Positions 1 to 64,000 of a DNA stretch of 64,000 bases are shown here, piece by piece (positions within the stretch are counted from its first letter, which is position 1; the number at the start of each line of letters is the position of its first letter). This DNA comes from Naegleria gruberi. Lineage: Eukaryota. The DNA lies in NCBI GenBank assembly GCA_000004985.1, contig GG738880.1. The stretch is one strand, 5' to 3'. Under the pieces are notes generated by a model. The model was given only the letters and a program-made list of their open reading frames with translations, ran no database searches and had not been told where the DNA came from. The position numbers were made by a program, and so were the translations under genes.

Positions 1-87
1 TCCAATCATGCCAACAATTTTGTTATTATGTATAAAAGGTAGTCCAAGAAAACTATTGAGGGGTGGGTGTCCTAATCCAATAATTAT

Positions 88-1254
88 TCAAAAAATATAA
101 TCAATCGATTCAATCAACCAATACTTGAACATACCTGGAGGAACATGATTAGGTGATGCAAAAGGATGAGTTTTTGGGTGATTAGTCAGTAAAGGTTGCC
201 CTGTCATCATTACATGACCAAAGAGACTGTTCATGTTATTGAACTTAAAGCCTACTTGTGTACATTTTTGAAATAGATCGAGTGCTTCTTGAGATAATTT
301 CGTTCTGGCGAAAGATATAGCATGTGAGTGTAGAAAAGGTTTTCCATCATCTGTGTACTTGACCTCACCAATGAAACTGTACTGGCAACGAATGAGAGAT
401 ATGACCTCATTCAGCAAGTCTAAGAAGAGTTTGGATGGATTTTCCATATGCAAGGCTGCACTCAGTTGTGCATTATAAATTGATCTTAGTAAGTCATGAG
501 AACGGCTAGCGTGTCCATCACTCTCCGGAGAATTTGGGGAGTGATTGGATTTGAAGGAACATTTACCAGAGTGTTTTCGGTTTATCTTGAGTTCATCCTT
601 AAATTCTAGATCAATGGCACATGCCTTTCTATTCATACTAATTCGTTCCAATGTTTGTGTTGATTGTTGAATTTCTGCAAGGAGGTGATGTTTTCTCAGA
701 AGTGAATCCAATTGTGATGTTGCAAATGATGTCGTTTCGTCGTCATCCATATTCGAGGATGAGGAAGACGAGGAAACACTAGATGAGGCTATTGAAAAAT
801 GTCGTCCTGTTGAACTTGGATCAGAAATACTTTCAGAAGAGAATGGACATGAAAATCCAAAATCACCTGAAATACTTTCTCTATGATGAGGAGGTGAGAA
901 TGCTTGCTGATGAGATGTAGGTGTGCAAACAACACTTTCCTTATGATGATTATGTTCGGTTATTAAATTAATGTCTGTTCTGTTTGTTTTATTTGTTGAG
1001 GAGGATGGAATAGAATCACCCTGTTGTTCCATTGCTCGCGTATTGTTGTTGTACAACTCTTGTTGAGAACAGCACTGTTGTTGAGTGACCATGCTGAGAA
1101 GAGTTTTGTTTTTTTTTTGGCTAATCGCTTTGGACATTTTAAGTGGTTTAACTACCGTAAAAGAGAGCGTTAAGAAAACAACAGTAGTTGTCACAATAAA
1201 GTCGTAAGGAAATTGTTGAGGATATGATTGAAAAATAATATGAGCGACAAACAT
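88..1254 (-). CDS. Ser-rich protein with C-terminal GAF-like domain; 3' end may continue past the window edge
   Basis: 388-aa ORF on the minus strand. The C-terminal ~130 aa (..LFLDLLNEVISLIRCQYSFIGEVKYTDDGKPF..FGHVMMTGQPLLTNHPKTHPF..) has GAF-fold-like spacing. The likely true start is the ATG at 1137 (MSKAISQKK), preceded by an A/T run. The frame stays open for all 84 nt between the TGA at 85-87 and the window edge (..IIIGLGHPPLNSFLGLPFIHNNKIVGMIG), so the annotated stop may be a sequencing error or splice-related. Confidence 0.45.
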   Translation of the reverse strand: MFVAHIIFQSYPQQFPYDFIVTTTVVFLTLSFTVVKPLKMSKAISQKKNKTLLSMVTQQQCCSQQELYNNNTRAMEQQGDSIPSSSTNKTNRTDINLITEHNHHKESVVCTPTSHQQAFSPPHHRESISGDFGFSCPFSSESISDPSSTGRHFSIASSSVSSSSSSSNMDDDETTSFATSQLDSLLRKHHLLAEIQQSTQTLERISMNRKACAIDLEFKDELKINRKHSGKCSFKSNHSPNSPESDGHASRSHDLLRSIYNAQLSAALHMENPSKLFLDLLNEVISLIRCQYSFIGEVKYTDDGKPFLHSHAISFARTKLSQEALDLFQKCTQVGFKFNNMNSLFGHVMMTGQPLLTNHPKTHPFASPNHVPPGMFKYWLIESIDYIF

Positions 1255-1885
1255 AGTTGTTCCCTTAATTATCCATAATGAAGGATTTATTGATATTAAT
1301 ATTATGAATATTTTGCAACTTTGATTGCTTAACGCAGAAAGATATCTATGGAGAAATAATACATGTTTGTTCAGAATAGTTATCTGTTAAGAATCTGGAC
1401 CCTATCAAGATATCAAATTAGAAAAATATCAAATTTATTTCAATTATCCATGTAACATTCAAGCTGCTATCAACCTTATTACGTTCCTTGAAACGTTGAG
1501 CCTTGTTTTTTTGCTGTTCAACTTTACAAACTTTTTAAAGTGTTAATTCAATAAACATCCTGTCCCTCTAGCCATGGAGAGTTTCATATTGTGAGTTACG
1601 ACTTCCGAGGTATTCTGTTGAGTCGTTATCAAATTTTAGTGCTGATTACAAGATTTAGATTTTTTTTCAAAATAGAATTAGATTTGATATTATTGCACAA
1701 GAAAAATACTAGACACTCCTTTCGCTAATTTATTATCACTACTTGTGGTCCTGCTTTTTTCTCAACTGTCTGTTACTCTTTTGATATTTTCAGTTAAGTG
1801 AAAACAACATCAGAGAAACTTGTTCTTCTTTCTGTACTCCATAATAGATCATATTATTATTGAGTAGATTAATATTTAAATAATC

Positions 1886-3648
1886 ATGGAATGGAATTGT
1901 TGTGGTATTAAACCATTGGCTCTTTTCCTAACGTTTTTTCTCGTGTTAGGATCAGGTTTAATATTGTTTGGAGTATTGTTTGGTGTTTTGGGACCTAGAA
2001 CACCATCCGATCCAAAGGATATTGCCCGATTTAATTCTCTAGCAAAGGTTTGTTAACATATTAATTCTATAGTATTAACAAGTAATATTCCGTATGGTTT
2101 AATTTTACATTGATGAATAATTACAATGTGGATTTTAATTTAATATTATACTGTATGGTTGACATTATAATTAATAATGCGGAATTATGATATACTATTG
2201 TGCTAATATTATGTAATGATTAAATTATTATCAATTAATTGGATTAATTAAATATGTAATGATTAAATTATTATTATTAATAATGATTCGGATAATATTG
2301 ACAGCAATGGCAAGCAACCAATAGAGAATTGTTTGCAGCCTTTAATTTCAACATGACTGCAACACTTGTAAATAATGCTCCTATTCCTCCTGCTCCTTCT
2401 GTATCTGCAGTTCCCTCTCCCTCCACTTCTACTTCAACACTTCCTCCTTCAGCAAAGAAAAAGAACACCAATTTTGTCAATCTTCATGAGCCAGGTGTTG
2501 TCATTCCTCCAAAACTAAACTCTATTTATTCTAGGTTAAACTATGAGAAACCTAAAGTGGAGACCCAAAAGGTCGTCAAAACAATCAAACAATCAACTAT
2601 TGTTAAGAATACTACATTGGATGAAAATCTCATACTTTTGGATAATGTCATAATGCAGAGCAATATGGATTCTGATGTTTTTCATCCTGGCGATCCATCC
2701 TTCTTACTCAAATATGACTCTCTTAAATATGAAGTTAAAAATCCGAATCCATCCCTCTTATTCAACAAACCAATCAAGACCAATTTTGACAAGGCACTCA
2801 ATATGACCATCTCATTTACCAATACATTAATGCTGTCAGTGAAACCAGAAGATAAGGAAGATGGAAAAAAGGGAGGTCTCACCCTCATGACAAATACTCC
2901 TAATACTACTCCTCACACAACACATATTGTGAATGGACCAGTCCTTACAGTACAAGCTCCTCTCGTATATTTGTTTTTGAAGACTGAATCTCCTATTTAT
3001 GATTCTGGATCATGTAGGTATGGATTTATGGAAGATGGAAAGTGTTACCTTGTCCATAGATTGAGAGAAATTTGCCTAAAGGTAAAAATTGTCAGTGGTG
3101 TCGCAGTATTAGATAATAGTTTGTAAGTACTTTAATTTTACAAAGTATTTTAATGAATTATGGAACTAATTTCATTCTCAATTAATAATTGATAATATTC
3201 TATGTGGACATGATTAAATAATTCAAGTGGAGGATATGGATGTGGACCAACAGATTTGCCATATGTACCAGCCATTCGATCAACATTTTCTGGATTGACC
3301 TATGTTTACAGTTTACTCAATACTGGTGAAGATGTCTACAATCATACAGTACTTTTCCAAGATTTAACCATTACACTGCGGTCATCCAATGACCCATTCG
3401 TGTATGCCGAGTACATTACCAATGGTACACTCAATTTCCAACCTTGGTATCACTATTATCAAAATATTGATGATGATATTGGCTTTGTGAGAGGATTTTT
3501 TGGATTTGGAAGTTTGGGATTGGGTGTTGTGATTGTCTTACCGAGCTTGCTATTTTGTTTATTATTTTGTTGTTGCAGTCCAACTCTTAGAAAGAAATTC
3601 ATGGTTGACGATCTAAGAGAGGAGCATGCACTCCTATTGAATATGTAA
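1886..3648 (+). CDS. Membrane protein with N-terminal signal-anchor and C-terminal TM helix; 3 exons (1886..2047, 2305..3122, 3228..3648)
   Basis: Exon 1 (ATG 1886) encodes MEWNCCGIKPLALFLTFFLVLGSGLILFGVLFGVLGPRTPSDPKDIARFNSLAK, ending at donor GTTTGT at 2048. A 257-nt AT-rich intron ends ..TTGACAG at 2304. An in-frame TGA at 2299-2301 forces the acceptor to lie after it. Exon 2 continues the 265-aa ORF (P/S/T-rich). Donor GTAAGT at 3123 and a 105-nt intron ending ..TTCAAG at 3227 give a phase-2 junction that reconstitutes TTT. The frame then runs into the 3256..3648 ORF (..GFGSLGLGVVIVLPSLLFCLLFCCCS..). Confidence 0.55.
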
Positions 3649-4292
3649 GGTTAAAAGTTCACCATTTCCTTACCTTTTGTTGCCTTTATTAATATCTATT
3701 TCCAAAACTATTTTTTCATTTGTGTTGGCCAACATTCCATTAGGACACAACAAGAACAAAGGGAAAGCAAAAATTTCAAACATCTTCTCTATCCAAACCG
3801 AAAGCAACCAGGTTATTAGAAACATGTTACTCGAGAATCAATTGATTATCCAAGCATGAAAGTTTGTTTACTTTAATGCAGTCCAAAACCCAAAAGGCTA
3901 GTGCACTTTCAAACAATAATGTTATCTCGTTATTGTTGATTAGCATGCTTTGACAGCCCCTTCCATAACAAATCCCTCTCAATACATAACAGACCAGACG
4001 TTTGAGTGCTGCAACACGTACTTCCAAATTTTAAAAAAAAAACCGCCCATAACCAGGTCTTGGCTGACACACTTACCTCTCAATAAAGTTCAGCAGCATC
4101 AAAACCTTGCTCTCTCTGTGTGTGTTCGTGTTCGTATTTTCGTTTGAACGGCAACAGTTTCTTCAAATTTGTTTTGCAATTTTCTTGTTGTTTGTAATCA
4201 ACAACGACAGGGAGAAAGAATTACTGATAGTAATAGGAGGATTCATAGAGAATCATCGTAAAAAGTAATATCATCACAAAATAGTATATCAA

Positions 4293-6833
4293 ATGATGAG
4301 AGAACTTGCCACTGATGATAATTCACATGCAATAGCATCAACGTTATCTTCTTCTTCTGAAAAGATGAAAAGGCCTCAACAACAACCAACCACAATCAAA
4401 ATGGTTGCTCGTACCAAGTCGGCAAGTGTGAGGGCTAAACAATTATTTGAACAAGAGCAAGCCTTAAAAAGACAGATGCAAGAACAAGAGCAGAATACTG
4501 AGGAGGATGATGGTGATGGTGATGAGAATGAGAAGGATGAATCAGATAATAGTAGTGATAATAGTAGTAGTTTGAGTAGTTATTCGATTTCTTCTGAGGG
4601 GAGTTTGGAAGAAGTTTGTGCAAAGAGTTTGATGGTTCTTAACAAACAAGAAGATAATAACATTGCAATAGTAGAAATAACGGATGATGAAAAGAGTAGT
4701 AATGGTAGTGGAAGCAGCAATGGTGGCGTTGTGGAAAATTCAAAATCCAATGAAACTACCACATCAAATTGTACTAATCAGAATTCCACTATAATTTCTG
4801 ACAATGAACAAGTATTGAGAGAACCCAAAGTCATTGAGGATGATGTATTGAACACATTGGTGGCAATGAAACATCAGCAGGATCAACCTCAGGTGCAATG
4901 CACGATAACCAATGTTGCATCATCACAACAAGATGGTTCTGTATCGTCACTGCCTGAGAAGAGGACAATCGAAAATGTTAATGAACGGATACAACCTTGT
5001 GACGATACAACAACTCGGGAGCATTCAAATATGAAAAATACTGAAATTGGAAATACTCAACACCTTAATCTTTCCTATAATCCTAATCATGCTGAGGCAA
5101 GATCAACAACTGATGTTTCAGACAATACAACACAACAATACTCCTCATCTGTTGATGGACAATTACAAATGCACACAACAGTCACTCCATCAATACATAC
5201 AACCCTGAAAAACAGTTCATTACCTCAAACACAGCAGCAGCAGCTGCAACCATCTCTTCCCCAAATTTATCATCACAAAGATGATCATCAATACTCATAT
5301 AGTACCTCAACAATTTCAACAATCGTTACTACAGCCAATGCATCTGTAACAAAGTCAGCATCTACTGCATATCATCAACACCAATACACTGTAAACTCGA
5401 GTCCATCAAACAAAACCACCTACCCAGAGTCTCACTACCTTAATTCGTATGGATCCTCTGGTGGACCAATACCAACAATAACAACTAGACATTCACCACC
5501 TCAAAGTCCTACCATTATTACTAATAGTATACCACCACAACAACCATCATCCTCATCATCACATTATAGTGGTAGTAGTAGCTCTGCATTTTCAAGTCAA
5601 GTATTCTCATCACCTCCAAGATATGATCCTTCTATTAGTAATAATACTGTCCCACCTGCATCTATTCATTCTACACCACCACCACCACCACAAAAGGTAT
5701 CTTCACATATCTATGATCATGGTGTTTATACCAAACACTATCACCAACCTCCAATGGTTTATCATTATCATCAACCTTATCTTCCTCCAATGTCTGTCCC
5801 TCCACCACCTCATCATCATGTTCCTTATATGCAACCCTATATGACCAATCCAATGATGAGCATTCCTCCACACAATCAAACATCTTCGTATAGTTCAATT
5901 CCTCAACAAGAGCAATATTATTATCAACAGCAAACAAGCAGCAGTTCTAAACCACCAATTCAAGGATCTTATCCTTCTTCTTCCACAACAACTTATGTAA
6001 ATAGCTCACCACATCATCAACCAGCTCTATCAAATCAAAGTTCAAGTTCAAAATCAACTAGTCCACAACCACTAACACCATCGCATGAAACTCTTGGAAA
6101 TTCATCCAATAATAATCAACCAAAAAACTCGTTTTTTCAAGATATTATTCAAATTCCAAAACCAATGGAATCTACCAAAAGAAAGCGAGAATATCTCAAA
6201 GATATTGTCTTGGATACTGCAAAATTAGGCCAATTAGAATATGAAACCTTTGTGGCTGAACAACAACGAAGACAGGAAGGAGCTATCACACCTAACAAGA
6301 AGAGTAAGCTTTTTAATATGGATTTTATGAATACAGTCGATCCAAATATCATGAGAGACAAGATTGAAATTACAAAAAGAAAGGAATTTTATGCTGATCC
6401 AGCTCCACCTAGAACAGAATATTTGGAAATTTTGCAAGGTGTTCGAGCCAATGCAGAATACAAGTTTGGAGATCCACTGCCTGATCATGTTGTCAAGGTA
6501 ACATTTGGTAGATATAGTGAAACTGCCAAGTCAGCTTCTGTTAGACTTTCAATTTATGGAAGAGGTCTTAGAGATGAACCAAAAAAGAGGAAGTTTATTC
6601 AAGCCATTGCAAATTTTGAGTTGGAGGTCATTAATGGAGCAGCAAAAGTCACCTTTTCAGATCTTGCAGCAAGACATGCTAGTCACAAATTTGGGAAAAT
6701 GTTGTTTTTGAGATTTGGATTATTGTGTGATGGTGTAGAAGTTTCTTCAGTTGAAACTGAAGGTTTTACCACCATCACCTTACGAGGTATTCAAAAGAGA
6801 CAACAACGACAGAATAAAGAAGTCAATCAATAA
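4293..6833 (+). CDS. Low-complexity (Q/S/T/P/H-rich) protein with a conserved non-repetitive ~230-aa C-terminal domain (unassigned; possibly a nuclear/DNA-binding factor)
   Basis: 846-aa ORF with the ATG preceded by an A-rich context. It has long S/T/Q/P tracts typical of dictyostelid nuclear proteins. The C-terminal block KRKREYLKDIVLDTAKLGQLEYETFVAEQQRRQEG..FGKMLFLRFGLLCDGVEVSSVETEGFTTITLRGIQKRQQRQ has compositionally normal sequence that I cannot assign to a family. The CudA-like idea could not be verified. Confidence 0.55.
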   Translation: MMRELATDDNSHAIASTLSSSSEKMKRPQQQPTTIKMVARTKSASVRAKQLFEQEQALKRQMQEQEQNTEEDDGDGDENEKDESDNSSDNSSSLSSYSISSEGSLEEVCAKSLMVLNKQEDNNIAIVEITDDEKSSNGSGSSNGGVVENSKSNETTTSNCTNQNSTIISDNEQVLREPKVIEDDVLNTLVAMKHQQDQPQVQCTITNVASSQQDGSVSSLPEKRTIENVNERIQPCDDTTTREHSNMKNTEIGNTQHLNLSYNPNHAEARSTTDVSDNTTQQYSSSVDGQLQMHTTVTPSIHTTLKNSSLPQTQQQQLQPSLPQIYHHKDDHQYSYSTSTISTIVTTANASVTKSASTAYHQHQYTVNSSPSNKTTYPESHYLNSYGSSGGPIPTITTRHSPPQSPTIITNSIPPQQPSSSSSHYSGSSSSAFSSQVFSSPPRYDPSISNNTVPPASIHSTPPPPPQKVSSHIYDHGVYTKHYHQPPMVYHYHQPYLPPMSVPPPPHHHVPYMQPYMTNPMMSIPPHNQTSSYSSIPQQEQYYYQQQTSSSSKPPIQGSYPSSSTTTYVNSSPHHQPALSNQSSSSKSTSPQPLTPSHETLGNSSNNNQPKNSFFQDIIQIPKPMESTKRKREYLKDIVLDTAKLGQLEYETFVAEQQRRQEGAITPNKKSKLFNMDFMNTVDPNIMRDKIEITKRKEFYADPAPPRTEYLEILQGVRANAEYKFGDPLPDHVVKVTFGRYSETAKSASVRLSIYGRGLRDEPKKRKFIQAIANFELEVINGAAKVTFSDLAARHASHKFGKMLFLRFGLLCDGVEVSSVETEGFTTITLRGIQKRQQRQNKEVNQ

Positions 6834-6874
6834 ATTGAAAGTTCTTTGTCTTAATATTAGTGGATTTTAATTTA

Positions 6875-8377
6875 TTAAAAACAAAGAGCAAGTGTTCCAC
6901 TTCTCAAAGCAAAGGAGGCTTCCATATTTGAACTCTCATCTTGTGAAGGAGATTGATTGAGCAGTGATCTCTCTAATTGTTTCAATTGAGAGACAAAACC
7001 TGAATTTGGTTGAACTAAACCTCTCTTTGCCTTGACAAACTCGAGAGCAGTTTCAAAAGACCACTCATTCTTTTTCATCAGATAGGATATCAATACAGAG
7101 GCAGATCTTGATTTTCCCTTCATGCAATGAACCAACACTGACGATCCAGAACTTATTGCCTTCTCTATAAACTCGTAAGATATTTGGAAAATATCAGAAA
7201 TATTTTGATCTTCCTCATCGTAGAGGTGCAGATTCAAATACTCGAATCCCTTCTCAGGGTAAATTGGCTCCAAGGATTTCACACAAGTGACAATGTGAGT
7301 AATTCCAAGTTGCTTTAAAACTGGTTCATTGAATGCATCATCAATATCACCTAGAAAGAGATTGTCCAAAATTCTTGTGGCTGCAAACTCTGACTTGGGT
7401 GTTCCATATCTTGCAATCTGACACAATTTGTAATAATATTTCAATGCCTTTCTCGATAAAAAGTGACTAAACTTTTCAGGTGATTGCAAATAGAGAATTG
7501 CCTTCTTGTTATGCTTAGCCTTATGTAGAATATCTATGGAATCATCAGGTGGACTATTCTGTGATTCTCTCTGAGATGTCACCATTCCAAGTTCAAGCAT
7601 TCTCAAAAACTTTTTCTTTACATTGACATATCTCTGTTTGATTTCTTCCTCTTGTTGAGATTTCTTCTCCAACTTTTCAATCTTTTGCAATTTATATTCC
7701 AATCTCTCTAGAACCACATCGAGAGGAGCACACGACTTGTTTTTACATATTTCCATAGCTTTCTGATCTCTATTCTCTATCTTTTCATTATATTTACAAC
7801 AGGATGAGGAAGAGCTATCATGCTCCTCAGTATTTACAAGAACAAACTCAAAAGTGTTTGTTTCAAATAATGAATTTCCAGCCTTATGATTGAGAAGGAA
7901 AGATGGAGAAGAAATTGACCTTTTGTAATTCCTCTTGTGATTATAGAAATGCTTGTTTGATTTTGGACTTGACAGATGGTGTACTTTTCTTGAATTGACA
8001 GCTGCTGTAGGACCATTCACAGGTGAGGCAATTGATGAAGCTGAATTTTGAATCATTGAGCAAGTTGACTCTATATATTCAAGATCATGAACAGCTTCAT
8101 CCAAAGATGAATCCTTACTTAATTCATCTTCATCGCAGTCATTACATTGTTCTATTCTTTGTTGTTGTTGATCATCTTCTATGTGATTCTTGGAATTCTC
8201 CAAAACATCTTCCCATTGATCATCCGAAGGACTTGGACAAGTAGCACACTTGAATACCAAACCCTCATCATATTCCTCATCATTTTCATTGATCTTATAT
8301 TGTTTCTCCATAGTAGTGCGGTTATGATTGAGCATGAGCAAAGCTTCGTTATTAGTGGCGAGACGCAAGGCTTTCAT
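6875..8377 (-). CDS. Dual-specificity protein phosphatase (DUSP) with an acidic/Ser-rich N-terminal extension
   Basis: 500-aa ORF. The C-terminal catalytic domain carries ILDNLFLGDIDDAF and the signature VHCMKGKSRSASVLISYLM (HCxxGxxRS P-loop). The ATG at 8377 is preceded by an A9 run. Confidence 0.85.
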   Translation of the reverse strand: MKALRLATNNEALLMLNHNRTTMEKQYKINENDEEYDEGLVFKCATCPSPSDDQWEDVLENSKNHIEDDQQQQRIEQCNDCDEDELSKDSSLDEAVHDLEYIESTCSMIQNSASSIASPVNGPTAAVNSRKVHHLSSPKSNKHFYNHKRNYKRSISSPSFLLNHKAGNSLFETNTFEFVLVNTEEHDSSSSSCCKYNEKIENRDQKAMEICKNKSCAPLDVVLERLEYKLQKIEKLEKKSQQEEEIKQRYVNVKKKFLRMLELGMVTSQRESQNSPPDDSIDILHKAKHNKKAILYLQSPEKFSHFLSRKALKYYYKLCQIARYGTPKSEFAATRILDNLFLGDIDDAFNEPVLKQLGITHIVTCVKSLEPIYPEKGFEYLNLHLYDEEDQNISDIFQISYEFIEKAISSGSSVLVHCMKGKSRSASVLISYLMKKNEWSFETALEFVKAKRGLVQPNSGFVSQLKQLERSLLNQSPSQDESSNMEASFALRSGTLALCF

Positions 8378-9183
8378 TTGCAGTCTTTTTTTTTATTGTA
8401 GATGAAAAAATCTCTCGTTTGCTGTTGTGCTGTTGTTGGAGCTGTTCAGTTCGGTCGTTGTTGTTTGTATCTCCAAATTACTTGTTTTGATTTATTTGGA
8501 AATTTAAATGATGATTTGAGTTTGGAGAGAGGTGCTAGTGGAATTATTTGTTATATGTTGGATTGAGAAGATTTGGTAAGAAAAATGATATTGAAAATTG
8601 GCGGTTTTTTTTCAAGATAAGAAATGATATCTCGTTAATGTTTGATGTTTTTATTTTGTGTTGTTATCAATTGTTTACAAATATTACATCTGAAAAGATG
8701 ATTGAGCGGAATTGCTCTCATCACACCTCAATATTTATAAGGGAATAAGGTAACGCGATTTTTTGCATTTTTATTGTTCGTTTGGTTGGGAATCGTCGGG
8801 GATTGAAGATATTATGAGAAGTTGTAGTTTGAGAAGATATTGTTATGAGGATTTTTGTTAATTATTGTTGTAGTGGTGCTGTGCTGATTTTGTATGATGG
8901 CTGCCGAAATCCAAGTTATTGTAATAATAGCTATAATAACTGAAATTTTGCAATTTTAAGATTTCGCCATTAATTTCGGAACGTTGATGATGATCATTAC
9001 ATAAAGTATATTACAAATTAATATTAAGGAAATATTAGAAAGATTGTATTATATTATGAAATATTGATCCAAATGATTTTCAAATTATCAGGTCTTGAGT
9101 TTCTCCAAAAGAAATAGTATATATGATGAAATAATTATCATGTTCATTGAATCTGCCTAGTAATAGTATCGGAATCATTATTA

Positions 9184-10907
9184 TTAACAAGTATATGAAC
9201 CATTCCAATTCAAAAATACATAGGCACTTTCCAAAATGGATGGATTTGCTGGAGTATACATGAATACAAACTTGATTGACATTTCTGCCAATTTACCTTC
9301 TTTCAGCTTGATCATGGCTCTGGCAGTTCTTTCAGCTCTGAGATGAGATTGTTGCAAAACAGCAAGTCCATTATCGACATGTGAAATTATTGTTTCTCTA
9401 GTTGCCTTGGCTTCACATAACAAATTGAGTTGAGTTTGAATGAAATCAGGGCCCATAATTGAATCCAATCGAGTCAATGGTTGCTCTTCAAACATGGTAG
9501 AGAGTGGATCGCTCACATACTGAACAGATGTAAAATCAGAACCAACAGCAACAACACCCAATGGCTTTTCAACAAGTTGTGATGGAGTAGTGGCATCATT
9601 CACTGGATAGACATTAGTTGATGTTGAAGTAAGTGTTGTAATAATTGATGGAGTTGTTGGAGCATGCGCAATATCAGAAGAAGTCATAATCTCAACCTTA
9701 GAGAGTTTTGGTTTGGTTTCAAAGTTTTGCTCTGCTTCATTTGGAGATGATTTTCTCTTCTTTGATTCGGCTGAGGTTTTAGCTTTGGTCTTTTTACCAG
9801 ATTTACCATTTTTATCCAATGCCACTGAGGTATTATTTGATTCGATATCTTGATTTGAACCCATTGTTGATCTTCCTCTCTTCTTGGTTGATTTCATTTC
9901 CACACATTCCAAACCCAATCTTACGCATCTTTCACATGGTCGTTCGAAACCACATCTTGTATGACGTTTCTGACATTCAACACATGCTTTGCTTGCTCTC
10001 TTTCTGCCATTAGGATAGGGTGAATTCTTTTCTTGACTATTGGTTGGAGAGCTAGTTCTTGTACTGCTCTTATCTCCAGTTGGAGTTGTATTGACATTGG
10101 CATGTCCACGTTGTTTTTGGCCATTTGAACTATTGCCAGAAGAATGAGATGGTGATTTAACATCATGTTGTTGATCTTGCTCATCCTCAGTTAAATGATC
10201 AAAATCATCATCTTCTTCCTCAGCATGCTTTCTATTCGAAACAGTTCGATTCTTCCTTGATTGTCTTTGTGGAGAAGTTGCAACAATAGTTGGATTGAAA
10301 GAATGATGATCTTCAATATCGAATGAAGTTAGTGGTTCTGAATTATCCAACAAGTGAATAAAATCTTCCTCTCCTTTCAAAATTGAAACCATGCCATCCA
10401 CATGTTCAGGTGAAAAGAAGCCCTGATGTGGCTGATGTTGTTGTGATGATGATTATTATTCATGTGAGTGGTATCTACATTATAGTGGTGGAAAGTTGTT
10501 GTTGCATTATTGTTTACATGTTGTTGGAATGCTTGTTGTGGATTGGAATGTTGTTGTGGATTGTTGTGATAGAAATGTTGGTCAGGGAGATTTGAGTCGT
10601 GATAGTAAGAAGGAAGCATCATATTCTGTTTCGAATTGTGATGTTGGGAAAGGATGGCTTGATTTCTCGAATAGATATCCATCAGGGATTGTTTAGTAAC
10701 TAATCCATTCATCATCATTGATTCCATAGTGTGGTCAATTTGTGCACCACCATGTTCCAAGTAAGGATGCTGACTTGGCATTGAATAATTGTTATTATTA
10801 TTCAATGGTGGCATATAGGATGGAAATGAATTCACGAGATTACCATTGTTAATAGTACTATTATTTGTTGCTGAATTATTTGCTGCTGACATGACACGTG
10901 TAGCCAT
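9184..10907 (-). CDS. Zn(II)2Cys6 (Gal4-type) binuclear-cluster transcription factor with N/Q/H-rich N-terminus; CDS interrupted by a 1-nt frame offset between ~10377 and ~10455
   Basis: Two overlapping minus-strand ORFs are involved. ORF 10377..10907 (176 aa) starts MATRVMSAANNS and is N/Q/H-rich. ORF 9184..10401 (405 aa) contains CVECQKRHTRCGFERPCERCVRLGLEC, which fits CX2CX6CX5CX2CX6C exactly. Both frames are open over ~78 nt around a T4 run and no AT-rich intron is present there. The cause is therefore an indel (sequencing error or a real pseudogenising mutation), not splicing. Confidence 0.6.
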
Positions 10908-12582
10908 CTATCAAAAGTATTGTTGCTGAAATATTTGCTTTTGCTACTTCTATAATGTGACAATATTCTCTCAGTTGTGTCGAATATATTGTTGATGTCA
11001 GCTGAGTGAGTATGAAAGAAATGGACTAATGCGCAATTAGAAAAATCAAAACTGATGTGTCAGGCAACAGTTGTTGGTTTTTTTTGGTGTGTTTTTGTTT
11101 TTAGAATTATTGTTTTTGGGTATTAGCTGATATTGTCGAACCATGAAAGATGGTGGAGCACTATCAAACAACGCAAACACAGTTGGATTCGCATCTGTCA
11201 GATGTTCTCAGCAAAACGCCATTAATTTACTGTCAGAAACGACATCATGCCTGTTGGCGTTATGCTTTGAATTTGAGGGTACCATCAAACAATTGGTCAT
11301 AGATCAATGGTTTTAATGTCCAATATTTTGTGTGCATACCGAAACATACCGATTATTTGAGTTGTTTCGAATATGAAAACAAACAAGTAGATGACAAACT
11401 TGTTTCCTACCTTATCACCATTTGGTTTAGATCCTCAAACCAAGGCAATCCACCTGATTTATCTAATCACCCAGATCTGCAACTTTTCCTATTGCATCAC
11501 TAGATGTTAAATCGAAACTTTCGCATAACACAATTAGTATGGAAAGTTGGTACTTTCAGGCAGTGCACTGTCTTGTCTCACCTTATCTTCTTGCCTTCAA
11601 TAATGTTTTGACACAAGTCGACAAGGTTTCAGACAACATTAAGAATTACAAATCAGAGGAGTCTGAGGAGGTTGACCATATTTGTCATGCATTGCACAAA
11701 CTGTTAAAATTTTCCATTACTTATTGCAAACTTCATTCCACAAGGAAATATTATCATTGGTTCATTATGGCGCACTGTGAAAGCTTGATAGATATCTGTT
11801 GGTTGTAATCCACCATCCAAATATTGTAATAATAACATTAATGTTGTTGTATAATAGAATACATGTTGTTGTGTGGTTGCAATTAGCAATGTTTCAAAGG
11901 TTGTTGATGTTTTCTCAGTCACCACAGTAAAGACCAACACAAATTGGCATAGACCGCCTTTTCGGTTTGAATATTTCTTTTAGGAAGAAAATTAATACGC
12001 AATCTCAAGAAACGAGGTATAAACAATTATGGCTATCCATCAAAATTTGGCAGATTTGATAACTATTATAAAATTCGGCGTTTGTAAACCACTTGATTGC
12101 TTGGGACATTGGCATGTAAGGAATGCTGTTCCTTTTGGGTTCCTTTGTATAATGTTCTTCTTTAGCAATTTTGCAAACCCTCCTTCAAAACTACAGTAAA
12201 GAACTACAGTTATTAGATTTGAAACAAAGTGTTGAAAATGTTAAATAATGAACTCATTGTTTGAGGAATTGGTGCACCTGAGCTCTGTAACACTGACTTT
12301 TGTGTGTAATAGGGTAAATTAAAGCGTTGACTATCAGCACTCCGAAACCGGTTAATATTCAATGCAATATTTGTTATGAGATATCCTAATATTGAGGCGG
12401 ATCACGTACCACATGTTAAATCAATAATAAGTTCAAATGGTAAATGGGTTCAAATCTTGGCTTATGTACATGAGACCATGCGAAAGTTAGAGCATTCCTT
12501 GTTACATCAAATTCGAAAGTCAATTATCTTGTTTATCTACAGATTCTGAGTCGATTTACAATTGTACATGGTCAGGAGTTGT

Positions 12583-13809
12583 TTAAATCTTAATATTCTT
12601 CGAGTATTTAAGGTGAAGAATGATTGCTGAATAGACAAGTAGACTGTGAGCATACTTGATGTCTGTGTTAGTGATTTCTACATAAAGACCTCCCTTCAAT
12701 TTGTCAAATGCCAACAGTTGAGCACGTTTTCTATACTTCCTTTCTTTTTCTGTTACAAGATCAGACTTGGTTCCAACTAATACCACTTCCATTGGATTGT
12801 GTTGTTCCAAATCTTTGATGTGCCTATCCAATCTATCCAAAGTTAGTGCACTATTACTTAAATCAAACATGGCAAATGCTACATGTCCTCCTCTGTAGTA
12901 TATTGGAGATAGTGTTGCAAATCTCTCTGGACCACTGTAATCCCACAATTGCAATTCAGAGATGGAATTGGGAATGAGTTTGTATCTTTGTTTCAAGAAG
13001 GAAGCTCCAATGGTCGGCATGTCTTCCTTTTGTCTACAATTAATATTCTTAATGGCACACTCCAAAGTGGATGTCTTTCCCACATAACAGTCACCAAGCA
13101 TGATTACTTTGAAAATTTGTGTCCCCTCAGTGATCATTGGTTTGTTTGGTTTCCTTTCAATTTGAATCGATGATGCTGAACTGTTATTTTTAAAGAATGA
13201 TGACAAGTAATGTAAAACTGAACTCATAACACCACTACTATTCTTTTCATCTGATTTCTTCTCAATTTCTACTTTGGAATTATTAGAAACAACTTGATCT
13301 GAATTAATAGGACTTTCCACCTTCCCAAAGAATTCACTATAACACTCTATCATTTCCAATTCAGTTCCAAACCATTCATATTCTTTCTTACAAAAATCCA
13401 TTGTAATCGTTGCATGCAAATTTTGTGTTCTAACCTCACCCATCTTGGTTACCCCAATCAATCGAGTCGCCAATTCATAAACATGTTCCTTAAACATCAT
13501 CTTGATGAAATTTCTTCCCATTCTACTTTGAAAAAGGCTTGAAAATGCTTCATCACCACCACTATTATTCGAATCATCATCAACCAATTGCGCATAATCT
13601 TGATAACGTTTCCAAATGATCGGAAGGGAAATCTCCCTCCACGACCTACAAACTCTCACCACGGAAAAGATCAAGTGGGTCATGGATAAATGTTGGAAAA
13701 TCTCTCCAGTGAGTTCATCCGGAAGGGTGGAAAATATTTCCTGGAAGGAATACTGCTTGGTTTTAGAGTTGAAAAACAGGCGAGTGAGGGCTGAATTGTT
13801 GTTGATCAT
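12583..13809 (-). CDS. F-box protein with C-terminal Rab-like small GTPase domain carrying degenerate G3/G4 motifs
   Basis: 408-aa ORF with the ATG after an A10 run. The N-terminal F-box is LPDELTGEIFQHLSMTHLIFSVVRVCRSWREIS. The C-terminal region has G1 KVIMLGDCYVGKTS and G3 WDYSGPERF (DTAGQE with Q replaced by P). It also has G4 VGTKSDL (NKxD replaced by TKSD) and a Rab-like tail. Confidence 0.7.
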   Translation of the reverse strand: MINNNSALTRLFFNSKTKQYSFQEIFSTLPDELTGEIFQHLSMTHLIFSVVRVCRSWREISLPIIWKRYQDYAQLVDDDSNNSGGDEAFSSLFQSRMGRNFIKMMFKEHVYELATRLIGVTKMGEVRTQNLHATITMDFCKKEYEWFGTELEMIECYSEFFGKVESPINSDQVVSNNSKVEIEKKSDEKNSSGVMSSVLHYLSSFFKNNSSASSIQIERKPNKPMITEGTQIFKVIMLGDCYVGKTSTLECAIKNINCRQKEDMPTIGASFLKQRYKLIPNSISELQLWDYSGPERFATLSPIYYRGGHVAFAMFDLSNSALTLDRLDRHIKDLEQHNPMEVVLVGTKSDLVTEKERKYRKRAQLLAFDKLKGGLYVEITNTDIKYAHSLLVYSAIILHLKYSKNIKI

Positions 13810-13934
13810 TTTTTTTTTAAAGATTTTTTATTGTAATCTCAATGAATAGTAAATAGTCTTAATATGGAAGGTGAAAAATTTCATCATTTGGGATAAATTG
13901 AATGAACCATCATGTGGAAAAGAGGCTAATTTCT

Positions 13935-14909
13935 CTAAGGAATGAGTAAAATCTTGCCAGTACTTTTACGTTGTTCCAAAAATTCATGAGCTAGAGCTCC
14001 CTCACTCAATTTGAAATTCTTCCACTCACTAATTGTAATCTTTTTTTGAGAAATCCATGAAAATAATTCAGTGGAACGTTTCAATCTCTCCTCCCTACTT
14101 GTTAGGACATTCCACAAGTCGCCACCAGTGAGTGTTTTTGAGCCATCCATTAACATTCGTGGATTGATGAGTGGAGGATCGCCACCTGCCATTCCATAGA
14201 ATACGACAGTTCCTCCAATTTTTGTAATTTTGAATGAGTCCATGATTGTTGAACCAACTGATTCGTAGACTACGTTAACACCTATTTGATTGGTCAATTG
14301 AAGTATTTGTTCAGTCCAATTATCCTTATATAGAAAAACATGATCTGCTCCAATTTGTTTTGCAATTTCTGCCTTTTCTTCACTTGAAGTCAGTCCAATA
14401 ACTGTTCCTCCCAATAATTTGATAATTTGGGTAAGCAATTGACCAACTCCACCTGCCACTGCATGCACCACTGCAACAGTTCCCTCCTTCACAACAAATG
14501 AATCTCTTGTCAAATAATGAGCTGTCAATCCTTGCAACAAGACAGCTGCTGCCATCTCTGATGAAATCTCATCTGGCAGAGGAATTGCCTTCTCCACAGT
14601 AACTTTCACCAATTGAGCATTGGCATGAGGCACATCAGCAAAACCAACTCTCATCCCCACTCGAATCAAATCAGAGTTCACCTCACTTCCAATCTCTTCT
14701 ACAATTCCAGCCCCTTCATATCCCAAAATATAGGGAGGTTCTCCCACCAAATGATAATTTCCATTCCTTCTGTAAATATCTGCAAAATTCAAGCCAATGG
14801 CCTGAGTCCTAACCAACACATCATTCTTTCCAATTTGTGGTTTTTCCAATTCTTTCATGTAGAGAACTTGAGAAGCTTCTCCGAATCGATCAAAAACAAG
14901 AGCTTGCAT
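13935..14909 (-). CDS. NADPH:quinone oxidoreductase / zeta-crystallin-like medium-chain dehydrogenase/reductase
   Basis: 324-aa ORF starting MQALVFDRFGEASQVLYMKELEKPQIGKNDVLVRTQAIGLNFADIY. It has GYEGAGIVEEIG and the nucleotide-binding VAGGVGQLLTQIIKLLGGTVIG (GxGxxG-type). This is canonical QOR/MDR architecture. Confidence 0.85.
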   Translation of the reverse strand: MQALVFDRFGEASQVLYMKELEKPQIGKNDVLVRTQAIGLNFADIYRRNGNYHLVGEPPYILGYEGAGIVEEIGSEVNSDLIRVGMRVGFADVPHANAQLVKVTVEKAIPLPDEISSEMAAAVLLQGLTAHYLTRDSFVVKEGTVAVVHAVAGGVGQLLTQIIKLLGGTVIGLTSSEEKAEIAKQIGADHVFLYKDNWTEQILQLTNQIGVNVVYESVGSTIMDSFKITKIGGTVVFYGMAGGDPPLINPRMLMDGSKTLTGGDLWNVLTSREERLKRSTELFSWISQKKITISEWKNFKLSEGALAHEFLEQRKSTGKILLIP

Positions 14910-15278
14910 GATACTTTAATTTGTTGTGTTGAGCTTTTTTTTAGAGATTATGCATGACGTCTCTTGTGTGATGAGGAGGAGAATTGTTCATTGGTAATTA
15001 CGGAATTAGAGTAATTAAAGCGTCCTTATTGATGGAAAGTTGCAATTGTTTTTACTGTTTTTTTTGGAGTTGATGTGAAAATGTCTGAACTCACTCTTCT
15101 AGTCTGTGAATCATGGCAACTTCTGCTGGATATTAAGCCATGCTGAACTCTTATTGTGAATCTACGAAGAGTTTCGTCTTGTTTTTTAGAAGAAATATGT
15201 TAAATTAATTAAAAATACACTATTTTATTTAAAACACAGCGCGTTAAGTATTGAAAAAAGACAAACTATTTTGATCAC

Positions 15279-16652
15279 TTATTGTTCAGTGTACTTTTTC
15301 AATTCTTGTTGGAGATTCCAATTTTCCTTTTCCAAAGCTTCAACACGTTGTCTCAATTCTTCATTTTGCTTGACCAATTCTTGTGGATTTGAAGTCTTGG
15401 CTGGCAAAACAGTCTTTGGTTGTTTGGCCTTAATTTCAACGTTTGGTTTGAAATCACGGAATTGAACATCAATTTCCTTATCTTCTGGATTCATGGAAAC
15501 CAAAGATAATTCAGCATCTTGACCAGAGAAGTAATCAGAAGCAGACAAGGCAGGAGATGGAGAAGCAGTCTTTGGATAGATATCAGATTGGAACAATTCA
15601 GACTTTCTTGGAACAGTGAATGAAATTGGAGTAATTTGATTAGCAGTCAACTTGAACAATCTGACAATTTCGTTAGAAGTAGTATCAACAGCAATCTTTG
15701 GAAGCATAGCCATACCCATTTGTGGATCAGTTGATCTAAATTCAGACAATGAGTGAATGTATGGTTCTTCATTAGTAACTTCAAAGAATCTAATGTTACC
15801 ATCACCCTTACCAGCCAAGAAGAGCAAATTAGTATCTGGATCATAGAATGGCATAATCAAACCAGAAGCCATATCAATATTAACAGTGTGCAATGGCTTT
15901 TCCAATGAACGTGGATCCCACATCATGTATTGTCTTTCAGAGGTCTTTGAGAAACCAACAGAGAACAATCTATCAGTATTGGTAATCCATTGAACACGAG
16001 ATCCCTTAGTACCACCATGACCTTCAACTTCAAGAGCAACTGCACCCTTTCTAGGATCAATAATTCTCAACTTTTTATCCTTTGAAGTGGAGGCAAACAA
16101 TGAACCATTCTTATTGAAAGAAATTGATTGAATATCTTTCCACAAATCTTTCATTTCAACTTGGCTCTTACCAGTTTCAATATCCCACAAAACAACTTTG
16201 TGATCTTGACCAGCAGTCAACAAGACATTGTTAGCAGTTGGATGGAATTCCAACAAACCAACCTTCTTCATGTGACCTTCCAATGTAACTGATGGTTCAG
16301 TAACAGTGCTTGTCAAACCATCTTGTGGAATTGACCAAATCTTGGCAGTAGCATCAACTGAACCAGTTGCCAAAATATATTGATTGAATGGATGGAACTT
16401 TAAATCCAAAACAGCACCAGTGTGGCCAGATAAAAGTGGCAAATCAGCAGCTTGTTTACCTGGAGTCTTTTGGTTCAAAACAGCAACTGAACCACCACCA
16501 CCTTGCCATGGAACAGCAACGAACAAGGCATTAGCAGCAAGCCAATTAGAATCCCAAGCACCAACATTTGGACGAATGTTTTGGAAGGCGAATTCTGCCT
16601 TGTATGGTTCACCGAAAACGTGACGATAGAGTGATGATCTGACAATGGACAT
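15279..16652 (-). CDS. corA: Coronin (actin-binding WD40 propeller with C-terminal coiled coil)
   Basis: 457-aa ORF starting MSIVRSSLYRHVFGEPYKAEF..WDSN. It contains the LLSGHTGAVLDLKFHPFN WD repeats and FSKTSERQYMMWDPRS..GLIMPFYDPDTNLLFLAGKGDGNIRFFEV. The coiled-coil tail is ELVKQNEELRQRVEALEKENWNLQQELKK. It is collinear with Dictyostelium coronin as I recall that sequence. Confidence 0.9.
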   Translation of the reverse strand: MSIVRSSLYRHVFGEPYKAEFAFQNIRPNVGAWDSNWLAANALFVAVPWQGGGGSVAVLNQKTPGKQAADLPLLSGHTGAVLDLKFHPFNQYILATGSVDATAKIWSIPQDGLTSTVTEPSVTLEGHMKKVGLLEFHPTANNVLLTAGQDHKVVLWDIETGKSQVEMKDLWKDIQSISFNKNGSLFASTSKDKKLRIIDPRKGAVALEVEGHGGTKGSRVQWITNTDRLFSVGFSKTSERQYMMWDPRSLEKPLHTVNIDMASGLIMPFYDPDTNLLFLAGKGDGNIRFFEVTNEEPYIHSLSEFRSTDPQMGMAMLPKIAVDTTSNEIVRLFKLTANQITPISFTVPRKSELFQSDIYPKTASPSPALSASDYFSGQDAELSLVSMNPEDKEIDVQFRDFKPNVEIKAKQPKTVLPAKTSNPQELVKQNEELRQRVEALEKENWNLQQELKKYTEQ

Positions 16653-17389
16653 TTTTCTATTTAATTTATATTGTATAAATGTAAAAGGTGTATAGATTTT
16701 TCAAAACGTGTGGATTAAACATAGAGTTTCGAATAAAAAGTGTGTGAAAGCATGTTAAAAAAAAATTAAAGAGAGAAATTAGCTACGTACGGTTTTTGTG
16801 TATTTTTTTGATTTGTTTGCTGGTGCCTTCGCTTACGTATTATGATGATAATTTGCTAGTTGATGTGCATGTCAATCAAACATGTCCAACTGTCAAAAAA
16901 AATCAACCAATCAATGTTGATGGACATTAATCGTTGAAAGATAGGTACGTGTGAGTATTCGATATTGTTGGCACAATGTTCCATAAGGTCTGAGAGCGTT
17001 GGGGGAAATAGTTCAATTTTAGAAAGTAATACTACCTTGTTTAATACTTTACAATAAAATGTTTAATTAAAATAATTGTTGACATGTTTGGAAACAATTG
17101 AATCTCTTTCTTTTGTAAGAGAAGTATTCGTAGAAGGTTACATTGAAATTTAACATTTTTGAATAATAATGAGAATTCGAAACCTTTCTAATACCAGTTG
17201 AGATAAAGAAAATGATGAGAGAATTGTTTTGCAGGAAAATAGGGTGCAATTGATCTTTCTTTATCTCATATAAAAATAAATTTTAAAAAAAATTATTAAT
17301 AATAACATTTTTATTTTCCAAATAAACCACTTCCATTTTAAGAAATACTATATATTAAGCAATTATTCAACAACAATTCTAAAAAAAAA

Positions 17390-17674
17390 ATGAACGAACA
17401 AGAAGAAAAGGCAATCAGAGAACACGACAAACAAGAAGAAAACACTCGACTCTATTATTTAGCACAGGTGCCATTTGTCAGTTCTTATGGAGGTTTGATG
17501 GGAGATTGCATGTTTTATGGACACGGCGATGTTGGAGAATCTTCTGGAAAGTATAAGGGAGCAAAGATTGAACACAAGATTCGAACGGAAGAAACTAAAC
17601 TATTTGATGATAAAGGAGAGGAAATTAAATATGATCAAGAAGAGGAGGTTGAAGAAAAACAAGTGAATCCTTAA
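17390..17674 (+). CDS. Small acidic/Lys-rich hypothetical protein (94 aa)
   Basis: The ATG is preceded by A10. The sequence has normal coding composition (MNEQEEKAIREHDKQEENTRLYYLAQVPFVSSYGG..). There is no family assignment, so this could be a genuine small gene or noise. Confidence 0.3.
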   Translation: MNEQEEKAIREHDKQEENTRLYYLAQVPFVSSYGGLMGDCMFYGHGDVGESSGKYKGAKIEHKIRTEETKLFDDKGEEIKYDQEEEVEEKQVNP

Positions 17675-17833
17675 TGAAAACCTTTCAGTTTATGACCGTT
17701 TGGGATTGTGGACATCTTTCGTCCGAACTTTCAGTGACACATCCAAGTTTCGAATAAAAAATCCAAAACTAATTGACCTAAACCAACAAAAAAATCAGAG
17801 AAGGTTCACCATCACTCTGCTGAAGGTGTCAAA

Positions 17834-20800
17834 ATGTCATCAACCCGATCAATTTTCCTTCAAATTTTCATCACTTCCTTCATTGTTTTGTTTTTTTCAT
17901 CATTTAATTGTTTTTTATTATTATCAGATAATGAACATGATAATAATGATGGAATAATCATACAATCGACAAGAGAATCAGGATTAAGTTTCGGATTGGT
18001 GGAAGCTAGTCTATTTTATGGAAATATTACACTTTCGAATATGAATTATTTGACCTCTCTTAGGTATAATCCAATTTATTATGATTATCCGAATGGAATT
18101 TTATATGCTTTTGGAGGAAATGATAGTAAGAAACGAGTTACAAAATCAGTGGCTGCTACTAAATCTTTAAGAGAAATTAGAAAAAGTAATGGAAACGTTT
18201 ACAATACAACTGTTCATTCAGATTTTGGAGATTTTCAACAAATTTCAACTCTCACCACTGCTATGGTCAATTATGCTGTTTATTCGATTAATAATCCAAC
18301 TGGTGGAAGATTAGTTTATTTATTTGGTGGAGATTCAACATTTGGAATTATTCAGGCCTCTAACTCAATTACTAATCTAAATTATTATTCACCAAATTTG
18401 GCAAATATTCCACCAACCTATTTTGCACACTTCATTACTGAACAATATATTTATTTAATTGGTGGTATTTCGAATGGTGGTGTTTATGATAATGGAATTT
18501 TCAGAGCTAATCTTTCAAGTTTATTAACTCAATGGGAAAGATTTGCTGATTTTCCAGTAACTATTGCAAAGGCAAATGCATTTCTATTGAATGGAGATGT
18601 TTATGTCATTGGTGGAAAGAATAATGAGACTGATGATAATCGGATTGTTTATTCTGTTCCATTGAATGATTTGGAAACACTTTCTGCTAATTTTATTGAG
18701 ATTGCTACCTTGAGCCGACCAACAGTTGGTTCTTCACTCGTATTGACAAGGGATTATGGTTTCCTATTTGGAGATGAGAATGCTGGTTCTGGAGTAGGTA
18801 TTGATACTGTCCTTGTTTTTCCCACAAGTGATGTTTCACAAATATTCGAAATTGGTATCAATGATTATTATTTCTCTTATGGTGTTCCAGTTGTGGTTTC
18901 TGGAACTATTGCTAGTTTCTTTGAGAGCACTCGTTCAGAACTTGTTGAAATTGAATTGGCATCAGATGCAGTTCCATATTGTTTCGGATTGGATGCAACG
19001 AATCCAGTTGCATGTTCGGGACATGGAAATTGTGTTGCCAATGAATACTGCAGCTGCAAGAGAGGATATTATGGCATGGATTGTTCAGTCACCTTTCTAT
19101 GCAATGGAACCATTTCCTATTCTCAGAATGTGTGCAGTGGCTACGGTTCTTGTGTCAATACGGATGAATGTTCCTGTAGAGCCAATAGAGATGGAAAGTT
19201 TTGTCAATTCAGTTATTGTAGTGGTATTCTTAATACTGATCCAACAGTTTGTAATGGAAAGGGATCTTGTGTGAATTCAGTTTGTCAGTGTGAGCAGGGA
19301 TTTTATGGAAGTGAGTGTAAGAATTATTCGTGTTACGAAATACCTTCCACTAATTCTTCAGCTGCATGTTCAGGACATGGCACTTGCAATTCACCAAATA
19401 ATTGCACTTGTTATGGACCTTATTCTGGAGACATGTGTCAGAGATTTTATTGTGGAATTTTCTCGAATGAAGATGCCGATATGGCTTGTAGTGGGAATGG
19501 AAAGTGTACTGAACCTGGCAAATGCACATGTAACAGTGGATTTTATGGAGCCAATTGTGAATCTTTTAATTGTTATGGTGAAATATTCAATAGTTCAAGA
19601 GTGTGTAATGGAAACGGTTCATGTATTTCACCAGATCACTGCACATGTCGAAATGGCTATACTGGATCAAACTGCTCAATTCCAACTTGTTTTGGAGAGA
19701 ATGGCACCTTGGCTTGTGATTCACACGGAATTTGTACAGCTCCTGATACATGTAATTGTACAGGAGGATACTATGGCAGTAGATGTTCAATGTTTACGTG
19801 TTTTGGAGTCGATTACAAGGAACCATCTGTTTGTTCTTCTGAAGGTTCTTGTGTAGCTCCAGATACTTGTGAATGTAATCAATTCTATACAGGAAATAAC
19901 TGTTCTCATTACACATGTTTTGATGTGAGAGATGACAATTCAACTTTAGTTTGTTCAGGAAATGGAAAATGTACCAAACCTAATGTTTGTTCATGTAAGG
20001 AGGGATACACTTCTGCCAATTGCTCTGCGTATTCTTGTAATGGTATTGGACATGATAATTCAAAGGTCTGTAACTCTGTTGGTGTTTGCACATCACCAAA
20101 TAATTGTACCTGTCAATCAGGTTACTATGGTTCTGATTGCCAAGTTTCAGAGTGTTTTGGAATTAGAAGTGATAATCAAAGTGTTTGTTCTGGAAGAGGT
20201 GAATGTAGTGGAAGAAATGCTTGCAACTGCTCTCAAAATTATTTAGGATCCCAATGTGAATTGACATCTTGTTTCGGCATTCTTTCGAATATATCCAATG
20301 TCTGTAATGGAAATGGAAAATGCATAGACTTTGATCAATGCTCTTGTAAGGAGGGATATTCAAGTCCCCAATGCACAGATTTCTATTGTGGAACTTTTCA
20401 TTTTAATAATTCTGCAACTTGCTCCGGAAAGGGAAGTTGTGTTTCGCCTAATTCATGCAACTGCTCAATTCCCTACTTTGGAAAGTATTGTGAAAACTTT
20501 AATTGTTTCAATATTTTGAATAACCAATCAACAGTTTGCTCTTCACATGGATCTTGCATAGCTCCCGATACTTGCAAATGTGAAGAAGGTTATTTGGGAC
20601 AAAATTGTTCCTCCTTTTCATGTTTCAACAAGACAGCTGATAGTGATGATGTTTGTTCTGGAAGAGGTTTATGTATTTCACCAAATACATGCATGTGTAC
20701 TGTGGAAGGGTTCCTTGGAATGGATTGCAACTTGTCATTGCCATTTGATATTTATTTGAATGTTTCGAATAGTATTGTTATTTATAGTGATGATAATCCA

Positions 20801-23800
20801 ATTATTGGATTCAAAGTTTTATCAAATTATAACGAATCTGATTTCTTTGGATACAGATTAACATCTTCTGGAATTGCTCCTGTCAATCAAAAGAGCAATG
20901 AATTTACTCTTGACACTAGTCAACTTTCTATTGGCCTTACCAATTATTTCCTAATTGCCAGATTGAAGAACAGCAGAACTTCCTCATCTCTAAAACTTTC
21001 TGTTGTGAAATTACAAAAATCCAGACCATCAATTGCAATTTCCAAGTTTGTATCTGTCAATGTTCCTGAATTTATTGTTTCTAGAAATGCCACAACATTT
21101 GACTTTTATTTATTGAACTTGACAATTAGTGGGCAGTCTGTTTCTTCATTATTTGGATGTAATTCTAAATGTTTAGCCGATTATTCTTATTAATATTTAC
21201 TTGACAGGTGATTCTTTGGATTCAGTTTACAATATTTCCTCTTTACAAAGTTCTTCCTATGTTCTTATCAGTGATGCAAGCAATTCTATTGGATTTAGTC
21301 CAATTCTTCAAATTCCATCCTTTACTCTAACTAAATCTCAATTGGAACAAGCAACATTTTTACAATTTGATTTTACAATTGGATCTGCAATTGGTTCCAA
21401 GAGAATTCCAATCATTTCTGCACCAAAACCAAAGAATGGTGTACTCACAGCTAGTAGCTCAATTTCAAGAGGAGTTGCCCTGACAGATGCCTACAACATT
21501 GCATCAGTTGAGTTTTCAGCTGCCACTCAATTGTTACCTCTCAGTTATGCTTATGCATTCTATGAGCCATCACAAGGCAGAGTTCTTAGAATGAGTTCAT
21601 TCTCTACTAGCTCAGTTGCCTCCATTTATTTACCATTCATTGCAAGCAGTGGAAACGTCAGTTCAGTTGACATTTATTTACTTGTTAAGGATGATTTGGA
21701 TTTTATTGATCAGTATTACATTTTCACTCTAGAAGTCACACCATATTTAGGAAATACTGATTCATTGTTCAATCAAACTCTTCCAGATTCTATCAAGACA
21801 GTTTTTGCGTATGATAATTCCATCAAACAGTCGAATTCTGTTGCAGATCAAGTTGTGAAAAACATTGAAATTCCAACAAATTCACCAGAAGCATCTCTCT
21901 CTGTCATTCAACAAATTCTTCCACAAAATGCCAATACTCCATCAGTAGTTAAGGAAGTTCAATCAAAAGTTCAATCATTCCTTGGCAGTGTCCAAACAAG
22001 TCAATCAGAGGAAATGAAAAAGTATGGTTTCGTAAAGAATCCACTCAGTAGTACTGCACTCCAATCGACTTTGAATCTCATTTCGGATTTATTCTCATCC
22101 AATAGGAAATATCCAGCTACTGGAAACACTTCAACAACAGAATCTCTAGTTTTATCATTTAGTAAGATTTTACTTTCGAATGCTTTACCGAAAGTTGTCA
22201 ATTCCAAAGATTCAGACCTACCAAATGTTAATTATCATTCCAGTGAAATGAATGTCACTGTCTCTTCACTAATTTTCGGCTCAACCACTGACAATGCAAT
22301 TCAACAAACTCTTCATGGAACAAACTCACAACTTTCATTGAATTTAAAGAAAGTTGCCAAACAATTTGGTGGAGAATCAACAAATATTGGATTATCATTG
22401 ATAACCTATTCTCAAAATGTTAAATCGGATAATTATTCTGCAAGTGTTCAATCTGGATCAACTCTGGTTGAATTTAAATATTATCAAGATGCACAAGTAG
22501 TGACATTGAAGGATTTGGATTCACCATTTACTTTGATATTCACACCACTCAATGATCAAATCAAACAAAATTTAACACTCAACACTACGAATGTTAAATG
22601 TATGTATTGGAATGAGGAAGTGTCAATGTGGAAATCAGATGGCTGTCAATATTCAAATTCCTCAAAAGATTCTATCATTTGTCAATGCACTCACACAACC
22701 AAATTCTCCACTTTTATTGAGTATACTTCATCCTATTCGAACACAACTAAATTGACCGAAACTGAACTATTGTACATTGCCAGCGTGTACAGTGCAGAGA
22801 TTAGTTTTGGAATAATGTTTGCAATCTGCTCTGCCATCATTCTCATTGTCTTGATTATTTACAGGAAGGAACAACCATTACTTTCAAGATTCTTGACTCC
22901 ATTCTTGGGAATGCTTGCTCTATTAGTGGAAAGTGTTTTAATTTCAATTGTGCAAAGATCTGTACTTGTTAGTCAACTCTTACCAAGTCAATCTAAAATG
23001 TGGGAATCTGGAGGCGAAACTGCCACTAATATTGTTGGAAATGTCACTATGATTATTGTAAACACATTGAATTTGACAGCCATCTTGGCATATGTCATCC
23101 AAGTTATTAGATTCCAGCTCCTCAAATATTTATATGATGTGATAGCTCAGAAGAATAATGGTCAATCATTCATGATGAAAGTATTGAGATTCGTCACTTC
23201 TAAAAAGCTTTTCGTCACTCTGATTGTCATTTCATTAATCTTTAATTTGTGCTATTGGTTAATGTGGGTCTTGTTAGTGAGATTGAGTGTTATTACTGCA
23301 TCTGTTTATACTGAGGCAGTTTCCATTTCGTATACAGTTATTATATTCGGATATAGTGTGATTATTAGTATTATAGCAATTGTGGATATTATTTCTAGTA
23401 CAAGACAAAAGAAGATTAAGAGGAGAAGAAGGTCAACTGTCAATTCATTGTCTTCAACTAGCTCAACAAAATCATCCCAGTCACTTATTCCATCAAAATC
23501 TACTCGAAGATTCTTTTATTTGGATGCTCCTTTATTTTTCAGATCTGAAATGTTCATGTATTTGGTCTGTTTTGCACTCATGATTATTCAACAAGTTATT
23601 GGATTAGTTTCTAATAATTTCAGATTTATTGATGCAAATGCTTATGAAATTGCAATTTATTTTGATGGAATTCGATTTGCATTTGAAGTATTGTACACTT
23701 GTGTGTATTTACTTGTATTTGGAGGTTTTGCTATTCTTGTACTAATTGTCTACAAGGTAAAAATTAACAAGAGAAGAAAACAACTGGTCAACCAAGATTT

Positions 23801-24281
23801 ACAAGATACTGAAATGATTGAAACCATCTCGGATGACAGAGGTTACGACCTCTTTGAACAATTCTGCATCCAAGAATTAGCTACAGAAAATCTCTACCTC
23901 TTGGAATTACTGAGATACAATCCAGAGTTTGTGGAAGGAAGAAGTATGAATGAATTGCCAAACTTTTTAGAAACCATTCATGATTTGTTCATCAAGACTG
24001 GAGCCGTTTCTGAAGTGAATATTCCATCAACAACTAGAAAGAGATTCCTGCAAATGATGAAACTTGTAAAGGAGGAAAAGAAAATGTCAGTTGAAAAGAT
24101 AACTCTTGAAGTTCAGCAATGTTTTGAAGAATTGCATGATCAAGTTTCTGTTAATTTGGGAGATACCTTTTCAAGATTTGTTCTAACAGAAATTTATGAG
24201 CAATACAGGAATCAACGTGCTTTGAAAATGGAATTGGTCAAACAAGCCAATATTGATATTGAATTGGAAAATTTGAAATAA
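17834..24281 (+). CDS. Giant adhesion-GPCR-like receptor: signal peptide, Kelch-like beta-propeller, ~25 tenascin-type EGF-like repeats, GPS/GAIN motif, 7TM domain and C-terminal RGS domain; 2 exons (17834..21158, 21208..24281)
   Basis: ORF 17834..21193 (1119 aa) has an N-terminal hydrophobic signal sequence. It has Kelch-like blades (YAFGGNDS, YLFGGDST, YLIGGISNGGVYDNGIFRAN, VYVIGGKNNETDDNRIVYSVPLNDLE). From ~18990 to ~20740 there are repeated CSGxGxCxxxxxCxCxxGYxGxxC EGF modules. ORF 21201..24281 (1026 aa) is in the +1 frame. The join is made by a short intron: donor GTAATT at 21159 (49 nt) or GTTTAG at 21171 (37 nt), with acceptor ..TTGACAG at 21207. Both options are in frame and give ..LFGC|DSLD... 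Exon 2 carries the GPS motif CMYWNEEVSMWKSDGCQYSNSSKDSIICQCTHTTKFS (~22591..22710). Seven hydrophobic helices follow (~22790..23760). Then comes an RGS domain DRGYDLFEQFCIQELATENLYLLELLRYNPEF..FSRFVLTEIYEQY (~23836..24220). Confidence 0.8.
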
Positions 24282-24411
24282 ATTTATTACCTTTTTCAGA
24301 ACAATCGACAATAAGAGTATTGTGATAATTATTAATACTTGAAGAATATTAATCTAATTGAGGTTTTAGAAAGAAATGAAGATACACTAAAAATTGTCTT
24401 GGTTTTGACCT

Positions 24412-27400
24412 TTAAAAAAGATCATCTTCTCTTGCTTGTTCAGCTACAAAAATCTTCATCTTCTCCATTACTCTCCTAGAAATATAGAACAAGTGTGTAT
24501 CAGAAAGTCTTTCAAAGAGTGGGGAATTGTACAAGTGTTCCAATAACATGCAAGTTTCTGGGAGAATGCCTTCACCATGTAATTCTTCCAAGCAATATTC
24601 TGTTAATCTGAATATCGAAGTGGCCATGGCAATCTTCTCCTCATCCAAATCTTCATTACTATCAGAAATTACATGTTCAATGAAACTAGAACTGAAGGAC
24701 ATGTATTCAGGGGCAACAAGATCAATATCAATCAAACTAATATAAGCAATAGTAATGCAAACATTTGATAAATATCCAGTAATGTCATCAATAACCTCTT
24801 CAGTTGTGTAAAAGTCCTTATTGGCAAATAATTTCAAAACTCGAATCAATTTTGGAGCCATCTCCTTCATGAACTTGTAAAATCTTTCATCTTTAACACC
24901 CTTTCTACCAGCAGATAGAATAACTCTTCCCAAAGACCATACTGCATTGTGATAGACAATAATCTTCTTTTTCATGATGGAATCATCTTCAAGAGTAGTC
25001 TCCTCATAAAATCTGTCACCTACAACGGCTTCCTTTTTCAAAACCTGAAAGACAAAATCATATAAAAAGTCGTGGGTTGCATCTTGTGGAGTAACCTTGC
25101 CAGTTTCCTTATCAACATCGAATGGACACAAATGGAACAAGTCAGCATTACTCATATTACCAATGGTGTGAACAGCACAATCTCTGGCTCTGTAATTACA
25201 ATGGTTATGGCAAACTCTGACGAATTGTGTGAGGAAGGTGAACATGTCGTGTTTCTGGAAGAGTTCTACAAGAACCTTGCCATCAATATTTCTCATAACA
25301 GCATTAATTGTTGTAGAAAAGGCAGAAATTAAATCTTCAGTCTTGTCAACTTCCTTCAATGTGAAAATATTTTGCATAATTTGCTTCTTTCCATAATCGA
25401 GGAATTTCTCAATAAGATTGGTATCTGAAAAGTGCCTTGTAAATTCCAACGAGTCGTAGAATGAGTCAAAGAGACAAACCACAACAAGGTGATGTTGTCT
25501 CTTCTTTTCTTCTTCAGTGAGATTTTCCAAATCTTCAGGATAAATCAACTCTCCACTTTCACATATCTTTTCAAACAAGTTGGAATATAACTTGTTAAAA
25601 TGTGGTGTGAATCTAGTGTAGGTTCCCTTAGAGTATGATGTTTTGGTAGTGACTATTGGTTGATTGTCATCATCTACGAGAGTAATCTTTCCACTCTCGA
25701 GCTTGTCTGTAACAGCTGTAATAATGACACTGAATTTCACAAAGTTCTGTACAAAGGTCTCGCAAGTTTTCAGAATTTCTAAAATAAAACTCTCCTTCAA
25801 GACTTTCATTTCTGAAATGTAGCTGGCAAGTGAGACACAGGCAGCTTCTCTAATGCTATAGTGACTATCTACAAGCTTTTTAGGCAGCAATTCCATAATT
25901 TCCTTTCTGAAAACATGAATAAACTCAATAATCTCTTTGATTTCATCAGAGGTATCAGCTTGATTGCTAATATGTTCAATTAGACCCCAATTATTCGAGG
26001 CCTCTCCTTCTCTGTTGGTATACAGCTTACTGAAGGCAAATGTGACCAAAATGGCGGTTTGCTTTACTATAATGTCATGAATATCCACTGGTGCTTGTTT
26101 CATTTCTTCCAAAGCATAACGACAGAATGGATCCACAAAATTTTCAATAACAAATTCAACAATTTCATAACTTGGAACAACATTTCCAGTTACTCCACCT
26201 TTTTTCAAGACATCATTAATTATTCAAATTTGTAATTTAACAATATTAAATGAAATATTAAATATGAAATTAACATCAAATGATAAAATTTCTCACATAC
26301 CTCCTAGAGTAATATTAGTTGTGAGCATTTCTCTCACTAGAATACCCACACAATTGTAGGCCTTTTGACGAACAGTCCAACTGACTTTTCCTCTATTTCT
26401 TCCCTCCGTCAGTCGTAAAAGAGGATTTGACACACCGGTTACTTTCAAGTCCTCTAAAAGCATTGGTAACAGAGCTATACAAAGTGGCTTACCAAAGCAA
26501 TTGCACAAGGCTCCTACTACTGTTTGTGAGTGAGCTCGTATGCTGTCCATATTTCTAAGTAGACCCTCTCGAATGTGAGATTGAGTACTCTCATATTCAC
26601 TAAACTCGTAAATTAAAGGAAGGAATGGTTCGAACATATAATCCTTGATGATGTGAGCAATGAATCTCTTCATGTCCTTGATTTGTGCAATTGTAAGATT
26701 GGTTTTGAGTGGATCCGAGAAGGTTGAATGTTGCATTGTTGATGATGGTGTTGTTGTTGTTCTTATTTCATCTAGCTCGTTTGCTCCAACAGTTCTGAAA
26801 CCTCTTCCGTCAAATACATCCTCAAGTTCATCTTCTTCATCTTCGTCGTCTTCATCCTCTTCGTCTTCCTCATCGAGAGCCATTTGTTGATCTTCTCTGT
26901 GAGTTGAAGTAATTGAAGAGATGAATACTCCCCAATAAATTAAGCATTCCTTCAATAGTCTTTCTTCAATGATATTTCTATTCCATTGAGTAATTTCCGA
27001 AGAGGTGGCATTATCGAGAGTGTGTTTTACCTTTCTATCATAGAAATACTTGAGTAGAATGAATTGGAAGAAGGGTAAACTTTGGAAAGTCGATCCCTTC
27101 AATTCTGGTGCTTTCTTCTTCTTGATTGCATTCAAAATTCGCTGTCTATCTGTTAATTTTGGTTTTGGACCAAATTCATGTAAGTATTTAATTCCCCAAG
27201 GTAATAACTCTGTTAAAAAACTAGTAAGGAAATAATACATGAGCATTACCCAATTGGGTATTGAATCATTCTCATTAGTATAAATAACTGTAGCAGCATG
27301 TGTCCTCCACGGAAGAACCTTAAAAGTATTATCCTCTTCCTCTGCCCACTTTTCATAATCATACTCCTTGTAATTATCCATGAATATCTGATAGGATTTT

Positions 27401-27855
27401 TCATATAATTTATAAATCTTACTGTGCAATAGCAAGACATGATTAAATAATGGTTCAAAGAATTCAAAGTCAATATCTTGTCCAAGCTTTATATGATAAA
27501 TAAGATACCTAAAAGATAAAATCATTGTTCTAATATTCAGTACTATTTCATCATCACTCGATTGAAAAAGATTGTCGGTTATTATCAACTCTCTATACTT
27601 TCCTTCCACCTCCAAAAACGACTCCAAAATATTCATTGTCCTTTTTTGTGTCTCATCGACAGACATTTCTTCATGCTTTGAATAGGTCTTATCCTTTTCA
27701 AAAGATACTAGATTTGTTACAAACATCCGATGCTTCTCACTCGGAATGTTGGCTTGCAAATGCTTCACCAGCTTATCAAAAAAGCTTTTAATATCAAACG
27801 TCGTTGATGATGGTGTTGAAGCTTCTTGTTGTTGAGGCATTTTTTTTGTGTTCAT
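24412..27855 (-). CDS. Large alpha-helical (ARM/HEAT-like) protein with internal poly-acidic tract, unassigned family; 2 exons (26293..27855, 24412..26198)
   Basis: The minus-strand ORFs 26293..27939 (548 aa) and 24412..26208 (598 aa) are joined by a 94-nt AT-rich intron (26199..26292). The donor is GTATGT and the acceptor is ..AAAAAAG. The phase-1 junction reconstitutes GGT (..NITLGG-G-GVTGNVVPSYE..). Likely ATGs are at 27855 or 27840, both after A-runs. The ORF caller's 27939 start is a TTG. There is a DEEDEEDEDDEDEEDELED acidic block. I cannot assign the family. Confidence 0.6.
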
Positions 27856-28361
27856 CTTCAAATTTTCATATTTTTGAAACGGAAATTTTTTTGTTGAACA
27901 AATATTGCAACAATTTTGAGCGGAATGATTAAATCTCAAAGAAAAAATCTCATCCTATTTACAAAGTTTATTGTATTTGATATTAAATTTTTCTTGGAAT
28001 GTTTTAGAAGCCATTAAAGAAGATGTTGTTATTGGCGCACTTTTTTTGGTAACGCTTCCAAATAGCAGTTCGATGTCGCATTTTTCAATTTTTAAAAAAA
28101 TTTATTAAAAAAAATTGATCGAACACATCATCAATAATTTCTCTTTGTTGTTGGAAAATCTTCTTTTTTGATTGTGGCCACAATACACCGACAAACAATA
28201 GCAACAGCAATAGTATATTTAGTAAATTGCAGAGGCTTATAGAAGAATACAACATTATAAGAACAACAACAACAATTTTGGATCTGAAAGAAACAATCTT
28301 TGGATACCAATTATACTAGTAGTAGAATAGATAGTAATTTATTTACATTTTAATCGGAAAG

Positions 28362-31300
28362 ATGAATGATTACGTAGCCAACTATTTAATCAAGAATAAT
28401 TTCATGCTCACTGCATTGGAATTCTATCAAGAACTTTTGGAAGAAGGACAAGAATTAAAACTTTTGAGAGATTACTTTGAAAACAAGGAATATAAGAATG
28501 AACAAGCATCATCATCCAACAGCAATGGTATGATGATTCAAGTCGATTCACAACATACAAAAGCTCTCGAAGAACAATTAAAAAAGAAGGATGAAACCAT
28601 TTCAATGATGGAATACGAAATTAGACTTCTCCAATCAGATATTGCCAAATTAAAAGGTCAAGCAAAGGAAAGTTTTGTTATACCAACAGTAAACAAAACA
28701 GCTAAAGCAAATGAAAACACTGAAGGTAATGAAGATGAAAATGCCGAAGGAAATGATGAACCTACAACACCAAATGTAGATCACAAGATGGCCTCCGAAC
28801 CATTAACAGTACACGAAAAGCAAGTTGTAAATTATCTTGTTAAAGATTACTTGGTTAAACAAGGATATAAAATCAGTGCTATTAGTTTCACTGATGAAGT
28901 ACACGAAATGGACATGTTCAATTTAGATGAAGTTTTATCAAATAGTGATGAAAATGAATTGCCAATAGGTTTGTCATATCTGTATAGACACTATTATAGT
29001 GGAGGTGATAAGACCAAACAAAATATGAAGGACACAAAGGCACTCAGAGAAGCTCTTGCTCAATTGGAACAAAAGGATAAATTGATTCAATCTTTGGAAA
29101 AGTCAATTCAACGTCAAGATAAAGCAATAGAAAAGCTCAAGTCTCAACTTGAATCTAATGCAACATCAGCAACTACTTCAGATGAAACACCACTAAATTC
29201 AAGCACTGATGAATCTAACTCAGTTGTTTCACAAGATGTTATGGTACTTCAAGCCAAACTTAGAGAATTTGAAAATCAAGAATCGAGTATTATTCAAATT
29301 TTGGGTGAAAAACTCCCTGCTCTTTTGGAAACAGCCAAATCAAACAAGAGACAAGAATTCATGCCAATTCTTGTTGCAACCCTCCAATCACACCCAGATG
29401 CCGAAGTGAGAGAAACACTCTCCGAATCTCTATTCAATCTCATCAAGAAACCTGATGATCAACAACGTCAAATGATCATTAATGGATGTATTAGTTTAGC
29501 TAGACGTATTTCTCCAGATAGATTTGAAAAGGAACTTCTCCCTCAATGTTGGAAACAAATTACTCACAAGTATACTGAAAGAAAAATACTGGTTGCTGAG
29601 GCCTGTGGTGAATTATCTCACTACGTAAAGGCCTCTCTGAGACCAACAATGCTCTTGACAACTCTCTTCAAACTCATGGAAGATAAAACTGATGAAGTGA
29701 GAGCTTCAGTTGTTATCAACTTGGCCAAATTAGTCAAGACTTTCACAGAGGAAGAAGATGTTGAAAGTAAGAGTAAATATTTCCAAATCGAAGAAATGAC
29801 ACTCAAATTCCTGTACGATAAGTCAGAAGCTGTTGAAGATGCTGCAACAACACAACTTGTACCATCTCTCATAACATGGTGCTTTACCTTTGATTATTTA
29901 TTTGAAAAGTTTGCTCCAACCCTGTTGAGTAACATTGAGAATTTGATTAAGAAGAGACTCAAGAGTGGATCAAATGCCAGTAGCTCCAAGATTGTTGTCC
30001 TTTTGAGATGTTTCAGTGGTGTCATACCATACATTCTCAAATTAATGACCAAGACAATGCCAGCAGAAATTCACAACTCTGAAAATACCAAGGATGAACA
30101 ATCCATGAAAAAGATTATGGATAAGTATATTGGAGAAACTTCTCTTTCGGATTTGGAAAAGACCAAGTCTGCATCTTGGAAGGGTCTTTACTGGTTACTC
30201 AATGTTTGCACCAGAAGACTCTTATCTGTTGCTGCCTCTGTAAACATTGAACATACCAATGTAAGTATATGGATTTTAATTGTTAATATCAACAATATTT
30301 AAAGATTTCTAAAGAAATTTACACAATTTTCAATGGATTATGTGAAGCATTTGGAGAACCTGTTATTTCAAAGATTTTCGAACAAAAGATTGTTTCCCTC
30401 TTGGAAACAAGCTCAGACACCATCATTGACGGAACTATTGAAGTTGTAAAGAAGGAAAAGGACACTGAAAGAACCAGTGTAACTATTGTAAAGGAAAGAC
30501 TCTTACCAGTGTATATTTGTGGTGTATTACCATTCAGTCCTAAGGAAAGAATTTCTGAAGTACTGAGAACACTCATTATCAATGTATCCATCTCAGAGAG
30601 AACATGGGAAAGCTCACATATGCCATTCTTGTACAATGCCCTTATTAGCGGTGTAACCATGAATGAAAAGCTGAGAAATGACATTCTTACTGTTGTATGC
30701 AAACTTGCTGTTAATCCTTCCAAGGTTGTTCGTTCATCAGTTGCTGATATTTTAACTGAATTAATTGAACCATTGGAATCTGAAATTTTGGCAGCTCAAA
30801 TCTTGCCTGCACTCATTACAGTTGCCTCTGATATGGAATCTGACATTAAGATGAAGGCTGTTAGAGGTTTGGGAATTTTGGCATGTAGTTTGAGTGAAGT
30901 AGCAGATTTTAACAAGCTCTCCACTCAATTTGACATGCTTTTAGATTCTAGAGATAGAAGTATGTTCAAGGAAGTGTTGAACGTTTTTTCAGAAATTATT
31001 CCTCAAGTTGATCCATACTTCCGTGATAGTTTCATGATTAAGAAATTAGTCTGGCTAGGTAAACAAAATAACCAAAATAGTGATTTGAGAGATCGTAGAG
31101 ATACTGCCAATTTATTATTGGACAATTATCGTGCTCTTAATGGATGTATTATGACCGATGAAATTATTTCTGACATTATTGAAGGATTGAAACTCTTGTC
31201 GAATGATTGTGAACTCATTACTGACTCTTCTGTAGCATCATTTGTTTCACAAATGAAAGAAGAATTGGAAGCCATTGTCCAACAACATGCCAAGGAACAA

Positions 31301-31603
31301 ACAAAGGGCTCAACTCTTATTTCATTCTCTGCACTCATTGACAAGATGAAACCAAACATGGAAGGAGGAAGTGGAGCCATGAGTTCTCTTGCCTCTTCCA
31401 CTGCCAGTATTTTAGGATCCAAGGAAAATAATTCTCCAAACAATGCCACATCAACAGCCTCTACAACAGCCAACAATAATCCTTCAAACAACTCGACCAA
31501 TTGGCAAGGTATTGGAAGTGGTAATCCTGGTAAATCAAATGAAGAAGTTAAGGAAAATCTTAAAAAGATCTTTACTTTTGGTTTGGCAGGCAAGAAGCAA
31601 TAA
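28362..31603 (+). CDS. LisH + coiled-coil + HEAT-repeat protein (RELCH/KIAA1468-like architecture); 2 exons (28362..30260, 30305..31603)
   Basis: The N-terminus has two LisH-like motifs (MNDYVANYLIKNNFMLTALEFYQELLEEG; HEKQVVNYLVKDYLVKQGYKISAISFTDEV) flanking coiled-coil segments. HEAT-like repeats follow. Donor GTAAGT at 30261 and acceptor ..TTTAAAG at 30304 define a 44-nt, phase-0 intron. The downstream frame is open from 30305 (ISKEIYTIFNGLCEAFGEPVISKIFEQKIVSLLETSSDT..), well before the ORF caller's alternative start at 30401. Confidence 0.6.
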
Positions 31604-31690
31604 ACTTTGTTTACTTTCTTCCCAAATCTTGCTTCAAAAAATGTATATTCGGTGCAGATCATTTATGAGAAAGTTTCAATAGTTGTTTTA

Positions 31691-32707
31691 TTATGGCTTG
31701 TCAATTTTAATCTTGTACAATTCCTTGCCATTCTTATCCATTGCAATCATGTAAATGAATGATTTTTGAATTTCCACAGCAAAGAATCCAGAGTCATTGT
31801 AAACATTACTCGAATACTTGTTGTAAACTGTTGGTCTAGTATTCCCAGCTCCTCCTCCAGAGATGACATAGTTTGTAACTTCATTTGGATCCTTAAGCCA
31901 ATTCAAAAAGTGGTCATGTCCTGAAAGATAGAGTGGAAGCTTGTACTTTTTAAAGAGAGGCAAATAATTCTCAATGAGAGTGGTAGTATCTCCGTGTATT
32001 CCGGCTGAATAAACAGGATGATGTCCTAAAACTATACTCCAAGTATTTGTCTTTCCATAATTTTCCTTCAACACGCTCTCAATCATATTCAATTGATCTT
32101 GCTTAAATGCTGATTGTTCCTTTACATATTGTTGATTCATGAGTGAATCTGGTTGAAATGTATTTGTATCAGTCACAACGAATGATACATTAAATCCTCC
32201 CAAAGTTGATGTCTTGTTAAATATGTAATAATATGCTGGCAAATCCCATAGTGAGCTCTTGTATTGAATTTGAGCATTTGGATTATTTCTATAATCATGA
32301 TTTCCCAGCATTAATTTCCAAGGTAAATTCTTTGTTCCATTATATTGAGAATAGATATTTTCAAATTTAGTTGCAAACTGTTCATCAGTGGCACTTCCAA
32401 CTCCATAATCATAAATATTATCCCCCACTCCAATAACAAATGAACACTTCTTCACTCGGTCACAGTAGTCTCCCATACTCTTTGCCACACTCACTTGGTC
32501 AGCATTGGCTCTTCCCTGATCCCCAACTACTAGAAAATGTAAATAATCATCCGAAGCTGTATACACTGGATCTGGATAGATATTGATATTTTGTCTGCCA
32601 AATATCACTGAAGGCACAATAATTATTACCAAACAAACAGCAAAGCATGCCAACAAGAATAACGCCAAGATGAAGAGTATAATACCCAACCTCAGCTTTC
32701 TATTCAT
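31691..32707 (-). CDS. Purple/tartrate-resistant acid phosphatase-like metallophosphoesterase (ACP5-like), N-terminal signal anchor
   Basis: 338-aa ORF. It carries the metallophosphatase motifs GDQG, GDNIYDYG, GNHDY, GHHPVYS and GHDH in canonical order, plus an N-terminal hydrophobic stretch. Confidence 0.8.
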   Translation of the reverse strand: MNRKLRLGIILFILALFLLACFAVCLVIIIVPSVIFGRQNINIYPDPVYTASDDYLHFLVVGDQGRANADQVSVAKSMGDYCDRVKKCSFVIGVGDNIYDYGVGSATDEQFATKFENIYSQYNGTKNLPWKLMLGNHDYRNNPNAQIQYKSSLWDLPAYYYIFNKTSTLGGFNVSFVVTDTNTFQPDSLMNQQYVKEQSAFKQDQLNMIESVLKENYGKTNTWSIVLGHHPVYSAGIHGDTTTLIENYLPLFKKYKLPLYLSGHDHFLNWLKDPNEVTNYVISGGGAGNTRPTVYNKYSSNVYNDSGFFAVEIQKSFIYMIAMDKNGKELYKIKIDKP

Positions 32708-33071
32708 TTTTTTGAATTTGAATCATCAGAATCATTGAAAGTTGAATGTCATCCAAGTTCATTAATGGAAACCAGCATCACAAATATTCGGAGAAAAGAA
32801 TAAACATTTCACAAAAGTTCCAAATATTGTTATTATCCAATAGTTGAATAAATTTTTCATTCGTATCTACTTGAATATAGATTGTATTAAACTCACCCCG
32901 AATACTTTTCATTTACTTCCATTGGTGTGGTGGCGCCTTCATCACGTAGTTCCATTTTTTTTCTGTAATTTCTTAGTGAAATTTGCCGCCAAAATTATTT
33001 TGGAATACTTTGATGATTCTCGAACTCTTAAATATTGAAATAAGATGCTGATTAAGGAATATATTTATATT

Positions 33072-34344
33072 TTACAATTCATCTTTGAGAGATTTGAAAG
33101 CTTGATCACCACCAATGACTCTATCCAAAAGGAGAGAAGCTTCAGAGAGTTCAGTAATGGATTGTTTGAGGGCAAACTTCTTCTTGCTTGCTCTATAGAC
33201 GACAATTTGCCATCCTTCTTGAGAATCAATTGAGAAGAGTCCTCTCAATGAAGTATCAACATCAGAACCAGAGTTGACTTGGAGAATGGTATTTTCTGGA
33301 TACTTTTCAGCAAGTTGCTTGAGTTGTGATTCAGTTTGAGAATCAACAAAGCCAATAACACACATTCTTTCACACTTCTTATTCAAAGTTTCCTTATCTT
33401 CAACAATGGTGATTGGAGCTGCCTTCTTTTTTCTTGGAACAGGAACTGGAGCAGAACGGTCACCCTTTGGAATGTTTGCTTCAACAAATTGAACCATAGA
33501 ACCCTTCTTCAATTGACCATCATATTTAACATAATCTTCCAATGATTGACCATTCTTAAAGACAAGCAATGCTGGTGTCTTTTCAATGCCAAACTTTTCA
33601 ATTAATTTATCACCTCCAACAAAGGCAAAATCAACCTTTCTGCTTGTAAATTCAACAGCAATTGATTTGAATAAATTAGGATTTGCAGTCTTACTGCTGA
33701 ACAAGACAACTTTAGCATTTTGAGATGAATTTTCATCGAGAATCCATGAATCCAAATCTTCATCAATCTTTTTAACTGGATCCTTAACTGCATTCAACAA
33801 GGAGAGAGCAGCACTGACAATACTTGATGATTCTCTAGCTCCTTGATAATCTTCTGGCTTGGCCTTGGATGATTTATAGGCAGGGAAGATTTTAATAGTT
33901 GGGAAGCCACGAATTCCGAATCTTTGGGCCAATCCCTTTTCATTATCACAATTAATACGTCCAATATTTACAACACCTCCAAGTGATTTAGCAGCCTTAT
34001 CATATTCTGTTGTTTTAAACCATTGAATTTAACAAGGATGATAATTTCCACACACAATTTTAAAATTCCAAAGATTGTGTGCAAGATTGTGAAAGATTGT
34101 TGGATGATAATATAAGAGGAAGAAAAGAAAGGAATAACCTACCTGGATGAAGTCTTTGACAATGTCCACACCAAGGAGCAACAAAGGCAACAATCCAAGG
34201 AGCATCACTATTAGTGACCAATCTATCAAAATTCATATCAGTCAAATCAACAACCTCTGGTGAAGAGGATGATGATGCCATCACAGCAACAGCAGCAAAG
34301 GCCACCATCAAGGCAGCCACAACAAACAACTTCCTCGAGTACAT
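33072..34344 (-). CDS. Protein disulfide isomerase family member (one CGHC thioredoxin domain) with C-terminal KDEL; 2 exons (34143..34344, 33072..34006)
   Basis: Exon 1 encodes a signal peptide and ..[12 protein letters not shown], then donor GTAGGT. The 136-nt intron (34007..34142) ends ..AACAG. The phase-1 join gives ..[48 protein letters not shown], a classic thioredoxin-fold continuation. The protein ends ..KSLKDEL followed by a stop. Confidence 0.8.
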
Positions 34345-34525
34345 CTCGTTATCGGAATAATTTTATAAAAATTTGATGAAAGTAATTTTTTTTCAACTTG
34401 ACCATTCCAAAATTCCAAAACACGTGTTTTTTCAAAGCCCTTCGGAATTTGCCTTCTTTCTTCCTCATCATTAGATGATGAATTAATTACATAGAAATTG
34501 AAAAAGATGATGCTAAATAATCATT

Positions 34526-36118
34526 TTACCAAGAAAACATTTTTTTACTTGTTTTTTTCTTTGTTGTTGAAGCTCTTCTGGAACTTCCGAGCTTTCTCTT
34601 CTTTTCTTCGGTGAGGGTAACACCTTTGGATCTTTGATTTTGAGAGATTTTTGATGGAGAAGTTGGTGGAATGACATAGATTGGTAACTTTTTACCACCT
34701 ACATTAGGTGCAGCTCCATTCAAATCGACAACAATCTTGGTTGATTCTGGAGAATCAAGTTTTGGTGTCGATTGGTGATACTTGATTTGTGTCAGGACCT
34801 TTTCATTTCCATGTGGAACATCTGATTTGAATTTGAAGAGATTGAATTGTTTCCCTCCACGAGGGCGTGGTTGTATTGACTTGTTGGCAGTTATCAAAAC
34901 ATCAATATCCTTATCTTGTTCTTCAGGGACAATGGCTGGTCTATTCTTCTTTTTAAGGATGAGATCACTTCGAGAACTGTTATTTATAGTTCTGAACACG
35001 TCGAGTGGAGAGATTGCTCTGCAGTTTCCATGGACTTCCTTGAGATCCTTATTTGTTTCCTTAATTGTCGTCGGGACAGCATTCATTGGACAGCTGTGAG
35101 ATGTGGATTTTGGTATTGTAATTTTGGCCAATGGTTGTTTGTAATGTGGAACACTTATGGCAAAGTCAATTTCCTTTTCATTGCTGGCATTTGTTGGTGA
35201 GCTGTTAATATTTTCACTATTATTTGCAGTTGTTATTGTTACAGTTGTTGCATTACTAATTGTTGAAGAACCATTAGTATTGGTAAAACCAATCACTACA
35301 ACACCGTCCTCTTCATTGATCATCTTCTTTGGGGAGTTTTTGAGTGGAGGAAGATTTGATTTTTCCTCGTCACTATCCGAATGAGAACCATTGGTTCTAA
35401 CTCTATTCACCCTTGAAACATATTCCTTGCTATCAAGAGATTTACAAGTAGGATTTGCTCCTGTCATATTCTTGTTAGGTTGCGGTGATGATCTTGATCT
35501 ACTTCTTGTGTCTTGTTTGAGTTTTTCCAAATCGGTGACACTTTCTTCACGACCTGGTGTTGAACCACGTCTTGTTCTATTCCTAGCCACACCCAACGTA
35601 GGATTTTGAGGTGGTGGATCTCTCTTACTTGGTGTTGTGAATAATCTTGAATTTCCAGTCACAGAAGTAGGTGATGAATTACAATCAGAGTTTAAGGCAC
35701 TATTGAAAATCTTGACAGGATTGGGAATGGAAAATGTGAGCTTCTTAGGGGTTTTACTTGATTTTGGGGAACTAACTTCCTCGAAATGATGATGAGGCGG
35801 TGTTTGAATTGGTGGAGGAGATGATGAATTTATCTTTCTCTTGTGACATGTTTTACAAATAGAAATTTCAGGAGCGGTTATTGGAGTTGTAATGGTAGGA
35901 TTGGTTGTAGATATGGTTCTTCTTCGTTGTGTAAGTTTATAACAATCAAATTGGTCTTGCTGAGTATTAGTCAGTGGATAAATAGTGTTATCACACTCAT
36001 CAAATGAATTACTCTTTGGAATCAGGATTTTCATCTCTTCCGAGTCGAGTGAGTTGAATTCACAGAGAGGATTCTTTGCTTGACATTCACAATGGGATGA
36101 TGAAGCAGAAATTCCCAT
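34526..36118 (-). CDS. S/T/P/K-rich low-complexity protein with N-terminal MGxxxS myristoylation-type motif
   Basis: 530-aa ORF starting MGISASSSHCECQAKNPLCEF... The composition is basic, Ser/Thr/Pro-rich and largely low-complexity. No domain is recognisable. Confidence 0.5.
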   Translation of the reverse strand: MGISASSSHCECQAKNPLCEFNSLDSEEMKILIPKSNSFDECDNTIYPLTNTQQDQFDCYKLTQRRRTISTTNPTITTPITAPEISICKTCHKRKINSSSPPPIQTPPHHHFEEVSSPKSSKTPKKLTFSIPNPVKIFNSALNSDCNSSPTSVTGNSRLFTTPSKRDPPPQNPTLGVARNRTRRGSTPGREESVTDLEKLKQDTRSRSRSSPQPNKNMTGANPTCKSLDSKEYVSRVNRVRTNGSHSDSDEEKSNLPPLKNSPKKMINEEDGVVVIGFTNTNGSSTISNATTVTITTANNSENINSSPTNASNEKEIDFAISVPHYKQPLAKITIPKSTSHSCPMNAVPTTIKETNKDLKEVHGNCRAISPLDVFRTINNSSRSDLILKKKNRPAIVPEEQDKDIDVLITANKSIQPRPRGGKQFNLFKFKSDVPHGNEKVLTQIKYHQSTPKLDSPESTKIVVDLNGAAPNVGGKKLPIYVIPPTSPSKISQNQRSKGVTLTEEKKRKLGSSRRASTTKKKTSKKMFSW

Positions 36119-37459
36119 CTTGTTGTTGTTAAATATATTATTTAAGGTTATTAGTTGTTGTTGGATTAATACAATGCTGTTTGGATATTGTTAATAAATA
36201 GAGAAATGATGAAGGTTATTAACAATTATATATTTAGGAAGGGTATTATATGAAGGGGTGGAATATATAATAATGGATGATGAGAATGATGGTAGAATAT
36301 TAAGCGTTTGTACACCAATATTAAGCAATATCAAACTATTGAAAAGTGTATACAAAGAGGATTACCTTCTTCTGTATATTTAGAGTCGAGTTTGGTAAGG
36401 ATTCACCTTTGAAGAGATGAGGTGTAATGGTGGTGGTTGTTGTTGCTCTATTTTATTTTGTTGTTGCTTGATTGCAAGTGAACCTGGGAGCCAATGCCTT
36501 AATAAAGAGCGAAGAATACATCCCTGGCAAATTCAAGGTTTGTCTCTCCCATCAAGAGACCATTTGGAAACATGTTCTTCTTAATGTTCAATAAAAACTC
36601 AGTAAAAACAATTTGTTTATATTATTAAGCTTCCTTAATAGATTCCGACAATGACCTAAAATTGTCAGTTGGTTCTGAAATAGTACTTTGATTTATCAAT
36701 TCCAAATTATATATTGGAATGGAGTACTTAGGCTGTATACTTATTTAGAAAAGAATTCCATCGAAACAGTTGTGGAAGATCCTCCATTTGTTAAGCTGAG
36801 AGTGTACAATGTTTCATCCTTGGACCCTTTCTTCCAAACAGCAACTGATATATCTTCCCGCTTAATTGATTCTTGATCAATGGCAGTTATTAAAGTCAGG
36901 TGCTAATCTCTTATAAAAATCCAGTACTATTGTGTGTACTGTGGGAATGTTCAGCAACCATTCATTTCCATTCCTGTTGAAAATTTAGATTTCAATGGTT
37001 AATATTGCCATTTATAGATATGTTTCTCCATAGTTTTTGTTAGTTGCCCATCAATATCTTTTGTGCAAAATCTAAGAAATTGGTGGCAAACAAATAAATT
37101 TACCTTAATAAAAAATCAATCAGAAATGACAATATTCAGTGATCATACTTGTTTAAAACCTAATTGGATGAATACTACTTAATTTTAGTTTTTAAATACT
37201 AATATTTTTTTGTAAATATTCAATAAAATTGAACCTTGAAATTGTTGGATAAAAATAACCTCCTTTCTCTTGTCGGCTGCAGTCCTAAAACAGCCAACAA
37301 TAATTTCGCCGCCATCAAGATTCGCCTTTGTCTATTAATTTCTCGATGATCATCATTAAAACCAATAAATTTCACCCGAGCCAGGATTTGAGCTGTTTTC
37401 CAATATTAAAACAAATACCTCAACAACTCTAGTAAATATTTAAACATAAAGTCAAAAAG

Positions 37460-38137
37460 ATGATGAAACAAATTAGCTCTTCCTCAAACAAGAAATTGCT
37501 CACCTCCCTCACTTGTTCAACTTTGAGAAACTTTTCGACCCGATCATTGTGTGCCTTTAAGGAAGTTGAATTTTTGGATATTCGTGAATCATTGGAAGGT
37601 GCCTCTGCCAAGCATGTTCAAGTTGTCGATGTCAGAACTCAACAAGAATTTGAAACAGCTGAACACAAATTCAATATTGGTTTCAATTTACCAGTCCAAA
37701 CTCTTTCTTCCAATATTTCCCTTCTAGATACTTCCAAGCCAGTTTATGTCGTTTGTCAATCTGGTTTGAGAGCTAAACGTGCTGCTGAAATGTTGGATAA
37801 CAGTGGATTCAAAGATGTCTATTGCATTAAGGGAGGTTTCAATGATATCAAAAATAAGGCCACCTCCAATGATCCAATTGTTGCCAAGAGAGACACCAAT
37901 GCTTCTCAAGTCTGGTCATTGGAAAGACAAGTCAGATTCACAGCTGGTATGTTCGTTGCAGCTGGTGTTGCTGGTTTCCTCGCTAGTGGAAATCCATACT
38001 TTTTGGCAGTGCCTGGATTTGTTGGTTGTGGTCTAATGTTTGCCTCCATTACCAATACGTGTGCTATGGGTGCAGTCTTACTCAAAATGCCATGGAACAA
38101 GGTTAACCCAAATGTATGTCCTGTAATAAAGAAATAA
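37460..38137 (+). CDS. Rhodanese-domain protein with C-terminal YgaP/DUF2892-like hydrophobic module; N-terminal presequence-like region
   Basis: 225-aa ORF. The rhodanese active-site loop is VYVVCQSGLRAKRAAEML..CIKGGF. The C-terminal module is QVRFTAGMFVAAGVAGFLASGNPYFLAVPGFVGCGLMFASITNTCAMGAVLLKMPW. This resembles the bacterial YgaP membrane-rhodanese arrangement. The N-terminus is S/T/R-rich without acidic residues. Confidence 0.7.
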   Translation: MMKQISSSSNKKLLTSLTCSTLRNFSTRSLCAFKEVEFLDIRESLEGASAKHVQVVDVRTQQEFETAEHKFNIGFNLPVQTLSSNISLLDTSKPVYVVCQSGLRAKRAAEMLDNSGFKDVYCIKGGFNDIKNKATSNDPIVAKRDTNASQVWSLERQVRFTAGMFVAAGVAGFLASGNPYFLAVPGFVGCGLMFASITNTCAMGAVLLKMPWNKVNPNVCPVIKK

Positions 38138-38856
38138 TACTTTATCTTGTTCCTATTTTATAATGACTCGTGATATTAAGTGAATAAGGACAAGGTTACT
38201 CAACTTTCAAGGTATTCTTCTTTAACATGGTATTGAATACAACACAATTATTTTACAAAACCAATTTCAGTTCCTTAATGTCTCTTCCCCATGATTTTGT
38301 ATGTTGACCAAACAAGGTCAAGTTGAACTCTAAAATTAAAATAATTCGGTCAAACTTTCCATATTTTAAAAAAATAACGAAAAATACTCTTGTGGCGTTG
38401 TGGCTCATTTTGGAAGAAAAGCCACCATCGCAACAACAGAGAGATTTTGTACAAAATCCTCACATTCAATCTAAAACAAATAACCACTACATCATACAAT
38501 TATTTATTTATTAATATTCGGCATCATCAGGAAGCACTTTAATAACTACGCACCGAGGCCGAAAGATAGTCAGAGGCATCAATCAATTAACCTCCCAAAA
38601 ATCCCTTGTTGTGCTGCTTTGAGTTTGTGAGGATCTCTCTCATTGTACACAATTAACAATTGCTAATTCAACTCTAATTTATATTATCAAATTCTCAGAG
38701 AAAAAGACATTAAAACCTCTGTTTGTCCTCTCTCTGACAACAAACCAACCACCATACCAATTTACAAACATACTAATCGATCCTCCTCTCATTCTCTTGG
38801 TGTGATCCTACAACAACAATAATAATACTCAACCAGTACAAGAGAAGATTTTCAAT

Positions 38857-40689
38857 ATGGGAAATACAAAGTCCAACAATAAGATACCTGCCATTCTTTG
38901 TGAACCTACCTATCACATCTATTCTGATACTGGTGCTTGGGATGTGGCCACATTGAAAAAGTTGGTCATTGATGGTCGACTTGCTCCATTCTATCCACCT
39001 GTTTCTGAAGTACCACCAATTCCTACAACTAATACCAACAACAATACAATAATTACTACTACTGCCAATCATTCTCATCATCATACTAACAATAACTCAA
39101 CTACCACCACAACTTCACAAGAACAAAACCGTGGGAGAAAACGATCAACAAATTCATCAACTCCTGATCGTAAATCATCCATTCTCTCCCGATTCCATAC
39201 CATTCTTCATGTAAATAATAATAACAATGAAAATAACAATCATTCAACAGCTGTTGAACAAACTTCCTCTGCTGAACCACAAGCACCAAGACCTCTCGAT
39301 GAATTTTACGATGAGTGTCCTATCTGTATGATGTACTATCAGGGAGGAATGAACGTTGCCAAATGTTGTTCCCAACGAATTTGTTCAGAGTGTGTTATTC
39401 AAATATGTAAACAAGGACCAAAGCATGCAGAGACTAGCTCAGTTTGTCCCTTCTGTAAATCTTGTCCTTTCAAGATTGACTACAAGGGACCAAAGCCATG
39501 GTCTCAACGTTGTAGAGAATTAGAAGAAGAACAAGCTGTCATTCAATTGAAAATTAAACATCAACAAGAGGAAGACAAGCAACAGGAAGAGGAAAGAAAG
39601 AAACGTTTAGAATCTTCCAACTCTCTCAATAACTCTCAACAAGATGCTTCCATACTGAGTAATTTAACAAGAAACAACAATACTAATACCAGTTTCACAA
39701 GTACTACAACCACCACTACCACTAACACCTTGTCTAATAATAATAGCTTTTCTTCACCAACCATTTCTACTCCTTCCACCAATTTGGTCAATCCTGCTTC
39801 TGGTATTTCATTCCTGGAGACATACTTTGCCAATAGACGTATGAATGAACATCAACATCAACAACAACAACAACAAACTGAAGAAAGTTTAACCACCACT
39901 ACTAACAATTCTACCACACCTACCTCCTCTACCTATTCCACACAAAATCAAGACAATGATGATTCTTACTTTAGATATATTTTCGGAACAGACAGAGCTC
40001 CTTCATCACCAACAAGAACATTGCAACATGCTCTCATCTCTCGTCTTCAGAATCGATTCTTCATAGAGGATGATACTGCTGATGAGGATGAAGAAGAGGA
40101 TGAACACGACTATTTGGGTTACTATTTGGCAGGTAATCGTTCGCCAATCAGAAGACCTGCTGGTCCAATTTATAATAACACTAACAACAATACTAGAGTT
40201 GGTACACCAAATAGAGCTACTAATAACAATGCTGCAATGAGTTCTTCTACTGTCACTCCAACAACAAACAATATCTCTTCAACACCAGCCAATGACCACA
40301 TTGAAGGATTGCCAACCTTTTCTGATTTCATTCCAAATTCCATTGATGTCACTAACGTGTCGGCTGATGACGAAATGTTGAATGAGGCCATTCGTCTCTC
40401 ACTGTTGGAACAAGGAACCACTCACCATGAGTCTGTGATTTTGGATTTTAATATTCCTATTAATCATACAAATACTAGTAATAATATCAGTAATAATATC
40501 AGTGTAGGAATTAACACCACAACAACTCAACAATCAATTTCCATCTCACCAATCATTTCATCACCACTCTCAACTCTTCCAAATCATTCGGCAAATACAA
40601 ATCAGACAATCAGTAATAGTTCTGTCACTTTTGAAGAAAATGATGAGGAACTTCAAATGGTTCTCAGATTGAGTTTGTTGGATAAGTAA
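38857..40689 (+). CDS. GW2/DA2-like RING-type E3 ubiquitin ligase; N-myristoylation motif, two C-terminal UIMs
   Basis: 610-aa ORF beginning MGNTKSNN. The block LKKLVIDGRLAPFYPPV..CPICMMYYQGGMNVAKCCSQRICSECVIQICKQGP..CPFCKSCPFKIDYKGP is collinear with the unusual RING of plant GW2/DA2 as I recall it ([35 protein letters not shown]). The C-terminus has two UIM-like motifs (DDEMLNEAIRLSLLEQ; NDEELQMVLRLSLLDK). The middle is N/T/S/Q-rich. Confidence 0.6.
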   Translation: MGNTKSNNKIPAILCEPTYHIYSDTGAWDVATLKKLVIDGRLAPFYPPVSEVPPIPTTNTNNNTIITTTANHSHHHTNNNSTTTTTSQEQNRGRKRSTNSSTPDRKSSILSRFHTILHVNNNNNENNNHSTAVEQTSSAEPQAPRPLDEFYDECPICMMYYQGGMNVAKCCSQRICSECVIQICKQGPKHAETSSVCPFCKSCPFKIDYKGPKPWSQRCRELEEEQAVIQLKIKHQQEEDKQQEEERKKRLESSNSLNNSQQDASILSNLTRNNNTNTSFTSTTTTTTTNTLSNNNSFSSPTISTPSTNLVNPASGISFLETYFANRRMNEHQHQQQQQQTEESLTTTTNNSTTPTSSTYSTQNQDNDDSYFRYIFGTDRAPSSPTRTLQHALISRLQNRFFIEDDTADEDEEEDEHDYLGYYLAGNRSPIRRPAGPIYNNTNNNTRVGTPNRATNNNAAMSSSTVTPTTNNISSTPANDHIEGLPTFSDFIPNSIDVTNVSADDEMLNEAIRLSLLEQGTTHHESVILDFNIPINHTNTSNNISNNISVGINTTTTQQSISISPIISSPLSTLPNHSANTNQTISNSSVTFEENDEELQMVLRLSLLDK

Positions 40690-41621
40690 TGTACAAAAAA
40701 AACAAAACACATTAAAGAATTCTATTTTATCTTCTTGTTTTTTTCAATCATTTCTCTGGAGAGGTACAGATTTCCTTCTCCCTTAATTGAATTATTTCAA
40801 TAAGCTTCGAACTGGTTGATTCAAATTACTTCTTTTGAATCAACCCGTGGTTGGATGTTAGTACCGAGAGTGCCTTGACAATCACCTCATTGATATTGCT
40901 AAGTTCCAGATCAAGCTGGGATCATCCGTGGTGATGGCATCAGGAAGTTTCTCCTTGGTCAAATTTGATCATTTATTAGATGGATCTCCTTCAGCCAATA
41001 TATTTGGGTTGGCGTTATTTCAAATGGTGAATTAGCTCTACTAGGATGCTACAATTTATCCTAATTTTAAAATTGTTCATGGAGTGAAGGATTTAAAATT
41101 TGGTTTGGCTACTATTGAATATAATGATGAACAGTTACATGCACAAGGATTTGATTTTAGAGACAATCTACAAGTTTGGTGGAAGATTTTGCTATTGCTC
41201 AGGGGCTGTGGATATTTGGAAAGCTATTTGACAATGCATTTGAAATTAGATAGACAGAATTACACACATGATGCTAATGTTTGATAGATTGATTAGATGG
41301 AAAAATGATTGGTGCTGAGGTGAAAAAAGTAATGTCATGGTTTCTCTAAACTACAGTATTGCATCATGTCATTTAATACTATGAAAAAACAATAATTTGT
41401 AATGATGGTTGCTATTTCTAGCTATTTCACTGCTTTTAACCCTCTTAGTGATGCACCCATCAAAAACATTAAGCACTACTTCAATTTTAGACATCTTTAA
41501 ACGCTATTTATCCAAGGTATTTTTTTCGAAATGGGTTTTGATGTTGAAATCTATTGAGAGCAAATTGTAGTTGAAGGAAAAATCAATGAATAGTAGCTGG
41601 TGATGTTTCTACAAGAAAAAA

Positions 41622-44111
41622 ATGACAAAAGTCACTCCTGTTACTACTACAACAACTGATAAGAGACAAAACTATGGAGCCAATGATTCAGTTTCAGATA
41701 TTTTCCAAGAAGAAGAAGAAGAAGAAAATGCTCAATTGATTCAATCAAAAACTCAACCAAAACGAACCATTAATTGTCCCCTCCGTTTATTTCTCATGAC
41801 AACATTGAGTATACTTATCATTGTCTGTGCCATAACTGTTTATTTAGCAGTATTTGTTGGCATGTATTCATCAGTGGACGAATTGACCAACAAGATGATC
41901 CAAACAGTTCAAGGACAAGTCACCAATTACATTGACAGATTTCTAGGAGAGTTGAAAATGTCAAGCAAACTAGCTGCTGGCCACTATAACAATGGACTCG
42001 TTGCCAAGAAAGATTACAGACAATATCTCTATCAAGGATTCAATAATTCAGGAGTTTTTGTTGGCTACTTTTTACAGGTGAATAATCATTCTGAGAGATT
42101 TTCCTATGTGATTATAAATGGAAATTTCTTGTATACCTATCAGGATAATGGATTTCCAGGACTGATTAGAGATCGAGTTAATATCTCAACTGCACAAGTA
42201 ATCAAGTATAATTTTACAGTTTCGTCTGCTCCTCAAAATTTGGAAACGACAGAGTTTTATACTTCAGCCATTTCAGAATCGAATAGTTTGGGAGTTGAGG
42301 GCGTTTTTGGAAAACCGTTTTATGTGGTTGGAGGAGCCATTAGTTTGCCATATGCTACCAAACTTTATTCCACAATGTATCCAGTTAAAAGCTTGATTGG
42401 AATTTGTAGAGCTACCATTCCATTGTACTTGTTGTCAGAATATTTGAGTGGTGTCAAAGTTTTTCAAAAAGGATATGTCATTTTGACAGAATTGAATAGC
42501 ACAATTGCAGTTGCTGGAAGTATCAAGACCACCACCGATGATGGGAGTAACAATTTGAGTATTTTCAATTTGACACAAAATAATGCTGGTCAACTCATGA
42601 ATGACATTTCAATCAATTTTAGAGGATTAGATAATATTCCTTCTAAATTTTCAATTTACAGTATTGATACCAAGTATATTGTATCAGTTTCTAATTACAA
42701 GTTTGATAATGTGTGGAGAATGTTTATTATTGCATACGATGAAGATGTGAGCTTGACAACTAATTTGAGTATTGGAATTTCAATTGGTGTCTCGATTCTT
42801 ATAATAATTATTGGAATGGTATATAGTTTGATATTGAGCAAAATGATTACTCGAACTGTTAACTATTTAGAGGAGCAATTAATGTTTGTGAAGGTGTTTG
42901 ATTTGGAGAAGGTTACACTTTCGTCCAGTATCTTCAAAGAAATGAATCAGATTATAGATAATTTACACACGACAGTATTGTGGTTGAAACAGGTAAAGCC
43001 ATTTATTCCAGCCACTGTGTTTTATCACATTCAGAGCCAAAATGATGAAAACCTTGCTGAAGATAATGAAAAAGCTCAAGATTCGAATAAGCAAACAATT
43101 CATGATAAGAATGGTGATTCAAAGAATATAGATGTGCGTGGCTCCTCTTCACTAGATTCCAAAACGAAAAGCTCTTCACTTTCACTCAATAAGGATGCCA
43201 ATTCATTATTTAAAATGGGATTGTCAAGGAAAACCTGTGCCATTCTTCATATCACATTCAATAAGTTTGAATTACAAACAACACATTCGGATATTTCAGT
43301 CACTCTGTCTAAGGTTTCGACCATGATTAGAAACATTGCCAATATTCATCAAGCTCACTTTCAAATCAACTCTTCTGAAGATATCATTATTGTAATCGAT
43401 CAGAAATCAAATAAGAAACATCCATCAGAAATTGCACTTGAATGTGCTCTCAAAATTACTAATATCATTCATTCCACTAACAATTTACTGAAAGAAAATG
43501 ATTTAAATGGTTTGGATTTCTTTATTGGAATTTCAACAAGTGATAATTCACATGTTGGAAATATTGGATCTAATTCGTTCAGATTCTTCTCTTTCATATC
43601 AAATTCTAGAAAGATTGCAATGAATTTGGCTATTTTGGCAAGCTCACTTGGAGTTAGAATTCTCCTCGATGAAGAGACATTCAACAATACCAAGCAGAAG
43701 TTTATTACAAAACCAGTAGATAGAATATTATTGGAAGGTTCCATTCATTCTTCACAGACAAGTAACATTGCAAATGTTTATGAATTGGTCAAGGAAAAAG
43801 CTGTTGCCCAAGATGAATGGCTTTATGAGCTCGATAATTTGAATTCGAATAAGGAACTTGAAAGTTTGAATGGTGTATTCTCGATATTTAAGGAGATTCC
43901 ACAAGAGAAAATAATTCCAGAATTGGATAGTAATTTGGCATTGATTAATTCGTACCTTGAAAAATCTCCCAATGATGTTGCTGTCAGTAATTTATTGAAC
44001 ATTTTGGAGTATTATAAGCATGTGTGTGGAGGTGATGGTTTTGGAGAAGTGCTGACTCGTATTAGAAACTATTGCAAAAAAGTGAATTATCAGATAACAA
44101 CCATGCAATAA
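41622..44111 (+). CDS. Receptor-like 2-TM membrane protein with large extracytoplasmic sensor region and cytoplasmic class-III nucleotidyl-cyclase-homology-like domain (paralog 1)
   Basis: 829-aa ORF. TM1 is ~LFLMTTLSILIIVCAITVYLAVFVGMY and TM2 is ~ISIGVSILIIIIGMVYSLIL, with a ~330-aa loop between them. The cytoplasmic segment ..IGISTSDNSHVGNIGSNSFRFFSFISNSRKIAMNLA..RILLDEETF has the G.xxGxxxxGxxGxxxxRxxxxGxxVNxAxR spacing of cyclase catalytic domains. One metal-binding Asp position appears lost, so this is tentative and possibly degenerate. It is collinear along its whole length with the gene at 51639..54202. Confidence 0.5.
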   Translation: MTKVTPVTTTTTDKRQNYGANDSVSDIFQEEEEEENAQLIQSKTQPKRTINCPLRLFLMTTLSILIIVCAITVYLAVFVGMYSSVDELTNKMIQTVQGQVTNYIDRFLGELKMSSKLAAGHYNNGLVAKKDYRQYLYQGFNNSGVFVGYFLQVNNHSERFSYVIINGNFLYTYQDNGFPGLIRDRVNISTAQVIKYNFTVSSAPQNLETTEFYTSAISESNSLGVEGVFGKPFYVVGGAISLPYATKLYSTMYPVKSLIGICRATIPLYLLSEYLSGVKVFQKGYVILTELNSTIAVAGSIKTTTDDGSNNLSIFNLTQNNAGQLMNDISINFRGLDNIPSKFSIYSIDTKYIVSVSNYKFDNVWRMFIIAYDEDVSLTTNLSIGISIGVSILIIIIGMVYSLILSKMITRTVNYLEEQLMFVKVFDLEKVTLSSSIFKEMNQIIDNLHTTVLWLKQVKPFIPATVFYHIQSQNDENLAEDNEKAQDSNKQTIHDKNGDSKNIDVRGSSSLDSKTKSSSLSLNKDANSLFKMGLSRKTCAILHITFNKFELQTTHSDISVTLSKVSTMIRNIANIHQAHFQINSSEDIIIVIDQKSNKKHPSEIALECALKITNIIHSTNNLLKENDLNGLDFFIGISTSDNSHVGNIGSNSFRFFSFISNSRKIAMNLAILASSLGVRILLDEETFNNTKQKFITKPVDRILLEGSIHSSQTSNIANVYELVKEKAVAQDEWLYELDNLNSNKELESLNGVFSIFKEIPQEKIIPELDSNLALINSYLEKSPNDVAVSNLLNILEYYKHVCGGDGFGEVLTRIRNYCKKVNYQITTMQ

Positions 44112-44223
44112 ATATTTACTTATTACTCCCTGGATTGATGATGAAATAAAAACAGGCACATGCCACTACAATACAAGATTGGAAAAGATGGTCAAACAAA
44201 AGAATAATGCTGTTGAAAATCAT

Positions 44224-46090
44224 TTAATTTACAGTTTGATATAATGGTTCTGATTCCTTTGTCTCAGTAGTGGCAACACCTCTAATCAATCTGGATAATC
44301 TTGATCTGCTTACTGCCATCACGCAGAAGAGAGAACATGTTAATAACAAGACACCCAAAAGAATTGCCAACAAGATCCAAAAGATTGTTGTCAAACTTCT
44401 TTGCTCATTGTAATTGTCCCTAATGCAAATATCAGCTTCATAATTCTTGCATTCCCTGCACCAATTTACAGGAATGGCATCTCTTTCACAAATCGATTTA
44501 AAGCTAGTGAATGTGCAATTAAAGTCGGTGTCCTTTCCTGGTTGACATCCCTTTCCACCCAAAGATTTCAAAGTATATTCAGCGAATCTGTTATCACTAT
44601 ATCCTCTATTGTAAACAATCTTGATGTAAAAATCGTTAATGGTTGGTTTTTGTCCTTGGGGAACTGAATCACTTAGGTGCAATTCAACTAAAATTTGAGA
44701 TCCATATGGAGGATTTTTTTGAAGCTCAACATAATCATCTGACAACTTTAAGGCAGCCATGAGTGAGAGAATACTCACATCGTGAGCACTGTAATGAATA
44801 TACTTGTATGGTATTGTCTTACTGGCTCCCAGATCAGCTCCATAATTATTTGGTGGCTTTGGGGTTGATAATCCAGTCAATTTATCAATCATCTTGTTCA
44901 TTTCGACAATCATGTTTTGAACAAGTGGTCCACCTCCAAGTTTACCTTGAACTTTTCTATTGAATACCATAAATGTTGCGACGTCTCCCAATTCTTGGAT
45001 CATATCCCAAATCTTGACAAGTTCTTGCAATTTCAATTGCTTGTGGGAGTATTGAACATTTAAAAGATCATAGACCATATAAAAGTTGGCAAAATCAATA
45101 GTCTTCCAAGCAGGATACTTGAATCCAGCTTCACTCCTCAATGCTCTAAAGTATTCATCAGCAAATTTTCTATCGGAAAGTAATTTGTAGAAAGGAATTT
45201 GCTTTTGATTTTCATATGGACTGATGAATGAATTGATCATGTTCATAACATGATTGCCTGATCCTTCCTTGAGACTATTATCAAACGGAATTTCAGTAAC
45301 ATTGGAAATGAAAGCCAAGGTTGGCTTGTACTTGTCAAGAATCTTGAAAAATTCTGAACTTTGTTGATAATTTTCATTATTCAAATCAATAGTTGGACAC
45401 TTTCCATAAGCACTCATCCAAATTTCATTGACATTTTCCTTAGTATTAATTGGAATTGGTTGCATTTGATTTGGAAGAGCTCTCGCTTGTCCAGTAATTG
45501 AAATATCAGCAACTGGTCCATTTCCAGCAGGGAACATTGCTTGTGAAATACTAAAAACTGAAAAGAGAGTTCTATCATAATCGGTAGCATAAAATCTAAA
45601 ATCTCTTGGATTCCAATGAGCTGTCGTTTTCACATCACTATTTTCTGGATAAATTAAATCGGCAATGACATTTGGATTTGGTGCTATTTTTCAATATCAA
45701 TATGTAATGATAATTGATGATTAATAATAATCATGCAAACAAACCTCCAGTCTCATTAATAACTCTCGATAAATATCTTGCATTAAAATGTTGTCCAACA
45801 ATATTACATTGTTGAAGACCCAATCCAGTGAGTTGTCCCTCACCAAATTCAATAGGACCCGATGCATCAAATCCTGCTGTATACGAATACTTGGCCAAAT
45901 CTGTTTGCCAGTCCCACGGATCTGTCGGAACTTGATAAATAGTCACTGGAGATCGATCACAATGTCTCGACAAGACTTGTACCTGAACAATTTTACCCTC
46001 AGCGACCATCATCGTCATACTAAGGGTAGATGCCAGCAAGAGCAGCACAATAAAGGAAAATAAATTTCCCCTCATTTTGAGTTGTTGCAT
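44224..46090 (-). CDS. Histidine acid phosphatase (lysosomal/prostatic acid phosphatase-like) with signal peptide and C-terminal TM anchor; 2 exons (45745..46090, 44224..45683)
   Basis: Exon 1 has the ATG at 46090 after an A-run, the signal peptide MQQLKMRGNLFSFIVLLLLASTLS and the catalytic RHCDRSP (RHGxRxP). It ends ..VINETGGLF, then donor GTTTGT. The 61-nt intron (45684..45744) ends ..AAAAATAG. The phase-1 join gives ..APNPNVIADLIYPENSDVKTTAHWNPRDF... The second catalytic motif is YSAHDVSILSLM. The C-terminus is hydrophobic (IFWILLAILLGVLLLTCSLFCVMAV). Confidence 0.8.
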
Positions 46091-46649
46091 TTTTTCAAAA
46101 AGGTCTAATAGCTTACTCAATGAAATTATAGTACTACCTTAATAGTGGAATTCAGTAAGGAACCAATTTAAGAACAGATTTGTTCTCAATTAATAATGAT
46201 TCTATAAAATGAATTTATTCTTATGTTTAAGGAAATAAGGTCAATCGTTAGATTTTAGGTGAAAGAAATGAAATCTAAAGAAAAAACAAGATTTTTAAGG
46301 TTTTAAAATCATTGGAGAAAGATGTCTAGCCAGCAGGAATTTCCAGACTTCTTTTTCAAGGTAGTTCAACTCCAGCTATTTTGATATGAGCTGATGAAAT
46401 ATCTTCTATCTCAATTAATTTAACAGATATTGAAATAATAAATTGTGTAGAGAGAGAATATATCACTGGGAATCTATCTTCTTCTAAAGAATGTTTCTCA
46501 TCCCTTATTCATTGAATATAATAGTAAAGTATCACAAATATTAAATGCAAAATGTCCAATTGTGAAAATTACAGGAAAAGATAATTCTCTGGTAGAGAAT
46601 GGATGAATGACATGCTGTTCGTGATGTTTTAGTGAGAAGTCAATATCCA

Positions 46650-48690
46650 CATCATGTGAAAAACAATAAAAACATGAAAATATAAGATATCCACGATTTT
46701 CACAAATTATGCTACAAGACTCGAAATTATACATTCAACAACATAATAAACATTATGAATTGTTGTTTTATTGTTGTTTGATTTGTAATTGGGCTATGAA
46801 TCAACTCTGTAGCATGAAATATCGGAACTTGGTAAATTGACAACATGATGAAAATCTGATAATAAATACCTCTCCTACCTACTATTGACCATTCCGAACA
46901 ATAATACATTGACACTTTTCCAACTTGTCCAGTAGATCCAGCAGTGATGATGAATTTAGTGAAAATTTTGACATTTCACCAAAATTACATTGCTAAAAAT
47001 TAATTTCCACAAATACTATTATTATATTGATGGAAAACAATAATGATGATGGTTGGTGAATGATCCGATGATGGAACACCAACTTGGGATTTTCCAGCAT
47101 GAAAAATAAATTCCAATTTCATGATGATAATGAACCAATAAAAATTACTATTATTATTACTATATAGATCATGTTGAGATGATGATGTGAAAGTTTGGTG
47201 GTTTCATGATGTAAAACCACTCCGAAAATCATGATGTCCTCCTTGAGTAGAAGAATGTTGAATATTTTTTTATGAAGTTTTTGTGAGAATGGCGTAGCAG
47301 TTGTATTATTGGTGAAGTTATGGTCTATGTCTTTCAAAATTAAGTCCATCATGATGATAATCCACTAATAAAATTACTACTATTCAGATCATGTTGAGGG
47401 GTTCGATTTATCTCTTGTTTTACTGTAACAAGTATTGCGCCCAAAATTGTTAAGGTACTTCCCGTGTGCTAAACTCAAGCTCCAAAAAAATGTTTGAAAA
47501 TAAGCCACTAACAAACATGCAAGATATTAACTCTGGAAAAGATTATTTAGCGAGTAAAAGAAGGAAGGAATGATGTTATCGGAGAAGGAATTTATCAGTG
47601 ATGATATTGAAATTAATGATAACACAAAAGCTACATCTTCAAAAACACTTTTCAATATTTCATCACCTTCGTTTAGGAAGAGATTGGAACTGGGAGAGGA
47701 TGTGCCATTCTCCAATAATTTTAATAATAATGTAAATAATTCAAACAATATTGAAAAACAACAAACGGAAACAAGTTCATCATCAACTACAACAACACCG
47801 AGACCATCATTCATCAAAGCACCTTCATTACCTTCATTATCTTTTCCTATTAAGAAAAGTTCATCAGTTTCTGATGATGTTAAAGAGATTGAATCTAAAT
47901 TGAATGCTAATTGCAAGAATGGTGTGGAAAGGGCAATGTTATACATGTTGGCAAACCGATTGAATGTCAAGTTGTTGATTGGAGTTCTATTTGTGTTATC
48001 TTTTTTAAATAGCCTTAAAACATTAAGTTTTAATCAGAATATTTTGAGTATTGTCCTATTTCTTGTTCAATTATATACTAACTATCATAGGAAGAATATT
48101 GATATGGCCATGTCCTATGAGGAGACTTTTAAAAGATTGGATGGGCAGGAAATGCAGAGAATGGTTGTTTCCTTGGTTCTCTACACAACCAGAATACTAT
48201 TCCTTCCCGAACATAACATGATGTTTATTCCAGTTCTTTTCCTTTGGTTTGCTGGAGCTAACAAGTTGTACATTTACTCAACTTTTCATGGGCTATTCCC
48301 AACATTTTACACAAGCTTTCTCTACATTATGTGTGCTTGCTACCATTCGTACCATGAGTATATTTTGAATGGATACTCTGCTCGATTCATTGGAATCATT
48401 GAGCAATATACAGTTATGACTGGCTGTGTTTGGATGTTCTCCTATTATTTTATTAATGTGACTGGTTATTTGAAACACAAGGTAGATAAATTGCAAGACA
48501 CTAGAAAAAGGTTGGAATCAGCATTAGACGCTCGTAGTCGTTTCATGGCCCATATTTCACACGAGTTTAGATGTCCAATAATGTCAAGTATAGGGTGCTT
48601 GGAGTTGTTAAAAGAAACTCCATTGAATGAAAAACAAAATGATTTGGTTGACACAATTGTTTCTTCAAATAGTGTTCTTTTGCTTTGATG
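46650..48690. repeat. Segmental duplication unit A (HK promoter region + 5' CDS); paralogous to 48741..50184
   Basis: Direct alignment by eye shows 46650.. matching 48741.. at a roughly constant offset of 2091 nt. After a ~145-bp insertion unique to copy B (48958..49105) the offset becomes 2235 nt. The identity is ~98-99%, with 2-nt and 6-nt indels in the CDS. Confidence 0.8.
47490..48688 (+). CDS. Hybrid histidine kinase, copy A, 5' part (sensor/TM region + HisKA), truncated by scaffold gap
   Basis: ORF 47570..48688 has hydrophobic helices, then ..RSRFMAHISHEFRCPIMSSIGCLELLKETPLNEKQNDLVDTIVSSNSVLL. This is a HisKA H-box with the phospho-accepting His. The sequence runs into the N-gap at 48691. 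The upstream ATG at 47490 (MFENKPLTNMQD..) is put out of frame by a 2-nt indel relative to copy B. Confidence 0.6.
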
Positions 48691-48740
48691 NNNNNNNNNN
48701 NNNNNNNNNNNNNNNNNNNNNNNNNNNNNNNNNNNNNNNN
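48691..48740. other. Assembly gap (50 N) between duplication units A and B
   Basis: Run of N. Confidence 1.
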
Positions 48741-50184
48741 CATCATGTGAAAACAATAAAAACATGAAAATATAAGATATCCACGATTTTCACAAATTTT
48801 GTTACAAGACTCGAAATTATACATTCAACAACATAATAAACATTATGAATTGTTGTTTTATTGTTGTTTGATTTGTAATTGGGCTATGAATCAACTCTGG
48901 TAGCATCAAATATCGGAACTTGGTAAATTGACAACATGATGAAAATCTGATAATAAATATGATGTTTATTATCTATTTAAATAGTAGTACTAAAAGACAT
49001 GATTCAAGTTGGTGAAGTACATGTTGAGTTATGGTCCATGTACTTTTTAAAAATTCACATGTACCTATCCCTATCATAACTTGACCAAAATTGATAAGAG
49101 AAAGTTCTCCTACCTACTATTGACCATTCCGAACAATAATACATTGACACTTTTCCAACTTGTCCAGTAGATCCAGCAGTGATGATGAATTTAGTGAAAA
49201 TTTTGACATTTCACCAAAATTACATTGCTAAAAATTAATTTCCACAAATACTATTATTATATTGATGGAAAACAATAATGATGATGGTTGGTGAATGATC
49301 CGATGATGGAACACCAACTTGGGATTTTCCAGCATGAAAAATAAATTCCAATTTCATGATGATAATGAACCAATAAAAATTACTATTATTATTACTATAT
49401 AGATCATGTTGAGATGATGATGTGAAAGTTTGGTGGTTTCATGATGTAAAACCACTCCGAAAATCATGATGTCCTCCTTGAGTAGAAGAATGTTGAATAT
49501 TTTTTTATGAAGTTTTTGTGAGAATGGCGTAGCAGTTGTATTATTGGTGAAGTTATGGTCTATGTCTTTCAAAATTAAGTCCATCATGATGATAATCCAC
49601 TAATAAAATTACTACTATTCAGATCATGTTGAGGGGTTCGATTTATCTCTTGTTTTACTGTAACAAGTATTGCGCCCAAAATTGTTAAGGTACTTCCCGT
49701 GTGCTAAACTCAAGCTCCAAAAAAATGTTTGAAAATAAGCCACTAACAAACATGCAAGATATTAACTCTGGAAAAGATTATTTAGCGAGTAAGAAGGAAG
49801 GAATGATGTTATCGGAGAAGGAATTTATCAGTGATGATATTGAAATTAATGATAACACAAAAGCTACTTCTTCAAAAACACTTTTCAATATTTCATCACC
49901 TTCGTTTAGGAAGAGATTGGAACTGGGAGAGGATGTACATGTGCCATTCTCCAATAATTTTAATAATAATGTAAATAATTCAAACAATATTGAAAAACAA
50001 CAAACGGAAACAAGTTCATCATCAACTACAACAACACCGAGACCATCATTCATCAAAGCACCATCATTACCTTCATTATCTTTTCCTATTAAGAAAAGTT
50101 CATCAGTTTCTGATGATGTTAAAGAGATTGAATCCAAATTGAATGCTAATTGCAAGAATGGTGTGGAAAGGGCAATGTTATACA
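48741..50184. repeat. Segmental duplication unit B (bounded by N-gaps on both sides)
   Basis: See unit A. The identical small ORFs 47119..47352 and 49354..49587 are part of this duplication. Confidence 0.8.
49725..50184 (+). CDS. Hybrid histidine kinase, copy B, N-terminal fragment, truncated by scaffold gap
   Basis: This fragment is ~98-99% identical to 47490..47950. The ATG at 49725 follows an A7 run and is in frame through MMLSEKEF... It has a 6-nt insertion (..EDVHVPFS..) relative to copy A and ends at the N-gap at 50185. Confidence 0.55.
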
Positions 50185-50569
50185 NNNNNNNNNNNNNNNN
50201 NNNNNNNNNNNNNNNNNNNNNNNNNNNNNNNNNNNNNNNNNNNNNNNNNNNNNNNNNNNNNNNNNNNNNNNNNNNNNNNNNNNNNNNNNNNNNNNNNNNN
50301 NNNNNNNNNNNNNNNNNNNNNNNNNNNNNNNNNNNNNNNNNNNNNNNNNNNNNNNNNNNNNNNNNNNNNNNNNNNNNNNNNNNNNNNNNNNNNNNNNNNN
50401 NNNNNNNNNNNNNNNNNNNNNNNNNNNNNNNNNNNNNNNNNNNNNNNNNNNNNNNNNNNNNNNNNNNNNNNNNNNNNNNNNNNNNNNNNNNNNNNNNNNN
50501 NNNNNNNNNNNNNNNNNNNNNNNNNNNNNNNNNNNNNNNNNNNNNNNNNNNNNNNNNNNNNNNNNNNNN
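50185..50569. other. Assembly gap (385 N) inside HK copy B
   Basis: Run of N. Confidence 1.
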
Positions 50570-51492
50570 ATGGCAAGTGTCAAGACCTGTCACATTGATG
50601 AAAAAAATGAATAGAGAAGATGTTCTTCTAATGTTGCATGATAAACCGAATGAAAATGCAAATAGCTTGTTTGAACTATTGAAAATTAGAATGATGACAA
50701 GCAAAACCTCTAAAATTTCAAATCAATTTACAAAAGCAATTCGTATTGATAATTGTAAACATGTGGAAACGCTTGGAACGCCAAATAAGTATGGAAAGCC
50801 TGCACGAGGACTCAACAACAAATTCTTCTTCAATATTCCGATGGATATTACTATTTCATACAGGCACGAAACAATTTATGTTTGCGACTACAAAAATTAC
50901 AAAATTCAAACATTTGATTTGGCTACCAAACAATTTATCACTTCAATTTCGACAATTCCGACGTGCTTTATCTACATTCAAGTGGACGATCAATTTGATC
51001 AATTATTTGGATTAGGATTTGATCGTTCCTTATATGTGGGAAAATTTGAGAAACCAAGTAAGGGAAGAGGTGGATTAAGTTTTGCAAGTTTGGAACGATT
51101 GAAAATGTCAGTAATGGAAGAATGTGGTCAATTTTCAAAGATTTGTTTGGATAGAGAAATGGGGAGATTATACTTTATGGAAAATTCAAGGCAATTCAGA
51201 ATTGGAGTATTGAGAACGATGGATTTGAGTATTGTAAATTTGATGCAAGTTGATTTTGATGAACAAGATCCAAGTGATGGGGACAAAATATTGTATTTGG
51301 ATGGAAGAGGCAATTTATGTATTCTTTCGTTCCCTCTTGTTAAAAGCATTCCCTTGTCAATTGTGAATTCAAGGAAACAAGCTCACTTTGGCCAATTTGA
51401 AACATTATTGAGTTTACAGAAAAGATTTCCAATGTGTTCAAGATAGTAACTGAGAAATCATCTGGGAATATATTAATTTCTATACCAATTCC
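50570..51492. repeat. Duplicated block carrying the NHL-propeller gene (copy 1); paralogous to 62455..63382
   Basis: tggcaagtgtcaagacctgtca[c/a]attgatgaaaaaaatgaatagagaagatg.. is shared between the two copies. Identity is ~97% apart from the inverted segment. Confidence 0.8.
50607..51446 (+). CDS. NHL-repeat-like beta-propeller protein (copy 1, intact)
   Basis: 279-aa ORF with the ATG after A7. It has repeated blade-like motifs (ETIYVCDYKNYKIQTFDL, RLYFMENSRQFRIGVLRTMDL, ILYLDGRGNLCILSFPL). It lies immediately 3' of the histidine-kinase block in both duplicated copies. Confidence 0.5.
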   Translation: MNREDVLLMLHDKPNENANSLFELLKIRMMTSKTSKISNQFTKAIRIDNCKHVETLGTPNKYGKPARGLNNKFFFNIPMDITISYRHETIYVCDYKNYKIQTFDLATKQFITSISTIPTCFIYIQVDDQFDQLFGLGFDRSLYVGKFEKPSKGRGGLSFASLERLKMSVMEECGQFSKICLDREMGRLYFMENSRQFRIGVLRTMDLSIVNLMQVDFDEQDPSDGDKILYLDGRGNLCILSFPLVKSIPLSIVNSRKQAHFGQFETLLSLQKRFPMCSR

Positions 51493-51638
51493 TTTAACAT
51501 CAACTCCTATTACCATTCAAAAAGGTCATCATCAAACATGGATCTTTCATTCTGCTTCTGGAATGGAAATTAATGAAATTGAAGGTGAATTATTAATTGT
51601 AGAAAAGAAATCCTTCACTATTAAAATATTCAAATAAT

Positions 51639-54202
51639 TTACATGTAATCTACAACAGTTGTATGAGGTGGATAAACTTCCTGAACTTGATTGTTGACAG
51701 TTGAATAATATTGCTTGAACAATTCAAATCTGGTGTTCTTTCCAGAAGATTCCAATATGTGAGCAAAATACCCAATGCTCTTAATCAATTTTCTGGCAGG
51801 ATACGATTTGATGTATTCATCATTTTGAACAACAGCTGTCAAATTAGCTTCATAATCTCTGAGCATGTTAATAATTTCATCATTATTCAACCCTTCAAAG
51901 TTCTTGTCATAGAAGAAATATTTTCCAAACTCTGAGAATTTCTGATTTGCCTTTTGCTGTTCCAACTCGTACATCCATTCTTGAAATTTTGTTACAATTT
52001 TTGTAAACCTTTCAACTTACCATCACCTTCAATAGTATTTTCCTTTTCAACTTCATAAACAACCGAAACTTTTCCTTCTTGTGAATTTTCAACAACTTCC
52101 ATCAACTTGTCAACTGGTCTGGATACAAACTTTTTCAGAGTTGACTCATCCATTGTTCCCTCATCAGCCAACACATCACATCTCAAGTCGTCTGCCAAAA
52201 AAGCAAGTTTTTCAGCATTGATAGGAACTGAACCAACAACAGAAAATGTTCTAAATGAACTAGTTCCCAAATTTCCTGCATAGCACTTTCCACTACTGAC
52301 TCCAATGGCACATCTGATATGGGTTTTCGATGTTTCATTGATTGTTACTAATAATTTTCTCAATTTCAAAGCAGCTTCCAAAGCCAAAACATTTGACGAT
52401 TTTCGACCATTTCCTTCCACAGACGAAACATAAATCTGATAATCATCCACAGTAATAACTTGAAAATCACCTTGTATAGATTTAGAAACAGCACTCAACC
52501 CAGAAACAATCTTTGAAAATATGTGTCCAATATCAGCAACATTCAAATCTGTTGAAAAATCAATTAATTTGATTCTTACAACTGCTCCTTGTTTACAATT
52601 CAGACCAATTTTGAAAAGAGAATTTCCCACTTCTTGAACTTTGGATGCCATTGAGGAAGTTCTTGAACTATTGTTACTAAAATGACGACTTCCATGAGAT
52701 TCCAAATCTATTGAGGCAGCATCACTATTCGAAACTGGGTGATTCTTATGTTTCTTTGATTTGGTGTTGGCTTGGGATTCATCTGTTTTTTTGGTATTTT
52801 CTTCTTTCATATTTCTCAATTGTAAAAATACACTTTCTGGAATAAATGTCTTAATTTCGTTTAACCATACTGTCATTTCATATAAATAAAGGTAAATCAA
52901 ATCGACTTCTTTAAACTTGCTTGCAGTAATATTCACCTGATCTAGTTCCATAGTTTTGATTTTCATAAATTCTCTTTCTAAAATTGTAAATGGATTTGTG
53001 ACAATGTGTCCAATAGTGATAGACATGATTACACCAACAATGATAATCAAAATGGTAATACCAACAGATACTCCAGTTGTAATATTTGTTACCATTTCAA
53101 CTTCTTGCTTATCAACCACAATGAAAACATTCCATTCCAAGTTGACCAATGTGAAATTTGACTTTACAATGAAAAAACCATCAAAGTCAATAAAAATTGG
53201 TGTGTTAGTCCACCCCTTATAATTCTGATAAACCCTGTTCAATAAACTTCCAGAACCCTTATCAATCAAGTCAAATAACGAAACTCTAGAACTTCCATCC
53301 AAAGCAGTAGTATTGATATTTCCACCAATGACAAGATTATTGGTTTCTGCCACAATCACATAACCACTAGTGAGTACTTGTACTGTTTTCAAAAAGCTTT
53401 CAATAATTCTCAATGAAATATTCGTTTTTGTAATGCCAACTACCTTTTTAATTCCATTGCTATAATAGGTAGGATCATATAATTTGGCACAATAGTAAGT
53501 TGTATAACTTGGATTGCCAGGAATTGCATAAGGAATGCCGAATACACCATCTAATCCCAAAGAGGAATAAAAACCAAAAGTAGTTTTCCAATAACTTTGA
53601 GCATTCACTTCATAATTAGGAGATGCCTTGACCAGTGACTTGGCAGTTGTGTTAGGAGTTGAAGTATCCAATGAAATTGCATATAACATAAATTCAGTCG
53701 TTGGTGTATGATACCAAACAACAATTTCATTGGGTGGAGCTCCGTAAACATTGACACTGTCAAGACTGTCATTAAAAAATAAACCAATTCCGTATGGCTT
53801 GAAAGTGTTGTAATATTTGTAAAGATAGGCAAGCGATGGTTGACGAGGAACAAGTCCTAAATTGTAATCCTCAGCCATTGACTCAGTTGCTGAAATATAA
53901 GGTTTCAGTTGACCGTTCATATAGTTCAGTACTGAACCACTGATGGTATGCATCAATTGAGTTGATAAGGAACTCAGGGCTTCTCGAGATCCTATGAAAG
54001 AAGATAACCAAATTAAAATTGAACAGCAAACTAATAGAGAAGTGATTAGAATAATGATAAATGTTCTAACCGAAATGATTCCACCACATGTTGTTGGTTT
54101 GATTGGAGCTATTTTGGTTTTCTCCTCGGTTTCGTCTTCGTTGAGGAGAGGATTTTGTTCTTTGAGACTGTCTAGGGATGCTGTGAATGGTTGTATTTTC
54201 AT
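51639..54202 (-). CDS. Receptor-like 2-TM membrane protein with cyclase-homology-like cytoplasmic domain (paralog 2); 2 exons (52021..54202, 51639..51979)
   Basis: 736-aa ORF plus a 111-aa ORF joined by a 41-nt intron (51980..52020). The donor is GTAAGT and the acceptor is ..TTTCAAG, at phase 1. The junction ..TIEGDG-E-WMYELEQQKAN.. aligns with the contiguous ..VAQDEWLYELDNLNSN.. of paralog 1. The cytoplasmic region is ..VVRIKLIDFSTDL..ITVDDYQIYV..IRCAIGVSSGKCYAGNLGTSSFRTFSVVGSVPINAEKLAFLADDL. Both putative metal-binding Asp positions appear retained. Confidence 0.55.
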
Positions 54203-55452
54203 GATTAGTTTTGAATAGTTTTTTTAAAAATTTGAAATCATTTGAAAGGTAGTTTGATTCAATCTCGTTTGAAAATTTAGAAATCTCACCACATATGCGT
54301 TTATGGTGGAGATAACAACAATTACCTGTTTGAATATTTCCTTAACTTCTCCATTCTATTCACAACCCATCATATACTGTTAACTTTAAACGAAAATTTA
54401 CAGCGCTCATTTAGAATGATTCAACTCTGTTCCCATCACTTGATGTTAAACAACCAAATGTTTTTTCTACTTTGAAAGAGAATCTTCCTTAAAATTCGAT
54501 AGGTGACAGAAATAAAAGGGTGTAGGTGTAAAAACGTCTCTTGTATCAATAACGACCTGAGAGAACAATAGGTGACAGAAAAGAAAAAGATGTTGTTGCA
54601 TTTCAGCTATCTCCCTTGATTTTTTTTGCTATAGTAAATTCGTTTATTTAAACATAGTTGTTTGGTAAATTACTTAGTGAAGATTCATATCATTGATTAT
54701 ATTTCTTATCGTCTATTAATGATGTAAATATGATGTTTTCATTTCTTATATCTGTGGTCAGGTTCTCGGCGCATTTTTGTGATGCTTCCAAAAAACATGG
54801 AATGCTCCCAAAGCTGATTTACCTGTAGGGGTAATTGGATGCGCCAATAACACCGATTTATTACTTAAGCAAATTCACTCAACTTCAACAAAGCGTATCT
54901 CAATAACAACACTGGATGTTAGAGAAACATACCGTATGGTCATTATTAATTATGTTAACAATCATAATATCAAGTTTGTTACAGATTTGGCTCTTTACTT
55001 ATCGAGAAAAGTGATTTCAAAATTTTCATATGTGGTAGTAAGACGAGCATGTTTTCTTGGTTAATACAAATAACTGATATTCAATAAAACAGAATCTTGT
55101 AGAAAACATCAATTAGAACAAGAATAATAAATAATATTTTTATTTCACTAAGTATTAAATTTAATATTTCCTTTTTTGTAAGGAGCATTGCAAAAATACG
55201 GGAAAAACATTTCCACAGATATTGATAGATATTTAAAGGTTAAGGATAACGGTCAAATTGAGTTGAATGGAAGTGAATATTGAGATATGTATACTACTGT
55301 TGAAGAAGTATCACCTTCACTATAATTACTGACATGAGTATAACAATTGAACATATGATTCCTGTATCAATAATTCATTATTCAATGATTTTGATATGAT
55401 GGGGTTGGATTAGATATCCACTTTTGGGTTTGGATCCCATGTCAACCCCTAT

Positions 55453-58400
55453 NNNNNNNNNNNNNNNNNNNNNNNNNNNNNNNNNNNNNNNNNNNNNNNN
55501 NNNNNNNNNNNNNNNNNNNNNNNNNNNNNNNNNNNNNNNNNNNNNNNNNNNNNNNNNNNNNNNNNNNNNNNNNNNNNNNNNNNNNNNNNNNNNNNNNNNN
55601 NNNNNNNNNNNNNNNNNNNNNNNNNNNNNNNNNNNNNNNNNNNNNNNNNNNNNNNNNNNNNNNNNNNNNNNNNNNNNNNNNNNNNNNNNNNNNNNNNNNN
55701 NNNNNNNNNNNNNNNNNNNNNNNNNNNNNNNNNNNNNNNNNNNNNNNNNNNNNNNNNNNNNNNNNNNNNNNNNNNNNNNNNNNNNNNNNNNNNNNNNNNN
55801 NNNNNNNNNNNNNNNNNNNNNNNNNNNNNNNNNNNNNNNNNNNNNNNNNNNNNNNNNNNNNNNNNNNNNNNNNNNNNNNNNNNNNNNNNNNNNNNNNNNN
55901 NNNNNNNNNNNNNNNNNNNNNNNNNNNNNNNNNNNNNNNNNNNNNNNNNNNNNNNNNNNNNNNNNNNNNNNNNNNNNNNNNNNNNNNNNNNNNNNNNNNN
56001 NNNNNNNNNNNNNNNNNNNNNNNNNNNNNNNNNNNNNNNNNNNNNNNNNNNNNNNNNNNNNNNNNNNNNNNNNNNNNNNNNNNNNNNNNNNNNNNNNNNN
56101 NNNNNNNNNNNNNNNNNNNNNNNNNNNNNNNNNNNNNNNNNNNNNNNNNNNNNNNNNNNNNNNNNNNNNNNNNNNNNNNNNNNNNNNNNNNNNNNNNNNN
56201 NNNNNNNNNNNNNNNNNNNNNNNNNNNNNNNNNNNNNNNNNNNNNNNNNNNNNNNNNNNNNNNNNNNNNNNNNNNNNNNNNNNNNNNNNNNNNNNNNNNN
56301 NNNNNNNNNNNNNNNNNNNNNNNNNNNNNNNNNNNNNNNNNNNNNNNNNNNNNNNNNNNNNNNNNNNNNNNNNNNNNNNNNNNNNNNNNNNNNNNNNNNN
56401 NNNNNNNNNNNNNNNNNNNNNNNNNNNNNNNNNNNNNNNNNNNNNNNNNNNNNNNNNNNNNNNNNNNNNNNNNNNNNNNNNNNNNNNNNNNNNNNNNNNN
56501 NNNNNNNNNNNNNNNNNNNNNNNNNNNNNNNNNNNNNNNNNNNNNNNNNNNNNNNNNNNNNNNNNNNNNNNNNNNNNNNNNNNNNNNNNNNNNNNNNNNN
56601 NNNNNNNNNNNNNNNNNNNNNNNNNNNNNNNNNNNNNNNNNNNNNNNNNNNNNNNNNNNNNNNNNNNNNNNNNNNNNNNNNNNNNNNNNNNNNNNNNNNN
56701 NNNNNNNNNNNNNNNNNNNNNNNNNNNNNNNNNNNNNNNNNNNNNNNNNNNNNNNNNNNNNNNNNNNNNNNNNNNNNNNNNNNNNNNNNNNNNNNNNNNN
56801 NNNNNNNNNNNNNNNNNNNNNNNNNNNNNNNNNNNNNNNNNNNNNNNNNNNNNNNNNNNNNNNNNNNNNNNNNNNNNNNNNNNNNNNNNNNNNNNNNNNN
56901 NNNNNNNNNNNNNNNNNNNNNNNNNNNNNNNNNNNNNNNNNNNNNNNNNNNNNNNNNNNNNNNNNNNNNNNNNNNNNNNNNNNNNNNNNNNNNNNNNNNN
57001 NNNNNNNNNNNNNNNNNNNNNNNNNNNNNNNNNNNNNNNNNNNNNNNNNNNNNNNNNNNNNNNNNNNNNNNNNNNNNNNNNNNNNNNNNNNNNNNNNNNN
57101 NNNNNNNNNNNNNNNNNNNNNNNNNNNNNNNNNNNNNNNNNNNNNNNNNNNNNNNNNNNNNNNNNNNNNNNNNNNNNNNNNNNNNNNNNNNNNNNNNNNN
57201 NNNNNNNNNNNNNNNNNNNNNNNNNNNNNNNNNNNNNNNNNNNNNNNNNNNNNNNNNNNNNNNNNNNNNNNNNNNNNNNNNNNNNNNNNNNNNNNNNNNN
57301 NNNNNNNNNNNNNNNNNNNNNNNNNNNNNNNNNNNNNNNNNNNNNNNNNNNNNNNNNNNNNNNNNNNNNNNNNNNNNNNNNNNNNNNNNNNNNNNNNNNN
57401 NNNNNNNNNNNNNNNNNNNNNNNNNNNNNNNNNNNNNNNNNNNNNNNNNNNNNNNNNNNNNNNNNNNNNNNNNNNNNNNNNNNNNNNNNNNNNNNNNNNN
57501 NNNNNNNNNNNNNNNNNNNNNNNNNNNNNNNNNNNNNNNNNNNNNNNNNNNNNNNNNNNNNNNNNNNNNNNNNNNNNNNNNNNNNNNNNNNNNNNNNNNN
57601 NNNNNNNNNNNNNNNNNNNNNNNNNNNNNNNNNNNNNNNNNNNNNNNNNNNNNNNNNNNNNNNNNNNNNNNNNNNNNNNNNNNNNNNNNNNNNNNNNNNN
57701 NNNNNNNNNNNNNNNNNNNNNNNNNNNNNNNNNNNNNNNNNNNNNNNNNNNNNNNNNNNNNNNNNNNNNNNNNNNNNNNNNNNNNNNNNNNNNNNNNNNN
57801 NNNNNNNNNNNNNNNNNNNNNNNNNNNNNNNNNNNNNNNNNNNNNNNNNNNNNNNNNNNNNNNNNNNNNNNNNNNNNNNNNNNNNNNNNNNNNNNNNNNN
57901 NNNNNNNNNNNNNNNNNNNNNNNNNNNNNNNNNNNNNNNNNNNNNNNNNNNNNNNNNNNNNNNNNNNNNNNNNNNNNNNNNNNNNNNNNNNNNNNNNNNN
58001 NNNNNNNNNNNNNNNNNNNNNNNNNNNNNNNNNNNNNNNNNNNNNNNNNNNNNNNNNNNNNNNNNNNNNNNNNNNNNNNNNNNNNNNNNNNNNNNNNNNN
58101 NNNNNNNNNNNNNNNNNNNNNNNNNNNNNNNNNNNNNNNNNNNNNNNNNNNNNNNNNNNNNNNNNNNNNNNNNNNNNNNNNNNNNNNNNNNNNNNNNNNN
58201 NNNNNNNNNNNNNNNNNNNNNNNNNNNNNNNNNNNNNNNNNNNNNNNNNNNNNNNNNNNNNNNNNNNNNNNNNNNNNNNNNNNNNNNNNNNNNNNNNNNN
58301 NNNNNNNNNNNNNNNNNNNNNNNNNNNNNNNNNNNNNNNNNNNNNNNNNNNNNNNNNNNNNNNNNNNNNNNNNNNNNNNNNNNNNNNNNNNNNNNNNNNN

Positions 58401-60125
58401 NNNNNNNNNNNNNNNNNNNNNNNNNNNNNNNNNNNNNNNNNNNNNNNNNNNNNNNNNNNNNNNNNNNNNNNNNNNNNNNNNNNNNNNNNNNNNNNNNNNN
58501 NNNNNNNNNNNNNNNNNNNNNNNNNNNNNNNNNNNNNNNNNNNNNNNNNNNNNNNNNNNNNNNNNNNNNNNNNNNNNNNNNNNNNNNNNNNNNNNNNNNN
58601 NNNNNNNNNNNNNNNNNNNNNNNNNNNNNNNNNNNNNNNNNNNNNNNNNNNNNNNNNNNNNNNNNNNNNNNNNNNNNNNNNNNNNNNNNNNNNNNNNNNN
58701 NNNNNNNNNNNNNNNNNNNNNNNNNNNNNNNNNNNNNNNNNNNNNNNNNNNNNNNNNNNNNNNNNNNNNNNNNNNNNNNNNNNNNNNNNNNNNNNNNNNN
58801 NNNNNNNNNNNNNNNNNNNNNNNNNNNNNNNNNNNNNNNNNNNNNNNNNNNNNNNNNNNNNNNNNNNNNNNNNNNNNNNNNNNNNNNNNNNNNNNNNNNN
58901 NNNNNNNNNNNNNNNNNNNNNNNNNNNNNNNNNNNNNNNNNNNNNNNNNNNNNNNNNNNNNNNNNNNNNNNNNNNNNNNNNNNNNNNNNNNNNNNNNNNN
59001 NNNNNNNNNNNNNNNNNNNNNNNNNNNNNNNNNNNNNNNNNNNNNNNNNNNNNNNNNNNNNNNNNNNNNNNNNNNNNNNNNNNNNNNNNNNNNNNNNNNN
59101 NNNNNNNNNNNNNNNNNNNNNNNNNNNNNNNNNNNNNNNNNNNNNNNNNNNNNNNNNNNNNNNNNNNNNNNNNNNNNNNNNNNNNNNNNNNNNNNNNNNN
59201 NNNNNNNNNNNNNNNNNNNNNNNNNNNNNNNNNNNNNNNNNNNNNNNNNNNNNNNNNNNNNNNNNNNNNNNNNNNNNNNNNNNNNNNNNNNNNNNNNNNN
59301 NNNNNNNNNNNNNNNNNNNNNNNNNNNNNNNNNNNNNNNNNNNNNNNNNNNNNNNNNNNNNNNNNNNNNNNNNNNNNNNNNNNNNNNNNNNNNNNNNNNN
59401 NNNNNNNNNNNNNNNNNNNNNNNNNNNNNNNNNNNNNNNNNNNNNNNNNNNNNNNNNNNNNNNNNNNNNNNNNNNNNNNNNNNNNNNNNNNNNNNNNNNN
59501 NNNNNNNNNNNNNNNNNNNNNNNNNNNNNNNNNNNNNNNNNNNNNNNNNNNNNNNNNNNNNNNNNNNNNNNNNNNNNNNNNNNNNNNNNNNNNNNNNNNN
59601 NNNNNNNNNNNNNNNNNNNNNNNNNNNNNNNNNNNNNNNNNNNNNNNNNNNNNNNNNNNNNNNNNNNNNNNNNNNNNNNNNNNNNNNNNNNNNNNNNNNN
59701 NNNNNNNNNNNNNNNNNNNNNNNNNNNNNNNNNNNNNNNNNNNNNNNNNNNNNNNNNNNNNNNNNNNNNNNNNNNNNNNNNNNNNNNNNNNNNNNNNNNN
59801 NNNNNNNNNNNNNNNNNNNNNNNNNNNNNNNNNNNNNNNNNNNNNNNNNNNNNNNNNNNNNNNNNNNNNNNNNNNNNNNNNNNNNNNNNNNNNNNNNNNN
59901 NNNNNNNNNNNNNNNNNNNNNNNNNNNNNNNNNNNNNNNNNNNNNNNNNNNNNNNNNNNNNNNNNNNNNNNNNNNNNNNNNNNNNNNNNNNNNNNNNNNN
60001 NNNNNNNNNNNNNNNNNNNNNNNNNNNNNNNNNNNNNNNNNNNNNNNNNNNNNNNNNNNNNNNNNNNNNNNNNNNNNNNNNNNNNNNNNNNNNNNNNNNN
60101 NNNNNNNNNNNNNNNNNNNNNNNNN
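55453..60125. other. Assembly gap (4673 N)
   Basis: This is a run of N. The long poly-X ORFs across it are artefacts. Confidence 1.
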
Positions 60126-61057
60126 ATAAAATGAGCGAGTTGGAGCATAATCTTTGATTTTATGTCAAAGGTCTATAGTAAAATGATAGAGTTGACAACT
60201 CAATATCTACTGAACCAAAATTAATGAAATTGATATTATATGCTAATTAGAGTGTCTACATATCATGGTATTAATTTCAGTGAAAATGGAGTTGTTTCTA
60301 TATCTTTCAGATTTCCAGCCATTCTCTTGAAATATCACCATGTACTATCTACTGAATGCATTTGTTGAAATGAAATTATATAATTTGATGAAATTACACT
60401 TTATTTGAGATGTAGAACACGATATTATCATTTATTTTGAGATTGGTAACTTTTCCTATAGTGTCATCCTTAATTGTCTTAATTGACTAAAAAAGGTCAA
60501 GGAGATATTTCAAAATATAAAATAAATTATATTTTCGAGATGTACTATTGATTTCCAATCGATTGATATGTATTTTGTTGATTGACGAAGTGGTTCTCTA
60601 TTTGAAGATTTCCTCCTTGATCTTTAAAGACAACCTTGAAATTTCACCCTTTACCTTACTGAAAGATAGAATATTCTCCAAAATGTCTGAAAATTGAACC
60701 ATATACATTATTTGAGATGTTGAACATGGTGGTAAAGTTGCATAGAGTGGTCATTTTCCAGATTTTCATCCATGTCCACAGTTGACTAATTGGTATGATA
60801 GAGTTGAAATCATGAACATGAAAGTGAAAATAAACTTGATTTTCTATCTCTACTCGTAGAGTGAAGCATTTTCATGTATATATTGTTGGTTGAAGTGATG
60901 TATTTGATAGAGTTAGTGTGACTTGTCTTTCCTTAAAGTCAACCATAAAATATCAACATTTACCTTCCCATTATACCATTTCTGATTATTAAGACATGAA
61001 ATTGAATTCTATATCATTATATATCATGTACATCATTTTGGTAAAGTTTTAATAGGT

Positions 61058-61356
61058 GGTTTGGGTTTGGGTTTGGGTTTGGGTTTGGGTTTGGGTTTGG
61101 GTTTGGGTTTGGGTTTGGGTTTGGGTTTGGGTTTGGGTTTGGGTTTGGGTTTGGGTTTGGGTTTGGGTTTGGGTTTGGGTTTGGGTTTGGGTTTGGGTTT
61201 GGGTTTGGGTTTGGGTTTGGGTTTGGGTTTGGGTTTGGGTTTGGGTTTGGGTTTGGGTTTGGGTTTGGGTTTGGGTTGGGTTTGGGTTTGGGTTTGGGTT
61301 TGGGTTTGGGTTTGGGTTTGGGTTTGGGTTTGGGTTTGGGTTTGGGTTTGGGTTAA
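61058..61356. repeat. (GGGTTT)n hexanucleotide microsatellite, ~50 units, one imperfection; telomere-repeat-like
   Basis: The array is a direct read of ggtttgggtttggg... from ~61058 to the N-gap at 61357. The six-frame ORFs across it (VWVW.., GLGL/GFGF.., KPKP.., TQTQ..) are artefacts of the repeat. Confidence 0.9.
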
Positions 61357-61406
61357 NNNNNNNNNNNNNNNNNNNNNNNNNNNNNNNNNNNNNNNNNNNN
61401 NNNNNN
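61357..61406. other. Assembly gap (50 N) between the (GGGTTT)n array and the HK HATPase exon
   Basis: Run of N. Confidence 1.
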
Positions 61407-62445
61407 AAGGATGAGGATCCAAATGTAACAACCTTTAATTTGTTCGAATCGTTGAAGGCCATGACGAACATTATTTCAGGTTACGCTTCCACATTTAAGG
61501 TAAATTTGAAATTGGAAATTGATTCCAAGATTAAGGACATGTTCGTTCACTCAAATTCTTCCAAACTCCACCAAATATTATTAAATTTATTGACAAACGC
61601 TGTAAAGGCTTCAAAGCAAGGTGATTCTGTATGGTTAAAAAGTAGACTATTGGAAGATTATGGAGATTCTGTAACTGTCAGATTTATTTGTGAAGATACT
61701 GGATGCGGAATTCCACAAAATTTGATTTCTTCTATTTTTGAACCATTCGTGCAATTACAAAACAGCTCACAATCCAAAGTGCCAAGTTCTGGACTCGGAC
61801 TCACTACTGTTTCACATCTAATCAAATCGATGGATGGTCAAATTAGCGTTCTCTCTCAAGTCGGAAAAGGAAGTATTTTCACAGTTGATTTGCCATTCAA
61901 ATTAAAACCAAGCAAGTTCCAAGAAAATAGTGATCGTAATGGTAATCCAGAAGATAGGCGATCAAAACTTCACCTTAGCGTTCATAAGAGCTATTTAACA
62001 ATGATGACAGACTTGGAAAAGAATGAAAAAGAAAAGGAGAAAAAGTCAAAGTTTAATTCTAAAATATTGATTGCAGAAGATAATCCTATTAACAGAAAAG
62101 TTATTGTCAAGATGATAAATAGTTTAGGGCACGAAACAGATTATGTTTGTGATGGAAAGGAACTGGTTGAGAACTTTAATCCAAAAACTCACAAGGTTGT
62201 AATTACAGATATGGTATGTTGAAAAATCAATATTTAATGTATGCTCATCTAATTAGAATATGCCAAATATGAATGGATTGGAAGCTACTAAGGTTCTAAG
62301 AGAAAAATATGGAGATTCATTCAAGATTTATTTATTAACAGGTAATGTGACAGTCTCTTTGACAGATGTTGATGATATGGGTTTATTGGATGGCATTCTA
62401 ACAAAGCCCTGTTCTAAACAAGAGCTTGAGAAATGTATTACGTAA
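61407..62445 (+). CDS. Hybrid histidine kinase, copy C, 3' part: HATPase_c + receiver domain; exons 61407..62213 and 62257..62445 (5' end lost in gap)
   Basis: The N-box is LHQILLNLLTNAVKAS, with G1 ICEDTGCGIPQ and G2 SGLGLTTVSHLI. The receiver domain is KILIAEDNPINRKVIVKMINSLGHETDYVCDGKELVENF..KVVITDM. Donor GTATGT follows, with a 43-nt intron (62214..62256) ending AATTAG. Translation then continues NMPNMNGLEATKVLREKYGDSFKIYLLTGN..LDGILTKPCSKQELEKCIT. The conserved D and MPxMxG/KP motifs are present. Confidence 0.75.
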
Positions 62446-62454
62446 AGTGAATTT

Positions 62455-63382
62455 GGCAAGTGTCAAGACCTGTCAAATTGATGAAAAAAAATGAATAGAG
62501 AAGATGTTCTTCTAATGTTGCATGATAAACCGAATGAAAATGCAAATAGCTTGTTTGAACTATTGAAAATTAGAATGATGACAAGCAAAACCTCTAAAAT
62601 TTCAAATCAATTTACAAAAGTAATTCGTATTGATAATTGTAAACATGTGGAAACGCTTGGAACGCCAAATAAATATGGAAAGCCTGCACGAGGACTCAAC
62701 AACAAATTCTTCTTCAATATTCCGATGGATATTACTATTTCATACAGGCACGAAACAATTTATGTTTGCGACTACAAAAATTACAAAATTCAAACATTTG
62801 ATTTGGCTACCAAACAATTTATCACTTCAATTTCGACAATTCCGACGTGCTTTATCTACATTCAAGTGGATGATCAATTTGATCAATTATTTGGATTAGG
62901 ATTTGATCGTTCCTTATATGTGGGAAAATTTGAGAAACCAAGTAAGGGAAGAGGTGGATTAAGTTTTGCAAGTTTGGAAAGTATAATCTTCCCATTTCTC
63001 TATCCATACAAATCTTTGAAAATTGACCACATTCTTCCATTAGTGACATTTTCAATCGTTTATGGAAAATTCAAGGCAATTCAGAATTGGAGTATTGAGA
63101 ACGATGGATTTGAATATTGTAAATTTGATGCAAGTTGATTTTGATGAACAAGATCCAAGTGATGGGGACAAAGTATTGTATTTGGATGGAAGAGGCAATT
63201 TATGTATTCTTTCATTCCCTCTTGTTAAAAGTATACCCTTGTCAATTGTGAATTCAAGGAAACAAGCTCACTTTGGCCAATTTGAAACATTATTTGAGTT
63301 TACAGAAAAGATTTCAAATGTGTTCAAGATAGCAACTGAGCAATCGTCTGGGAATATATTAATTTCCATACCAATTCCTTTG
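62455..63382. repeat. Duplicated block carrying the NHL-propeller pseudo-copy (copy 2), ending in an N-gap
   Basis: See 50570..51492. Confidence 0.8.
62491..63382 (+). pseudogene. NHL-repeat-like beta-propeller gene, copy 2, disrupted by an ~82-bp internal inversion and truncated by a gap
   Basis: This copy is ~97% identical to 50607..51470. The segment 62980..63063 is the reverse complement of 51096..51177, which breaks the ORF into 62491..63138 and 63062..63382+. Confidence 0.5.
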
Positions 63383-63432
63383 NNNNNNNNNNNNNNNNNN
63401 NNNNNNNNNNNNNNNNNNNNNNNNNNNNNNNN
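63383..63432. other. Assembly gap (50 N)
   Basis: Run of N. Confidence 1.
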
Positions 63433-64000
63433 TTATTGAAATACCATGATTAACTGATCCATTATAACACATTATAATTGAAAGATTTTAAAATTAATAT
63501 GATTTGACAATCTTGACATTTATAATTCCCATGATTACACTCCTGACATGTTGAATGATTTCAAATTGTCATGAAACTGATACAGTAGTGTTTATTCACC
63601 TTCACTAAGGTCCTATATCAGTTTCATGATGATCTGTATAGTGGATGTGATTGTCACATCCCTATAGGTGTCAAGTAGATCAGCCATGTAGCATGTATGA
63701 TATGGATGAATGTCAAAATGATATTAATGTATTTCATTATCATGTATAGATGTATTGGAAGTGAATTGAAGTGGTATAGATTTCTATCTTCAATGTTAGT
63801 ATAGGTGAGTTGACAAGTTGAATATTAAATATCCTGATATGATACCTAAGTATTTGAAATTGATATATATTGTTATTAACATGATTTGCAAGGTGATATA
63901 TTGATATGAAATGATTTTGAAATGTTTTCATTGATATTCTAATTGTCTAATCTATTATATGAAATTAACTTATATAAGTCATTATAATGATGTAATATTA

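What the first reader, a model, noticed from the sequence alone, without database searches (positions are those of the whole stretch)
61058..61356. (GGGTTT)~50 array internal to the scaffold and flanked by gaps: candidate telomeric repeat marking a mis-join
A G-rich and T-rich simple hexamer in a perfect head-to-tail array of ~300 bp is what a telomerase-made telomere looks like (compare TTGGGG, TTTAGGG). Here it sits in the scaffold interior. It lies directly between a 50-N gap and unique AT-rich sequence that itself follows a 4.7-kb gap. That placement suggests a chromosome end, or an interstitial telomere-like tract, was scaffolded into the HK locus. The alternative is an ordinary intronic or intergenic microsatellite.
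Basis: partly seen in the sequence, partly recalled or inferred. Interest (0 to 1): 0.5.

Follow-up and report, generated by a model that had tools for sequence, protein, structure and literature searches.

The report
Telomere repeat on a misplaced contig
The roughly 50-unit GGGTTT array is real and matches the telomere repeat already proposed for the amoeba Naegleria gruberi, but it sits on a tiny contig inside a badly assembled patch of a draft scaffold, so it is most likely a chromosome end caught in an assembly artefact rather than new biology.

Summary
A 297-nt (GGGTTT)n array lies at 61058-61354 with 49.7 units, and one unit lacks a T. It is the only such tract in the window.

The window is from Naegleria gruberi, a Sanger-era draft with a 416-kb scaffold. 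TTTGGG was already published in 2013 as this species' candidate telomere repeat.

The array closes a 1.2-kb gene-free, AT-rich contig. Its G-rich strand runs 5'->3' into the contig end, which is telomere orientation.

The 'HK exon' contig to its right (61407-63382) is demonstrably out of place:
- Its left end completes the histidine-kinase gene that breaks off at 48690, with only about 18 codons missing.
- Its right part is a 98-99% copy of 50571-51495.
- A second redundant contig (48741-50184) repeats 46650-47945.

Two things could not be tested here: whether the array is physically terminal, and whether this chromosome end belongs to this scaffold or another.

Novelty: already known. Its value is practical: assembly and annotation repair, and a probe target for testing the telomere experimentally.

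The parts
61058..61354 (+). (GGGTTT)n array of 49.7 units. The G-rich strand is on the + strand and points to the contig end. Perfect runs of 35 and 12 units are separated by one GGGTT unit at about 61273-61277.
61355..61356 (+). Two non-repeat bases (AA) that end the contig. They are probably low-quality read end or trimming residue (inference).
60126..61057 (+). Unique, gene-free, AT-rich flank (28.8% GC). It shows no Pfam or Rfam signal and no similarity to the rest of the window. It is subtelomere-like.
60621..60751 (+). Copy of a degenerate unit of about 306-310 bp inside the flank.
   Evidence: local alignment to 60930-61060, z = 11.4 against shuffles
60930..61060 (+). Second copy of the degenerate unit. 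The similarity stops at ...GGTGGT, exactly where the GGGTTT array begins, so the array is joined inside a unit.
55453..60125 (.). 4,673-N scaffold gap to the left of the array contig.
61357..61406 (.). Nominal 50-N gap between the array and the displaced HK contig.
61407..63382 (+). Displaced or redundant contig. It carries the HK 3' half (HATPase_c plus receiver, one 40-nt intron at 62217-62256, stop at 62444-62446). Downstream is a 98-99% copy of 50571-51495 that contains an 83-nt in-place inversion.
47570..48690 (+). HK 5' half at the end of the 48.7-kb contig. It breaks off inside the HisKA domain (...IVSSNSVLLL) and is the true left neighbour of 61407-63382.
48741..50184 (+). Redundant contig: a 98% copy of 46650-47945 with an indel of about 145 bp.
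50571..51495 (+). Start of the 4.9-kb contig. It is the counterpart of 62454-63381.
63433..64000 (.). Another small AT-rich (26.6% GC) non-coding contig behind a 50-N gap. It is unrelated to the sequence that follows the other copy at 51496 onward.

Best explanation
The array is a stretch of the Naegleria gruberi telomere, (TTTGGG)n. It was captured at the end of a 1.2-kb Sanger contig together with 0.9 kb of gene-free subtelomeric sequence.

Proposed mechanism (inferred from general telomere biology, not shown here):
- Telomerase copies a CCCAAA-containing RNA template to add TTTGGG units to the 3' end of the G-rich strand.
- The resulting tract caps the chromosome end.

The array appears inside a scaffold because this part of the draft is mis-scaffolded:
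- Two copies of the HK locus differing by 1-2% were assembled as separate small contigs and strung out in a row. They are most simply the two alleles of a heterozygous diploid.
- The telomere contig was dropped among them.

Two sub-scenarios cannot be separated with the window alone:
(a) The chromosome truly ends a few kb to the right of the gene at 51992-54202, and the contigs placed beyond the array are redundant pieces.
(b) The telomere contig belongs to another chromosome end.
For: Shown:
- The array is real, long and nearly pure, and it is the only one in the window.
- The organism is N. gruberi: a neighbouring ORF is 99% identical to NAEGRDRAFT_80465 on a 416,450-bp scaffold.
- TTTGGG is the published candidate telomere repeat of N. 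gruberi. It was chosen for terminal position and orientation in the assembly (PMC3622300).
- The G-strand runs 5'->3' into the contig end and no right-hand unique flank exists.
- The flank is gene-free and AT-rich. It carries a degenerate tandem unit of about 310 bp that is cut by the array.
- The neighbouring contig is out of place. Joining 48690 to 61407 restores one HK gene lacking about 18 residues (about 54 nt, the size of a nominal gap) relative to paralogues P0011 and P0012. Its remainder copies 50571-51495.
- A second redundant contig lies at 48741-50184.
- The public gene model P0019 is a chimera spliced across the 385-N gap.
- The window has 5 gaps in its last 15 kb, against roughly one per 34 kb genome-wide. 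That average is from 1,977 contigs, 784 scaffolds and 40.9 Mb (PMC6831594).
- Naegleria is described as mainly a heterozygous diploid (PMC9928731).

Controls:
- There is no (GGGTTT)>=2 run in the other 58 kb of the window.
- There is none in 92 kb of chromosome interior from Willaertia magna, N. fowleri and N. lovaniensis.
- Internal GGGTTT runs in 120 metagenome loci reach at most 139 nt, with a median of 30 nt.
- Terminal TTTGGG arrays in telomere orientation do occur in environmental AT-rich eukaryote contigs, including 5 of 5 contigs from project JAESGV01.
Against: - Terminal position on the DNA molecule was not and could not be tested.
- The 2013 assignment for N. gruberi is computational, and its authors state that experiments are still needed.
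- The scaffolder did place the contig here, so some read-pair link to this region presumably exists.
- Short internal GGGTTT runs are common in metagenome contigs: 107 of 123 arrays were internal. The motif alone is therefore not diagnostic.
- The orientation bias of terminal metagenome arrays is weak: 11 against 5, p = 0.105.
- The redundant contigs could be a recent segmental duplication rather than alleles.
- No telomerase gene or RNA template was examined.
Confidence: 0.72

Rival explanations
1. The array is a genuine interstitial telomeric tract at this locus. It could be a relic of an end-to-end fusion or of telomere capture. It could also be a heterozygous terminal truncation healed by new telomere addition on one homologue while the other homologue continues, which would give read-pair links on both sides.
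For: - The array lies inside a scaffold.
- It joins the flank in the middle of a repeat unit, as a healed break would.
- It sits beside a 98-99% duplicated block.
- The 2013 survey notes that many genomes with terminal arrays also carry internal blocks.
Against: - No unique sequence is contiguous with the right side of the array.
- The only right-hand neighbour is a contig that provably belongs 12.7 kb upstream, so the apparent internal position has no support from sequence.
- Natural telomere-subtelomere junctions also cut repeats at arbitrary points.
Confidence: 0.12
2. The array is an ordinary intergenic hexanucleotide microsatellite that expanded by replication slippage and is unrelated to chromosome ends. 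The assembler simply broke at it.
For: - Short GGGTTT runs are frequent inside metagenome contigs from many organisms.
- Simple repeats commonly end contigs.
- The telomere assignment for this species has not been confirmed experimentally.
Against: - The motif coincides with the one picked independently as this species' terminal repeat.
- At 297 nt it is about twice the longest internal run seen (139 nt).
- No other microsatellite in the window exceeds 10 units.
- No second GGGTTT dimer occurs in 58 kb here or in 92 kb of relatives' interiors.
- No contig starts with the array's other side.
Confidence: 0.1
3. The array contig is foreign or artefactual, for example a chimeric clone or a contaminant eukaryote with TTTGGG telomeres, and is not N. 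gruberi DNA at all.
For:
- Unidentified environmental eukaryotes with terminal TTTGGG arrays exist.
Against: - Base composition and style match N. gruberi non-coding DNA in the same window: 29% GC against 27-30% in the neighbouring non-coding contigs.
- The survey found this motif as the recurrent terminal repeat of the assembly, which a stray contaminant would not produce.
Confidence: 0.03

Closest known systems
Candidate telomere repeat TTTGGG of Naegleria gruberi (Fulneckova et al. 2013, Genome Biol Evol, PMC3622300)
   Same: Same organism and same hexamer. It was identified from the same draft assembly using array position and orientation. The array here shows the expected outward G-strand orientation at its contig end.
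   Different: That work reports the motif and does not discuss this locus. This copy lies in the interior of a scaffold. Neither study shows physical terminality.
Ciliate telomeres: Tetrahymena TTGGGG and Paramecium TTGGG(T/G) (own knowledge)
   Same: They are short T/G hexamers made by telomerase. Paramecium telomeres contain TTTGGG units.
   Different: Paramecium mixes G4T2 with G3T3. The array here is pure G3T3 apart from one GGGTT unit. Long ORFs read with the standard code argue against a ciliate.
Interstitial telomeric sequences (ITS) of animals and plants (own knowledge; internal blocks also noted in PMC3622300)
   Same: A telomere-type repeat found away from the end of an assembled sequence.
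   Different: A true ITS has unique DNA contiguous on both sides. Here the right side is a gap followed by a misplaced contig.
Haplotig-type redundancy in draft assemblies of heterozygous diploids (own knowledge; Naegleria heterozygosity in PMC9928731)
   Same: Near-identical (98-99%) small contigs laid side by side, nominal 50-N gaps, a gene split between distant contigs, and a chimeric gene model.
   Different: One redundant contig lies about 12 kb from its counterpart rather than next to it. A recent segmental duplication is not excluded.

Membership tests
Telomerase-made terminal telomere array | Head-to-tail array of a short T(x)G(y)-type unit | tested here: met
   49.7 units of GGGTTT at 99% match.
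Telomerase-made terminal telomere array | G-rich strand runs 5'->3' toward the end of the molecule | tested here: met
   Met at contig level. Unique flank lies on the left, and the G-strand on + runs into the contig end at 61356.
Telomerase-made terminal telomere array | Physically terminal: reads stop in the array, and the signal is Bal31-sensitive | not testable with these tools
   No reads or wet-lab data were available. The array is followed by Ns.
Telomerase-made terminal telomere array | Same motif recurs at many chromosome or scaffold ends of the same genome in outward orientation | not testable with these tools
   The N. gruberi assembly could not be reached. The literature reports it as this species' candidate (PMC3622300), but its supplementary table is not held.
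Telomerase-made terminal telomere array | Organism encodes TERT and a telomerase RNA with a CCCAAA-containing template | not tested
Telomerase-made terminal telomere array | Adjacent subtelomeric DNA is gene-poor and repetitive | tested here: inconclusive
   The 932-nt flank has no ORF over 71 aa and no Pfam or Rfam hit. It has a degenerate repeat of about 310 bp (z = 11.4 for one pair, 5.5 for another). It shares no repeat family with the neighbouring non-coding contigs.
Interstitial telomeric sequence | Unique chromosomal sequence contiguous with both sides of the array | tested here: not met
   The right side is a 50-N gap followed by a contig that belongs after 48690.
Ordinary microsatellite | One of many comparable arrays scattered in chromosome interiors, in either orientation | tested here: inconclusive
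   There is none in 58 kb of the window or in 92 kb of relatives' interiors. Short internal runs are common in metagenomes, at most 139 nt. No genome-wide count for N. gruberi was possible.
Redundant-contig (haplotig) scaffolding artefact | Small contigs nearly identical to neighbouring sequence | tested here: met
   48741-50184 matches 46650-47945 at 98%. 62454-63381 matches 50571-51495 at 98-99% outside an 83-nt inversion.
Redundant-contig (haplotig) scaffolding artefact | Relocating the contig restores a broken gene | tested here: met
   Joining 48690 to 61407 gives a continuous HisKA-HATPase_c-receiver protein with about 18 residues missing relative to paralogues.
Redundant-contig (haplotig) scaffolding artefact | Half read depth on each redundant copy | not testable with these tools
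   No read data were available.

The most novel reading that the evidence does not exclude
The array is truly internal on one homologue or truly terminal on only one. That would mean a heterozygous chromosome truncation a few kb beyond the HK locus, healed by new addition of TTTGGG repeats inside a 310-bp subtelomeric unit, next to a recent 98-99% segmental duplication. It would be a snapshot of ongoing chromosome-end remodelling in a free-living heterolobosean whose karyotype is known to vary between strains.
Probability: 0.1. Interest if true: 0.4.

Novelty: already known. Interest (0 to 1): 0.15.

Why it matters
The value is mostly practical.

- It flags a mis-scaffolded patch of the N. gruberi reference. 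That patch splits a hybrid histidine-kinase gene in two and produced a chimeric public protein model.
- It supplies a specific candidate chromosome end: 0.9 kb of unique subtelomeric sequence joined to (TTTGGG)n. This could serve as a probe or primer target for the first experimental test (Bal31, terminal restriction fragment, long reads) of the unusual TTTGGG telomere proposed for Heterolobosea.

It does not reveal a new kind of element.

Tried and rejected
- Exact look-ups of window proteins and of the N. gruberi proteins P0001 and P0019 returned nothing. The rest of the scaffold, and the window's position in it, could not be seen.
- Look-ups in relatives worked but all landed mid-contig, so no chromosome ends were visible.
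- Literature searches beyond the 2013 survey found no statement on Naegleria telomeres. The genome paper itself is not held, and the survey's supplement is not held.
- I tested whether the three non-coding stretches (54203-55452, 60126-61057, 63433-64000) form one subtelomeric repeat family. They do not, by BLAST or nhmmer. The flank-versus-tail alignment reaches only z = 3.9.
- I considered a telomere-associated retroelement. No ORF exceeds 93 aa and no Pfam hit passes its cut-off. No Rfam family matches.
- I considered a ciliate origin (Paramecium-like G3T3). It is rejected because long ORFs read with the standard code and the homology is to Naegleria.
- I spent the last large protein search on a metagenome ORF to identify the JAESGV01 organism. 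The ORF was a TPR-CHAT protein and taxonomically uninformative. An accession search in papers also failed.
- Translated comparison of the metagenome loci with the window and with Willaertia loci gave no hits.

Full report
**1. The observation**

The sequence at 61058-61354 is a head-to-tail hexamer array. Tandem Repeats Finder gives period 6, 49.7 copies, 99% matches and score 587. The next best tandem repeat in the 64-kb window scores 107, and no other microsatellite exceeds ten units.

In GGGTTT phase there are 35 perfect units (61063-61272), one GGGTT unit, then 12 perfect units (61278-61349). The contig ends ...GGGTTAA at 61356.

To the right is a 50-N gap (61357-61406). To the left are 932 nt of unique sequence (60126-61057), preceded by a 4,673-N gap.

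A scan for (GGGTTT)3 allowing three mismatches finds 48 hits. All are inside the array, against 0.07 expected from shuffles.

**2. The organism**

The ORF at 51992-54202 (minus strand) is 99% identical to Naegleria gruberi NAEGRDRAFT_80465, which lies on a 416,450-bp scaffold. More distant homologues are from N. lovaniensis, N. fowleri and Willaertia magna.

This is the Sanger-era draft: 1,977 contigs in 784 scaffolds and 40.9 Mb (Table 1 of PMC6831594). That averages about one gap per 34 kb. The window has no gap in its first 48.7 kb and five in its last 15 kb. The array therefore sits in a locally troubled part of the assembly.

**3. Is GGGTTT a telomere repeat here?**

Fulneckova et al. 2013 searched 143 genome assemblies for TnAmGo-type arrays and judged them by position and orientation. 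They named TTTGGG as an unexpected candidate telomere repeat of N. gruberi. They cautioned that terminal position needs experimental confirmation and that many genomes also carry internal blocks (PMC3622300). I found no later paper addressing Naegleria telomeres.

In the window the array has the orientation expected of a chromosome end. Unique DNA lies to the left, the G-rich strand runs 5'->3' to the right, the contig stops in the array, and no contig supplies a right-hand flank.

**4. The flank**

The 932-nt flank has these properties:
- It has 28.8% GC, against 34.8% for the large contig.
- It has no ORF longer than 71 codons, no Pfam hit above cut-off and no Rfam hit.
- It matches nothing else in the window by BLAST or nhmmer.
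- It contains a degenerate tandem unit of about 306-310 bp. Positions 60621-60751 align with 60930-61060 (z = 11.4 against shuffles), and an earlier copy shares a 25-nt core (z = 5.5).

The alignment of the last copy stops at ...GGTGGT, exactly where the array starts. The array is therefore joined inside a unit. This fits a subtelomeric repeat abutting a telomere, but the repeat signal is weak.

**5. The mis-join**

The large contig ends at 48690 inside a HisKA domain (...IVSSNSVLLL). Pfam matches profile positions 1-48 of 66.

The contig on the far side of the array (61407-63382) opens with KDEDPNVTTFNLFESL... It carries HATPase_c and a receiver domain, with one 40-nt GT-AG intron and a stop at 62444-62446.

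I aligned the joined halves with the complete N. gruberi paralogues P0011 and P0012 (59-62% identity overall, 74-75% over the aligned kinase core). Only about 18 residues are missing at the junction (L-IEDILQIVKIEHESKGA, about 54 nt). That is the size of a nominal 50-N gap. In the scaffold the two halves lie 12.7 kb apart.

The rest of the same contig (62454-63381) is a 98-99% copy of 50571-51495. The exceptions are an 83-nt in-place inversion and single-base indels.

A further small contig (48741-50184) is a 98% copy of 46650-47945 with an indel of about 145 bp.

The public protein P0019 on this scaffold is a chimera. Residues 1-152 map to 49725-50180, and residues 140-402 map to 50655-51443, joined across the 385-N gap.

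The 'HK exon' next to the array is thus a displaced or redundant piece. Its adjacency to the array is an artefact.

**6. What the redundant contigs are**

Naegleria is described as mainly a heterozygous diploid, and heterozygosity was reported for N. gruberi (PMC9928731). Two alleles differing by 1-2%, assembled separately and laid out in series, would give this picture.

Two features fit less neatly:
- One redundant contig sits about 12 kb from its counterpart.
- The small contig after it (63433-64000) does not match what follows the other copy at 51496 onward.

A recent segmental duplication, as often found near chromosome ends, is therefore not excluded. Read depth would decide.

**7. Controls from elsewhere**

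I scanned JGI metagenome contigs for (GGGTTT)5.
- 107 arrays were internal and short (median 30 nt, maximum 139 nt).
- 16 lay within 30 nt of a contig end. Of these, 11 were in telomere orientation and 5 were not (one-sided binomial p = 0.105).

The motif alone is not diagnostic, and the orientation bias overall is weak. However, the 297-nt array here is about twice the longest internal run seen.

One project (JAESGV01) contributes five AT-rich contigs that all end in the array in telomere orientation. Single contigs from two other data sets do the same. TTTGGG telomeres therefore exist in environmental eukaryotes. I could not identify those organisms.

In 92 kb of chromosome interior from W. 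magna, N. fowleri and N. lovaniensis there is not a single GGGTTT dimer.

**8. Verdict**

The best-supported reading is this:
- The array is a piece of the N. gruberi telomere with its subtelomeric flank.
- It was assembled as a 1.2-kb contig and placed among misassembled redundant contigs.
- The scaffold interior position reflects assembly error, not chromosome structure.

How it works is inferred from general telomere biology, not shown here. Telomerase would add TTTGGG units templated by a CCCAAA-containing RNA to the 3' end of the G-strand, and the tract would cap the end.

I cannot say whether this end belongs to the chromosome carrying the HK locus or to another one. In the first case the redundant contigs were simply appended beyond the true end.

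Confidence in each reading:

| Reading | Confidence |
|---|---|
| Telomere piece caught in a mis-scaffolded patch (best) | about 0.72 |
| True interstitial tract or healed heterozygous truncation | about 0.12 |
| Unrelated microsatellite | about 0.10 |
| Foreign or chimeric contig | about 0.03 |

**9. Novelty and interest**

The repeat motif and its assignment to this species were published in 2013, and the rest is an assembly artefact. The finding is therefore already known and of low general interest (0.15).

It is still useful in three ways. It can be used to repair the HK gene model. It flags a chimeric protein entry. It provides a unique-sequence handle on one putative chromosome end for the still-missing experimental validation of the Naegleria telomere.

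Noticed in passing
window 47570-48690 plus 61407-62446: A hybrid histidine kinase (HisKA, HATPase_c, receiver) is split between two contigs 12.7 kb apart in the scaffold. About 18 residues are missing at the break. The apparent in-frame stop at 48686-48688 falls where the paralogues continue LIEDIL, so it is probably a base-calling slip at the contig end.
   Followed up: yes
window 51094-51176 versus 62978-63060: An 83-nt segment is cleanly inverted in place between the two 98-99% identical copies. In the 50570 copy the ORF reads straight through it. The other copy carries an extra base nearby and changes frame. A further 1-nt indel near 51408 truncates the first copy. This could be a real small inversion polymorphism or a low-coverage assembly error.
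   Followed up: partly
window 49725-50180 and 50655-51443: The public N. gruberi 'predicted protein' P0019 (402 aa) is a chimeric model. The N-terminus of the redundant HK copy is spliced across a 385-N gap onto the unrelated downstream gene.
   Followed up: yes
window 48741-50184: A redundant contig copies 46650-47945 at 98% identity with an insertion of about 145 bp (48960-49077) relative to the main contig. The stated 385-N gap after it is far smaller than the roughly 1.85 kb needed to reach the next contig if the copies are collinear.
   Followed up: partly
window 41622-44111 (+) and 51992-54202 (-): Two large paralogous ORFs (28% identity over about 730 aa) flank the HK locus. UniProt labels relatives 'guanylate cyclase domain-containing', yet Pfam finds no domain in either. 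The family has multiple copies in Naegleria and Willaertia.
   Followed up: no
loci L008, L057, L060, L073, L097 (metagenome project JAESGV01): Five AT-rich contigs (22-38% GC) with long uninterrupted ORFs all end in (TTTGGG)n in telomere orientation. They come from an unidentified environmental eukaryote that apparently uses the same telomere repeat.
   Followed up: partly
locus L011, 6043-6142: A 26%-GC metagenome contig ends in (GGGTTT)15 followed by GGGTTGGGGT. This mix of G3T3 and G4T2 units is reminiscent of Paramecium-type telomeres.
   Followed up: no
locus L094, whole contig (1,424 nt, 62% GC): The contig is made almost entirely of CCCAAA units grading into CCCTAA, CCCTAG and related variants. 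It is a telomere-like tract with mixed repeat types.
   Followed up: no

What the first reader, a model, noticed from the sequence alone, without database searches (positions are those of the whole stretch)
62980..63063. ~82-bp micro-inversion distinguishing the two NHL-gene paralogs
Copy 2 (62980..63063) is the reverse complement of copy 1 (51096..51177), with 3 mismatches. It is embedded in otherwise collinear, ~97%-identical sequence. The inversion breaks the reading frame in copy 2 but not in copy 1. Small inversions like this are a signature of replication-template switching at a short inverted repeat, or of a mis-assembled bubble.
Basis: seen in the sequence. Interest (0 to 1): 0.55.

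Follow-up and report, generated by a model that had tools for sequence, protein, structure and literature searches.

The report
80-bp inversion between two assembled gene copies
A stretch of about 80 bases really is flipped between two near-identical versions of a gene segment in the Naegleria gruberi draft genome, but the two versions are probably one chromosome-end locus assembled twice, so this is most likely an ordinary small inversion that differs between the two chromosome copies.

Summary
Window 62980..63058 is the exact-position reverse complement of 51096..51174: a 79-nt core, 83 nt counting the self-complementary AA/TT ends, with 3 mismatches and BLAST E about 1e-32. The flanks are collinear at 99.0% and 96.6% identity. 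Copy 2 is one base longer.

The framing as "two paralogs" is probably wrong. The window is a gap-ridden part of the Naegleria gruberi NEG-M draft scaffold. Copy 1 begins exactly at an N-gap edge and copy 2 ends exactly at one. The contig holding copy 2 sits beyond a 49-unit (TTTGGG)n array, the candidate N. gruberi telomere. Its 5' end continues the histidine-kinase core that breaks off 12 kb upstream. The simplest reading is one subtelomeric locus assembled twice, as two haplotypes, with copy 2's contig mis-scaffolded.

The 16 substitutions between the copies are biased toward synonymous changes (9:7, pN/pS 0.19, p = 0.0014). They are therefore real variation, not read error.

A single switch-and-return template switch with 2-nt microhomology at each jump reproduces copy 2 from copy 1 exactly, including the extra base. 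No flanking inverted repeat exists.

No reads or independent assemblies could be reached, so a cloning artefact remains possible. Interest is low to moderate.

The parts
51096..51174 (+). Copy 1 core segment (79 nt) in the coding orientation. It encodes ...RLKMSVMEECGQFSKICLDREMGRLY... of the NHL-like ORF.
62980..63058 (-). Copy 2 core segment (79 nt), the reverse complement of 51096..51174 with 3 mismatches. The coding sense is now on the minus strand (minus-strand ORF 62852..63055 reads MKMSLMEECGQFSKICMDREMGRLYF).
51094..51095 (+). Left junction microhomology AA (copy 1). Its partner is TT at 51175..51176. In copy 2 the equivalents are AA at 62978..62979 and TTT at 63059..63061, which includes the extra base.
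50570..51495 (+). Copy 1 of the duplicated segment, the head of contig C. It starts exactly at the edge of the 385-N gap.
62454..63382 (+). Copy 2 of the duplicated segment, the tail of contig E. It ends exactly at the edge of a 50-N gap.
61407..63382 (+). Contig E. It holds HATPase_c (about 61557..61901), a receiver domain (about 62064..62442, with a 43-nt intron at 62214..62256) and then the NHL-like ORF from 62491. It is probably mis-scaffolded and belongs between contigs A and C.
48530..48690 (+). HisKA domain at the 3' end of contig A, cut off by the gap at 48691. Fused to the start of E it aligns to solved histidine kinases as one core with about 11-13 residues missing.
61058..61355 (+). 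(GGGTTT)n array of about 49 units, with the G-rich strand running 5'->3' toward the gap. This is the candidate N. gruberi telomeric repeat at the end of contig D.
   Evidence: PMC3622300
48741..50184 (+). Contig B, bounded by gaps on both sides. It is a second near-identical copy (97.7-98.2% in the two BLAST blocks) of 46650..47945, differing by a 144-bp indel, a 6-bp in-frame indel and a 2-bp indel. It is a second haplotig-like duplicate in the same region.
51408..51409 (+). TT in copy 1 where copy 2 has TTT (about 63293..63295). This 1-nt difference truncates the copy 1 ORF at 51446.

Best explanation
The flipped 79-nt segment is a real sequence difference between two versions of a single subtelomeric locus of Naegleria gruberi NEG-M. 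These are most likely the two haplotypes of a heterozygous diploid. The locus holds a hybrid histidine kinase (HisKA, HATPase_c, receiver) followed immediately by an NHL-like ORF.

How the assembly came about (inferred): the assembler could not merge reads across the inversion. It left two overlapping contigs, with E running through the inverted allele and C starting on the uninverted one. The scaffolder then parked contig E, and contig F, past the telomere array instead of between A and C.

How the inversion arose (inferred): one switch-and-return template switch during replication or break repair. The nascent strand ending in ...GGAA paired with TT at 51175..51176, copied 51174 back to 51094 from the opposite strand, and re-annealed through TT to resume at 51176. 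This yields an exact in-place inversion plus one base. Copy 1 orientation is ancestral because it is the coding one.

The inverted allele leaves the NHL-like ORF out of frame and truncates it about 130 codons early.

What is shown: the inversion, the junction anatomy, the contig and gap layout, the telomere-type array, the kinase continuity from A to E, and the synonymous bias of the differences. What is inferred: allelic status, the mechanism, and that the inversion exists in the organism rather than in one clone.
For: 1. The inversion and its junctions are read directly. BLAST gives E about 1e-32.
2. The window is N. gruberi: P0001, 'predicted protein [Naegleria gruberi]', is a gene model built on copy 1.
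3. The only duplicates in the whole 64 kb are A/B and C-head/E-tail. All of them abut N gaps and no segment occurs more than twice.
4. Contig A's end fused to contig E's start forms one DHp+CA kinase core with about 11-13 residues missing, matching the 50-N gap after A.
5. E lies beyond (TTTGGG)49, the candidate N. gruberi telomere repeat (PMC3622300).
6. No N. gruberi gene model holds a second HATPase/REC copy; the best hits are 44% identical.
7. Substitutions between the copies are 9 synonymous and 7 nonsynonymous, pN/pS 0.19, p = 0.0014. These are two real, selected sequences.
8. The four-point template-switch model reproduces copy 2 exactly, with 2-nt ambiguity at each switch. A pure cut-and-flip cannot, because the lengths are 161 and 162.
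9. Heterozygosity of N. gruberi is reported in the literature (PMC9928731).
10. The adjacency of receiver end and NHL-like ORF is conserved in a related environmental contig, so E is not chimeric.
Against: - No reads, depth or independent assembly could be obtained, so allele, paralog and artefact cannot be separated directly.
- Microhomology is only 2 nt. All 'definite' human-chimp microinversions have flanking inverted repeats of at least 3 nt and are much shorter, 17-33 nt (PMC8755829).
- The scaffold spacing between A and C (1879 nt) only roughly fits the roughly 1100 nt needed.
- Both versions carry a frame-breaking lesion, which is odd for two alleles of a gene under purifying selection unless one lesion is a consensus error.
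- The TTTGGG array could be interstitial.
Confidence: 0.5

Rival explanations
1. The two copies are true paralogs. A segmental duplicate of the 3' part of the kinase/NHL-like gene sits either 12 kb downstream as drawn, or on another chromosome end and was pulled into this scaffold. A real micro-inversion has turned copy 2 into a pseudogene.
For: Contig breaks at A|gap, D|gap|E and E|gap|F could mark repeat boundaries, where assemblers typically break. Subtelomeric regions commonly carry duplicated genes (general knowledge). Synonymous divergence of about 5% is high for alleles. The sequence after copy 2 (contig F) is unrelated to the sequence after copy 1.
Against: The array as drawn leaves no intact kinase gene anywhere. 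Copy 2's HATPase/REC has no HisKA upstream, since contig D is non-coding and ends in a telomere-type array. E's start picks up the kinase exactly where A stops. No second HATPase/REC sequence is seen in the window or among the gene models. Both limits of the duplication coincide with contig ends.
Confidence: 0.25
2. The inversion is not in the Naegleria genome. It arose in a single shotgun clone or read (rearrangement in E. coli or in vitro) at a low-coverage contig end and was frozen into the consensus.
For: The inversion lies 320 nt from the end of contig E, where coverage is usually thin. The region is the worst-assembled part of the window, with 5 gaps in 15 kb. Both copies contain single-base frame errors of the kind seen in thin consensus. 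A's ORF also hits a stop 2 nt before its gap.
Against: The E tail differs from C by 16 substitutions with a clear synonymous bias, so it is genuine alternative sequence, not noise. An in-place inversion that returns to the original strand is not the usual cloning chimera. Without flanking inverted repeats such events should be far rarer over a few dozen bacterial generations than over the time needed for 2% divergence (inference).
Confidence: 0.2
3. The segment is a programmed, reversible invertible switch that turns the C-terminal NHL-like domain on and off.
For: Two orientations of a discrete segment lie inside a sensor-gene locus near a chromosome end.
Against: There are no flanking inverted-repeat recombination sites. 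The +1 base and 3 internal mismatches argue for a one-off event followed or accompanied by mutation. No recombinase gene is evident nearby.
Confidence: 0.02

Closest known systems
Short template-switch mutations (four-point model; Loytynoja & Goldman 2017, PMC5453318)
   Same: A fragment is replaced in place by its reverse complement. One switch-and-return event explains what would otherwise look like a dense mutation cluster plus an indel. The model includes a case that inverts a fragment only. The event here is reproduced exactly by that model.
   Different: No outgroup sequence is available to polarise the event, and no read-level support is available.
[quoted passage not shown]
   Same: Pure or nearly pure reverse-complement replacement of a short segment between about 99%-identical sequences. 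A few cases carry one or two extra mismatches or gaps.
   Different: Those are 17-33 nt and always flanked by inverted repeats of 3-75 nt that juxtapose the breakpoints. This one is 79-83 nt with only a 2-3 nt AA/TT(T) repeat.
Uncollapsed heterozygosity (haplotigs) in draft diploid assemblies
   Same: Near-identical duplicates that start or end at scaffold gaps, never more than two copies. Each contains a structural difference that blocks merging: a 144-bp indel in B and the inversion in E.
   Different: Contig E is not purely redundant. Its first 1047 nt are the only copy of the HATPase/REC region, and it was placed 12 kb away rather than next to its partner.
Hairpin-loop flip inversions (for example in chloroplast intergenic spacers) and site-specific invertase switches
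   Same: A small segment is found in two orientations.
   Different: Both kinds need flanking inverted repeats (stems or recombination sites). None is present here. This segment is coding and the change shifts the frame.

Membership tests
Template-switch (switch-and-return) micro-inversion | Segment replaced in place by its reverse complement, with collinear flanks | tested here: met
   79-nt core, 3 mismatches, flanks 99.0% and 96.6% identical.
Template-switch (switch-and-return) micro-inversion | The derived sequence is reproduced by one reverse-complement copy between four switch points, with no untemplated bases | tested here: met
   nine equivalent solutions give exactly the 3 internal mismatches and explain the +1 base. 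A pure flip is impossible (161 against 162 nt).
Template-switch (switch-and-return) micro-inversion | Inverted repeat or microhomology at the switch points | tested here: inconclusive
   Only 2 nt at each switch (AA/TT). This is below the 3-75 nt seen in all definite human-chimp cases.
Template-switch (switch-and-return) micro-inversion | Present in the organism's DNA, with independent read support | not testable with these tools
   No reads are available. Exact-protein look-ups and metagenome scans found no independent assembly.
Haplotig / uncollapsed allele in a draft assembly | The duplicate abuts contig ends or gaps and a single tiling path exists | tested here: met
   Copy 1 starts at gap edge 50570 and copy 2 ends at gap edge 63382. 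A-E-C tiles one kinase/NHL-like locus.
Haplotig / uncollapsed allele in a draft assembly | Half-depth read coverage on each version | not testable with these tools
   No read data.
Haplotig / uncollapsed allele in a draft assembly | The organism is heterozygous | not tested
   Literature only: heterozygosity in N. gruberi is cited in PMC9928731. The primary genome paper is not held.
Paralogous segmental duplication | Each copy is embedded in its own unique flanks on both sides | tested here: not met
   Copy 1 has no left flank (gap) and copy 2 has no right flank (gap). Copy 2's contig lies beyond a telomere-type array.
Inverted-repeat-flanked invertible element (hairpin flip or invertase switch) | Flanking inverted repeats adjoining the breakpoints | tested here: not met
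   no inverted repeat adjoins both breakpoints. The nearest 7-8 nt arms pair with unrelated positions.
NHL-repeat beta-propeller protein (Pfam PF01436) | Pfam NHL match above the gathering score | tested here: not met
   One repeat at residues 75-103, E 0.036, 14.5 bits against a cutoff of 20. Distant phmmer hits are bona fide multi-repeat NHL proteins that match mainly residues 65-118. 'NHL-like' is fair; membership is unproven.

The most novel reading that the evidence does not exclude
The inversion is a genuine heterozygous in-place inversion of about 80 nt inside a coding exon of a subtelomeric sensor-kinase/NHL locus in N. gruberi, made by a double template switch with only 2-nt microhomology. 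It would be two to three times longer than the 'definite' primate microinversions and would lack the flanking inverted repeats thought to be required for them. It would also show that such events are large enough to break a diploid Sanger assembly.
Probability: 0.5. Interest if true: 0.3.

Novelty: new member of a known kind. Interest (0 to 1): 0.22.

Why it matters
For mutation biology, a clean 80-nt switch-and-return inversion without flanking inverted repeats would be a useful data point on how little homology template switching needs.

For users of the N. gruberi reference the practical lesson is larger. This scaffold end is mis-assembled: contigs sit beyond a telomere array, allelic contigs appear as apparent paralogs, a hybrid histidine kinase is split over contigs 12 kb apart, and one gene model (P0001) is spliced across an N gap. 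Counts of 'paralogs', pseudogenes and kinases from this region should not be trusted.

Tried and rejected
- Exact-protein look-ups for independent assemblies (cyclase ORF, P0001, copy 2 ORF, copy 1 ORF) found nothing on record.
- Two metagenome scans, one for relatives of the copy 1 protein and one for an exact 24-mer of the shared left flank, found nothing.
- The primary N. gruberi genome paper and a review are not held, so assembly method and heterozygosity figures could not be checked.
- A search for junction-flanking inverted repeats found none adjoining both breakpoints. This rejects hairpin-flip and invertase-type mechanisms.
- A de Bruijn-style bubble mis-traversal is rejected because it needs flanking inverted repeats of k-mer length.
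- Tandem-repeat origin of the 144-bp indel between contigs A and B is not supported.
- An outgroup for polarity was sought. The only close relative, P0016 on the 623-bp contig L001, covers residues 3-92 and then runs into unrelated sequence with a copia-like motif. It does not reach the inverted segment.
- A 57-nt intron (62442..62498) that would fuse the receiver domain to the NHL-like ORF in frame was considered. The donor is not conserved in L001, where a stop codon also precedes the spacer, so this stays unresolved.
- Two of the three mismatches inside the flipped segment are complement-type transversions (G/C and T/A), against 1 of 13 outside. My hand calculation gives Fisher p of about 0.07, so nothing was built on it.

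Full report
**1. Observation**

The two regions were read directly.
- Copy 1 reads ...AAGTTTGGAA|CGATTGAAAATG...GAGATTATACT|TTATGGAAAA.
- Copy 2 reads ...AAGTTTGGAA|AGTATAATCTTC...TTTTCAATCG|TTTATGGAAAA.

The 79-nt core 62980..63058 is the reverse complement of 51096..51174 with 3 mismatches. BLAST extends the match to 83 nt (62978..63060 against 51176..51094, 96.4%, E 4e-33) because the ends AA...TT are self-complementary.

The flanks are collinear. 62454..62979 matches 50571..51095 at 99.0%, and 63059..63381 matches 51174..51495 at 96.6%.

Copy 2 carries one extra T. ORF 62491..63138 therefore reads through the flipped segment, emerges out of frame and stops.

Copy 1 has its own 1-nt frame break: TT at 51408..51409 where copy 2 has TTT. 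This ends its ORF at 51446.

**2. Where the window comes from**

The only database protein close to the ORF is P0001, 'predicted protein [Naegleria gruberi]', on a 416,450-bp scaffold. Its sequence is the N-terminus encoded on contig B joined to copy 1 across the 385-N gap. The window is therefore the N. gruberi NEG-M draft assembly, and that gene model is an artefact of the gap.

The window contains 5,208 N in five gaps, all between 48.7 and 63.4 kb:
- 48691-48740 (50 N)
- 50185-50569 (385 N)
- 55453-60125 (4673 N)
- 61357-61406 (50 N)
- 63383-63432 (50 N)

I name the contigs as follows:

| Contig | Coordinates |
|---|---|
| A | up to 48690 |
| B | 48741-50184 |
| C | 50570-55452 |
| D | 60126-61356 |
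| E | 61407-63382 |
| F | 63433 onward |

**3. Are the two copies paralogs?**

Copy 1 is the first 926 nt of contig C. Copy 2 is the last 929 nt of contig E. Both outer limits of the 'duplication' are therefore contig ends.

The only other duplicate in the whole window is contig B. It is gap-bounded on both sides and 97.7-98.2% identical (in the two BLAST blocks) to 46650..47945 inside contig A. It differs from A by a 144-bp indel, a 6-bp in-frame indel and a 2-bp indel. Nothing occurs more than twice.

Contig A ends inside a HisKA domain. Contig E begins with the segment just before HATPase_c and continues into a receiver domain. Fusing the end of A to the start of E gives a sequence that aligns end to end with solved histidine kinases. 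The target shows about 11-13 extra residues exactly at the junction. So E follows A with a gap of a few tens of bases.

Contig D is non-coding. It ends in about 49 perfect GGGTTT units with the G-rich strand pointing at the gap. TTTGGG is the candidate telomeric repeat of N. gruberi (PMC3622300). E and F are thus scaffolded beyond what looks like a chromosome end.

No N. gruberi protein model matches E's HATPase/REC region. The best hits are 44% identical environmental sequences, so no second copy is visible.

A related environmental contig (L001) shows the same adjacency: the receiver-domain end, a short spacer, then the NHL-like ORF. E is therefore not chimeric.

The simplest layout is one subtelomeric locus, A-E-C. 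B and the E-tail/C-head overlap are then second versions of the same sequence.

**4. Are the differences real?**

After undoing the inversion and the two 1-nt indels, the copies differ by 16 substitutions in 296 codons. Nine are synonymous and seven nonsynonymous (pS 0.051, pN 0.0098, ratio 0.19). The excess of synonymous changes has a binomial p of 0.0014.

Random read errors would not respect codon positions. The two versions are therefore distinct biological sequences that diverged under purifying selection in the copy 1 reading frame. This also makes copy 1 orientation the ancestral, coding one.

The A7/A8 length difference near the start of the overlap lies in the non-coding spacer upstream of the ORF's start codon.

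Heterozygosity of N. gruberi is reported in the literature (PMC9928731). I could not read the primary genome paper.

**5. Mechanism**

No inverted repeat adjoins the breakpoints. Only AA on the left and TT(T) on the right are present.

I enumerated all four-point switch-and-return solutions. Nine equivalent ones reproduce copy 2 from copy 1 with only the 3 internal mismatches. Point 1 falls at 51093-51095 with point 2 at 51176-51174. Point 3 falls at 51096-51094 with point 4 at 51174-51176. This means 2 nt of microhomology at each jump and no untemplated base, and the +1 base falls out of the model. A simple cut-and-flip cannot give the observed length.

This matches the 'inversion of a fragment only' case of the four-point model (PMC5453318). 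It differs from the definite human-chimp microinversions, which are 17-33 nt and always flanked by inverted repeats of 3-75 nt (PMC8755829). That paper's alternative, microhomology-mediated break-induced replication, would also fit.

An overlap assembler cannot create such a structure from reads that lack it, because the junctions share only 2-3 nt. At least one physical read must therefore carry it (inference).

**6. Real or artefact?**

I could not reach reads or any independent assembly. The exact-protein look-ups and two metagenome scans found nothing.

Points in favour of a real event:
- The carrier sequence is a genuine alternative allele.
- The event is not the usual kind of cloning chimera.
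- An unmergeable structural difference explains why two overlapping contigs were left.

Points in favour of an artefact:
- The inversion lies 320 nt from a contig end in the worst-assembled part of the window.
- Both versions carry single-base frame errors.
- Contig A itself ends with a stop codon 2 nt before its gap.

My estimates are:
- 0.5 for a real inversion between two haplotypes of one locus.
- 0.25 for a real inversion between true paralogs, possibly from another chromosome end.
- 0.2 for a clone or read artefact.
- 0.02 for a programmed switch.

**7. The gene**

The ORF has one sub-threshold Pfam NHL repeat (E 0.036). An exhaustive phmmer search finds 307 proteins at E <= 0.001, mostly matching residues 65-118 through several of their own repeats. 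The five multi-repeat hits I sampled are strong NHL-repeat proteins. 'NHL-like' is reasonable, but membership is not established.

Whether the ORF is a separate gene starting 46 nt after the kinase stop codon, or is fused to the kinase by a 57-nt intron (62442..62498), is unresolved.

**8. Verdict**

The sequence observation is correct. A template switch is the best mechanism, but there is no flanking inverted repeat. The 'paralogs' are most likely one locus assembled twice in a mis-scaffolded chromosome end.

This is a new example of a known kind of mutation, of modest interest. It is chiefly useful as a flag on the quality of this part of the reference.

Noticed in passing
window 61058..61355: About 49 tandem GGGTTT units end contig D at an N gap, with the G-rich strand pointing outward. 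TTTGGG is the candidate N. gruberi telomere repeat (PMC3622300). Two more contigs (E and F) follow it in the scaffold, so the scaffold probably runs past a chromosome end.
   Followed up: partly
window 48741..50184 vs 46650..47945: Gap-bounded contig B is a second copy (97.7-98.2% identical in the two BLAST blocks) of the promoter and N-terminal region of the histidine-kinase gene. It has a 144-bp indel, a 6-bp in-frame indel (HV inserted) and a 2-bp indel that changes the apparent start of the ORF. It looks like an alternative haplotype contig.
   Followed up: partly
window 49728..51446 (protein P0001): The public N. gruberi gene model P0001 (402 aa) joins the N-terminus encoded on contig B to the NHL-like ORF of contig C across the 385-N gap. 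It skips the whole kinase core and is almost certainly a chimeric model.
   Followed up: partly
window 51408..51409 (copy 1) vs ~63293..63295 (copy 2): TT against TTT. Copy 1 has a 1-nt deletion that ends its ORF at 51446, while the alternative frame stays open for about 76 more codons to about 51636. This is either a consensus error or a second frame-breaking variant.
   Followed up: partly
window 48683..48690: The ORF of contig A hits TGA two bases before the gap, in the middle of the HisKA domain. This probably reflects poor sequence at the contig end.
   Followed up: no
window 62214..62256 and 62442..62498: A 43-nt GT...AG intron restores the receiver motif ...ITDM|NMPNMNG. A possible 57-nt intron would fuse the receiver domain in frame to the NHL-like ORF, but its donor is not conserved in the related contig L001.
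   Followed up: partly
window 51992..54202 (minus strand): A 736-aa ORF convergent with the NHL-like ORF has a sub-threshold adenylate/guanylate cyclase catalytic domain (Pfam PF00211, E 0.0015, 18.6 bits against a cutoff of 21.9).
   Followed up: no
L001 413..623: In the 623-bp environmental contig that carries the closest relative of the NHL-like ORF, homology stops after '...ELIYV'. The frame continues with GYLFTCEGATISW...ILAMHEASQASVWLRS, which from memory resembles the RNase H end of copia-type retrotransposon polyproteins. This could be an insertion or a chimeric contig.
   Followed up: no
window 62980..63058: Two of the three mismatches inside the flipped segment are complement-type transversions (G/C and T/A), against 1 of 13 substitutions outside. 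My hand calculation gives Fisher p of about 0.07. This is possibly error-prone synthesis during the event, but it is not significant.
   Followed up: partly
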